Assembly (NCBI RefSeq): GCF_002105155.1 | Contig: NW_019029001.1 | Coordinates: forward strand, 558,001 to 622,000 | Direction of reading: 5' to 3' | DNA length: 64,000 nucleotides | Source: Lobosporangium transversale | Lineage: Eukaryota | Part shown: piece after piece, positions 1-64,000 of the stretch | Position numbering within the stretch: position 1 is the first letter of the stretch | Layout of the letters: the number at the start of each line of letters is the position of its first letter | The notes under the pieces: model-generated | Databases searched by the model: none | What the model was told of the DNA's origin: nothing | The model's input: the letters and a program-made list of their open reading frames with translations, nothing else | Made by a program: the position numbers and the translations under genes

Positions 1-2214
1 AGGAAGAAACAGGATATGGTTTAAAAACTCGACTTTATGAAAAGGCTGTCCAAAGGGGCGTCAAAGGAGATGAAGAAGAAAAAAAAGGGATGTGTGGTTG
101 CCCTTTTTTTATTCTATCATTTGTGATGAGCGGAAACGAACGTAATCTCAGTATCCTGTGGGATTGAAGATCGGGAATCAGAAACAAATGGATCTTAAGA
201 TAATGGGAATAAACAAATAATAATAATAATAATAAAAAAAAATAAAAAAAAAAACGTTGAGAAGTGTGTGTGTAAGAAATAAAGAGGATGAGGATGATTA
301 TTGAGATGGTGATGCGTTGTCGTACAAGTTGCGTGCTAATAATCAGCTCAAAGGCAGAACGGAAATATTGGGCGAGAACAGTGGAGAGGATTAGTGATGA
401 AAATGATTCGCGAGCAATGCTGTCCGAGTACAGTTGATGTTGTTAAAGATATCAAGTAGAGTAGGATGGCAATACGTGGCGTTGCAGGAGTATCAGTGAG
501 GGTGTAAGGATGTGGGAGTGTTCTGTTAGAATGAAATGGGAGAAAGAGAGAGAGAAAAGAGAAAGAAAGAGAGGATCAACCGCTAGCCCAGCCCATCGAT
601 GATGATGACTCGGTCTGCCTGTGTCAACACTGGATGAATCTTCTGTGTCTGTGTCTGTCGGTGTTCGGTCTTGATGAGATTCAATCGAGGACCAAATTTG
701 TAGTCACTCGTGAAAGAAAGAAAACCAGTTTAACATTCATTTCATTCGTTATTCAATAAATACAGATGTATTGTATATATTTCTTTAATTATCGTTCGTT
801 TAAATGTTTGTGCTGTTATTATTGTTATTATTTATGTGTCTTCGTTTGCTTTTCAAAAGTCTTCTATCTCTGTGGATCTTCTAGTCTAGTCATGCTTGCA
901 TCCAATTCTTTTTCTGATCTTTATAATTCCTTTTCATCGCTGCGCCCGAATGAATAACAATTTTTTTAAAAAAAAAAAAAAAAAAAAAAACTTGGTTGTT
1001 GGGTATATTTTGCTTTTTTTTTTTTTTTTTTGTTTTTATAGAAACATAATCATCTTTTCTCCTTTCCCACACTTTTTTTTATTTTTTATTTTTTATTTTG
1101 CCTTTCGAGAGTTTGTATAACATTCTTTGGATAAAACTCTTTCTCTGATTTTTTTTTTTTTTATTCCAAATTGTGGAGCAAAGAAATTAATGGCAATGCT
1201 GAAACATGGTATCTCTTTTTTTTTTTTTCTTGTCATCTTCATCTGCCACGGGCCACTGAAACATCCAACTTTTCATTGAAAGATATTTAGTACAACGGGC
1301 TTGTCCGACTTTTAAAGATCTTCTGTTCATGAATAATGGAAATGCATTGACAGATTATTACGAGAGAAGAGTGGCAATCTCAAAACTTCATTGACATTGA
1401 CACATCAAATAAACATGTGGACCGACATGCATATGTCCGTCAAGTAAAGTATATAAAATGACGAATGTTTGTAACCTAGATTTTTTTTTATTTTTTCATG
1501 CGGACGCCTTGTTCGGGCAGTTCCCTTTTATGGAGCTTGCTCTCCTTAGACTGCTCATACAACCCCTCGTCTATGGAACTGTTTCCTCCATGGCCATGGT
1601 GGCTTCAATTTAGATCATAAGGGAGAACCCTTGAATTGAATCTATCAACCATTATCTCTTTTTTACTTTTCTTCCCTATTCTTTGTATTCAAATGATTTA
1701 TACTTGTGTCTGTTCTGCATTCCAAATTTTAGTAAGACATCATGGTACTGAAAAAAAAAAGCTTATCCCGATGGACAGAAATTTTGAGTGAATATATTTT
1801 TACCCCAGATAAAATAATGATAACGACGTCCCATAAGTCTTGTTATGGCTCAGAGAAAAAAAAAGGAACTACTAATCTCCCAGGACAAGATAGTTTTGAA
1901 TGAAGAAAGAGAATGAGGTATTAAAATAAACCACGCGAGAAAATATTGTGCCTGAGAGAAACGTTAGTTCCCGATCAAAAACAAGGTTCAACAACAGTCG
2001 AGATGGATCCATGTTGACAGGATTGGCAGTCTCGAATAAAGAAGAAGTAAAAAAGACAAAGCCCTTGAACAACCAAACTTTCTTCATTAATCATAAGTTC
2101 CTGCATTATGGATCTTTATGACAAAGTACATAGTATTCAACCAATCTCGTGGCAAAGTCAACTTGTCGATCTGCAATAGTCATTTTAAACAGAGGTAATA
2201 GTATATATAGATAG

Positions 2215-2371
<157 letters not shown>

Positions 2372-3718
2372 GTGTTGAGTAATTGAAAGGATATTTTTGT
2401 GTCCGATCAGATCTTCCTCTCCACGTCTTTACGTCTTGAACAAACTCGTCAGCTTTATTAATCGCGTACTTGTTAAATCATCCTACACGTCTACACACGT
2501 ACTGCATTCACGAAAATCAATGCAAAACCTCCTTTCTCACCCCAACAACAACAACTCAGCATCATGGAATTATTCGTGCTCTTTTTTTCTCTCTCTCCTT
2601 CTCTCTCTTTATTTTATTTTTTCGTCCATCTCTTTTGCATGTTTCTCCCTCATTAACCTTCATCTAATCCTTACCCTGTCTATCCCGAAGATGTGCAGTC
2701 CTTTTAGTCCATTCTAGACTACTTGGGTATTTGGCATTAGTAGGGCCTCAGGCACAGATTCAAAATGAATTGTTTGACCAAAGAGGAAATGCCGAGCTGC
2801 CCATCGTATCGGGCCTTTAATTTTTTTTAAGTCACACACCATGTTCACGTCCGAAAACATGATTATAATTTTTTAATCTAAAAACGATGATTAAATTGAC
2901 TTGGTGACAGACTTTTTTACAAACTAAATTGGTGCCAATCTGTATTCATTCAACAAATGTTGCGGGGTCGTGCCCAATTGAAACGGGCTATATTTATACA
3001 CATATGGCTCCCTTGTTGCGCGTCAACAAGTGAAAGGTAGGGGGTGAGTAACCCTAAATATTATAAGAGCAGCACCTTTTATACTTCCTTACTTTCAGTT
3101 GGACTTGCTCCCATACATTCAGAGTGTCCACAAGCCAGGACAATAGATTCAGCAGACTTAGGCTTAAATGTCAAGCACATGATTGTCTGGTATCCAGGGT
3201 GTCCCAAAGGGCAGGAACATTATGATTCTATTGAATAAAATCAAAATAAATAAGTGACACATCCAGATGTATGTGGATAAATATATACAGTAGTCCCCAT
3301 GTTGACATCTTGAGTATATAAAGTTTACAATCAGTTTTTTTTTTTTTTTTTTTTTTTTTTGCGGAGTCTCTCACAATTCGAGGTCTAGTCCCAAATGTAA
3401 TCAGAACTGAACAACTGATATATATGTCTATACATAGGACCTGGACACTTGATGATGTTAAACTGGACCTGTTTATAAGGTATTGTACCGAAGTTAGACC
3501 GCTGTACATGCTCATACATAGGAGATTTCTACGCGTATGTGTAGTTCTTGGTATCTCCTTGTGATTGCGCCACCAATATGGGATTATTCAGTCAGTCACG
3601 TGGAAAGTCGGCACAGAAATATTTAAAGTTCACAAGATTCACAGTCTGATCATGTCATGGGGTTTAGACTCTGGAGGTATTCCATCAACTTGCATACGTA
3701 TATAAAATATATAGCCCG

Positions 3719-3890
3719 TTTCATTTGGTCATGATACCTTATATTTTTTGAATACTTTCGAGTGTATTGGCAGCCAATTGGCTCGCTTGTTGCGAGTATT
3801 GTTGCAAGTCCGTCACGTAGTGAAATGCCACCAGAACAATTCAATCATCGTTTTTAGATTAAAAATATAAGGTATCATGACCAAATGAAA
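3719..3890. repeat. Perfect 30-bp inverted repeat pair, MITE/foldback-like
   Basis: 3719-3748 TTTCATTTGGTCATGATACCTTATATTTTT is the exact reverse complement of 3861-3890; 112-bp spacer; degenerate symmetry continues outward. Confidence 0.85.
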
Positions 3891-5061
3891 TTGGCGATAT
3901 ATGTATATAGTGTAAAAATATACATTACACATATACCTCCGCGACTTTTCCCGTGTTCATCAATGTTTATCTGTGTTTGTAGGCTCATCTAACAAATCTA
4001 ACATGTATAAACATGAATAATATATTTTTATGTGTACATACTGCATAACTGGTCAGAGATAGTATATATAAATATATATATAAACACATCTCTATATATA
4101 TAAATATTTATACAAATAAACACCTATACTTTTGTTACATTCCAGAGATGGGCGAAGCATTTATTGGATTGACAGCTAGTAAGACCTTCATCGTATAAAT
4201 AGGATCCTTTTGCTCACTATTTCCTTTAAAGAAAAAAAGAAAAAAAAAATAGTTAGCGATAGCTCGCTATTCTCTTGCTTTGAACCAACTATAAATTAAG
4301 AAAATTGATTGAAATAGAATGGGCCTAGTGCTTAGTACGTTCCCTTGAGATACAAAGTCTGGATGCTGGAATGAATAACATTTCTAGTACGAGGCTTTTC
4401 ATTTTTGTATCTCTTTTTTTTTATTGAGTGTCATATAGTTTCATTGTAGTGAAATTCTATTAGGACTTGAATGATGCCGAGGGAGGTCGGACAAAAAAAA
4501 AAAAAGTTACATCTAAGTTTCCTTTTCTTTTACATCAGCTACTCCTAAACTTTCATTTTCGCACCATGCAGCGATAGCTTTTTTTTTTTATAAATTTCTG
4601 CTTGCCCTAAATAGAATAAGAGAGCAGAAAAAAAAAAAAAAAAAAAAAAAAGAGCAGGCATTATTGGTAGGACAGGAATTGGTATGCATCTCGATCTTGA
4701 AGCGCGATTCGTTGCATGTAGACTCATTTACTTGCCCTGCTTGCTCTCCTCCCCCTAATGACCCCTCTCTCATCTTTTTTGCAAGAAGTATGGGGATGCT
4801 AGTGAGCATCCAATAGGCCTCTGTATTCTGGCTCTTCTACATTTTTCATGTCTATACACCCTTTTTCTTTTTCTTACCATCGCTCTCCCTGTTTCTCTTT
4901 CTCTTCTTTTCTTTCTTTCTTCCACTCTTTTTTTTTTTTTTTTTTTTTTTCTTCGTTTCACTTTACATCACCACCACTCCAATATTTAAATACCCCCACT
5001 TCTTTAATATTTAAACCCATCTTCTTCATTTACTCTATTAACACCCCATCTCATCTTCATA

Positions 5062-6737
5062 ATGCGTGAAATTGTCTCACTACATATCGGTCAGGTAAAA
5101 TAACGCTTTATTTGATTGTTTAAAAGAAAAAAGGAAGGAAAGGAAGGAAATTAAGAAAGGCGTTCTCAGACTGACATTTTTATTATTATTATTATTATTA
5201 TTTGTTTTTTTTTCCTTTATAGGCCGGAATTCAGATCGGAAATGCATGCTGGGAACTTTACTGTCTTGAACATGGCATTGCACCTGATGGCACCAGGTAA
5301 TTTAAAAGAAAGGAAAAAAAAAAATCCTGTATTACCACACTGTTGATGGTTACACCAAGAGAAAGAAAGCGCGACTGAGATGAATCTCATCCTTCATTAG
5401 AAACGCGGACGCACCCGAGTCCACCCCTGGTACCTTCTTTGCCGAGGGAAGCAATGGAAAATTTGTCCCACGAACTGGTAAGGTCTTTGCTACTATCTCA
5501 AATCCTAAAAAAAAAGAAAAAGGAAAAACAATGTCTCAACAATTTTTTTTTTTCTTTTTTCTTTTTTCTTTTCATTTTTGGGATAGTCCTTGTGGATCTT
5601 GAAGAGACAGTAGTAGACGAGGTTCGCAATGGCAGGTACAAGAACCTGTTCCATCCAGAATCCCTCATCTCCCATCGTGAGGATGCTTCCAACAACTACG
5701 CTCGTGGCCATTACACTATCGGCAAAGAGTTGATTGATCCCGTCATGGACAGAATTCGTAAAGTTACCGACAACTGTAGTGGTCTTCAGGGTTTCATTCT
5801 TTTCCATTCCTTCGGTGGTGGTACGGGTTCAGGTCTTGGCGCACTCTTACTTGAGCGTCTTGCCCTAGACTATGGTAAAAAAGCTAAACTCGAATTCGCT
5901 GTTTACCCTGCTCCTCGTATTGCCACCTCTGTGGTGGAGCCCTATAACTCCGTCTTGACCACACATGCGACCTTGGATCAAGCAGATTGTACATTCATGG
6001 TCGATAACGAAGCCATCTATGAGATCTGTCGTCAGAAATTGAACGTGGAACGTCCTAATTATACAAACCTCAACCGAATGATTGCCCAGGTGGTCTCTTC
6101 AATCACACTCTCTTTGCGATTCCCTGGCTCCTTGAACGTGGACATGAACGAGTTCCAGACTAATTTGGTGCCCTTCCCCCGTATCCATTTCCCTTTGATC
6201 TCCTATGCCCCCATCCTGTCTAAAGGCAAGGCGCTCCATGAACAATCTTCGGTCAGCGAGATTACTGCAGCTTGTTTTGAACGATCCAGTCAGATGGTCA
6301 ACTGTGATGCTCGTCTGGGCAAATATATGGCTTGCTGTCTCTTGTACCGTGGAGATGTCATTCCCAAGGATGTGACCAGTGCCATCAATACTATCAAGAC
6401 CAAGAGTTCAATTCAGTTTGTAGATTGGTGCCCTACTGGCTTCAAGGTCGGCATTAATCAACAACAGGCAGCAGTTGTCCCTGAAAGTGAAGTCGCTGCT
6501 GCTACCCGATCCGTCTGTATGCTCAGTAACACCACCTCTATCGCCACTGCCTGGACACAATTGGACCGAAAGTTTGATCTCATGTATGCAAAACGTGCTT
6601 TCGTGCACTGGTATGTCGGAGAGGGTATGGAAGAAGGCGAGTTCTCAGAGGCGCGTGAGGATCTCGCTGCTCTGGAGAAGGATTACGCAGAGGTTTCAGG
6701 TGATGGTGCAGCAGAAGTTGAACATGACGAGTACTAA
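5062..6737 (+). CDS. Alpha-tubulin, divergent paralog (4 exons: 5062-5094, 5223-5296, 5401-5477, 5587-6737)
   Basis: Spliced translation [29 protein letters not shown]...; GGGTGSG signature; [31 protein letters not shown]; ends DEY; GT-AG introns keep frame. Confidence 0.96.
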
Positions 6738-6933
6738 AATAACCTCGTCCACTGCGTAATTATGAAACATTCAAGCATGATACCGCCTCCCCTCTCCTCC
6801 AGCAACAAAGAGCATTTATTTTCTTTGTCAATTGCTTTCATGTAGTGTATTAATTAGATAGAGAACAAATAATAATAATAATATATATAAAGACAACTGA
6901 AAAGAAAACATTTGCAAAAATGCGTTTGATTGT

Positions 6934-8960
6934 CTAAGAAAAGTATTGAATTTCAAGGCCTACGGTTTTGACTATAGGATCTTGGGTATGAGGCGAAAAC
7001 ACATGTCCTACAAACCCGAGGCTGAACAATAGCTTATTGAATCGACCTTCCCACATGATGGCTAAACCAGATTGCACGCCTAATCGAGCCTTGATCACTC
7101 CAATGACAGGCTGTTTTTCCTTCGTCTCAGTTGTTGCTACTGTAGCGGGCAGATCGGGCATACCCACAGTCTTCGGGAATGGGATATCATCTTTCTCTTG
7201 CGCAGCAGCAACAACAACCGCTGTGGACGATTTCTTGCTTTCACGAATCCACCATTCAAATCCTGCGGTCAGCTCACTATCATAACTGTAGAGATTGAAA
7301 TCAAACCGTGAACAAAGTCCCAAATCTGGATGGACTTGAGCTGCGTAGCTACTGGAGACATGGCCCATGATTGGATTTAATGTTTGAGTAATAGTAATAG
7401 GAACGTAGTTTTGGTGTTGTTCTGGAGCGGTGGATGTTGGGTAATGTAGCGTTGTAGGGTTTTCTGATGATATATCAGCGGGCGCCAGTGGGGGAAGCGT
7501 CCTGTAACGTAACCCTGTTGAAACTATGAGTATTAAAGAAAAAAGGAATGGCAATCAAATTAAATAACGGACAAGAGATGGCTTATTGGCGAATGGCCCA
7601 ATGAAATAAAAACATAGTATTGTATAAATGACATACATCCTCCAAGTTTTTCGGTTGCACTGTAGTAAAGCTCAGCACCAACTGACCAGTACCCTCGGAT
7701 CCTTTCTGATGGTACTATCCATTCCTCGGGCATCTCCTCATCCAAGTACCCCGCACGGCTTGAATCAACCTTACTACTAATATCACTGTTGGGGTCCCTT
7801 GAAAGGTCTGATGTCGGTATTACAGTTGATTTAGATAATGGTGATGATGATCTCGATGTGGAACTAGTAGCTAGCGTAGAATCCTCAGACTGCTGTTCAG
7901 GTTTAACAGAGCTACTGTCCTGATTTTCTAGTAATACCTTTTCTATGCATTCTTCCTGCTGTAGCTGCCGGTGTCGACGAAGGCGGCTCTCCTGAAGCAT
8001 GCTTTCATAAGAGTCATCAAAATCCTTGCCAAAGTTATACAACCCGCGAATGCCGATCAATCCATCATCCGTTGTAAATGACATTTCTGCACAATATTTG
8101 CCCTTATCGTACTGATACTGTGCTGAAAGCTATATGTACATGTTTATATATAAGTGATAGGATCGAGTCAACAACTCCCATACGTCGCTTCGCCTACTCA
8201 GTCCTGCATTTTTTTTTTTTTTTTTTTTTTTTGCGATACAAATATGTTTTATGGGTGATAATGATACCTTACATGAGATGCGCTCCTGGATGCTGGATCA
8301 CTGATTCCTGAAATGACATACTGTCTATGTTTTGAAATGCGCCGACTATACAATGCCTCCAATCTTGCGTTCGCCAAATTAATCCGTCCACAAAGCAAAT
8401 AGTCTGTAATAAAGAATAAAAAGAACTATTAAAAAAAAAAAAAAAAAAAAATCCATGAAATCTTTCCTGAATTAATAAAGGATCATTTTTTACCTTTCCG
8501 TTTCTTCCCATCCTGGTCAAGCTCTGTCCATTGATCTGCTTCGCGGATGGAGTGATCCAAGCAGATAATCCGGAATCGGTCAACTAAATGTCGAAATCGA
8601 ACTGAAGCAGAGTCGTCGATTGGCAATGCCCTGGAAGTAAACAGATAGCCCAGTGAACCCTCCAGGATCGGAAGCGCATTCATTGTAGTGGTGGTTTTGA
8701 ACACAGTACTAGGAAGTTTTGACAGACGTAATGACAATCCCTGTGGTGCTTGGAAATCCAATAATGCTATAAAATGGAAAACATGATAATAAAAAAAAGT
8801 TAGGATAGCGCAGCGTACTTGTAATGTTACTTGGCAGTTTTCTTTTTCTTTTTCCTTCTTTACCTCGCGTGGTTGCACAAAGATGAGAGTATTGATTATC
8901 TTCGTTCCAGCCAGAGGCACGATAGTACCGCCGGAGACAGTACTCCATAAAGTCGTACAT
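6934..8960 (-). CDS. MDM10: Mitochondrial distribution and morphology protein 10 (ERMES/SAM beta-barrel), multi-exon
   Basis: N-term MYDFMEYCLRRYYRASGWNEDNQYSHL, LEGSLGYLFTS, TDDGLIGIRGLYNFG, WSVGAELYYS, STGLRYRTLP, TLNPIMGHVSSSYA, LCSRFDFNLYSYDS, C-term GLEIQYFS match Mdm10. Confidence 0.92.
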
Positions 8961-9269
8961 TGTGTGCGAAGCCAGTTCTGGGCTGTAAAATCCTTATCAA
9001 CTGAAAGCGAGGGATTTATTTAATTGTTTCTATTGACACGTATCTACTGCTGAGAATAACGTTCTTTGTATTGAGAGACTATGTGTAGTGTGGTATATAA
9101 TCAAAACTAGTAATGATGTTGGAGCTAGATTGAATTAAGAGTGGAGACGTGTGGATGCGAATATGATCAATCGATCAGTTTTGTGATCGGAAACTAAGAC
9201 AGCATGAAGGCGAGAGCAGCACAATCTCGGCCCAATTACGTCACCGGCCCAAAAATTAATTTAAACTTT

Positions 9270-10680
9270 CTAATATGATATTAGACGCCGATATTCGACA
9301 AACATTTCCATGCTGGTCACCACATTGTTGAAGTGAGTTGTAAGCTCAGGATCATGAACTATGTTGTCCGGATCTTCCGTAGTGTCCAAAAGCCCTTCGA
9401 GGGTTTCTTGAAAATCATTGGGCTTGACATTCTCTTGATCTGGCCCCATAGTGTCCTCACCACTTTCATGATCCGGATCTGTTATCGGCGATGAAGAAAC
9501 TTCTTGAAGAATCGTTCTCACAACTGTGCGGCTAGGAAGCTCGACAGGGATCTCCCGCAGGATTGGTTGTTCTATGTCCAAAGGCTTTGGATGAATATAA
9601 TCTAAGTCCAATTCATCTTCCTCAAAACCACTTTCGTCTAAGAAATCAGATTCAGAGCGAGATATAAAGATATCCTTATAATCTTCATGCTTTAAGGCCT
9701 TTTCGATGGCTTCCATAACTGATAGGGATGGTTCTTCGCTTCCGTACGTTTCAATATAGTTAAGAACCGCAAAATCATCTTGCTTGGAAATGAACTCACT
9801 GTCGCCTCTGTACTTGGTTATGAGTTCTCTCTTTAAGCGGTCAATATGACCTTTTTTGTTTGTTTCGACGCCAAGACTCAACAGCCTCTGCTTGTGGTTG
9901 TCTGGAATGACGGGGACCTTGCCGAAGTCCTTGCGGATACATTCAGTAGTAATCGTGTCCTAGGCTTTGAAGAGAAATGGCCAGAGTAACCTATTGATGT
10001 TTTCGTCTCGCTCGATGTAGCGCGCAGCCATTTCAAGCATGAGCCGACTGTAGTGAGCCTTGAAACAACGAATGACTCCAGCACCCATTGGCTGTGTAAG
10101 TGATGCAGTGTTTGGTGGAAGACGCACAATGGTAATATTGGTGAGACCGACGCATTCGCAGCCTTTATTACCCGGTGCGCTGCCAATCAGCAGGGTAATC
10201 TCCCGTCCCTGCTGTCTATTTCATCGTCAAACTCTTGGAGCTACTCTCATAGCCCACTTTCAAAGGATGAGAGGGCTTCATTTGGCAGGAACCCGAAGAG
10301 TTGTTACAAAACAAAATGGATACTCGAACCACGCGCACAATCTTGCGGCCATGGACAGGCTCGGTAGCAAGGGTCTTATCTGCCATGGCATTGAAAAAGA
10401 GACTGATTTCGTCACAGTTATAAATGTTCTCGGAGTCAAATCGAGTGAGCTCATTCTGAATTTCCTGAATCCGGCCTTGCCGTTTCGAGAGGTCAACAGA
10501 ACCACTTTCTCCATGTGTAACAAATCCTTCGATCCCCGTCCGTAACTTGAACTTGTCTAGCCAACCGCGGGAAAAGTCGAGGGGTTCAGGGCGTAGCCCT
10601 GAGTGGTAGTACTCCTTGATGATGATCCATATCCCGGCCGCAGTCCCTTGCAGACGGGCAGCAGTGACATTAATTTCCAT
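9270..10680 (-). mobile_element. Degenerate pogo/Tigger-type (CENP-B HTH + DDE_1) transposase relic
   Basis: FSRGWLDKFKLRTGI (HTH), IYNCDEISLFF (first Asp), and in a shifted frame ITLLIGSAPGN and NITIVRLPPNTASLTQPMGAGVIRCFKAHYS; frameshifts; no clear TIRs. Confidence 0.85.
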
Positions 10681-11247
10681 TGAAAGGTGGTGAAATGCTT
10701 AGATGCCCCTTACCTTAATTGTTCTCAACAAAGCTTTCAGTATTCAGAATTCAGTGCGCACTCAGTTTGACTTGCTTATTAAACCAGTGAATTAATATGA
10801 CGTCCAATCCACTGACTTTTCTCTTTCGAATACGTGTCAAACGCTAGGAAGCTAGAGAAGAGAGACTCTGATAATATTAAAGGTAGTAATCCGCCTTTTT
10901 GAGGATCCACTAGACTGTATAAGGGTTGATACCATACATCTTCGCAATCGACCTGTCCGATGCATATGGATTTCTAGCGAAACTTCATGATAAAGGCGTG
11001 CCTAGGTTAAATATATTTTCAAGCTTGCTTATGATCTTCGGCTCCGCAATATCAGAAAAAATCCAAATTAGAGCGGCTTAAATATATTTTTGACTAGTAT
11101 AAATATTATTATTCTGTTCGTTTAATGATCAAAAGGACTCATTCAAGGAGTTCATCATATTGTCTTGATAGTATGCTATATGTCTTTTTTTTTTTTTTTT
11201 TTTTTTTAAAAAAAAATCATCACATTATTTCGTTTCAATACGCGTTA

Positions 11248-12748
11248 TTACTGTCCTGCCCGTGCTGTGCTTCGGCCAGTGTTATCAGTTGTGCGCGTTG
11301 TTTGTGCTCCAACTCGGCCTTGGCTCTCTCGTCTCAACCGCACGGGTCGGGATGAAACAGGAGAGCGACTCAGAAGACTGGCCTCGGTGAAATCTTCCTC
11401 TCCAAATGAAATGTTTCCATCGTCGTCATCGTCATCGTCATCATCTGCCTCTTCAGCAACGTACTCATCATCCTCTTCCGTATATTCTGATTCTACTGCT
11501 GCACGACGACGCCCGCCATTGTCCCCTCGACTCTGCGACATTTGGAACTCTGAAGATCGTTCTGAAAGTAATGAAGGAGGAGGAGGAGGGGGTGGGTGCA
11601 GACTAGACGAAGTGGTCATGGACATGTCGATACCACCCCTTACAATACGTCTTGAGCTCTCTGTAGTTGTTGTGCTTCCAGATGTTGATGCACCGTCGTC
11701 CGTCTCTACGACTGTGCCACGATGCTGACGTTGTGTTGTGGCTGCGGTCGTGGTCGTAATTGGGATAGTAGTGGGAATGCTGCGTTGTTGCCTTTCTGTT
11801 GTTTCTCTTGTGGAACGTGATCCAAGGAGTGAAGCATCTCCGATGCCGGCACCAGCTTCATGGCGACGCTGCAAAGGTGTCTGAGGTCTCTCTGGAACAA
11901 CTGCATCATCTTCAAGCGCTTGATCCTCGTCGTCCTCCATTTCATCATGATCAAAAATCAAGTCTCTTGCTACGCCTCGCGAAGTCCTGCCTAATTCTTC
12001 TTCTTCAAACTCATTATCAGATTCAGTATTGGCTTTTTGCCTTTGGATCTGAACTTGCGGTTGGCGAGGTGTTGTACCTGATGGGAAGATTGGAGTTGCA
12101 CTTCCCATCTCCGGGTGTCCGCGCAACAACTGCTGCTGCTCTCCAAGCTGTCCCGGTTGAGTTCCTTGTACACCTGGTCCAGTGCGCATTTGATGCGCGA
12201 TCGCCAAAGCCTCAGAATCGCTACCAAACCAGCCTGCAAGCACCTGCCAGGTAATCACCGAGAAGATGATCTCCCAGAAGATAAAGACCGCCATAAAAAC
12301 CAGTGCAGTAGAGACCTTGTAGTAGTACATGAAATATCTGGTGAAGGGTGTAGTGACGGTGGATGATAGTTATTATTAATGATATAATACTGAACCCTAC
12401 CTCATTTCGCTTGTAATTTTTTTTTTTTTCCCTACCTGAGGCCATGGAAGTGGGCATCAATGTGGATAGTAGTTTTGTAAACTTGGAGGTCAGGACTTGA
12501 AATTTCCACGCGCGCACGAGCCACAGGATTGACAGCATCTTCGACATAATTCTCAACCAATGGGACCCGGAGGACTTGGTCCTCTTTGGACCACTCCAAG
12601 ACCAATGGAACTGCTCTCCACGCCGTACGCATGAGTTTTAATGGTAGGGACTGGTAGGTGAGGATGGCCTAGAATTTCATCGTAAATCATATTAAAGTAT
12701 AGGGAGAATTAATACATTTGCATCATTTGCTCATCTGTTTTGAAACCG

Positions 12749-12779
<31 letters not shown>

Positions 12780-13608
12780 CGTAGAATGAGTTACTCACAG
12801 GTCTACTAGAGGTCATGATTGCCGTGCCATCAACGCGCAACAGAGTCACGACAACCATGAAGTTCCCAATGGCCACGTTCTTTTCCGATGTAGGCACGTG
12901 CAAGTTGACGGAGATATCATATGCCTGATCCGCACGTAAAAACTAATAGCAACAACCAACATGTACATCTGTATGTTAATATGTCGATTTGTACCTAAAA
13001 AACGTCATTTCTCTTGTTTCATTCAGTTGGAATTCTAATGTTTACCTGGGTATAGCGTCCTCCTCTTGAGAAGTCAACTTCAGCTGATGGAGGGCTTGGG
13101 ACAATGCCAGGAAGACTATCAAAAATGAAGAGTACAGTTTTGTATTGATGTAAATCAGATCCATAACGATTAAAAATAAATAAATAAATAAAAATAGTAA
13201 AAAGACTCAATCAGGACATTACGTTGGTCTATCATATTGCAGATGTACTTGACCGACATGTCCACGTTGAGGGATATAGACCCAGTAGAAGGAAAGGTAA
13301 GCAAAAAGGGATACCCCGACTAGTAAGAGTAGAACAATGAGACCCACGAAGAATTTGATAATCTTGCGATGCAGCGCTGATGAGGTTAACCATTGTGTCA
13401 GTTGTTTGACGTATGGATCAAGCACTGCCAATAATGGAGTGATAAAGAATGAGAGAATCTAAAATATATAAAAGAAAAAGAAAGAAAAAAGTTGAGCGTT
13501 GCGGAAAGATAGACGAAGGAGTGGGCAGAAAAAAGAAGGGTGAAGTATGGGTTAGAGGAATGAGATTCGAATGAGATGAACACTTAAACTTGCCTCAAAG
13601 AGAGTCAT
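11248..13608 (-). CDS. Seipin (Fld1/BSCL2 family, lipid-droplet biogenesis), multi-exon, long acidic low-complexity C-tail
   Basis: TM1 ending AYLSFYWVYIP, lumenal LRADQAYDISVNLHVPTSEKNVAIGNFMV, AHFHGLR, TM2 in 11248-12330 ORF. Start inferred at ATG 13608 via a GC-AG intron. Confidence 0.88.
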
Positions 13609-14253
13609 GTTGTGGGTTGAGTCGAGACTCTAAGTAGGTAAGAACGATAAGAATATGAATGTGAATGCGAGAATTGGGTGAATGAGTGTGAATGAGTAAT
13701 GAAAGAAGGAAGAAAAAAAAAAAAAAAAAGAAAGAGGAAAAGGCGTTGGGGAGTAGAAGGTTTTTTTTAATGCAAAGTGCACACACCTCGCATATTATTT
13801 TATTTTATTACACGCAAGGGTAATGTATAAATGTTTGGGACATGCCAGACAAGAGTTGTGCCTCGTGCACGGGTCGTGCCTTGACATGTGAACTCAATCA
13901 AATTATTCAATCATCCCAAGCTCTTTTTTTATAATTATCCCTTCATATGCTGTCTTTTATTCTTCCTATCCCTCATGGGAACCAAGTCTTGTCTTGGCAA
14001 ACAACTTATTCCTCTGCCATATTGAGCAACCGCGATTACAATGACAGCGACAACAGCAACCACAACCACGACAAATATTACATGAACACGACAATTGTAT
14101 AATAGTATATAAATATATATGTATATATTGCATGTTTATGGTTTTCTGGCCTTATTCTCAACTAACCCTCTCTCTTACTTTCTTTTCTTTTTTTTTTTTG
14201 CTCTTTTTCTTTTTCCTTTTCTTTTTTTCTTTGACAATGATATACTTCACATT

Positions 14254-16074
14254 CTAGTTATCGTCATCACCCTCGTCCTCTTCAGGTGCTGGTGCATCGC
14301 CTTCCCTACTGCCATGGCGACGTCCTTTGCGATCGCGTTGGTAAAATTCAGCAAGCAATTTCTGAGGAATACGATTCAACAACTCCTTGGGGAAGATACG
14401 CAACAACGACCATGCCTGGTCAAGTGACTCGAATATAGTACGCGATTCATAGTTTCCTATTCATCAAGCAATATAGTTAGTATACATACAATCTATCTTT
14501 AGACCTCTCTTTTTTTTCTTTTTTCTTTTTTCTTTTTCAAAAGCAAAAACATACAAGTGTCCCATTAAAGGAAACTACCCGCTGGAAAAAAAAAAAAAAA
14601 AAAAAAAATTTACCTTGAGCAATATAGGTCTTTTCAAACTTCTCCAAAAACTCAAGACTGAGCTTATCTTCCTGGTTCAGGGCTTCCTCTCCAACTACAG
14701 CCTTCATCGCAGCTGCATCACGACCAATAGCATACTTGGCATATAGCTGATTAGAGACATCACCATGATCCTTACGAGTCAACTTCTCGCCGATAGCAGA
14801 CTTCATAAGACGTGACAATGATGGCAGTACGTTAATAGGTGGATAGAGCTGGCGATTGTGCATCTGTCTATCGATAAAGATCTGACCCTCAGTAATGAAC
14901 CCAGTCAAATCAGGAATAGGATGAGTGATATCTATTTATCATCACAAATATTATAAAGTCAGATACCAAAGATGAAGAAAAAAAAAAAAAGGAGTCGAAT
15001 ATTGCATACCATCGTTAGGCATGGTCAAAATAGGAATCTGTGTAATAGACCCGTTTCTGCCATCAACACGACCAGCACGTTCATAGATGGTCGATAAATC
15101 TGTGTACATATAACCAGGATAACCACGACGACCAGGCACTTCCTCACGTGCAGCAGATACCTCACGCAATGCATCAGCATAGGAACTCATGTCAGTCAAA
15201 ATGACCAAAACATGCTTTTCCAATTGGTAAGCATAGTATTCTGCAGTGGTCAAAGCCAGACGAGGAGTGATAATACGCTCGATTGTAGGATCGTTGGCCA
15301 AGTTCAAGAACAGAGTGACACGCTCGATCGAACCATCCTCCTCGAAATCCTGTTTGAAGAAACGAGCAGTTTCCATATTGACTCCCATAGCCGCGAACAC
15401 GATAGCAAAGTTGTCCTCATGATCATCGAACACACCCTTGGTTTTCTTTACTAAACCAGCCTGTCGACAAATTTGAGCAGCAATCTAAATGGGTGTAATA
15501 GATAATGAATAGGTTAGTCTGTTCCTCATATGCATCAGTTGAAAAGATCATCTCTACATATTGCGTCAAACTCGCAGTTACGATACCTCATTGTGAGGAA
15601 GACCAGCGGCAGAAAAAATGGGGATCTTTTGACCACGTGCAATTGAGTTCATGGTGTCAATGGCAGAAATACCAGTTTGAATCATCTCCTCGGGGTAAAT
15701 ACGGGAATAAGGGTTAATAGGCGAACCTATTTATCCAATTAGCAATGAAAAAAGAAAAATGGTTGATAACATAGCTTAAATTCAAAGGGCCTTCATTTGA
15801 AAAGCTCATCTTTAGTACCATTAATATCGAGGTAGTCCTCAGCAAAAACCTTAGGGCCTTTATCGATACTCTTTCCTGATCCGTTATAGACACGACCCAA
15901 CATGTCCTCAGAGACGGGCATTTTCAAGACATCTCCCGAAAACTCGACATGGGTTTGCTTGGCATCAATTCCCGTTGTACCTTCATAGACCTATATCCAT
16001 TTTGAAAACGACCATGGCAATATTTTTTTTTTTGTTGTTGTTGTTAATAATGTTGTATTGTGAAGATGTTGTTG

Positions 16075-16105
<31 letters not shown>

Positions 16106-16604
16106 GGGTGGAAGAAAATGTCAGCCGCTCTTATCATTAGCGAAATAGCCTTATGCGACCTAATCCCCCCTAACTGGTGACTAGGGAGGAGTGATCACGT
16201 CGACAGACAGGCTACTGATAACAAAGATCGAATAGCAATAATAAAAATATGTCTGCTATTCTGTACCTGAACGACTGCACGCTTGCCCTGGACTTCCAAA
16301 ACTTCGCCAGCGCGCTTGGTGCCGTCTGGAAGTGTAAGCTCAACAATCTCAGAATATTTTGGGAACTACAAGAGTCCAAAAGGGAGAACCACGTTAGTAG
16401 AGGAAATAGAAAAAAAGTTTTGGGAAATAGAGTGATTGCTCCTCTTACCTTGACATTGTCAAGCATAACCAAGGGACCATTGACACCAGCAATAGTACGG
16501 TAATCTGAGTAGAATGTGGAATTATGTTTGTTAGATAAAACAGAATGCTCGAGTATTGGAACACATTAAGTCGCTTTAGCATGGCATTGCTCTTGGGTCC
16601 ATGT

Positions 16605-16642
<38 letters not shown>

Positions 16643-16759
16643 AGAGAGAGAGAGAGAAGCGTGGGTTTATTTACCAAGACGCGGCTCAATGGCATAGTTG
16701 CGGGTAACAGCAGCTGCATGGAGCACGCTAGCTTCCCTTGGAGTAAGGCGAGGATCCAT
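14254..16759 (-). CDS. VMA2: V-type H+-ATPase V1 subunit B, multi-exon
   Basis: [105 protein letters not shown] 16759, TAG 14254. Confidence 0.97.
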
Positions 16760-17274
16760 TTAGTTTTTTATTTACTTTTACAGGAATTTGAGAGATGGGC
16801 GTTAAATGAAGAGGAACTGAATGAAAATAATGTGAAAGGGGTCAATTGCGCGTTCGAGCTTGGTGTCGTGGTGGAGGAAAGAGGAGACAGCCAACATCTC
16901 CATAGTTTAAAATCTGTCAAACTTAAGGGTCAGTTGATCAGTAGCCAATTCCTCACGTCATTGAAAAAGGTGATGCCGCTTTATTGATTGATATTCATTC
17001 AGCAATAACAACAAAAACAGCGCTGGACCATCAAGTTTTACAAATGAATATAACCTTGACCCAAAAACAAAGAAGCCTGCTGATTTATTATTACTTTTTA
17101 CAGCTTGTTGAACACCCCTCACTGCCATTGTATGAATTACATTTTTCAGATCTGCCACTGGGACTTGTATACCCTTCATTGTACATACACAGCCTCCTTT
17201 ACCCCTGATTTGGACGGACTTAGCTCTACGTACACATATCAAAAACCTTGCAGAGCACCAGCATTGAGTATTGG

Positions 17275-18606
17275 TAGACATTAACGGATGATCGATGACT
17301 CAGGGCCCCGGGGATCTTGATCACCAGCCTCCTTAAAACCGTGGGACACAGAAGACCTGGCAGAGACAAGGCGGAGATCAGCCCAACGGGGCGCCAGTCC
17401 ATGAGTATCATGTCTCCAGGAGGCGCGAAGGTTCATCTTAGGAGGACTAACCATCGAGGCCTTGATGCCACGACATACTTGCAAGAATATGTTCTTCGCG
17501 ATGGGTACAAACGGATGGACTCCGACTACAACACTCAGGTTACAAGATGAAAGAGCTTTTGGCAGTACGCTTTAGGAGACTTTGGAAAGAAGCGATACCA
17601 TTACCTCTGACTCAACTGTAGATGGCACAAGCTATTTTCTCACAGAAATACAAAATGTAGTGAAAACGAAGGAAGATGCCTCACAGCTCTGGGGATGTGA
17701 GGCCAAATATATCAAGGTACTTAGCTTGGATCTAGGCAAACGTATATAGTTGGCGCATATGCCATTCTCCCGGAGACGAGCTCTGGCCCTGCTGATGCTG
17801 TCTGACAAGTCAGTTCACTCGCCACTGCATTCTACCTCCTTACTGCTGCTCTTCCTACTGCTGCAGCTCAGTCCTCAGCAACCACCACCGCTACATCGTT
17901 AGTATCGTCTTCATCGTCGATCCAAGTGCCTGCACCCAAGGCTTATTGTGATCTGGTAGTTAAGGCAAAGGCGGTTTATTAATCCACGCTAAAATCCTGC
18001 TGATGGCTGCAGCAACAAAACCGCGCAGTGCCAGAAGGAGCCAACCGACCTGTTGAGGATATCGAGATTAACATGTCTGCTCTTCGTGGCAATATACGGT
18101 CTTTGTGAGCTACACTGGGTATCTGAAGGACCGTGAGGAGCAACTCCAGCAGTTTTAAGGAAGAACCTTCAAGGAGTACTAATGGGACTGCCAAAGAGTT
18201 AGAATTGAAGGGTTCGCGGCGACCCCCGACCAGCTTCTTCAGATGATTGGAGGCAGTATTGGACAGAAGTGACAGCTAGACAACCATATAGTCATTACCA
18301 TAAAGCTAGGCCACTTCGCCTCTCAAAACCAACTTTCCGGCCCCAGGGGACATTTTTGGTGTACTTTATTACAGAGTAGGTATTCTTGCTCAAGCGATCC
18401 CGAGGTTTGTTTTATATGCAACAGGTTGCTGATATTTATTAAAGCTTCCTGGACTCAGGTTTGTGCACTAGGATATCTGTCTTGGGAGTGAATGAGTATC
18501 ACATTTCTAAAAAGTTTCGTGGGTGTAAGAACTTTGTAGGGAAGATTATGACTGTCCAACGTGTCACACGCGTCTTCATCGAGATGTTCTTGCGGCTGAG
18601 AACTGA
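17275..18606 (+). pseudogene. Decayed Fanzor/TnpB-like RuvC nuclease gene (C-terminal half) with probable intron
   Basis: Across frameshifts/stops: YVLR/WVQTDGLRLQ...KIKVLSLDLGK-like RuvC-I (IKVLSLDLGK, Asp codon 17729), LVVKAKAVY*STLK, LLQMIGGSIG, ALGY/LGVNEYHISKKFRGC (Glu 18494), CPTCHTRLHRDVLAAEN (Asp 18583). Confidence 0.8.
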
Positions 18607-18966
18607 TCCCGTGAAAGAGATCTAGTGAAATTGACAATTGTGTCTATAAGAAAAAAGATAGCTGGGCTTCACACTCTGGTTGCGGACTGTAAGAAAGTAC
18701 TTTTCAATATATAAGCATGCTATAAATGGTGAAAATGAAATGAAAGGACTCGACACCGAGCTTCGTCTTGCTGAGTTGCTTTATGGGAGAAGCAGTGACT
18801 TTCACCAGTGATATTATATCATGGTGTAAGATTTTTTTGGATGTGGTGCATCACTACTTAGAAAATCCTCACCGTCGGTGGTTTCCGGTATGGTATACCG
18901 TATATGAAGAATGTACCGGGATATCTTTGTATTAGGATACATCATACCGCTACTTGTAGACCAGTG

Positions 18967-19019
18967 GTGCATCGTACTAGTCAAGTGCATCATACTAGTC
19001 AAGTCCATGCACTGGTCAA
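18967..19019. repeat. Short tandem repeat, ~3 copies of 18-bp unit GTGCATCRTACTAGTCAA
   Basis: Two near-identical copies 18967-19002 and a degenerate third. Confidence 0.75.
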
Positions 19020-19167
19020 AATCTGCTGCATTGTAAAATTTAGCACAAGGACTTTGTGGAACTCTGTACATGTGTTTTATTTAATCGAATCCAATCTCTT
19101 TTCATCAAGCATCGGCCAACATTCACTTAATCCATCATAACATTGACTACATGCTCAAATAGAAAGC

Positions 19168-19422
19168 ATGACAACACTGAATCATTGTAGAAAAGTTTGG
19201 TAAGACAAAAAAAAAAAAAAAAAGAACGTCGCCAGCAAACAATACAAAACCGAGAGAAACCTGTGTGAGCTCAAAACACACTCTTTACGGAATGTTAGGA
19301 CTAACTTTTTGAACGCAGGAGGGTTTGATATGCAGACCCTCTCGGGGGTAGAGTAGAACCATTTATTTCTTTTTTTATGCGACTATTCTTCAGTCGTTCG
19401 TTTTTACTGATCCAATAACATC

Positions 19423-19454
<32 letters not shown>

Positions 19455-20159
19455 GTCATTGTTGTTAATGTTGTATTTTAGCTTAAGCTTGTCTCTGCAT
19501 CCAAGGGTTCAATATCATGCGAGCTGCAAGTCGAGAAGGAGCATCTAGTACATACGGATAAAAGAATTCATGTTTTAACTGCTAATTGCGTTGACAATAT
19601 ATCCGATCAATTAGTCCTAACTCGTCTTTATAATTACAATGGTATGAATCCAGAATCGACTAGGAGGATGCCATGGCGGTTTGCTCAGCACTATTGTTGA
19701 CGTTGGTGGGTCATTGGCAATTGCAGCAGAGAATATGCACGCAACTGGTGTTTCTACAGGTGAGAGCAAGAGGTTTGGAATGTATAGATGTATAAATGTA
19801 TAGAATTGTAATTATTCCTACTGCTGATCTTGAAGAGGAAGCACTAACTTTTGTGTCTTTAACAGATTTGAATATTTCGTTTGTGTCCGGAGCCAAGCTT
19901 GGTGATAAGCTGTTAATTGTAAGCCAATTTATGCCGCCTTGTCTAAAGTAAAACAGATCATCGAAGTACATTGTTACTTACTCTGGCATGGTATATGTAA
20001 TAGAACTCTCGCTGCGATAAGATCGGAGGCTCGCTTGCATATACTTCTGTTGACATTAAAGTGGGTGACAAGGTCGTTGCATTGGGTCGCCACACCAAGT
20101 TTGTCCGTCTTGCGCATCAACAAAATGCACAATTGAAGGAATCATCGACCTCGGAATAA
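19168..20159 (+). CDS. Acyl-CoA thioesterase, PaaI/ACOT13 (THEM2) hot-dog fold; six short exons
   Basis: Manual splice: MTTLNHCRKVWTNFLNAGGFDMQTLSGLKLVSASKGSISCELQVEKEHLNRLGGCHGGLLSTIVDVGGSLAIAAENMHATGVSTDLNISFVSGAKLGDKLLINSRCDKIGGSLAYTSVDIKVGDKVVALGRHTKFVRLAH...*; N..HGG..D motif, GVS.DLNISF, GRHTK; all introns GT-AG in frame. Confidence 0.92.
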
Positions 20160-20852
20160 TTTGCACTCGAATACTGGCTGCTTTCTGACTACTGTGAAAA
20201 TGAAATACCAAGGAGAAGAGCTACCATCATGTCTTTTGAAGTTTAAATAAAACAACTCTCCATTAGCTCAGACCTTCTACGAGATCGGGGCGCTAGCATT
20301 ACCTTTCGTACACAACAATATCGAGGAGTGAAGCAGACCATAATAGCATTCTTGATGAGAACATATGCAGTGACAGCAACAAAATGAATATACATGTATG
20401 TACATTAAGACTGGATATAAACTGTTTTTGGCAGTTGCAAGCTTGCAAGATAAAAAGCTTGTCTATTCAATCATCGTCTTTTTGATTAAAAAATAAATTT
20501 TGGACGATAATATAGGCAAAAAAACGCCTCAGACAGGATGCACCAAACGGGATACAGTTAACTTGACTAGATGCGAGTGCGGGAACTAGTGGGAGGCAAT
20601 TGTTTATCAACATGCATACAGCTCAATGTGCGTATGTACCCGAGACAGCATTCGGTTGTGTGTACTGGAATATTTCGACCCATTGGTATTTGAGGCAGCA
20701 TTCTCCTTTTTTCTTTCTTTTTTCTTTTTCTTTTTCCTGTATCGGTTTCCCTCAGTCCCTAACACGACTTTACACAACCGGCTTCTTTTCATTCCTTTCA
20801 AAAACTCCCATTCGCTCATTTCACTAAACTTAACCCATTCTAACCATTCCTC

Positions 20853-22719
20853 ATGCGCGAAGTCATCTCTCTCCACGTCGGTCAGGCCGGTATCCAGATC
20901 GGTAACGCCTGCTGGGAACTCTACTGTCTTGAGCACGGCATCGAGCCCGATGGCAACGTGTATGTGTCCTTTTTTAAGTTTTCTCGGTGCTCAAACTTCA
21001 TAAATCCAAATAACAGATTTATTTCCATGAATCCTGTCACCCTGTTGTATGTGGAGAAGATGGAAAAAACTGCTGTTAACTCGGTATTTCTTTTATATGT
21101 AGCGCATCTGACAAGAAGGCTTCTCAGTTTGACGCGTCGTCCAGCACTTTTTTTTCAGAGACCGGTGCTGGCAAGCATGTCCCCCGAGCTAGTAAGTTTT
21201 TTTTTTTTTTTTTTTTTTTTCTGATAATGACGTGCGTGTCCCTGAACAACCGCTGGAGTGGATAAGAGGCAAATTAGATTAAAAAAATGGGACCCACTGT
21301 CTGTACTACGCAAATTGGTGCAGTTATTTCAAGACATTTCAACTCGCTTAATGTAGCTAATCAATCGTATCGATATTATGATGATGAAGGCAAAAGGATA
21401 CAGAGCTGACCATAGTAATATCCTTCCTTTTTAGTCTTTGTTGATCTTGAAGAAACTGTCGTTGATGAGGTCCGCACTGGCACCTACCGCAAGTAAGTGG
21501 TTGCAAATAGGTTCTAGGACTTGTCAGTGAAGGCACCACCTTTTATGACCATTTACTTTTTCAACACGCTTACTCTTATCACTTATTTATTCTATTGTCA
21601 ATTAACCAAAATAGGCTCTTCCACCCTGAGCAGATGATCAGTGGCAAGGAAGATGCTGCCAATAATTACGCTCGTGGTCACTACACCATCGGCAAGGAGC
21701 TTGTTGATTCTGTCCTTGACCGTGTCCGCAAACTTGCTGATGCCTGCACTGGTCTTCAGGGCTTTTTGGTCTTTCATTCATTTGGTGGTGGCACGGGGTC
21801 AGGCTTTGGCGCCTTATTGCTCGAGCGTCTATCCGTAGATTATGGTAAAAAGTCTAAGCTCGAGTTTGCAGTTTACCCTGCTCCTGAAATGGCCACTTCC
21901 GTGGTTGAACCTTACAATTCAATCTTAACTACCCACACCACGCTTGAACATACCGACTGTGCCTTCATGGTTGACAACGAGGCCATCTATGATATTTGCA
22001 AGCGCAACTTGGATGTCTCGCGTCCAACCTATACCCATTTGAACCGCATGATTGCACAGGTTGTCTCATCCATCACCGCTTCGTTGCGCTTTGTTGGCTC
22101 TCTTAACGTTGACTTGACCGAGTTCCAGACCAATTTGGTACCTTACCCTCGTATTCACTTCCCCTTGGTCACCTATGCTCCTATCCTCTCGGCGAAGAAG
22201 GCGTACCACGAGCAGCTCTCTGTCAATGAGATTACTACTGCTTGCTTTGACATCCAGAACCAGATGGTCAAGTGTGATCCACGCCAGGGCAAATACATGG
22301 CTTGCTGCCTTCTCTACCGTGGAGATGTTATCCCTAAGGATGTTAGCGCCGCTATTGCGATTGTCAAGACTAAGAAGACAATCCAATTTGTCGATTGGTG
22401 TCCTACTGGGTTCAAGGTAGGAATTAATGACCAACCTCCTACTGTTTTCCCCGGTGGAGAAGTCGCCAAGGTCCAGCGTGCTGTCTGCATGCTCTCTAAT
22501 ACTACTGCTATTGGCGAGGCATGGTCTCGCCTTGATCACAAGTTTGATTTGATGTATGCCAAGCGTGCTTTTGTGCATTGGTATGTCGGCGAAGGTATGG
22601 AGGAAGGAGAGTTCTCGGAAGCCCGTGAAGACCTTGCTGCTTTAGAGAAGGATTATGAAGAAGTTGCCTACGAGTCCGCTGATAATAACGTAGGCGAGGA
22701 GCTTAATGATGAGTATTAA
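20853..22719 (+). CDS. Alpha-tubulin, more canonical paralog (4 exons: 20853-20959, 21103-21191, 21435-21492, 21615-22719)
   Basis: [41 protein letters not shown]...[37 protein letters not shown]; ends DEY. Confidence 0.97.
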
Positions 22720-23699
22720 GAGTCATTTCTCACCCAATTGCAGAGTCAAGCAAGTCTTTTTTTTACAGTCAACGATACTTAGGCAGCAAATCAAAACATA
22801 TACAAATACATTGCAAATAGTTTACCTCATTTTATCGAAAAGCCTTTTTGTATTCTTATGATGTACAATACGTCTGTGAAGCGTTGTGATAGTATTTCAT
22901 GTATTTTCCTAACCGAGTTACAAGCTGTTTGCAAGAAACTCTAGCGCTCAAGCTTAAGAGGCCCTTCAATTGTGATGTTCTATATATTTGCTGTTGAAAT
23001 AGTCTATCAGATCAGCTTTGGAGCAATCATTCGTTAAATGTGGGTATTGTCCTAGATCCTTGATGTGTTCTTCAGTCCTTGAATCCTTCTCGTGGGCGGC
23101 GCTTCGGTATTGCCGCTATGGAAACTAAAGATTCAAAAATAACAATACACCATTTTATTGCCTCGCCTATACTCTCTGTGAGAAGTGAAAGCTTCTAGCG
23201 CAAGTCGTGTGGTGTTCGATTCAATGGGAAGTTTAGTAAAAGGAAGAGAGAAAGATAGAGAGCAAAAGCTCGTGTACTGAGGAACAAAGCCCGTAAAACC
23301 ACCTAAATCAACCTCGATATAGAGGGACAAATGACCAGTCTGAAGTGAAGTCGGATAATGTAGAGCAGACGAGTTAAATAAGCAATCAGTCTATTTGGTA
23401 TGTTTTTCTGCAAAGTCGACGCTGGAGTGCTTCTTGCTACTGATCTAGATGACCTTGGTGAATACTTCTAAACCACCGACTTTAAGTTGTTAGGCTAACT
23501 CTGTGTTATATCACGTGATAAGGAAGTGGCGTCACACCAACACGCATGTGTGTGTGCGTGTTCTCCCTGACGAGACGTAAAAAAATACGCGAAACAGCAT
23601 TCGCGCTGTCTTCATTCTTTCATACTAATTCTTTTTTCTCATCACATCCTATTACTTCAACACTACTTCTACACCACCACTAACTACTCAGGATAAACA

Positions 23700-24810
23700 A
23701 TGAGTCGAGGAGCAGGTTACGACCGCCACATCACCGTCTTCTCTCCTGAAGGGCGGCTTTACCAAGTTGGTATGTGCATGTCTCCCAAAATTGCTTAGGA
23801 GAGAAACAGGATTATTTCAAAGGTGCTAGATAGAAGTAGTATAACATACCATTCACCTTGCTAAGCCTAAATGTGTGCCGTGTATGCACGTGTTTTTCTA
23901 TCTCCATTCCATAGAATACGCCTTCAAGGCTATCTCGAACTCAGGAATTACCTCTATCGGTGTTCGTGGCAAGGATTCCTGCGTTGTTGTCACTCAACAT
24001 AAAGTTCCTGTAAGATAAGCTAAAGGAAGAAAAGTGTTTAAATTAAGAGAAGAACAAAAGAAAACTTTTGTATTGGTTCTTTTGCTTGTATTTTGCTTAA
24101 TTGACCCTTTTATTATTTTTTGAATTTTCTGCGACTGCATTTGACCAGGATAAATTGCTTGATGCATCAACTATCAGACACATTTATCCATTGACATCCA
24201 AGATTGGGTGTGTGATGACAGGACTGGTACCTGATGCTAGATCGGCTGTTTCAAGGGCGCAGCGGGAGGCAGCAGAGTTCCGGTACAAGTTTGGATATGA
24301 AATTCCTCCAGATATGCTGGCCAAGCGTATGGCCAACGTCAATCAGGTCTATACTCAACATGCTGCTATGCGACCTCTGGGTGTATCCATGATTTTGATT
24401 GGGTTGGATGATGAGCGTGGTCCTCAGCTGTTCAAAATTGATCCTGCAGGATACTTTGTTGGATTCAAGGCAACGGCAGCTGGCGCTAAACAAACAGAGA
24501 GTTTGAACCATCTGGAGAAGAAATTGAAAAAGGAGAAGGAGCTAAATGAAGAAGAGGCCATTGAGGTATGCTAAAATATTTTTCTTTGGAATTATTTTTC
24601 TTTATGTTGGGATTAATGATATCCATTTTACTGACCTTTTGTTGTTTATGTATATAGCTTGCGATTACGACATTATCCACTGTGCTGTCGTCTGATTTCA
24701 AGGCAACTGAGATCGAGGTTGGTGTTGTCTCACTCAGGGAGCCCAAGTTCCGTACCTTGGAAGTTTCTGAAATTGAGGATCATTTGCAGAGAATCGTTGA
24801 GAAGGACTGA
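23700..24810 (+). CDS. SCL1: 20S proteasome subunit alpha 1 (PSMA6 family), 4 exons
   Basis: [80 protein letters not shown], ends IVEKD. Confidence 0.96.
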
Positions 24811-24944
24811 AGGATTAAATAAAACATGGAAAACCAAGGAAAATATATCGTTGTTCCTTTACAGCAAACTATAAAGTACTTTATTTTATGTCTGTGCTCA
24901 ACTATGGGCTTATCTGAATTGACAGACATGACATGTATATGTGA

Positions 24945-24981
<37 letters not shown>

Positions 24982-25004
24982 GGATATACAGAATAAAATC
25001 ATCG

Positions 25005-26269
25005 TCACTTCTCTTCCCAGAATGCTGCTAGTTCCTTGCCCATTCGGTCAGGCTCGTCTTCTTGTACTGCATGACCGGAATTCTCAAAGAAGGAGAGTTG
25101 GAAATTGCCCTGTTCATATGCGGCTTTCATTTCATCGTCCATGGCATTCCTGCCTTGTAGGATCAGAATCTTGGGTGGTTTGGCGCTCAGAAACTTTCTG
25201 TTCAAATTTTCAAACCATGTGTGCCAGTGGGCTTCTGAAAGCATAAGATCAGTATACCAGGTGTACTTTGGCGGCGATCCGGGTATACGGCCAACCATGC
25301 CTGTAAACGAAATCCTGGCGGAATCCACGTTGTGGACTGTTCCTGATTCCACTCTTTATTTTATTTATTAAGAATATTAGAAATCGGATAACAAAAAAAT
25401 GCAAAACTAAATTAGGTATCATGCTTACCCCCATTGAATTGCTTGCTCTACAGAGTCGCAAGTAACTGGACGACTTTCGCACCATTTTCGGACATAGAGC
25501 AATGCTATTTCCTTGTTCGCTAACGAATCCATTTAGGAAATGAAGACGATGACTCAATATTTTCTCTTTTTTTTCTCTACAATTGTGAATGAAAGAACCT
25601 CTTCTTTTGTCTTACTTTCTTGGATATCTAAGACCGCAAACCGTGCAACATTAGGTAAAAGACCTCGTGTGGCAACCTCAGTTACAACCGCGCCGCCCAT
25701 GCTGTGGCCAACCAAGAAAAACGTTGGAAGCGATGATTCCTTCTTGCCTTGTTGGCCATACAGGGTCAAGATGATATTATGGAGATCTCTAGCCAGACGA
25801 TCGATATGCAGATTATTCTGGTCATCTGAAGTTGTCTCACCTGTTTCGTGTAAAGGCATGTTAGAAGTTAAAAAAAAAAAAAAAAAAAAAAAAGTTCCCA
25901 CGACTATTTGATTTATTTAAGCTTACCATGTCCACGAGCATCATAACTCATGATCCTGACCTGATCACCCAGAATTCTGTGCAAAGCTCGAGCTGTCGCT
26001 GCAAACGATAAGGCGCAATGTCCCGCACCGTGATGCAAAACAATGACAGGGAGGTCTCCCTTTTTGTCAGAGTTGATTTCGTAGATATTGAATGAGATGT
26101 TAGATGAATCTAATTCACTAGGAATGGACACCTTGCGGTTGGTCTCAAAGAATTCTGACCAAGAAAGCGGAGAGAAAGGACCAGCCTTGCCGTCACTCCC
26201 TGTCGTTGTAGTGACAGGAACGGGGTCTGGAGTAGGGGCATTCAAGGAAGATTCGATGTGAGAAGACAT
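25005..26269 (-). CDS. Protein phosphatase methylesterase 1-like alpha/beta hydrolase (somewhat divergent), multi-exon
   Basis: FSPLSWSEFFE, HHGAGHCALSFA, SYDARGHGET, VGHSMGGAV, YTWYTDL...WHTWFENLNRKFLS, SGHAVQEDEP match Ppe1/PME-1; the usual AGTDRLD segment reads QGRNAMD. Confidence 0.85.
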
Positions 26270-26611
26270 TTTTTTCTTAGATTCTTGTGATAATCGAGTG
26301 GGAAAAAAAAGGTAAAAAAAATATAGGGATGACATAACCGCTTTTATACCTTTCTTACAAGGGCCGCAGGTAATGGCTTATCTCCTCATATCCATATGCG
26401 TACACTCTCTATCCACTATTTGTAGTGCCAATATCGATATTTTCAGAACAGAGCTCTTGAGGCGGCGGAGCACAAGATGTAGTTATTAATGCATAACGAT
26501 GGCCATAACAAACCCACCCTTGCGCAGTTTGTCTGAAACAAATTCTTTATTGATTTCACTGCTTTCCTACAAAGGGAATCCGAGGCGTAGAATAGGGTGA
26601 ATGAGTACTTT

Positions 26612-26944
26612 CTAATCCAACTCGAGCTGCGTAATTAACTTGGGAAGCCCCTCCAGTTCTTTAATTCCCTCACACTGCCCTATGAGGTCACGATTAGATA
26701 GCGCCAGGACTGTGGGTGTCGTAGTGATCTCATACCGCTTCTGGACTTCTTGTAGCTGGTTAACATTAATTTTGATAAACTTGATAGCCGAGCATCTGGG
26801 ATTTTTGGAAAACTGATTGAATTGATGATCAATGGCTTTGGACTCCTCAGAGTCTTCTGAATAAAACCCTAGCAGAATCTTGGTATGAGCATCCAGTGCA
26901 GAGTTGAGGTCTTCCATGTTGTTGATCGTCATGATGTTTGACAT
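26612..26944 (-). CDS. Thioredoxin-fold protein lacking CxxC (SEES)
   Basis: 110 aa single exon: ILLGFYSEDSEESKAIDHQF, IKFIKINVNQLQEVQKRYEITTTPTVL align with thioredoxin DFxAxWCGPCK / FxKVDVD / YxVxxMPT. Confidence 0.8.
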   Translation of the reverse strand: MSNIMTINNMEDLNSALDAHTKILLGFYSEDSEESKAIDHQFNQFSKNPRCSAIKFIKINVNQLQEVQKRYEITTTPTVLALSNRDLIGQCEGIKELEGLPKLITQLELD

Positions 26945-27438
26945 TTTGTTTTCCTTCTTTTATTTTGCAGTGGTAGTAGTTGTGGTGGTTGTAGGAAAAG
27001 AATTCGTAATTACATTAAAAAAGAAAGAGGAAGAGAGGAAGAGGTAAATCATCAGGATGGCAATTATTGGTCAAAATTGCAATCATTCGAACGATCGGAA
27101 CCTTCTGTTCTCTCGCATCGATTATCCCTGTCATCTGTCACCCCTGCTGCCTATTTAGGTTGCATTATAAAATAAAAAAAAATCGGTTCCTGGCCTAAGA
27201 ACCATTAACGTTTTCAATAAATGCAAAGGCTTTTTTGGTTGAGAGTTATCTCGATATTGCATACAAGACATGTATTGAAACAAAGAAGTGGATGTACCAT
27301 AAAATCATATGCGCATTTGGATTTTTTATTTTCTTATACTGGAAGTCGCGTTTCGCGAAATATATCAATGAGGTAACAAACAAAAATGAAGTGGAATTTA
27401 CTACAGCTATTTGCATTGTCATTTTCCCTTCTTTCTAT

Positions 27439-29093
27439 TCAAGCATAAACTCCAATGATGGCCATGGCTGCAACCCCGGTCCAGAGGGATATAAAGCACA
27501 TGGATTTGACTTTGGTGCTTTCTTTTCGGATTTCACCATTCATATTGAACTCAACAGCCAACAAATTGACGTATCCCATATACAAAAGAATGCCAGTTGA
27601 GATAGCATCGAAAATGCCTTCAATCAAGATGGTAGATGCTGAGTATGGATTGTAGGAGCTAGAGATTCCGATCCCAATTGCTGCTCCGATAGGCATAGTC
27701 AAAGAGAAGACCAAAGCTAGCAAATAGTGAGTATAGGTCTTTTCGAACTCCAAATCTGCGATCCTTGCGCCTAACGCGAAACCTGGATGAATAAAAAAAG
27801 AGACCGTTAAAAAGTTGGTGGTCATTCCAATAACGCTTGATATGCTCAAAGTACTCCACCTCATTTTTTACCTTCAAAGAACTGATGAAAGGCAAGTGCA
27901 GCCAAAAGACCTAGAAACTCGGTGCCTGAAGATACCCCTAAAGAAATCCCGACTATGACTGAATGTGCTGCTATACCTGCTTCCAAGATATAAGTCGAAA
28001 TTCTCCGTTGTGAGCCATCAAGCAATTCTAGGTCATGCACATGGGAATGCCCTGTTTCTTTCAAACAACGACGATGATGATGGGCCGTTAACTTGGTTAT
28101 ATCTTGCGCATCATGGTCATTTTTGACGATCGGAATGGTCCCATATGATGCAAACTGTATCTTGAGCTTTTTTTTACAGGAAGGCGGATTGGACAGTGCA
28201 GAGGCCTTTAATGGACTCCTGGATGGCGATAAAGAGTCCGCTCCATTCAATTCACCCACTATGATACTGTGATCGAGATCGCACGAAGACACCGATGTGC
28301 ATGCTTGTTGCTTGCAAATGGTTTCATTGAGAATCGTGGCGATATGTCTGGAGCACGGTACCGTCGCAAGGCCTGTGGTCCCTAGATCGTCCAAATCTAC
28401 GTCAATACGTCCGACATCCCGCTCTGCACAACTACAAATATCTTCTTGGTGAGTCTTATGATTTGGGACTGGCGAGATCAATAAGCCTTCGAGAACTGCA
28501 GCCTCCTGCAACCTCTTCTGAGTACGCTCCACCGCTACAAACTCCATCCAATGCATGAACAATGAAGACGACAATATGAACAGTCCTCCTAATGCAGTGT
28601 AGTTTTCAGAGAAGAATGAACTGAGACAAGGAGAGGAAAGGTTGGACATAGCAGTAGGCATCATATGAATGAACGCCGTGGCCAAGATGATACCCGTTCC
28701 AAAGTGCTTGCCGAGAATGAGTAGCTTTTCTGGAAATAGGTATCTAGTTGAGTGGGAAGGATAGAGATGGTGATAGGAGCGACAACGGTGGCGGATACAG
28801 GAGGCCATGACGGGCATGAAGACGCCTGTTGTGCTAGCAGCTAGGATGATAAAGACACCTATGATGTGGAGATCAAGGTTATAGGGTTGTAGGTTTTCGC
28901 CACTGGGGTAGCCCTCGAAACCTTGGGACTCGTTTGAACATTCGTTTTGAAACAGTGAGCCTGTGAGATGCGCAAGAAACGGTCAGATATACTATTTAAA
29001 GTCTGCTCTGTGAACAGCCTCAAAGGATTTATTTCATTACTTCTTACCATAGCCTCCTTTAAGATGAAACGAGCTGAAGGTTGATGAAGCCAT
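27439..29093 (-). CDS. ZIP family zinc/iron permease (Zrt1-like), 3 exons
   Basis: YNLDLHIIGVFIIL, KHFGTGIILATAFIHMMP, LEAGIAAHSVIVG, LAFHQFFEGFALG, DAISTGILLY; His/Cys-rich loop; start inferred at ATG 29093. Confidence 0.93.
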
Positions 29094-29837
29094 GTCTATT
29101 ATCGCAAACAAGGAAAATAAGAGAATGAATGCTTGAAACCAGGTTGTGGCCGGAGAAGGGAGGAGGCAAAGATTGTTGTGAAAAGCAAAAAAATAATTTG
29201 GACAATATATTTATGACCAGTAAGGTACTCGCTAACCAACCTGTCATTTTATTTATTTTTGGTGGCGATGGATTGTGCGTTCGAAAGTTTGAACTGAAGC
29301 TTCTAAAGTCCAACCTTGCTGGAACTTCGCATGTGGCCTTCAAATTGCTGCGCCGATATTTTTGTGCCTGCGTTGCTTATTGGCCTCACACATAAACATC
29401 GTTACAGGTACAGATTCAGATCAGAGACACTTAAGATACGTCATTGCCTTCCGCAATGGACTAACCTCAACGAATAAGATGGAAATACCATTCAAAGAAA
29501 ATTTTTTTCCAAAAGAATGAAACGGCTGTGACTAGCAAATAAGCAAATAGGGCTTTAGGCTTTCACGTACATATACATGAGTTAGTGACTGTTTCTTTAC
29601 ATCGCTATCAGCCGCAGTTTTTTTTGTGATGTGGACAAAAAGAAATCAGATCGCTTATTTGAATCATCACCTCTTCTTTTCTCTTCATCCCTTTTCCTTC
29701 ATCCCCTCCGCCATCTCGCCAGCATCTGACGTCGCACATCTCTCCACTCTTCCTTTCGTAGTTTTGATTTCCATCCTTTTTTGTGGTTGACGTCTTTTTT
29801 TTTTATCTTTTACCTTATTTCCGTTTTTAATCTCATA

Positions 29838-32237
29838 ATGTCTGCTCTCTCAGCATCAAAGCAGAAACGTCTTGCAGCCAAGGCCGCAAAAGAGGCTGCC
29901 AAAAAGTCATCTGGTACTTCATCGCCTGCCACCACTAACGGTCGCAACACTCCCCTCCCAGGAGGCGATACTGTCGACGGGGATGATACTGTTGCCGATG
30001 CTATTATTCCTGGACTTAATGCTATGAACATCGCCAAGACGAAATCTAACGACCGCAACTCGACTGGTGTCTTGACTTCTCAACCTTTGTCCCGTGATAT
30101 CAAGATTGAGTCTTTCTCGCTCTCCTTCCACGGGCGTGAGCTCATTTCCAACACAGACATTGATCTTAACTTCGGTCGTCGTTATGGTCTGATTGGTGCC
30201 AATGGATCTGGAAAGTCTACCTTTTTGGAGTGTCTTGCCGCTCGTGAGGTTCCCATTCCAGAACATATTGATGTAAGTTTCTTTGTTATTCTTCCCTATT
30301 TCTATAACCTTATTTCCTCAAAAGCACAATGGGTAGTTCTAGGATGGATATGGGGTTTACACAATGTAACAGAGGAGACTGAATGAGAGAGAAATCTTGA
30401 AACAAAAGTGCACGGGCGAGAATACACTTTTTTCTTCGGAAAGCTTTTTTTAAAGCTTGTTGACATCATCTACAACATTACACATCACAGATATTACGTT
30501 TTTAACCCCTGTGTTTTGTACATGAGTATAACACATACAAACATTGTCAATAGCACCTATATATAACTTATTGTGGCTATTTAAACTTCACCTAAGTGAA
30601 TTTAGCCCTGCCATCTAGACCCATATGTCTAGTCTGACATTTCAGACGCTTTTTCTTGTTGGATCAGGCATATGGGATGTCTTTAATGTACCCCTTATGA
30701 TGCACCCCTTATTTTTGTACTTGTCCATGGTTTTGTGGTCGCAAGTGGCTTTTTTTATATTTTATATTTATTTATTTATTTTTTTTTTCTTGGTTTGTTT
30801 TCATAGATTTATTTGCTGCAAGAAGAAGCAGCCCCTTCGGACCACAACGCTATCGAAGCTGTTGTGGTCGAAGCCAAGCAGGAAGTTGAGCGTTTAGAAA
30901 AACTAGTCGAGGATATGTTGGCTGAGGTGAACGGTGCTGAAAACCCACTTTTGGATGATGTCTATGAGCGTATTGAGCAACTGGATCCCGCTACCTTTGA
31001 GACCCGTGCTGGCACTCTTCTTCATGGTCTTGGTTTCTCCAAGAAGGATATGCTCAAACCCACCAAGGACATGTCCGGAGGATGGCGTATGCGTGTCGCT
31101 TTAGCCAAGGCTCTGTTCGTCAAGCCCACTCTCTTGCTTTTAGATGAGCCCACCAACCACTTGGATTTGGAGGCTTGTGTGTGGCTTGAGGACTATCTTT
31201 CCAAGTATGACCGTATTTTGATCTTGATTTCGCATTCTCAGGATTTCTTGAACGGAGTCTGCACCAACATCATGAACTTGAATCATAAGCGCAAGCTTGT
31301 GAACTATGGTGGTAATTACGATACCTATGTCAAGACCCGCGCTGAATTGGAGGTTAACCAGATGAAGGCTTATGTCAAGCAGCAGGACGAGATCGCACAT
31401 ATCAAGAAGTTCATTGCATCTGCTGGTACCTACTCAAACCTGGTCAGACAAGCCAAGTCCAAGCAAAAGATTATTGATAAGATGGAGGCTGCTGGATTAG
31501 TCGAGAAAGTCGATCCCCCTCACCTCTTCAAGTTCAAGTTCTCAGATGCTGACAAACTGCCTCCACCAGTCTTGGCCTTTGATGAGGTTGGATTTGCTTA
31601 CTCTGGAGACATGAAAGATGCCCTTTATAGAGGTGTAAACCTTGGAATTGATATGGACTCACGTGTTGCTTTGGTCGGACCTAACGGAGCTGGAAAGTCA
31701 ACTTTGCTCAAGTTAATGACTGGCGAGCTTACTGCTACGGAGGGACGCATTCAGCGCCACATGCAGCTCAAGCTCGGCAAATACAACCAGCACTCTGCTG
31801 ATCAACTCGATATGGACCTTTCACCTATTGATTACTTGCGCAAGAAGTTCCCTGAGATGCCTCAGGATATCGATCACTGGCGTCAACAGATTGGTCGCTA
31901 TGGTCTTACTGGTGCTCATCAGACCGCTCCTATCGGCACTCTATCCCATGGTCTTCAAACCCGTCTTGTCTTTGCAGAGTTGGCATTGTCTCGTCCACAC
32001 ATGCTTCTTTTGGATGAACCTACCAATCACTTGGATATGGAGTCTATTGACTCTTTAGCTGAGGCGATCAAGAGCTTCTCTGGAGGAGTCGTCTTGGTAT
32101 CTCACGACTTCCGTCTCTTGAAGGAAGTTGCAGATCAAATTATTGTTGTTGATAAGGGTGTCTCAATCTTTGATGGCACGATCCTCGAGTATAAGAAGAT
32201 TTTACAGAAAAAGTCGCGCGAGTCTACCCTTGCTTAA
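29838..32237 (+). CDS. ARB1: ABC-F ATPase Arb1/ABCF2 (exons 29838-30272, 30807-32237)
   Basis: SASKQKRLAAK N-term, GRRYGLIGANGSGKST, MSGGWRMRVALAKALF, LLDEPTNHLD twice, GPNGAGKST; no TM domains. Confidence 0.95.
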
Positions 32238-32445
32238 ATTCTTTTCTTTTTTTTTATTCATTTCACCATCCCTTGCATTCGCTTTCGAAAGAGGTTTCCA
32301 GCATAACACATCAATCAATAAGAACATGAAAAAATAAATTAACAAAAAAATAAGCAAATTATATATATACTTTATTACTCTATACATTTCAAAAAGATCT
32401 TGCCAATCAGATGTTGTAAATGTTAATATTCATCCTGTCTATTTC

Positions 32446-34818
32446 TCACACATACCACTCTGCAAAGAAGTGGTCATCGAGATCTCGTGGAGGCTCATCG
32501 TCGCTTTGGCGATACCATCCCATCTCGATAGGATCTTCAACATCAGCATGAAAATCTAGGACGGAACTAAAGCGTGACATGGCTTGGTGATAATGACTTG
32601 GCCCTGATGTGAGATGTCGTGATGCTGTTGATGTCGAAGAGTAAGAGCGGGCAGTGGAAGATGAGAGTGATGAAGCGGAGGCATGTGAAGCTGCCCTCCA
32701 GGCTTGAAGGATAAGGTCCATGAATTCTTGAGATATTACGCCACAGCCAAACATTCGTACACGCTGAATTGACTGCCATCGTACCCCCTTGATCCCTCTT
32801 CCTGTCATAAGTGCGCAATCTCTGATATCCAATGTTTGTAGACTCCAGAGATCCGCGATCGCCTCCAGGACTGCATCTCCTAAGAGCCGTTGTCCTGAAA
32901 TATTGATAGTTTGTAGTTCGTGACAGGCTTTAATAACTGGAATCAAATCATCATCCGTAAGGACAGGTTTAGGTCCAGAAAGGAGCTGAATGAACGGGAT
33001 AGAAAGCGACGTCAAGTTTTTGCAATAGGGGGCAATCCCTTCACGAAGAACAGGACCTTGTATTGGTCGACGTCCCTGCAAAACCGTTAGACCACGGAGT
33101 CGAGAACCCAAAGAGCTCAATAAATAAATCCAAACCTGGTTACTCCAACAAGAGTCAAATACACAGAGGTTCTCCAATAAAGATAATGAGATAATGGCTC
33201 TGAGGAGAGGCCAATCGCGACTAGAGTAACCCAAGATCAGAACCCGAAGATCCTGTAATGCAGAAATCAAGTTGAGCATCCCGGGAAAAGTGGGGACAGT
33301 GCAATACATAGGCGAAGGCATATCTAGCTCCTGGATGCCAGCACCTTGAACCCCACGAACAATGGCGTCCAGGATGGGAAGAGAAGCAGATTCTGTCAGA
33401 ATTTCTGCAGCACCATATTCAATCTCTTGGGGTAATTGAATCGAGAGTGTACGGAAGGGCGAGACGTATTCAAGGATCGTTGTAATGTTGTCAGTCATGG
33501 CTGCAATGTCGGTAGCAATGGTAACACCAGTTCCTGCAGCCGGTGCTGAGGGTGGTGACAATGACGGGGTGAATGGTTCTGAGGATGTTGATTCTTCTGC
33601 TGGTATGGCTGCTGTTGATGTCACTGTTGCTGCTGCTTCCGCCGCTATAGCTATATCATTTGTATCCTCATGTTCTTGTGCTCCTGCTAATAATCTGGCG
33701 ACTTCAAATTCTTTTTCTCCCTCGGCTGCTTCATACTCCTTTTCTTCTGTCAATAGTTCCGCAGCCTCTAAAAGATCGACTTCCACGCGCTGAATAATTT
33801 CAGTAATGTCATAATTTTTGCTTGTGATCTGTGCAGAAGCATGTGAGGAAGCCACGAGGTGCAAAAGACGTCGACAAGATCGGTCAAATGGATCAGGGAG
33901 GACAATAGTCTGCCAAATTGTCGAGAGGGCGGCGATGCGCCAGGCCATATTGACTCTGGAGCAAGCGAGCAGATCAGAGGGTTGCATACGGTCATAATAC
34001 TGCTGAGCATTGGCTCTGGAAGGCAGATGTGAAAAAATTGCAAGAAGGATGTCGTGAGGGACATAAAGACTTGGTCGCCCCTTATCAAGCTGTACTTTCC
34101 CTGCAATAGTGGCATTGACATCCAAAATCATCTCATTTCCTCCAGTAGTAGAAGACGCCGCTAACGAAGTCATAGAGATCGATGTCGACGGCAAATCCTG
34201 AGAAGCATTGTTGTTGCTACTGCTGGGTAGTCGTTTAGTAGCTGTTTTGCGCGACACAATCTCTGGACGGGTTCTCCTCCATGGCTGCTTGTGCTTGGCT
34301 TGCAGGCGCCTCGATGTGGCTGCTTGACTTACAAGATGGTTACGACGAGCTGGATGATGTCGTGGGGGAGGCTGTGTAGCATTGGGCAATGGTGATGCTA
34401 ATGTTTGTTGATGAAGTGAAAGAGGAAGAGAATGAGATAGTAAGGGTGTGATCGTATCAGATGTGGTCATTCGTTCAAGTCGTGGCACGAGCACTGAAAT
34501 GTCGCCTGAAATGTCGCCTGAAATAGAGACAGATGGGACAGTAATGATAGAGGAGGTTGGAATGGAAGTGGGCCAAGTAGAAGACGAATGAGGCGGACGG
34601 AAGAGAGTATCCAAGGCCCAATCTGGCAGCTCTTCGTCGTGCTGTGATGCACTGCCAGTAGTAAACTGCATCTGTTGTTCTGTCTGTGCTTGTGCTCGTC
34701 GTCTACGTGCTCGGTGTTCCTTGAGCCAGGCAGAGAGACGAAGTGCAAATTTTGAGGATGGTCTTGCTGTGTTGGTGCCGCCAGCAGTCCGTGCATGGTA
34801 AACCTGGCGATTATGCAT
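32446..34818 (-). CDS. F-box / RNI-like LRR protein, single exon
   Basis: F-box VPHDILLAIFSHL...DLLACSRVNMAWRIAALSTIW; LRR-like CKNLTSLSI, CHELQTINISG, LQTLDIRDCALMTG. Start codon uncertain. Confidence 0.85.
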   Translation of the reverse strand: MHNRQVYHARTAGGTNTARPSSKFALRLSAWLKEHRARRRRAQAQTEQQMQFTTGSASQHDEELPDWALDTLFRPPHSSSTWPTSIPTSSIITVPSVSISGDISGDISVLVPRLERMTTSDTITPLLSHSLPLSLHQQTLASPLPNATQPPPRHHPARRNHLVSQAATSRRLQAKHKQPWRRTRPEIVSRKTATKRLPSSSNNNASQDLPSTSISMTSLAASSTTGGNEMILDVNATIAGKVQLDKGRPSLYVPHDILLAIFSHLPSRANAQQYYDRMQPSDLLACSRVNMAWRIAALSTIWQTIVLPDPFDRSCRRLLHLVASSHASAQITSKNYDITEIIQRVEVDLLEAAELLTEEKEYEAAEGEKEFEVARLLAGAQEHEDTNDIAIAAEAAATVTSTAAIPAEESTSSEPFTPSLSPPSAPAAGTGVTIATDIAAMTDNITTILEYVSPFRTLSIQLPQEIEYGAAEILTESASLPILDAIVRGVQGAGIQELDMPSPMYCTVPTFPGMLNLISALQDLRVLILGYSSRDWPLLRAIISLSLLENLCVFDSCWSNQVWIYLLSSLGSRLRGLTVLQGRRPIQGPVLREGIAPYCKNLTSLSIPFIQLLSGPKPVLTDDDLIPVIKACHELQTINISGQRLLGDAVLEAIADLWSLQTLDIRDCALMTGRGIKGVRWQSIQRVRMFGCGVISQEFMDLILQAWRAASHASASSLSSSTARSYSSTSTASRHLTSGPSHYHQAMSRFSSVLDFHADVEDPIEMGWYRQSDDEPPRDLDDHFFAEWYV

Positions 34819-35054
34819 CCTGATGAATCTTGTGTATGCAATTTACTTTAAATCTGTTAATAAGATGACGAGATATGTGTTTATGAGGTATCTGTCTTGT
34901 GTGTGTTTGTAAAAAGAGTGATGGCATGCCAAGAGGAGAGATGGGATGGGGAAAGTGAAGTGTGACCTGCGCAAAAAAAGAAAAATTGGTTGATCTTGTT
35001 TACATTGCTAAGGCCATCTTTAAATAATGAACAAGCAAAGACTCAATCTTAATT

Positions 35055-35056
<2 letters not shown>

Positions 35057-35132
<76 letters not shown>
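35057..35132. repeat. (CT)38 microsatellite in the divergent promoter between F-box and carrier genes
   Basis: Directly visible perfect CT run. Confidence 0.97.
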
Positions 35133-35134
<2 letters not shown>

Positions 35135-35223
35135 TGTATTCTGAATACAGTAACATATGACTTAGAGCCTTAAGGCAAGAATAATATTCATTCAATTCAA
35201 CCTTTATACCCTATTACATTGTC

Positions 35224-36438
35224 ATGACTCCATCTACAGCAGCAACAAAACCCCAAGGAGCAATTACAGGAGACATTCATAATAAAGATAATAACACCTT
35301 CAACACCCTTATAGCCTCCTCTATTGCAGCTTTTACCTCACGTCTTTGCACTCACCCTCTCGACACCCTCAAGACTCGTGTCCAGGCCTCAAACTCGCCA
35401 CTTCCTCTATTGCCTACATTTGTTAACCTTGTCAAGAATAAAGAGCTTTATCGGGGTCTTCCGATTGCTTTGACACTTAGTGTCCCTGCTTTATCCGTTT
35501 ATTTGACTGCATATGATCTTTCCAAGGACCGACTATCAAAACATTTCTCTTATTTTGGAAGCAACACAGTCATCAACCACATGGCCAGCGCAGTTGTGGC
35601 CGAGATCTCCTCTGGACTCTTTTGGACGCCTATGGAGGTGCTTAAATCAAAGCAACAAGTAGAGAATATGTCTTCCCATTCACTGTCGTCCCTTTCTTCA
35701 ATCCCCTCAGCAGCAACCTCTGCTTCTTTACCAAAATCACCACAATCGCGTTCATCCACTGGAGCATTGCCAAGCTCCAAAACCAAAGCTTGTCACATAC
35801 CAACCGCTTCGTTTTCAACGACCAGAACAACCGCAACGGGATTGCGAACAGCCGTCAGGACTTTCGATCTTGCAAAGATGATTTATCGCCAAGAAGGACT
35901 ACGGGGATTCTATCGTGGGTATTTTATTACTTTGGGGGTTTTTGTGTAAGTACTGAGCTTTTTTTGTTGCTACTATTGTAGTTGTTTGTCGCATCATATT
36001 TATACTTGCTGAATCTCATTTTACATAATAACCTTTTTTTTTATCAGACCATATTCGATAATATACTTTACAACATATGAGCACCTCAAGAAGATGGCAT
36101 GGCGTGAGCAGCAGCGATCTGCAACTATCATAGCTGAGGGACATGAAAAAGATACACTACCATTCATGACAATTGTCACATGTGCTGCTGTCGCTGCAGG
36201 GATCGCTGGAGCTATCTCCAACATCGTTGACATCGTCAAAACGCGTTGGCAGATCTCTGTACTCGCCACAGCTGAGGATAACTCATCAACAAAGAACATC
36301 ATCCGTCAAATGTTTCGTCAGGGAGGACTGGCAAGCTTCACACGAGGCATGGGAGCACGCGTCCTATGGATGGTTCCAAGTGTTACTATCTCTATGTCTA
36401 CATTTGAATGGTTAAAGGCACAAGGATTTGCAGCATGA
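35224..36438 (+). CDS. Mitochondrial carrier (SLC25) protein, intron 35946-36047
   Basis: HPLDTLKTRVQ, TPMEVLKSKQQ, NIVDIVKTRWQ; EGLRGFYRG; GGLASFTRG. Substrate not assignable. Confidence 0.92.
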
Positions 36439-36495
36439 TAATGTATGAACTATAGAAAACTATTGCATTTATAAAAAAATTACGACCCATGGGTT

Positions 36496-37770
36496 TTATT
36501 TCCTGGTTTTTTTGCTACTAGAATTCTCAAAATCTTCTGCCTTGCGCTTTTTACCCTTTTTGCTTGATGAATTTTCATCTATTGACTTTTTTTCCTTTTT
36601 GTCTTTTTTACTATCCTTCTTCTCCTTCTTCTCTTTTTTGGCCTTCTTGTCTTCCTTGCTTGTTTCTGAAGTAGATGCCGGTGTTGCAACAATTATCTGT
36701 TCTTCTATATTGGTTTCCACTGTGGCAGGCGTCACAGAGACAGTAGCCTTGACAAATCCGAGGCCACGTAGCCCTCTATTATTAAATCCTGAAGCCCCTA
36801 TACCCTGAGAAGTGGAGAACCCAAGACCGCCAAAAGCAGGTCTGACTGGTTCGTCATTGTTATCATCGCTAGTGGAGGCATTGCTTTGCTGCAATTGTGC
36901 GGCAAAAATGTCAGAAGAAGTCATAGCCGTTTCAACAATAGGAGTCGATGTCCCTGAAGTTGCAGGCGAGACAGTTTCGGATTTGATGCCCAAGATTTCG
37001 TTAAGACGTTCATTATTCTGCATAGCAGCAAGCTTGTTCTTGAGATATTTGTGCCTTGACCTGGAAAATAATTAAAGAAATGTAACAACGCTATCAGAAA
37101 TCATTTGAATTGGTGGTCCTTAATTGAATCACCACATGTATTTTGAAAAATTTAAACTTACGCCTTGCGACCAGTGATCGCTGCCATAGCACTATTCTTA
37201 TCGACACTCTCCTCCTGGCTCGACTTCCTTTCTTTCTTGTCTTTTTTTTCCTTCTTGTTTTTCTTCTTCTCCTTGCTCTCTTTTCTAGATTTCTTTTTTG
37301 ACTTCTTTTCTTTCTCACTGTCCGATTTTTCAGATTCTGTCTCGCTATCACTGCTATTATAACTATTGTTTTTGCTTTCATTTTCCTGCGTCTCTTTCTC
37401 GACTCGCTCGTTTAAATCGGCGAGCAACCTGCTGAAAGCATCTGTGTTACCTAGCCAGTTGTCGCTCGTCTTCTTTGTTGCGCCTACTCCAAGATTATTT
37501 TCCTTCAGGCGAACCTTCACATGTTCCTGAACACCATCCTCCTTGGCTCCAAGTCCCTTTCCTTGTGACCAGCCCATCTTCTCCATCATCTTATATCCAA
37601 ACTTATTGGTATCTATACAGTTTAAACACAGGAAGAATAAGTGATTGATACCTTAAAGATAATACAAAATCGCCCCAAATCCCTAAAAAATACATACCGT
37701 TTGCCCAATGCAAATTACGAGGGTCAGGCGCTAGCCTCTGCTTCGCATGACGAACGGCTTTCAAAGACAT
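36496..37770 (-). CDS. PXR1: G-patch protein Pxr1/Gno1/PINX1, 3 exons
   Basis: KQRLAPDPRNLHWAND, KFGYKMMEKMGWSQGKGLGAKEDG...KENNLGVGA, FSRLLADLN, KKE-rich tracts. Confidence 0.9.
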
Positions 37771-38123
37771 TGTATGAATGGACGGAAAGGTGAAGGTTGA
37801 AGTTTGTTTGTTTATTTTATTTTATGTTTTTTAAACAATAACAAAGAAAGTCGTCCTTCCATGTGACTATATCACATGACCTGAACTTATTTCCGGCACG
37901 ACACAACCTGTCATCTTTACCATCTCTGCTTGTACATCTGTGTTCTTAGCAACTCTTTACTTTACCTACCAGTCTTTGGACCTCTGCTCGAATCGACTCG
38001 GCCCGAATCCAATCTGGACTCGACTATTAGTCTGGTTGGGCATTGTAATGTGCTTCATGCACAAATCACTTATTCAACTATAGATCAAAGTACACATCAC
38101 AAATAAAGACAAACACATACGCC

Positions 38124-40500
38124 ATGTATCATCCACACTCCAGTAGTACACTTGAGATCCCTTTAAAGGGGTCCGATAATGTACTAGAGATCTCGCGTTC
38201 GAGCCTCCCCACGCCTGCAGAGCTTTTTGACATCCTGAAGGCTGAAGAAGCACCATTAAGGAACTATGTTTTATTTGCAGTAAGAACGACATCTGCATTG
38301 CAAGAGACTAATTTTGTCAACTTTATGAGACGTTCTAATCTCTATCAATTTCTCATGCTATTAGCTTGAATATGCTCGACAGAACAATGTGGACTCGGCT
38401 ATTAAAGTCTTAATCGACGGTCTTAATGGTAATATGACTCCATTCTTCCTTCTTTCTCTTAGTCAACTATCTTCATTACTAAGCGATTCCATTTATTTCA
38501 TCTCCAACAGTCGAATATGAGCCAAATCCAAGGCCGCGTCTCCCCCTCCACAACCTCCTTGCATCCCTTTACATACGAAAGGCATATCAACCAGGGATTA
38601 ACCCTCACGACCGCAACACACTATGGTCGGAGGCGACGAAACATCTTGGCGCTGCTGAGAAGATTAATCCCAAGGATGACACGACATGGATCAGCAAAGG
38701 TACAAGACAGCTACAACACTTTTTTATTGTATGAAGCCCTCAAGGAAAGGACTGCAAGCTTGACTCAAAGAACATGTACTAATCAAATGGTCCAAAATTA
38801 AAAACTAGGTCTTCTTTTGCTCTCACGTAATTCTTTGGATGAAGCATATCGCCACTTTAAACAAGTCTTGGGAGAGAATAGCAGAAGCATTCCGGCCTTA
38901 CTTGGCACCGCACGTATCCACTTCATCCGCGAGAACTACGTGCAAGCGTTGAACTGCTATCGCAATGTGCTAAAACTTCAACCAGACTGTATACCTAATC
39001 CACGCATCGGTATGGGCTTATGCTTCTATAAGCTTGGAATGGTTGAACATGCACAAAAGGCATTCACACGTTGTATTGAAATGGATGGACATGATGCCAC
39101 AGCGCATGTTTTATTGGGGATCATTGAATTCAACAAATGCAAACACCCTGACCTCTCAGAAGATGATATGAAACAACATTACAAAGCCGGATTTCTGCAT
39201 CTGAAAGACGCCTATGCTGCAGACAAGAATCATCCAGTTGTCGGGCTGTATATGAGTAGACATTTTGCAGTCATAAAGAATGTAGATAAGGCAATGGCCT
39301 TTGCAACTAAAGCTTCAAACGCGAATGGTTTGAAAAATGTTCAGTCAGAAGGTTTTTACATTTTAGGCAGGATTCATCATCAGAACGAGCGATATCTCGA
39401 CGCTGTAGCCTGTTATCAGAAGGCTGTTACATACAATCCAGACAACCTCTTGGCTCAGTTCGGATTTGGTCAGACGCTTCTGTTCAAGCAGGATATTGCT
39501 GCTGCCATTTCTGCATTTGAGCGGATTCTCAGCAAAGAACCAAAATGTGTTGAGGCTATTGCTGTAAGTTCCCCCAAAGGTGTTATGTTGCGGACGACTC
39601 TATTGCTGTTCATTACGGATAATAATACTGCTATAATCCGAAATAGATTCTAGGATCAATTTATTCTCGCTCCTCAGCATCCAAAGGCAAAGCTTTGGAA
39701 TTTTTTGACAGAGCTACTAATATCATACATGAGCGTAACACACTCTCAATTCAGGACCCACTCATGTTTACAGAGATGGCACAGCTGCTGGAACAGACAG
39801 ATATCCCTAAAACACTCAAAGCATACATGTTTGCGCTCGGAATCTGTGGACAGAAAATTGATAGAGGTGAATTTGTAGAATACATGCCAGAGCTTTTAAA
39901 TAACGTTGCTGCGATCAATCACATGGATGGACGCCTGGACGCTGCTGAAGGAAGTTATAACAAAGCGTTAGATCTCTGTGCTGCTAAAGGAGATGATGTT
40001 GATATGGCAACGGAGGCAACCATCACTACCATCCGATATAACCTGGCCCGTTTATATGAAGAGCGAAACGAAATCCAACGTGCGGAAGAAATCTACAAGG
40101 ACATTGCGGCTAGGTACCACGGTTATGCTGATGCGCATTTACGACTTGGAGTTATTGAGCAGTCGCGTGGTAACTTTGAGCAGGCGGCTGAACTGTATAA
40201 GGACGTGTTTGGTATGATTGACAACAAGAATGTGGATGCCTGGACATTGATGGGCATGTTGCAACAGAAGCAAAACCAAATCAGGAATTCACGTAAGACA
40301 CTAGAAAGGATTGTCAAGGAGATCAATCGCCACGATGTATACGCTCTGTTGGCACTTGGAAATAATCATCTTGGTATTGCTCGTGAAGAAAAAGATAATA
40401 TGGCAATGGTGAGTGTCATCTTAAATCAACATCAGTTTCAGCCATTACTGTGGTGAGGTATCAAGGCTTTTGTTTATGTTGAGCCGCAAGCGCTTATCTA

Positions 40501-40541
<41 letters not shown>

Positions 40542-42099
40542 CGGATTGTAGAAACAAGAGTTGTACAAGAAGGCGTTCGAATTTTTTGATAAGGTCCTCA
40601 AAATAGATGCATATAATGCATACGCAGCAAATGGAATAGCTATCTCTTTGGCAGTTCACGGCCATCATACGGAAGCAAGAGAAATGTTTCTTCAGCTCCG
40701 CGAAGCTGCTTCAGCGATTCCAACGATTTGGCTCAATTTGGCCTTAGTGTCTGCTGATATGGGACAGTATCGGAATGCTGTCTTGTTGGTAAGTGCTCTC
40801 GTCTTTACTAAAGTTATGTCAGGGTCACATGTACTGAGCCTATGGTAGTGTTCAATAATCCTCGCTCAATTCACTCACTCTTTCTTTTTCATTTTCTCTA
40901 GTATCAAAGCGTCTCGAAAAAGTTTTTTAATAATGAAGATGAGAATGTCATTTTGTCGATGGCTAAAGCACAGTACTGCTTAGCCAAGCAAGAAAAGAGT
41001 CCAGAGAAGATGCAGCAGGCTTTAGCAATGGCACAAAGAGCTTTTCGTCTGAATCCAAGCGATAAAACTGCACTGTATGATATTGCATTGATTCAACAAT
41101 CCTATGCTCAGCTTGTATCTGATCGTGCCTCCAGCGAACGTACTGTTGAGGATATCAATAACGCCATGGCCGGCTTGAATGTAGCCAAGAGGTAAGTGCA
41201 AAATATCAAACATGTCCACTTGGCAAATATGACTGATTTAAAAAAATAAAAAAAAAAAAAACATGGTGAGGTATTAAAGCTTTCTGATATATCATTCAAA
41301 TGGCTCTATAGTATCCTCAAATCATTAATCGCTGTCCCCGCAAAGGAACATGTCTATTATGAACGTGATATTGCTGCACAACGCGAGAAGCATGGAGATT
41401 CATTACTGAACATGCTCCAGCGAAAACTTAAAGACCAGGAAGAATTTGAGGCAGGGAAGAAGAAAGCTATGGATGAAACACGTAGGAAACGTGAAGAGGA
41501 AAAAGCAAAGAAGGACGAAGAGGAGCGTAATGAACGTGAAAGACGAGAAGCAGAAGAGCGTGCGATCTTGGAAAGGCGTCGTGCTTTGGATGAGGGAGCC
41601 AAGGAAACACAGAGAGAGCTGGATGAGATGAACCGAGAGCGTGCGGAGCGCAAGCGAATGGTAGTGAGTGAAGATGATTTGAGTGATGATGGTCTGGACG
41701 CCAATGGTGAGCGCGAATCCAAGAAACAGAAGAAGGATCGAAAGCCAAGAGAGCCGAAGGAACCAAAGGAGCCTAAAGAACCCAAGGAGGCACGGAAAGG
41801 CAAACTCCGCAAGAAATCAGAGCTTGAAGGACGAGCACGGAGTAAGAGCATGGATCGGGATGACGATGGTATACATGATGATCCTACATCACAGAAATCA
41901 TCGTCAAAGAAATAGTAAGTGTGGATTGTTCTCTCAGCTGTTAGGACCCTTATTCTCAGAAAAAAATGTGAGACAAGATGAATTAACCAATTTGTTCCTG
42001 CATACATTTTATTTTATTTTATTTTATTTTCTTTATGCATATGTTCACAGCAAATCCAAGGAGACCATTGAATCTGATGAGGATGAAATGTCTGATTGA
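38124..42099 (+). CDS. CTR9: PAF1 complex TPR subunit Ctr9, multi-exon
   Basis: LEIPLKGSDNVLEI, ILKAEEAPL, many TPRs (PRIGMGLCFYKLG, PELLNNVAA, TTIRYNLARLYE, HDVYALLALGN, NAYAANGIAI), charged tail ending YKSKETIESDEDEMSD. Confidence 0.93.
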
Positions 42100-42154
42100 A
42101 GAACTTGCGCAGGACGGAATAGACGATAATTGCAATTTTCAATGTAAACCTGCA

Positions 42155-42207
<53 letters not shown>

Positions 42208-42645
42208 AGCATCTAATCTACACAGCCCCTTGATGCAAGGACCATCAAAACAATTTGAATCTGGATAGTTGTAATATTATGATTTTATGAATTTTATGAT
42301 ATCCCTTTGTCTTCTGTGTTCAGTAATCATTATCATTCTGATCGTCAGGGACATGCGACCAACTTCAACATGGCTTGAATTTGCATTGTTACTTTTGGGG
42401 TCAAACAGTCACTGGAATATTTTTTCCTGGTTCTGGATGGTGCTGCAGGAAGCAAATGTGCCTTTCTTTTCTCTCTTTTTTCTCCATTGACTCCCATCAA
42501 CATAATCTCACGCCCTTTTCAACATTTGACACCACAAACCGTTGGGAACAAAAGGCAAAATAAAAAAGGATAAACTTGCCCCGCTCGATTTCACTTACCG
42601 AATTATAATAAAAAAAGTCTTACCTCTACGCATTCACCACTAACA

Positions 42646-45600
42646 ATGACTTCGACCAAGAAGAGCAAAACTCGTGCCATGCCTATGCTTCCAACGTCGT
42701 CAACAGCTCCCTGTCTAGCACATTCATTGCAGAACGAGGACTGGCCAGCAGAAGCACAAAAGGTCAAGGACGAGCAGATGCAAGCCTTCTACCAAGAGTA
42801 TATTAAGGTAAAAGAGAAGGACTCTGCAACAATCTCTTAGTGTTTTTTTTCTGTTGTTATGAATCGATTTGGCTATCTGTCTGTTCAAGAGATAGGAGAG
42901 TAGCTCGAATCCAATGCTCATGTCTTACAACAACGATCCATCATATGCTCCTCCGCTTACAATTCGATATTACCTCTATTCACTTTGGCATCTTAGACTG
43001 TACCCGAGAAAGGAACAGTCGTGGATCCAGACGATCATATTCGGGTAATTCAATAAAAAAGAAAGAAGTGGTGATTCTTTACAAATATATATTGGCGTGC
43101 CTTCTCATCGATTCCTTTGCTATCTCTTAGAGACTTACAACTGCCCTTACTCAGTATACGAGCAGAGGAATGCCAGAGGATAAAGCTGTATCAGAAGAGT
43201 TTTTACGCCAAGGTTCTGAACATATCTTGACTCCTTCTCCAGAGGAACTCATGGAGCTGTATGCGACAGTCCTTCGTGAGAATTTAGGTAATACGATGGG
43301 TCCCTCAATTGCACAAAATGCTCTACCACATGAATCCTAAACAATCTTGTGTATCCCACATGTTACCTTATTATGATGGTGGTAAACACTATAGACTTGA
43401 ATCCTAAAATGAAGGAAATACTTACGGATCAAAACTTTGCGGCATCTACATTACTACATGGAGAAGAGCTCATCCAGCATTTTCGTCATCATCAGCAACG
43501 TCAACATGCAGCAGCGTCTCAACAACACGCTCCTTGCGGATGTGGTGTAGACCATGGAGATGAGGCCCTTGGCTTTCCGGAAGACAGCTATGAGGACGAG
43601 CCGGATGAGGAAGAGGAAGAAGAAGACGACGAAGGAGGCGAAGGAGATGAGGGAGAAGAGGATGATGGTGAAGAGGAGGAGGAAGAGGAGGAGAGCATGG
43701 ATGATGAAGAGTATGATGATGACGATGGACAGGATGTTGTAGATGGGTATGCACATCACTATGAAGAGAACAGCATCAAAATGATGGCCTATGAAGAAGA
43801 GAAACTTAAGCTAGAGACAGTCCGCAGAGTCCGTGAGGAAGAACGACGTCTCAAGGAGGAGTTTCGCAAGAAAAGGCTATCCGAGAGGATAAAGCAGAAG
43901 CAAGAAAAGGGTAGGCATTTTCTTGATTCTTGGCATTGATATCATGGTTTAAGTACCGCCACGCCATCGCTTAGATCAGCCATTGGACTATGAAACTAAT
44001 ATCCTTTTTGGTGTGTACTTTTACTCTTTTATAACCATCATCGCTATTGCTTTTAGAGAGAATTCAACTACTGCAACGATTACGTCTAGAAGATGAAGAG
44101 CGCCGCAGGCGCGAAGTACTGGAAAAGCAGCGTCGGGAAAAACTTGAAGAAGAGATGCGGAAGAAGCGAGAGGCGGGTATGTCTTGGCTACATTAAGGTC
44201 TCTGGATCATCTTGACATAGGCATGTAGATGCTTGGTCCTCTCCTAACGGCACTATATCATCATTATTATGGATCGTAATAGCTGAAGCCGACCAAAAGG
44301 CCCGTTCATTCTTATTTCAATGCACGATGCGGTCACAGGTTGAGACTGTAAAACAAATCATTAGCGCTACTCCGGATGAATCTTGTTCCTTGACAGGCGT
44401 ACCACGCTTCGTCACAACTGCCGCGACGCGCCTATTTGGATGGGAGTTCATGACCATGGTAGAAGGCGTTGGTGAAGTTAGTGAGGAAAAGGGCGTCCAG
44501 GAGACACTGCTTCACGTCGCTGTACGAGTAGGATGTGTTGACTTGGCGATATTCTTTATTAGCAAAGGTATTATATATTGTTCTCGCTATCAAAGCCCAT
44601 TTTCAGTATTTGATGACCAGCTATAGCTCTTTTATTTTTATTTTTATCCTTATTTTTTTCTTGTCTAATGGATGCTCCTTTATTGGTTACCTATAGGTGC
44701 GCCGTTAGATGCTCTTGATAAGGATGGGCTAACGCCACTCCATACTGCAGCAAAACATTCTTCGCCTTTTGAGATATGCAAAGTGCTTGTAGAGAAGACT
44801 GCGCATCATATTGATCAGACATGCATTCTCGACGGCAAGACAGCACTTCACTATGCAGCCCAGACTGGATATGCCGATCTCGTATTGTTGTTGTTACAAT
44901 ACCATGCTCGGATTAATCCACAAGACCTTAAGGGCAACACACCAGAATTCCTTGCAAAAGTGGGGTTGGAGAGTGTATTATCAGAAAAGTCAACAAAGGC
45001 CAATACGAAGCAGGCCAACGCAACCAAAGCACAGAAATTTCGAAATGTAATACAGCACCTCCAAAAAGCGATAATTGCAGCTAAGGAGGCTCAAAGTCGG
45101 AAGGATGCACAGCTTGAGGAACAAAGGCGAAGAGACGAAGCTCTTGCGCGCGAAGAAGCAGAGAAGGATAATGCTGCTCGAAGAAAACAGGAGGAGAAGC
45201 TCGAAGCGGATTTGAGGAGACGCTTGGAGGAAGAGAAGGAGTTAGAACGTTTGAAGGCGATAGCGTCGGACCCAAGCGGAAATAACAACACTAGCAACAA
45301 GAAAAAGAAGAAGAAAAAAGGCGGCAACAAAAATGAAGCAGCATCCACTGCAAAAGAGACACCACCAATAACATCTTCCCCGTCTAAAAAAGGAAAGGAA
45401 TCTTTCTCCGAACTATCCAACGTTGATACTAAAATGGTTCAAAGTTCAGCAGAATCGACGTCAATCTCAAATCAACCTATAAAAATCATTGACCCTCCAT
45501 TACCGACTGCAAAGCCTTCCGGGGCCAATACAAAACCGTCGACATCAGCTAAAATAGTATCAGCTGTTAGCTCACAGCCCACCATAATAAGAATTCCAAA

Positions 45601-47801
45601 ACCCAAAACAACATATCGTCCTTCACAACTGGTCGTCACTCGCATGACAGATATGGGATTTCCATTGCGTGAATCTCGGAAAGCGCTAATTCAGACTGAA
45701 GGACGTGTGGAGGATGCAATCGACCTCTTAACCAGTGGAGCACAACTCGCAGATGATTCTGAGGATGAAGCAGAGCAGGCAGCAGAGAGAGCTAAAGCCA
45801 AGGCAGCCAAACTTAGCGCTATGAATGCAAAGGCGCAGCCAGCAAAGTCGTCGGAAGGTCATGTGAATGGTCATGCCAATATTGTACGGTCACCGCAGCA
45901 GCCCAACTCCGATCCTGCACAGAACCACCATGCTCAGTCTACATCTCAACAGCAACAGCAGTCGCAGGCACATCAGCGCACATTTTCTCAGTCCCATGCT
46001 CCTCTGGGGATGCAACAAATATCTCCACGGCCTGCTAACCATCCCGTACAGATCTTGCAACGGACTCAGGCGGTGGCTCCCCATGTCCAATCCCGATCAG
46101 TACCTACGCAAGTGCTTCAGCGACCCTCAGCTCATGTTCAACAGCTGCAGCATCCACAGTCCCATATCAACGCACAAATTGCAAAAGCAGGGAAGTCACT
46201 ATCCAGCCAAGGAGCGGTACTAGCAACCTTGAACCCAGTGCTGCATCAAACTCCGGCGATTACAGGCTTCATCGCCCCTAGGGCAGCTCAGCCGATATCT
46301 TCTACACGTACTCCCTATTCTTATGGGCCAGCGACACCATACTCTCATAATAGTAAGCCTTTGACACCTTCAGTTAGCACGAGCCATGTCAACAATCCCA
46401 ACCTAACTTCTAACAGAATACCAGTGTCTCCATCCGCTTCTGGCATGGATCGAAGTGTCCCTGGACATGGGCCTGTAAATGACGCTGGAGCGATTGGGGT
46501 GGTGCATAAGTTGGGAGACATGAACCTCTCAGATCATCAAGGCTTTGGTACTGGCTCGGATTTTTCTGGATTTGCGGCAGTGGCATCTACGTGGGATGTC
46601 AGTATTGGTAGCAAGGGACCGGTGACCTCAGCTTCACAGGAGCTTCCAATGCCTATGAGTGCAGGATATCAGTCTTCGCCTATGACTGGGCATAATCTAT
46701 GGTCAACCTCTGGCTTACCCCTATCTACAACATCTTTGCTTTCTAACGTTGCCGATAACAATATTGGATCTGCGTTCGGATCCCCATTCTTGACCAGTTT
46801 ACCGACAGCCCACCACCAGCAACAGCAAACACAGTGCCAACCGGTACATCAACCAACATTACGCCAACAACAGCATCCAGGCTCGTCAGTCATGGGTTCT
46901 CCTTTGGATGGGCTGCAGGCTTTTGGTGATAATGATCTAGATCTTGGGAATGCGGGCGATGAAATGATCAAGGACGTACTTGCCATGACAGGCGCTATCG
47001 ACTCTGAAGAGTTTGCGGAACTTCAGGCAGAGTACTCACTCTTGGGCTCTGGGCCCTCAAACAACAGTAATAGCAATGGTACTTCCAGCAACGTCAGCAA
47101 TGGGCCTTCGAGAACTGTTGGAGATGGACGAAACAGCAATCAGAATAGTAATAGTGGGCAGCCCATGGCAAGTTTGTGGGACATGTCTACAACTGGCTCC
47201 TTTAATGGTGAAGGTAATCATGGACTGCCATCGCCTATTGGCCCTCTAGGTGGGCATGCACGACGTGGTATGGATTCAGGTTTTAATGGCAATGACCCCT
47301 ATGGTATTTTTTTTTTCAAAGAGGGAAAGAGGAAGGTTTTGGCTTTCGAACTTATTGATAAAGTCTTTTTTTCGTGTAACAGCTTTCTTACCGGACACCA
47401 GAAGAGATATACCCGAATACAGCCAATGGAACTCGGGATTCATATTGGATCAAAGCATGTATCCATCCTCACAGCACAACATTGGCTCATCTACATTCCT
47501 TGATAGCTTCTTTGGATCGAGTGTTGGTGTCTCCACGTCACTCTATAGCCAACAGCCTCAAGTACAGCCTCATCATTTTCCACACCAACCACAACCGCTA
47601 TCGCCGTTTGACTATTCAAATTTCGGAGGATTAGGTAATTCAACAACCTCGAACACTCCATCATTGACATCGCCTACATCGTCTGGAGTTGTATCCATGT
47701 CTGCAATTGGGAGCAGCCGACAACATTTCTCATCGCAGCAGCCTATAGGCTCCATACCAACCAAGAGTAATAATGATAGTCAAAACCCCAAACACTATTA
47801 A
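42646..47801 (+). CDS. Large ankyrin-repeat + coiled-coil + UBA-domain protein, multi-exon
   Basis: Ankyrin motifs ETLLHVAVRVG, DGLTPLHTAA, GKTALHYAAQTG, KGNTP; UBA VTRMTDMGFPLRESRKALIQTEGRVEDAIDLL; acidic tract; Q/S/N-rich tail. Exon boundaries approximate. Confidence 0.8.
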
Positions 47802-47890
47802 AATTTTGCCCTTCAATGGGAAATGTTTCTCTTCAATTTGTTGATTGCCGTTTTTTATCTAAAAAAAAAAAAAAAAAAAAAAAAAAACCT

Positions 47891-49672
47891 CTAATATGAA
47901 ACCTGATTAGAGTAAAGCTCTCTAGCCTGTGCCTGTTTGAGTTCCTTTCGAGAATTAAAGGATCTGCGATCGATCTTTGCTGTTGAATGTTTATAAGGCT
48001 CCATGATGTAAAATTTTGGAGGAAAGGGCTTTCTTATCGTTGTGTTAGATATGGGAGTCGATTGTACGGTAGTAGTTTTATGAATGGTTGAAGAAGGCAA
48101 AAATGGAAGTGAAGACGAGCAGGTTGAGGAGGATAAATAAGATGAAGGCGGACTTAAGATGGGTTGTGCTGATGAATATGAAATAGTGTTTGTGGGTAAT
48201 GCCAGTAATGATGATGCTATATATGAAGGATGGGGTACCCAACTAGGCGTCGGAGAACTCGAACTCGTTATTGAAGAGGATGGTGAGGATGACTTTATGG
48301 AGCTTCCTTGGTTCAAAGATCTGCGCGTCCTGCGACGTTCGCTTTTACTGTGGGGGGACAAGTATCTATTTCTTTCTCCTACATCCTCTTTTGCTTCTCT
48401 TGTCCCTTCGTTGACTACAGTCCTTTGGGCTAGATTCATTGCTCCATCAGTGTTAAACATAGTATCAGTAGCACTTATACTATCAACGCAAGAATGCACC
48501 ATGCATTGAAGGAACGGCATTGGCGATGTAGAACCATATACCTGACAGCATGGGATGAACGCATTGGTAGTTATTGAGGATGATGGAAGCTGTGATGACA
48601 TCAAGGCTCCGTTAACGCCACCAGCAATAGGCATCATCCAAGGGGAAATTAACGACCGATACTGCTGCTGCTGTTGTTGTTGTTGGTGCTGGCCCCGTTG
48701 TTCTTGATGTATTGACTGATGAAAAAGAGGAAGCAAAGGTGAGTCCAAAATGACCATTGATGGTAATAGAGAATAAGGTAATGTTGTTGGTACCATAGTG
48801 GTTGTAGTAGTAGTCACAGTCGCAGTCGCAGTCGCAGTGGTAGTTGTAATCGCTGTTTGACTTTGATGTTGCATAGCTGTGGTTGTTGCTCCAGAGGATA
48901 GTTGCATGGGCACCTCGGGATCTAATCCTAAAGAAGTTTGCGATGTCAGTGTCTCTTCGATGGCTCCTGGGATCTGGATTTGACACAACAAAGGCTCAAG
49001 TTTAATTTTGCTGCTGTCTTGTACAGACAGATCGTCTCGCTCCACATAACCGAGATCGAAGGCTGAGGTTGAAACAAGTGACGCCTGGTTACCAAAAGTA
49101 TCAATAGCTGTAGTAACAGTGCTAATAGAAGCGTCATCTGTGCTAAAGGAAGTGGTAATGGCATTAACGATATCTATGGCCAAAATCTCATCAACCCTTT
49201 TCTCTAAATCATGATCCTCTACGCCGATCAAGGATGGAGAGACATTCACAATATTCCGACTCGGCAGCACTGCAGCTTGGTTTGTACTCAGATAATCATT
49301 GTTGGTGTTGCTATCCTTGTTGCTGTCGCCATCATTATCATTGCAATTACCATCGTCATTGTCACTTTTATTGTCGTAGGCGTCAAAATGGGCAAGGCTG
49401 CTATGGAGATCTTGAAAAAAATCAAACTCGTGGAGAGAAATACTAGCAGTGCTGTTGTTTCTACGTTTGCCATCACGATGGTACATGTTTTTACTGTTCG
49501 TTTCCGTTGCCACCTCCATTTCCGATGTATATGAGCTTGACGTACCCAAAAATGATGGTTTGGAAAGATCATTCTCCCAACTGTTCATCTCTTTCAGAAA
49601 CTCTGCTACCTCCATTTCTTTATCGTGCCCGTTGCTTTGTACTTGACAACCGATGTCTTCAAGGACTACCAT
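47891..49672 (-). CDS. Hypothetical low-complexity (S/T/Q-rich) protein, single long ORF
   Basis: ~590-codon open frame from first ATG 49672; no recognisable domain. Confidence 0.6.
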   Translation of the reverse strand: MVVLEDIGCQVQSNGHDKEMEVAEFLKEMNSWENDLSKPSFLGTSSSYTSEMEVATETNSKNMYHRDGKRRNNSTASISLHEFDFFQDLHSSLAHFDAYDNKSDNDDGNCNDNDGDSNKDSNTNNDYLSTNQAAVLPSRNIVNVSPSLIGVEDHDLEKRVDEILAIDIVNAITTSFSTDDASISTVTTAIDTFGNQASLVSTSAFDLGYVERDDLSVQDSSKIKLEPLLCQIQIPGAIEETLTSQTSLGLDPEVPMQLSSGATTTAMQHQSQTAITTTTATATATVTTTTTTMVPTTLPYSLLPSMVILDSPLLPLFHQSIHQEQRGQHQQQQQQQQYRSLISPWMMPIAGGVNGALMSSQLPSSSITTNAFIPCCQVYGSTSPMPFLQCMVHSCVDSISATDTMFNTDGAMNLAQRTVVNEGTREAKEDVGERNRYLSPHSKSERRRTRRSLNQGSSIKSSSPSSSITSSSSPTPSWVPHPSYIASSLLALPTNTISYSSAQPILSPPSSYLSSSTCSSSLPFLPSSTIHKTTTVQSTPISNTTIRKPFPPKFYIMEPYKHSTAKIDRRSFNSRKELKQAQARELYSNQVSY

Positions 49673-50276
49673 CGTAATTAGCGTTGCTAGGACCTTTTTC
49701 AAGTTCTTTGTTGGTTCTTTTTTTTATGTAAAGTGATGCAAATCGTTACCACTCGTTCATCTTTTTATGGGTGTGCGAGGCTTAAAAAGCTCTCTTCTAA
49801 CCTTCTTGCCCTCTTCTTTTAAGGGAGTTAGGCCAATGACATCCTTACTGCATTCATTTTATTAAATTTCCATGTCGGAATGTAAAGTAGACTAAAAAGA
49901 CATCAGTACACCGCTCAAAATTAATCGTATCCACGGGAGGGGAAAAAACACATCCACCAATTATCAAAGATGGGAAGCGCATAATTTTATTCTCGGTTAA
50001 AGATTGCAAATAAGCCGCGCTACGCACTGCGGATCAAGGTATGCTTTGAAAATAAAAATAATAAAATAAAATAAACTTGGTATGGTGGTATATTTGTTCG
50101 TGGATTTTCATGCGTCCTATGCAAGTAAACGATTCTAGGTTTCTTTTTCTTGTACCGCAGTCCTGACAAGTCCACATCTGATCGTTTGCGCTACATGCAC
50201 ATAAATTGTGGTCATACGTAAAAAATTGAGAGCATACCATTTTATTTTCAACATACTACGCTTCCGATACAAGTTG

Positions 50277-50576
50277 TCAGTTTAAAGGTGTGGTTATGGC
50301 CTTATTAAATATTTTCTAGAAAAAAAAAAAAAAAAAAAAAAAAACCTGGGTCAATTCAGAAAAAAGTTGCTATCCTTTCATTACCACGGTCTAACTTACC
50401 AATACTTTCGAATCAATAAATTTCCCTACGGCCTTGACGCGTTCTTTATGTTCCATAGCTATAAATTCCTTTAGCGAACATAATGACAAGATCAGCTGAA
50501 TCGAAAACGGATTGAACAATTGAAAGGAAGTCAGGAACCGCTCATGCTATATATGTGGCAATAAAGCCAGTGTGAT

Positions 50577-50611
<35 letters not shown>

Positions 50612-52097
50612 ATACTTGGTTATATGAGAACGGCACTTACAGTACTATCTTGCTCATTTAACCAATCTCTCCAAACCCATTCTTCCCGGTCCTGCCAGCC
50701 ATCCTGCTCTCGCCTTATCCCCATCCGCTTTTCGTTTTCAATTCTAGTCGTAATCTCCTCGCCAATTGCTCGTGCCATCCATGCAGCGCACTGCTCGTCA
50801 GAGGCAAAGAGTACCTTCACTTCAAACTCTAGTTCATTAACATCTGGGAGCTCATGCGGCAATGGAGGGGCTAGATAGTAGCCCTGGGGGCCTTGATGAT
50901 CCCATCTCCTCTGATAACCACAGCTATCATCATTATTCATAGCATTACTCTGTCTCCTTTGCCATCCACACCGGTTGTATGTGAATGGGAGCCATGCCAA
51001 CAACTTGTTCAATTGTACTGTAACTGGTCCTGGGTATGGGTCCACTCGGGTCATAATAGTTTCTTTCCCATTTAGTGCCGCTGCTGGGCTTGCCATCATA
51101 GTAAAAGCCGATGATCCACCTCTATCTATGTTTGTAATATAGGAGACTGGTAAACCATTACTTCTATCACAGGCTTTGATGCGATTGTTATTGTTTTCCT
51201 CTAGTATGAGCCACAATGCTTTGTATCTAGGTCCAATCCTGGCTATTGTTGCAACTAGCTCATTCAAGCCTGCATTAGGGTCTTGTGCAGTTGATTGACC
51301 AATCTCACGAAGTGGATACAGGATAATTGCTGTCTTTTCGTCCAGTATAATATCGGCCTCGATTCGGGTCGTGAGTCGGTTGGGTAACGTGTTTGGTAAA
51401 AAGGCCTATTCTTTCCAAACAACGAAGCGTATTTGTAAGGTTAATTTAGAGTAAACAGGGGACTTAGCATCTAGCCCGTCCACCTTTGCAAAAAGATATA
51501 TATATCTAGGCGCAGTCAAGAGAAAAAGAAAATAATCGAGTAGTTTACTCTCAAGTATTCTACATCCCGCTCCACCAACTGAATATTCGCACATTGAGGA
51601 TCAAACAGAGCACGAACAAGACGCGTGTTCTGTAGTAGACGGGTTGAACCAATGTATTTGTAGGTATCTGGCCTGGGAGGCAGCAAAGGGTCATATGAGC
51701 GGAAAGCATTGGCCTTGTTGTCTCTTGATGAAATAATATTCTCTTTTATATCCTCCTGGAGCAGGGCTCTTGATCCGATTTTAGACACAGAAGGACGTAC
51801 GCCGTTGTATGGCAACGATGATGATGATTTGGATGTCGATGGTGATGTCTGAGATGAGGCTGCTGCCGTTGCTATTGATGGCAGTATCTTTTCTGATTTA
51901 TTCAAAGGTCGGTACTGTTTTGAGCTTAGCATGCAGGGTGGTGGCGTCAATGACTGAGGATATTTTCCCAGCTTATGAAGAGCTCTAAACCTGTCTACTG
52001 CAGAAGAAGGTAGAAACTGTGGTTGAGTACTAGGGGACGACGCTAAGGGGTCGTAACGGTTTAAAGGCGATTGTCGCTTCTCTACTTTGCGTAACAT
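50277..52097 (-). CDS. SHOC1/Zip2-like XPF-fold + HhH protein, 4 exons
   Basis: Spliced: IQLVERDVEYLR...EADIILDEKTAIILY...RYKALWLILE...VKVLFASDEQCAAWMAR...WLNEQDSTHERFLTSFQLFNPFSIQLILSLCSLKEFIAMEHKER...KIFNKAITTPLN*. Family call from recalled motifs. Confidence 0.65.
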
Positions 52098-52270
52098 TAC
52101 AATATGATCAAAAGAAAGTAAACCAAAGGAAAGAAAAAGAAAAGGTAAGGAAGAATAGAACAGTAGAAAAAATTCTATTATCAAAATTTATTGAATTTAG
52201 TGGTATCAGTATAATATCTGTCTTTGGTATTATAGGATCTGTACCATTAAGCCAATGCCTAAGGGCTTAA

Positions 52271-53637
52271 TTATGAGACAGCAACAGGAACTCGAGCGCT
52301 TGGAGGGTTGTTGCCGGACCCATTGTAGCCCTGCACTCTAGCTACGACATTGTTGTCCAACAAAGGCTCCCTTTCTGAGCTCTCAAAGTCACTATAGCCG
52401 TGGCTCTTAGCCTGGTAATGATAATAGATACACATCACCAGCAATATTCCCTGCAAGCAGCCCGTTACAGCATAAACAATCCACGTTGTCCAATTGGTAC
52501 CTGGCCTGAGCGCCAGCGACAATGTCAAAAGAGCTGCTCCTGGTGTCTGCATCATCATCATAGGAATACTCAGTGCTCCAACTGACTTGCGCTTATATGT
52601 TCTGTGGATCTGAGGCATATATTGAATCACAGCCAAAACAACACTCGTAATACCCAAGAAACCAGCCCAGCCTGAAGTCCAATGATTTTCAGGGCCTCCA
52701 ATAAAGACTAATAGGCCTATCGTGACAAATGTGCAAACAACCAAGTGAATTGTTACCACATGAGCAATGAGAAGCGACAGTTTCCACTCTTCACTCCGTG
52801 CAGGTAAAAACGAGTAGTGACGAATATGCTGCTGGTCTCTCTCGGCCTCGATCTTATAACTGGGGTAATAAATGAGATACAAGACAAAACTATAGGTGGA
52901 AAAAGATTTAACACAAGTTAATATGTCGAGATCTTTGCTTATTATTTCTCATCTCCTATTTTACATCTCCTGATCTTCTCATCTCTCTGACTTCTTGATC
53001 TCTTTTTCTCTACTTTCTCTCCGAATCTTCAGCTATATAATACATCACGTTTATGCGCCTCCTTACACTAATCCGAACATCACGAACTGGATTCCGAGTT
53101 GGGCAATGCCAAGAGTACTTTCTAGACACGGTCCCAGATCCTGTCAAAGGACAATATACAGAAATTAATACTTATTCTTGTGCCAAATAGTTTGCAATAA
53201 CCTGCTTTTAATAATTAAGGATAGATGGCTTACAAGGATTTTGCAGCATAAAATAACCTTCCACTGCAGAATAACGATGTTCAGGAAGGTAGAACTAGCA
53301 GAAACAGTGCCAAGAAGCAAGAACCATGGACTAATTCCTTCACTGGTGCCCTTGTGAATGATACGAATGTGCTATTGAGATGAAAACGTTAGAAAACAAT
53401 ATAAGTTAATGGACTGGTTTTATAGAACCATATGGTAACTAAATGAAAGAAGGCTTACACCTTGACATTATAAAATTTATAATATATATGAGTAAACACC
53501 TGGGGTAGGTAAGATACGACCATGCCAACAAGGATAAACAAGGATAAGGCCAGCTTAAAACTGTCGTGGTCATGGATGCACTGAGGGCCTTCTGGCTCTG
53601 AAGAGTCTGGGCTCGCTAAGTACGAAGTAAGCCTCAT
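52271..53637 (-). CDS. PQ-loop repeat membrane protein, multi-exon
   Basis: Two PQ motifs (VSYLPQ, IQYMPQI), GISPWFLLLG, SVGALSIPMM, acidic dileucine EREPLL. Confidence 0.9.
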
Positions 53638-54099
53638 GGTAAATGCCGGTAGAAAAGAAAGTCTAAATGAAGCGAATTGATGTGGGAAGAATAAATGGCA
53701 AAAAAGAAAAAGTGGAAAGCTCGCGTATGTCTATCAATATTTTAGGCTCTCTGACCACCCATGTGTGCAGTGTTGCACTACACTATGTGTGAGCCTAAAT
53801 CACGTGCATTACAGTGTGATAGACACCAGTCACGTTTTTCCTTGATGGAGGAATAAGTCTGCGGGTTGCGCTTACTTTTATTATACCTCTTGATAACACT
53901 ATCAATGTCTCATCCTTGAGACCTTTGCTTTTAGCACTTTCCTTCGTAACGACTAATCCCATCATTTATAATAAGCTAATAAGCCGTCTACATGTATTTT
54001 GACGCGCTAAAGTTCGTTCACGTTTGAAAAATTCAATTCATCTCAGCCATCTTTACATCCTCCCTCTACCAGTCACATCAGTTCATTCCTTTTCAAACC

Positions 54100-56346
54100 A
54101 TGCCACCAAGAAATAATGCCTCTAATGTGGCCAGCTACGCCGATAATGATCAATATGATAGCCTGACTAATCCTAAGACCACCATCACTCTCAGAGCTAA
54201 GAAAAGAAAGAATTTAGAGAAAAACGACAGTGATGACGATTCAGATTTCGACCATACCCATCGACAGCACAGATTACCTCAATATTCTCGTCCATCGAAA
54301 TTGAAAAACGAACAGTCTCAGCAAAAACAGCGTACCTCACCGCCGCTCGCGTTAAATAAGAACAATGAGTCTGCTAAAGGCCAAGAAACATGGAGGGCAG
54401 AATCATCAAAATCGGTGTGTTGTGAGAGAACTTTGAAGTTGCTTTTAATCACTCATTCATTCAAGATTAGTTGACAATTCCTTTACTAACAATTTAATCT
54501 TCACAAACCGACCATCACCAATAGAAGCGGACGAAACGATGTAGGGACTTTTTTTTTTGGTACTTATTTTCAATCAAGAATATCAACTGCTTTTCATGAA
54601 TAGATGAATCTAATATTTCTTATACATGATATAATATTCAACAGTTACAGAGGAGGATCGAGGATTCGTGTTTACTAGGAAGAAGCCAATCACAACAACT
54701 ACGGTTGAGAGTACACCCTTAACAGCAACTCTACGGCCACCATTATCATCAAGAAACAAACAGGATGTAGATAATTCCCACGACGTTGATAATCCGCTTT
54801 TAGCAACGCCAAACCCACCAATGACGCCAGAAGGGACACCTTCGCGGGACAGAATATATGATGTTCAAGCAGTACGAGTCAAAAAGACGTCAAAACCCAC
54901 AACAACGAGGCAATACCAGCACCAGTCGCGGCGGCAGCAGCAAGGCTACCAACAAAATCCACAAACTCCACAGAGGAATCACGAATCGATTGTGGCCATC
55001 CCAATGCGAGAAACCCCCATGATTAAGCGGAATAAAGACATGAGGAATGATGCAAGTCGGCGATCGAGCTTTACTTTAAGAGGAAAGAGGGCTTCATCAA
55101 TTGGAAATGGTTTTAGTGGTATGAAAAAGTTTTTTTTAAGGAAAAAAAAAAAAAAAAAAAAAAAAATTAAAGACGACTGATCAATTGCTCTTTTTTTATG
55201 TTCTTAATCCTCAACTTTCGTTTTTAACCCATATCAATAGCGTTGCCCCATCCATCTATTGATCCAAAAAATTTCTTCCGTCATATTGCACCGGACGATC
55301 CACAGCCAATACGGATGAAGCAACTTATGACATGGTGCGCACGCAAAACTATTGATTTACAAAAGACCCATCATCAATCCGCACTCAAGGTCGCGAAAGG
55401 AGTTGAAGAAGATGTATTGGAGATGTTGATTGCGGGACAAATCAGTGTATCATGGTATAATCGACCTGCGGATGCAGCACCGATTCAAACGGTACCTAAA
55501 AAGCCCCACCAACAAAACGTTGATAATCTCCGGAAACTGCAGGAATGTGAGGCACAAATTGCAAAACTTCAGCAAGAGGACGAGGAGTGGACACAACTCA
55601 TTAGCTCCTTCAACACATTTCATGCATCGTTGCTGGATAATGGTCCCACATTACCACCAGATAATCAGCCTATTGTTGCTGGTGATAGATTCGCGAATGA
55701 GATTGACATAGGGATGTTAACCGCAGACGAGCGGAGCTTGTGGGAGAAGTATTGCAAGGATAAGGACTCAATGTCAATGCCAGAATCAGCATCTGGGGGA
55801 GTACAAGACACTGCAGTAGAAAATATTCAAAAATCTACCAACGAGAATAACAAATGGATGATAGAGATAATGGGCTCAGTTGAAAAAGAGGTAAATCATT
55901 TTGCGACACTGTTTTTGCTGAGTAATTACCTTACATTCATCAAGAAGTCCTTCTTGTGGAATAAAGACTTTTTTTTTTTTTTTTTTTTTTTTTCCTTACA
56001 TGTCTAACATTCCTAGGTGGATACCCTTCAGGATACCTTATATACAGCCTCACAATTCGATAAGGTTGCAAAAAAATACGCCGATCAGGTTTTAGAACAG
56101 ATCGCAATGGCTTTGGATGAGCGGCAACGGCCGACGGAAACTTTAGCATTGTTGCCAGCATTAACGTCGAGGCCACTAATGTTGGATCTTTTTTCTGGAA
56201 AAAAAGCGGCATCAACATTGTCAGAAGCACTAGGCGCTAACTCTTCCTCTGTGACGACCTCATTACTGAAGACGCAGAGTATAGGTGGTGATAGTCCAGA
56301 CGATCCCCGGCAAATTTTGCGTGCACTTTCACGGCTTAGTCTATGA
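54100..56346 (+). CDS. Kinetochore MIND/Mis12 complex subunit Dsn1/Mis13, multi-exon incl. 16-nt microexon
   Basis: GFVFTR, ETPMIKRNKDMR, RRSSFTLRGKRASSIGNG, LPHPSIDPKNFFRHI, PIRMKQLMTWCA, ISVSWYNR, KKPHQQNVDN, DPRQILRALSR match fungal Mis13/Dsn1. Confidence 0.88.
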
Positions 56347-56360
56347 AGCAGTGGCAGAAT

Positions 56361-56399
<39 letters not shown>

Positions 56400-57494
56400 C
56401 AACCGTGCACAAAATTGATGTGAGGAATGTCTATTGTTACACAAGTTTTTTAAACATTGGCTTTGTCAGTCAAACTGTTCGCTGTTCCATGAATGTATGC
56501 TTTCTATACACGAACCATGACTGAGTAATGTCTATCAAATAATTATAAAAAAAAAATAAAAAAAAAAAAGCGGAACATTCATGTTTTCAAGATCCTCAAC
56601 AACGGTTCTAGTTAACATGGTGTTTATGAAGATGGAAACACATCTGTGCCTTTTTTTCTTTTTGCTATTGTTGTAAATCCAATTTTACTGATAGTTTAAT
56701 TTACCTCTGTCCAGCGATCACTCGAGACGAGTTATGGATATCCTTTCTCTTACTTTCGCCTACCCAGTCTTTCTACGTTTTTTTTTTTTTTTTTGTCATG
56801 TTAACGGAGTAAAAATTTTGCTTTATATTTTATTTCCCGCCTTTTTCATGATATCTATACATTATATTGCTGTTATTAAAAGTGATTTCTCAGGACGCTA
56901 CGCACGCACGTAAAAAAAAAAAAAAAATCACCTCTACTGCGGTACTCAGATGTTGCTTACATGATCTTTACAGCCCATCTATTAAACTAAAGAGACACAT
57001 CTTTCAGATCTGCATCTAAAAAAAAATAAAACCCTTTCAACCTCCACACAAAGATCCTTTGTGGAAGAATTAACCGTCAATCAAGCTTAATAATGAGAAC
57101 CAGCACTGATTACTAAGGATAAAACACTTGGCAGGAAGCCAACATACATGCACTTTATGCTAATAACATTATACTCCATGCTGATGAATGTTTTTATTAT
57201 TGTTGCGTTTGTTGGCGAGAAATAAATAGAGTGAATCGATGAGTAAACAAAACAAAGGAAAAAAAAAAAAAAAAAAAAAAAAACTAGCCTCTCTTTATCC
57301 AGTGTCGAATGCTTCGAATAATGGATGACGGATGCTGAGGAACCTATCTACTGCTCCTATGCTTAAGTAGTAAAGGAAATATATGTATATATATAAAAGA
57401 AAAGAAGGAAAGACAAGCTGGTGTTTTCAGAATGAAATGGATACATGCTGGGGAGGTTTTTTTTTTTTTTCCGAGTCGATCCCTTCGTACGTGT

Positions 57495-57911
57495 CTAGTT
57501 ATGGTGGTCATCAGCAAACCGAAGACCAAAGTTGATTACAATAGCAGCCAAGATGAAGACACAGAGAACTGTAGGTCCGAAACGGTCATCATAAGGACCA
57601 GGTAGTCTTTTACGGATCCTGTCTGCTCTCCAGTGGAAGGTTGCCAGTGCATAAACCATGACAAGTAGAGCTACCAATGTAAAGATGCCTGCTGCGATGC
57701 GACCGATCCTGTCACCAAAATTCAATAGGCCAATAGCGAGAGATCCGAGCAAGACTGTGAAGTTGAGCCACGACAAGAAGGTGCGCTCGTTAGCAAAAAA
57801 GACCTTTGGTTCCACACGGACAGGAAGAGCAATACGTTTGCCGGGAGTGGCCTGCAGCAATGGCTGCGAGGAGGAGGTGGGCATGGTCGTTGAGTGAATG
57901 TGTCCTGACAT
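57495..57911 (-). CDS. VTC1: Vacuolar transporter chaperone 1 (polyphosphate VTC complex)
   Basis: [51 protein letters not shown]; start may be the second ATG (57884). Confidence 0.95.
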
Positions 57912-58027
57912 AGCTGGCTATGTGTTATTATTTAGAGGTTGAGAGAAGAGTGGAGTGGGGGTATCGATTGCGTTTCGTTGTTCGTAAAATATTCTTTATC
58001 CCCAAGTCAAGGCTATTTTCTCATGAG

Positions 58028-58060
<33 letters not shown>

Positions 58061-59576
58061 GTTAATGCTGAAATTTTTTTCCTGCGCTTTCTCTCCATCA
58101 CATCCTCAGAATTGATCATGGAATATAAAAAAAAAAAAAAAAGCAGATCACCTTACAGAATGAGTAAGCAAGGAGAATAAAATGTGTGAGAAAGAGGGAA
58201 AGAGGGTAAGACAAAGAATGAGAAGAATGAGAAATGAATAAGTGTGTAATGAGAGTAAGAGGGTAAGAGGAAAAGAGAAGAGAAAAAAAGATTTTTTTTT
58301 TACACACAAATATCCATCTGCATCTTAACCATTACAGACAAGCAAAGTGATCCTTTAGCAAACGTGATAAACTATCAAGTAATAGAGAATCCCAATTGAT
58401 TTTCATTCATCCATAAACATAAAGCTTATATATAACATGTACATGCTTGGATATGTAGACATTGTATGTCTCAAACGAATGTGTTCATAATTGCTGATCA
58501 TTTTTGTTTGCTTGTCATCTGACTGACATTCAAAAAACGCTCTTGTCAACAAATTTCTGCCCTCATTCATTTGACTGGCTGGATCTGAACAAAAAGTCAA
58601 GTCCTCTAATCGCCCTCATCCGAGATCACGTTCTGAGAGAATGCTCTTTCATAGGCTAACTGCAGTCTAAGCAAATTCATTTATCAGCAATTGAAAAACA
58701 CAAAAATCCATCTCTCATCAACGTTTCTTTAAAAGACTGCGAAAAGTTTAAACCAACGCCCACATCTCCAACTTCAGTTTGTTTTGAGCAAGTGTCTGAT
58801 AAGCATGGCTCTATTGGCTAGGACATTGGGACATCTTCAACCTTATTCCCCTATGCTATTGCTTGCTCAGTTCAAACTGCTCCAGCTTCAACTCAGCCTT
58901 TTAGGGCCTTGGCCGGTGCATTTTTGTTTATTCATCTCCACTACCTCCTTTTAATCTCAAGATCTTTAGTATCACAAATATCACGCATCTATTCATTCCT
59001 CTTTTAACACTCTACTGTATGTGTACATTACACATACCAACTTCGCTCCATCCTAAATAACGCACCTTCTCAACATCGTCTTCCATTTCGGATCTGATTT
59101 ATGCTTAGGATAAATTCAACAGGCAACGAGGAAAAAAAAAAAAAAAAGAATAAACAAGATGGAAAAAATCTCGTACTCAATATACTTGACCTTATTATAC
59201 AGGATGAAGAGCATTGGGCCAGCTCTCATTAATAGTTGTCACATCCCCTCTTTCCCTAAATCAGATGCTTCCGTGCTGGTGCCAAAAAAAGGAAGCACAT
59301 AACAACTCATAGGACCTTAATTCAGACATGAACCCATAACACAATTTGACTATCAAATATGGATTTTGTTCGTATAGTTACAGATAGATAGAAATAGTTT
59401 AATTATACTGTACAAATTATAGCTAGTAAAAAAAAAAAAAAAAAAAAAAACTAGATAGTGTGAAAGGTGTCTTAATAAATTATAAAAAATTATATATATG
59501 AATGAAGATCGGCTGAAGAAAGTACATGGGATACTATATCTGTCCATATTAGTTTTCAGTTTTTAAGAATATTAAA

Positions 59577-62071
59577 TTAGAGAGAATGTACATCGGGCAG
59601 ACCATTCTGTTTGGTAATAAGATAAAGAAAAGAAAAATATCTGTCAGCCTTTGTCATCAAAGTATGTTTAGATAGTCGTGCATGGCACAAAAAAAAAACT
59701 TACAAAGGGCTGTCTCCATCCACACTGGAATTCATCCTCGTCATAGCCATCCCTGCTGGATGAAGAGTTATAGCCAAGATGTCTTTGAAGTAGCGTCTTG
59801 CTTGTCACAATGGTTCCAGCACAGCTCGAGCAAAAGTCATGTTCACCCAGCATACAGTTCTGAAGCGTGATATCTGGTGGAGGAGGTAACATTCCATTGG
59901 CAAAGACCTGCATATCATTCTCGAGGATGAACGATGCTGTCAAGGCCACTGATCGTTTAAAGATTAACCCACTACCTCCAGTGCCAACAAACACGCCACA
60001 GTGGTCCTGGACTTGTCGATTAGCAGCATAAATCGTATTTAGCATCTCTTGCCATCCACCCTCACAAAAAGGGAAATCGTCCTCCATAATACCTAAATAG
60101 ACAGATTCCTCCATAGTTCCGATCTTGCGAATTGCACTCAAGAGATGCAATCGATGATTCTTTTCGAAACCCGCCTCCCGCATCCACTTGACATGCTTAC
60201 GCGCCTTGGGGATTTTATCAAAGTATGCGTTGGCCTCATCATAGGCTGGGAAGTCTGAGAAATGAGTATAAACCACAATCTGAATTCTAGAATACAAAGG
60301 ATCTACTTCCTCATCTGGGAAATTGTTGAGGTAAGAGGTGAGAGTTTCTTTGATATATGCAGCTCCCTGTTTCCTGGGCGCAGTCATCAGAATGAGTGTC
60401 AAAAGATAAGGCGTCTGTGGCTCGATGCTGCTGTTGAGGATAGCATTGGGTACATCAGGCTGGAAGGTGTGAATCTGATTGCTGCTGATAAGGATTAAGA
60501 GTCCAATGAGAAAAGTTGGAATCACATGTGCCAGAGCGATCCAGCAAGAGACCCCAGCCTTCTTCTCTCTGAATGGGGCGGCACTCTCTCCTGCCAAAGT
60601 AGAATCTGAAAATGCTTCGTCATCTTCTAAAATGTTCTCAAAAACTTCTGCCTCCCAAAATTGCTTTTCCGCTGCTGAAGCTTTCACTTTGCCTCCCCAT
60701 CGACCTCTCTGGCGCTGAAACCAAATGATCATGGCACTGAAAAATCCAACAACCATGCCTGTTCCAGCCCACCATACAATAGTCTTGGGCACAACATTGA
60801 TCAAGCATAAAAATAATTGAATGTGCGAGCGACGCAAGTTCCAAAGCGACGTTGGCTTTTCATTTGAGATGGGAAACAACGCCTGAATAATAAGCAGAGC
60901 AAAGAGATATGGTGCGAGTCCTAGATATAAATTAAGTACAAACGGACAAGGATTAGTGTGGAGCAAGCTAATGACATTCTGTAATGTGAAGTCCCTTCAT
61001 TATTGCCCAGATTGATGATAAAACTAAATATATGCTAAAGTTGTGGCGTGTTGTCGATAGTTTTGATATAAGCCCCATCACTTGGATGTTTTGCCCTAGA
61101 CATAATGATGCACTCAGATCCTTAGCGTTTTCCAGGAAACTATGTCAAATGTTGTCCTCTTCACTTCGAGTAAGGAAGAACAAAGTCTCTCTCTTTTTAC
61201 GTTTTGAGGATCCGTCCGTAATCAACATTTTTTTTTTTTTTTACTTACCAAGATTGCATTCATACATGCTGTCACTGAAAAACAATACTGGAATAGCCCA
61301 TCCTGTCGACCGTGAAAAGATGAAGCCTGAGAGCTGTCGAAAGGCCATAGTCAAAACCATAATGATCACAAAGAGATTACGAAAAATTCTCGAGCCATCT
61401 CCGTTGAAAATCGATGTCAGATGGTCCTCAAAGATCGCCAGCGAAAGGATATTGGATACCGCAAGGACAAGTGACGATACTAGATTAAGTTGAGCCCCAA
61501 TCAGAATAGAAGGGGCCAATGGCACCACAAACGGAGAGGCTAGGAGTGAGAGATACTCGCGAGAGTGAATTACATGTGTAGGTGCAGTGCAATGCTCTGG
61601 GAATTTCCCTCCGAGTGCCACCGCTGATATGATGAAGGTTAGAACCAAAACCATTCTGGTCACAGGCTGTGTAAGGAGTGAGAGTAATGATACGCTCGTG
61701 CTTTGGGGTGGAGCAGTATTAACATTGGGAAAGTAAGATGAAGATGAAGATGATGGCGTAAGGTTGTTTGGTGTACCAACGTTGATCACAGTACTAACGG
61801 GTGGTGTTGAAGGTGCAGAGGAAACGAACGTCTTCAACTGGTATGCTGTAGGAGATGGGGGAGGCGATGGCACATTAATTGTGATTCCTGCATTCATGGA
61901 TGCTGGAGAGGCTGGACGAGACCCAGGCACAGAGGATATTGAGGAGGCATAGGAAGAGTAGGCAGAATTGGATGAGTGAGGGTTAAGGTGATTTGGGGAC
62001 AAGGCGGAATGGAGCTGCTGGCTGAAATTGCGCTGCTGCGACAATGAAGATGACGAGGAAGGAACAACCAT
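59577..62071 (-). CDS. Multi-TM membrane domain fused to GT-A glycosyltransferase (GT54/MGAT4-like) domain, 3 exons
   Basis: Introns 60921-61248 and ~59607-59703 join frames; C-term LILMTAPR..YIKETLTSYL, YLGIMEDDFPFC, VFVGTGGSGLIF, LQRHLG; N-term several hydrophobic helices. Confidence 0.75.
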
Positions 62072-64000
62072 TGAATAGGTTGTATAATCCGGATCGACGG
62101 ACTAGGCAAAATCAGGAGATTCTATTGGGAGGCAATAAGAAAGAACGTTGTGTTAGCGGTGCTGGTTATTGTTTAGTAAGTAATGAACGATGGAGAAAGT
62201 GCTGATGAGATAGCATGCTGCCAAATGCCGACCTGGATCGTGCACACGCGCTAGTCCCTTCTGTTGCTTTTTTTTTTTTTTTTCTTAATCCACAGGCTAC
62301 AACATGAGCAAACAAACTCGCTGCATGTAAACCTCGTTTTATTTTTATTTTTTTACGCTGTATTCTCCTTTGCTGCTGATGGCGTCAAGATCAACAAGTC
62401 GACCACACTTGGATAGGGCACTCTTAATTGTAAGGCCAAGGAGAAGATTAAAAAAAGAGGGGGGAAGGAGGAGACGGGCAGAAGAAAGAGTGATTGAGAA
62501 AATGAGCGGACCAGGAGGACTTTTTTCTGCAAGTGTCACTGGTGTCTGCAAGGAGACATTTTTCCCACTTCTGACCCCTGGCAGTTTTTTTTGTAATGTT
62601 GGTCCCAATTGATGCTACTATTCCTATTATTGTTATTATTGCTGTTGTTGCTGTTGTTGCTGTTGTTATTGGTTACTATTGTTGGACTGTACCTCTGTTC
62701 AAAAAAAGGATGCCAGAACAAAAAAAAAAAAAAAGCGGAATGAGATGCAGATGCTATAGTAGTGAGATGACAATGAGAGCAGAAAATATGAAACAAAAAA
62801 AAAGGTCGTAACAAAGGAAAATGACACTTAAGAACAAGAAAATAAAGTAAAATAGAAACACATCGGTAAGGAGGATGAGTAAAGAAAAAAAAAAAGAAAG
62901 AGTGTAAAGAACAAGAAAAAAAGAGAGAAAGAAAAAGAAAAAGAGTCAGTCTTCTAATCCGCACCTGCTTGGCTATGTCTACAACAGTCTAAAAAGTATA
63001 TGTGAATAGGGGGGATCCGCAGAAAAAAAGACAAAAAAAAAATTGGAGTTCTATTCTTACAGAACCATAACTGTCTTTTACTTTTTTACAGCAATAAACA
63101 AAACAAAACAAACAAACAAACAAACACAACGGTTCTCTCTCTCTCTATAGTCGACAGCTACACTCTTTGTACGCTCTACTTTCGGTCGTGTCAAGGAAAT
63201 TCAGTACACTTTTTGCATGTGGTTAGAAGTGCTCTCTTTTTTCTTTTACAATCTGTATGCCGTGCGACATTGACTGACATTTACACACCATCCACTCTCC
63301 CCTTCCTGGCGATTGCAAGGTTGCAAGCGCCAACTATAACCTTCTTCCAATCATATTAAACCTTCTAGCTCCCAGGCGCCAGCGATATACATGTACCTCT
63401 GACTGCAGTCTACATGGCATCATTGTTATAAAGAAGTGAGCACATTTGGTGATCCAAAACGTGGCCAATGTCGTGCAAGAATATCCAGCTTTCTCTTGCG
63501 TTATGAATCTTTAATCCTCCTAGAGCAACCTAGACATATCTTAGACACAAAGAGTGTAGCACAGTTTGACAAAGAAAGGGAACCATCCCCCAACACTCGT
63601 ATACGCTCGATCATCAGCATTTATTCTTGAAAATCTGAGATGGAGGAAACAACGTTTGAGACGGTTACCTTTTCTCCTTTCTTCTTTTCTTGTTTCTTCT
63701 AACAAGCAAGTGTTCTAAATTCACTTTCAACGTGGCCCGTATCTACACCACGTTTAGCTTACTGTCCTTTGAAGGCTCGTCCCTTGGACGAAAACAACTT
63801 TTCTACTTGTGCAGTACAGCAGCAAGGAACATGTTTGGATTAAAAGATCGGTTGGAACTTGGAAGTGGTTCCTACCTAGAACAGTCAGCCAGTGAATATT
63901 CATTTTACGAAATGGTTGGTTAGACTTCATCGCCTTGGAAGTAATCAACATGAGAGCCCTAATCTGGGATAAAAACTGAAAAAAATAAGGCTTAAATGTG

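Follow-up and report, generated by a model that had tools for sequence, protein, structure and literature searches.

The closest described systems are the Fanzor1 nucleases, including SpuFz1 (PDB 8GKH/9CEU), GtFz1, and PpFz1 (Saito 2023, PMC10432273; Xu 2024, PMC11423790), which usually measure 600-700 aa (Xu 2024). As described in Yoon 2023, Fanzor1 has a TDG motif in the WED domain and a RuvC D-E-D triad in which the Glu lies six residues before the first zinc-finger Cys, while at RuvC-I almost only DPG occurs. In the Mucorales, Fanzor1 genes have been described in MuDR-type TIR elements (ROr-4, PBl-3, MCi-4), which have 9-bp TSDs and no transposase (Bao and Jurka 2013, PMC3627910). A further point of comparison is the FEN1/EXO1/XPG (Rad2) group of 5′ nucleases, which the full-length relatives of our locus resemble over their N-terminal ~330 aa in profile, fold, and acidic motifs.

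The locus lies in the window, i.e., the whole 64,000-nucleotide stretch of Lobosporangium transversale DNA that we analyzed. It belongs to a family that is like known Fanzor1 in its TDG motif, its HRD RuvC-III motif, its fold, and its split RuvC domain, whose Glu precedes the zinc finger by six residues. The family differs from the solved Fanzor1s, to which it is only 10-15% identical in Foldseek alignments, in having DLG where DPG is typical; and unlike the intact Fanzor1s, the copy in the window is dead. Here, we describe this relic and then focus on its full-length relatives.

The relic aligns with its best relative, P0005, in ten collinear pieces (213/404 residues identical, P0005 residues 35-466). 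It carries eight frameshifts plus one frame change at a putative intron, eight internal stops, and a premature stop at 18604-18606. Searched against 1.84 billion proteins, a single frame (17499-18365, stops as X) retrieved 101 at E<=0.001, with P0005 again the best match (6e-23). Family profiles match the window in seven collinear stretches at 17299-18609, in profile order, and nowhere else in the window at E<0.1. More general searches returned little: a six-frame Pfam scan gave one weak match, to the Cas12f1-like TNB domain (PF07282, E 0.0065) in the last piece; a word-based search with the relic's 90-aa piece found nothing among 50 candidates; and a PDB sequence search with the same piece yielded chance matches only.

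All remnants are on the + strand. The 5′-most one (17172-17318, frame 3; stops at 17265 and 17289; 21/48 identical to P0005) is likely part of the REC region, and is followed by a remnant ahead of the TDG motif (17299-17505, frame 1; profile E 3e-5; 31/63 identical). The WED segment (17502-17612, frame 3; profile E 4.5e-9) carries the Fanzor1 TDG motif in QTDGLRLQ (17508-17531, Thr 17511), and the RuvC-I segment (17612-17746, frame 2; profile E 3.6e-17; 31/43 identical) carries DLG in IKVLSLDLGK (17711-17740), with the catalytic Asp codon at 17729. Then come RuvC strands, an S/T/A-rich linker that is variable among relatives as well, and the next helix (17734-18102, frame 1; stops at 17803, 17980, and 18001; LVVKAKAVY at 17953). 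A helical and RuvC segment (18102-18375, frame 3 and then frame 2; profile E 4e-24; stops at 18156, 18180, and 18270) includes FKEY*WDCQR (18168), LLQMIGGSIG (18234), and IVITIKLG (18288). It ends at an inferred GT-AG spliceosomal intron of 83 nt (18376-18458); an intron occupies the same position in five relatives (L001, L002, L003, L005, and L009), and the sequencing runs examined contained no spliced RNA across the relic's own. Beyond the intron, the RuvC-II segment (18459-18546) contains LGVNEYHISKKFRGC (18482-18526) with the relocated catalytic Glu (codon 18494). The last piece (18547-18606; 13/17 identical) contains the second CxxC and the RuvC-III HRD in CPTCHTRLHRDVLAAEN (18553-18603, Asp codon 18583), directly before the stop.

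The first-pass annotation, made from the letters of the window, had proposed a dead Fanzor1-like copy at 17275-18606, based on eight motifs and four residue positions (Thr 17511, Asp 17729, Glu 18494, and Asp 18583). On the + strand, we recovered every one of the eight motifs in the order given, and the four positions are correct. The left limit has to be moved, with homology reaching ~17172 (local alignment to P0005/P0006; 0/500 shuffles reached the score). We also confirmed that all three catalytic acidic residues are kept: D17729, E18494, and D18583 align with the family's D/E/D. Of the proposed CxxC..CxxC zinc finger, the relic keeps three of the four Cys, the first Cys of the first pair having become Phe (KKF vs. 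KKC in a relative); in relatives the set is complete, and they score above the PF07282 cut-off. The Glu sits six residues ahead of the first zinc-finger Cys position, in an EYHIS motif that reads EYYTS in relatives. Among 110 family proteins scanned, many of them fragments, the relic's QTDG (17508-17519) corresponds to TDG in 37 and TNG in 11. Its DLG is the common form as well, with 34 DLG and 3 DPG among the 48 relatives with a matching pattern. Since a DLG relative carries a published FZ1 label, DPG is typical, not obligatory, for Fanzor1.

Both ends of the gene are missing. Relatives extend at least 30 residues beyond the position of the relic's stop, and past 18606 we found no significant coding continuation (at best 8/500 shuffles, in one of nine tests). 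By tblastn, neither the N-terminal half with its FEN1-like domain nor a MULE transposase left a trace in the window, the best matches being short and of low complexity (E>=0.005). The family's right-end model has no match beside the relic at 18600-19000 at E<=10; compared with shuffles, the stretch 18604-18720 shows no excess of folding (z +1.05), and that of 18840-18980 is weak (z -1.63). Depth across 17337-18839 is flat and on one contig in three DNA runs, which show no second copy at >=85% identity; more diverged copies may exist, but the first-pass annotation was too hopeful about intact ones in this genome. The first-pass annotation placed the relic between VMA2 and a thioesterase gene. 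The left neighbor encodes an ATP-synthase-type subunit (PF00006), consistent with VMA2; the thioesterase label on the right comes from an HGG motif identified by eye, the unspliced pieces having no Pfam match. In run X5, which is presumed RNA given its spliced joints, both neighbors yielded deep contigs, and the relic at least three pieces of 151 nt at a depth of ~2 (one run, contigs only), an observation to which we give no evidential weight. Altogether, the relic is almost certainly a dead Fanzor1, and we describe it as the C-terminal fragment, truncated at both ends, of a Mortierellaceae-type Fanzor1 gene. It is itself incapable of the cutting and homing discussed below: it is an ordinary fossil, and its value lies in the family behind it.

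The more interesting feature of that family, which the first-pass annotation missed, is the FEN1/EXO1-like N-terminal domain of the full-length relatives together with their MULE-type carrier. Gene models of full-length relatives reach ~1,000-1,300 aa, exceeding the usual Fanzor1 length because of this domain, a predicted FEN1/EXO1/XPG-type nuclease that makes up the first ~330 residues. The family profile matches FEN1, Rad2, EXO1, and XPG structures with the acidic motifs aligned (best E 1.6e-10, archaeal FEN-1), and the structural model of P0046 matches human FEN1 and EXO1 (E 2.4e-9) as well as SpuFz1 (E 6.6e-6). The acidic motifs DG, EAD, DSD, and NDY are kept in P0046, P0107, P0039, and P0072 (TDY in the last). 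Two of 16 proteins scanned pass Pfam cut-offs: P0072 for PF00867 and P0059 for PF12813. From 43 metagenome loci, we checked the 14 with at least 2.6 kb upstream; 11 of these, corresponding to eight distinct elements, encode the FEN core in the same orientation, and L007, L039, and L041 gave no match to it. Several other FZ1 rows in the Saito 2023 table begin, by eye, with the same motifs, so the pairing may span several subclades.

Unlike the FEN1/EXO1/XPG nucleases, this domain is encoded by transposons, where it is predicted to form one protein with a RuvC nuclease, and it is absent from the relic. The predicted fusion is based on public gene models and one open frame, the latter in L003, where no stop interrupts the passage from the FEN tail to the WED/REC region. 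The alternative is that intact relatives are ordinary Fanzor1 homing nucleases, and the FEN1-like sequence belongs to a gene of its own, which is a passenger or assists the MULE transposase, e.g., trimming flaps at strand transfer, rather than the RNA-guided cut. Such an arrangement would explain why stops or a frame change lie in an intron-like stretch between the FEN and RuvC parts in eight of nine loci tested, a break that we read as an intron. It would also fit the long linker between the domains in the structural model (residues 346-436, pLDDT<50), and the absence of 9-bp TSDs (see below), which suggests unusual end processing at insertion. However, L003 is open across the junction, independent public gene models are single proteins, and the domain order is identical in every locus with both the FEN core and the Fanzor part. 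We consider this alternative rather unlikely and prefer the single fused protein.

The relatives' carriers point to a transposon source. A single element, ~7.41 kb long and bounded by a perfect 22-bp TIR, was recovered at four loci (L001, L016, L017, and L018) that are 99% identical and differ in their flanks; the L005 element has a 26-bp TIR. Inside the TIRs of L001 and L005 lies a divergently oriented minus-strand gene with MULE (E 2.6e-4 and 1.2e-3) and SWIM (E 8.9e-7 and 7.2e-3) matches on unspliced pieces of the two elements; SWIM passes the cut-off in L005, and the MULE Pfam scores are below the curated one. A 9-bp TSD was found in none of the four two-ended contigs, three of which have one matching base on either side of the element, and no TAM-like motif directly at the left end is common to three junctions. 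As contigs without the TSD may be chimeric, as may these junctions, we call the elements MULE-like rather than members of MULE. L001 and L005 resemble the Mucorales elements in placing a fungal Fanzor1 in a MuDR-like TIR element, and differ from them in having a MULE/SWIM-type gene, no 9-bp TSD found, and an encoded FEN1-like domain. By analogy with these relatives, the relic probably stems from a Mutator-like DNA transposon; we take this origin from the relatives, since the locus itself retains no end, TIR, transposase, or scaffold. The type of carrier may vary from one subfamily to another, since a different gene on the same strand, with a SWIM-like Cys/His pattern and no Pfam match, lies upstream of the family member in L006 (3-506, +). 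In L022, the gene directly upstream is a host repair gene, not a transposase. In L001, another MULE/SWIM transposase gene (7569-8982, -) has its 3′ end directly at the Fanzor element, and this second element also flanks L016 and L017, on the opposite side.

At the left junctions, GTGACG lies exactly 15 nt before the TIR in L001 (197-217), L016 (149-169), and L017 (189-209), and ACGACG lies at the same distance in L005 (108-128). Three of these four flanks look like a related element's right end, which gives the impression that insertion takes place beside the ends of relatives. Cas12-family nucleases cut ~15 nt from their motif. One reading of this spacing is that the fused protein or the transposase binds the GTGACG-type motif, with integration 15 nt downstream, and so has a role in the choice of insertion site. 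Four contigs with the exact distance, against a background of 2.6e-4 per position, and an identical base on each side of the element in three of four speak for it. On the other side, the L016 and L017 flanks are not independent because both share neighboring MULE sequence, and where a metagenome assembly crosses a repeat of 7.4 kb, the wrong flanks may have been attached. Moreover, the same motif ends elements with no adjoining Fanzor (window 9210-9245 and the L016 flank), so it may be a plain transposase-binding site. Altogether, a role in insertion-site choice seems improbable to us.

The right ends of the relatives' elements suggest a guide RNA. A conserved non-coding stretch follows the stop codon, with a core GGTGACGT motif 76-103 nt past the stop in 12 loci. 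Folded singly, the right ends of 13 of 14 loci reach z<=-1.96 and share one layout, in which a short hairpin precedes a long stem that often carries a UUCG-like loop and has the TIR as its 3′ arm. The latter feature fits the scaffold prediction of Yoon 2023, in which TIRs form part of Fanzor1 scaffolds. The first hairpin has changes on both sides in 10 cells, a count that 0/500 shuffles reached, with relatedness uncontrolled. Its outer pair is G-U in 7/14 loci, so the structure fits a + strand RNA. RNAalifold gave no consensus structure on the gapped right-end alignment, and Rfam had no matches in five loci; the right-end model matches 22 of the 43 loci, 15 of which are its training set. By analogy with other Fanzor1s, the conserved two-hairpin right end is likely the scaffold of an omegaRNA, with the guide supplied by the flank that follows.

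L011 (2360-2460) has two tandem copies of the right-end motif at a distance of 40 nt. Elsewhere in the window, a broken pogo/Tc5-like transposase gene (9210-10680, -; HTH_Tnp_Tc5 E 4e-4) is directly followed by an end motif like the Fanzor right end, i.e., the same core and a TIR-like tail (model E 0.001), and at least two further copies of this end motif occur in the organism's DNA runs.

The assignment of the family to Fanzor1 draws on fold, motif, and published labels. For the structural model of P0005 (mean pLDDT 73.5), the comparison with Fanzor structures that the first-pass annotation had suggested puts SpuFz1 at ranks 1-3 by Foldseek (E 4.4e-8), followed by Cas12f, GtFz1, and PpFz1. 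In a wider fold search, CasPhi, Cas12f, TnpB, and Fanzor2 scored Z 10-13, whereas GtFz1 reached 9.1. The RuvC fold is thus certain, and neither a non-RuvC family nor a misaligned triad was found; with others ranked above GtFz1, the Fanzor1 assignment itself leans on Foldseek, the TDG motif, and the published labels. In Saito 2023, Supplementary Table 1 labels P0046 (KAG0303305.1) as FZ1 (one of five accessions tried), and Table S2 of Yoon 2023 lists P0046 and P0039 (two of six tried). These entries, together with the collinear family matches and SpuFz1 as top match of a relative's model, agree with the annotated Fanzor1-like identity, but they weaken its suggestion of an uncharacterized lineage: the family is catalogued, not new. 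That the relic is instead a set of chance motifs or another RuvC-fold family is highly improbable: the single weak Pfam match of its pieces, the lack of any solved Fanzor1 among sequence-search results, a Fanzor2 zinc-finger stretch as the best sequence match of P0046, and CasPhi and Cas12f above GtFz1 would suit that reading, yet it is already contradicted by 101 relatives with collinear profile matches, SpuFz1 in first place by Foldseek, TDG or TNG in 48 of the 110 proteins scanned (many being fragments), and the FZ1 label.

All eight species-named relatives among ten looked up, and all matches of two further searches, come from genera that we take to belong to the Mortierellaceae. An atlas query returned the family's own 58-member cluster and, at 0.75, two viral DUF8286 clusters, which are leads only. 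In two Jiang 2023 supplements searched, none of the family's genera appear. The literature searched contained no experimental work on the lineage, no paper on Fanzor in Mortierella or Mucoromycota, and none on Mutator transposons in Mortierellaceae. The term "XPG" has no occurrence in the main texts of Saito 2023, Jiang 2023, Xu 2024, PMC13565253, and the ESM atlas preprint, and a search for a pairing of Fanzor with FEN1, XPG, or PIN (subscription papers, Repbase, and one Saito supplement being outside its scope) returned no paper that, judging by title and opening of the abstract, deals with this family. In the literature searched, the anatomy of the family, i.e., FEN1-like domain, MULE-like carrier, and RNA candidate, is undiscussed.

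Taken as a package, we lean toward a relic derived from a Mutator-like transposon that encoded a fusion of a FEN1/EXO1-like nuclease and an RNA-guided RuvC nuclease, with an omegaRNA at its right end and homing by cutting and resection. In the proposed sequence of events, excision of the element leaves an empty site that the RuvC half would cleave; its fusion partner, the 5′ nuclease, would process the broken ends by trimming or resection, so that repair restores the element with the sister or homolog as template. This would extend the restorative-homing model set out in section 6.2 of PMC13565253. A more specific proposal, which we regard as possible but tentative, is that the Mortierellaceae possess a two-nuclease Fanzor, in which the RuvC cutter is joined to an active FEN1/EXO1-type nuclease that resects its own cut and so forces homology-directed repair, carried on recently mobile Mutator-like transposons landing 15 nt from a fixed motif. 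If true, it would amount to a naturally occurring cut-and-resect editor whose guide RNA, of ~100 nt, is predictable. A fusion that is real and active would unite RNA-guided cutting and end resection within a single eukaryotic protein; it bears on what Fanzors do for cut-and-paste transposons and is relevant to repair outcome in genome editing. The L001-type 7.4-kb unit, found four times at 99% identity, provides protein, TIRs, transposase, and predicted scaffold as a directly testable system.

The surroundings of the relic offer some further observations. Short stretches at 17108-17185 and 18918-18965 bracket it and recur elsewhere in the organism's DNA, ~86-94% alike; these are possibly the remains of small mobile elements. 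An 18-nt tandem repeat follows at 18967-19002. Two genes on the + strand, which by eye from their translations we take to be alpha-tubulin-like (5439-6737 and 21595-22719), lie 16 kb apart.
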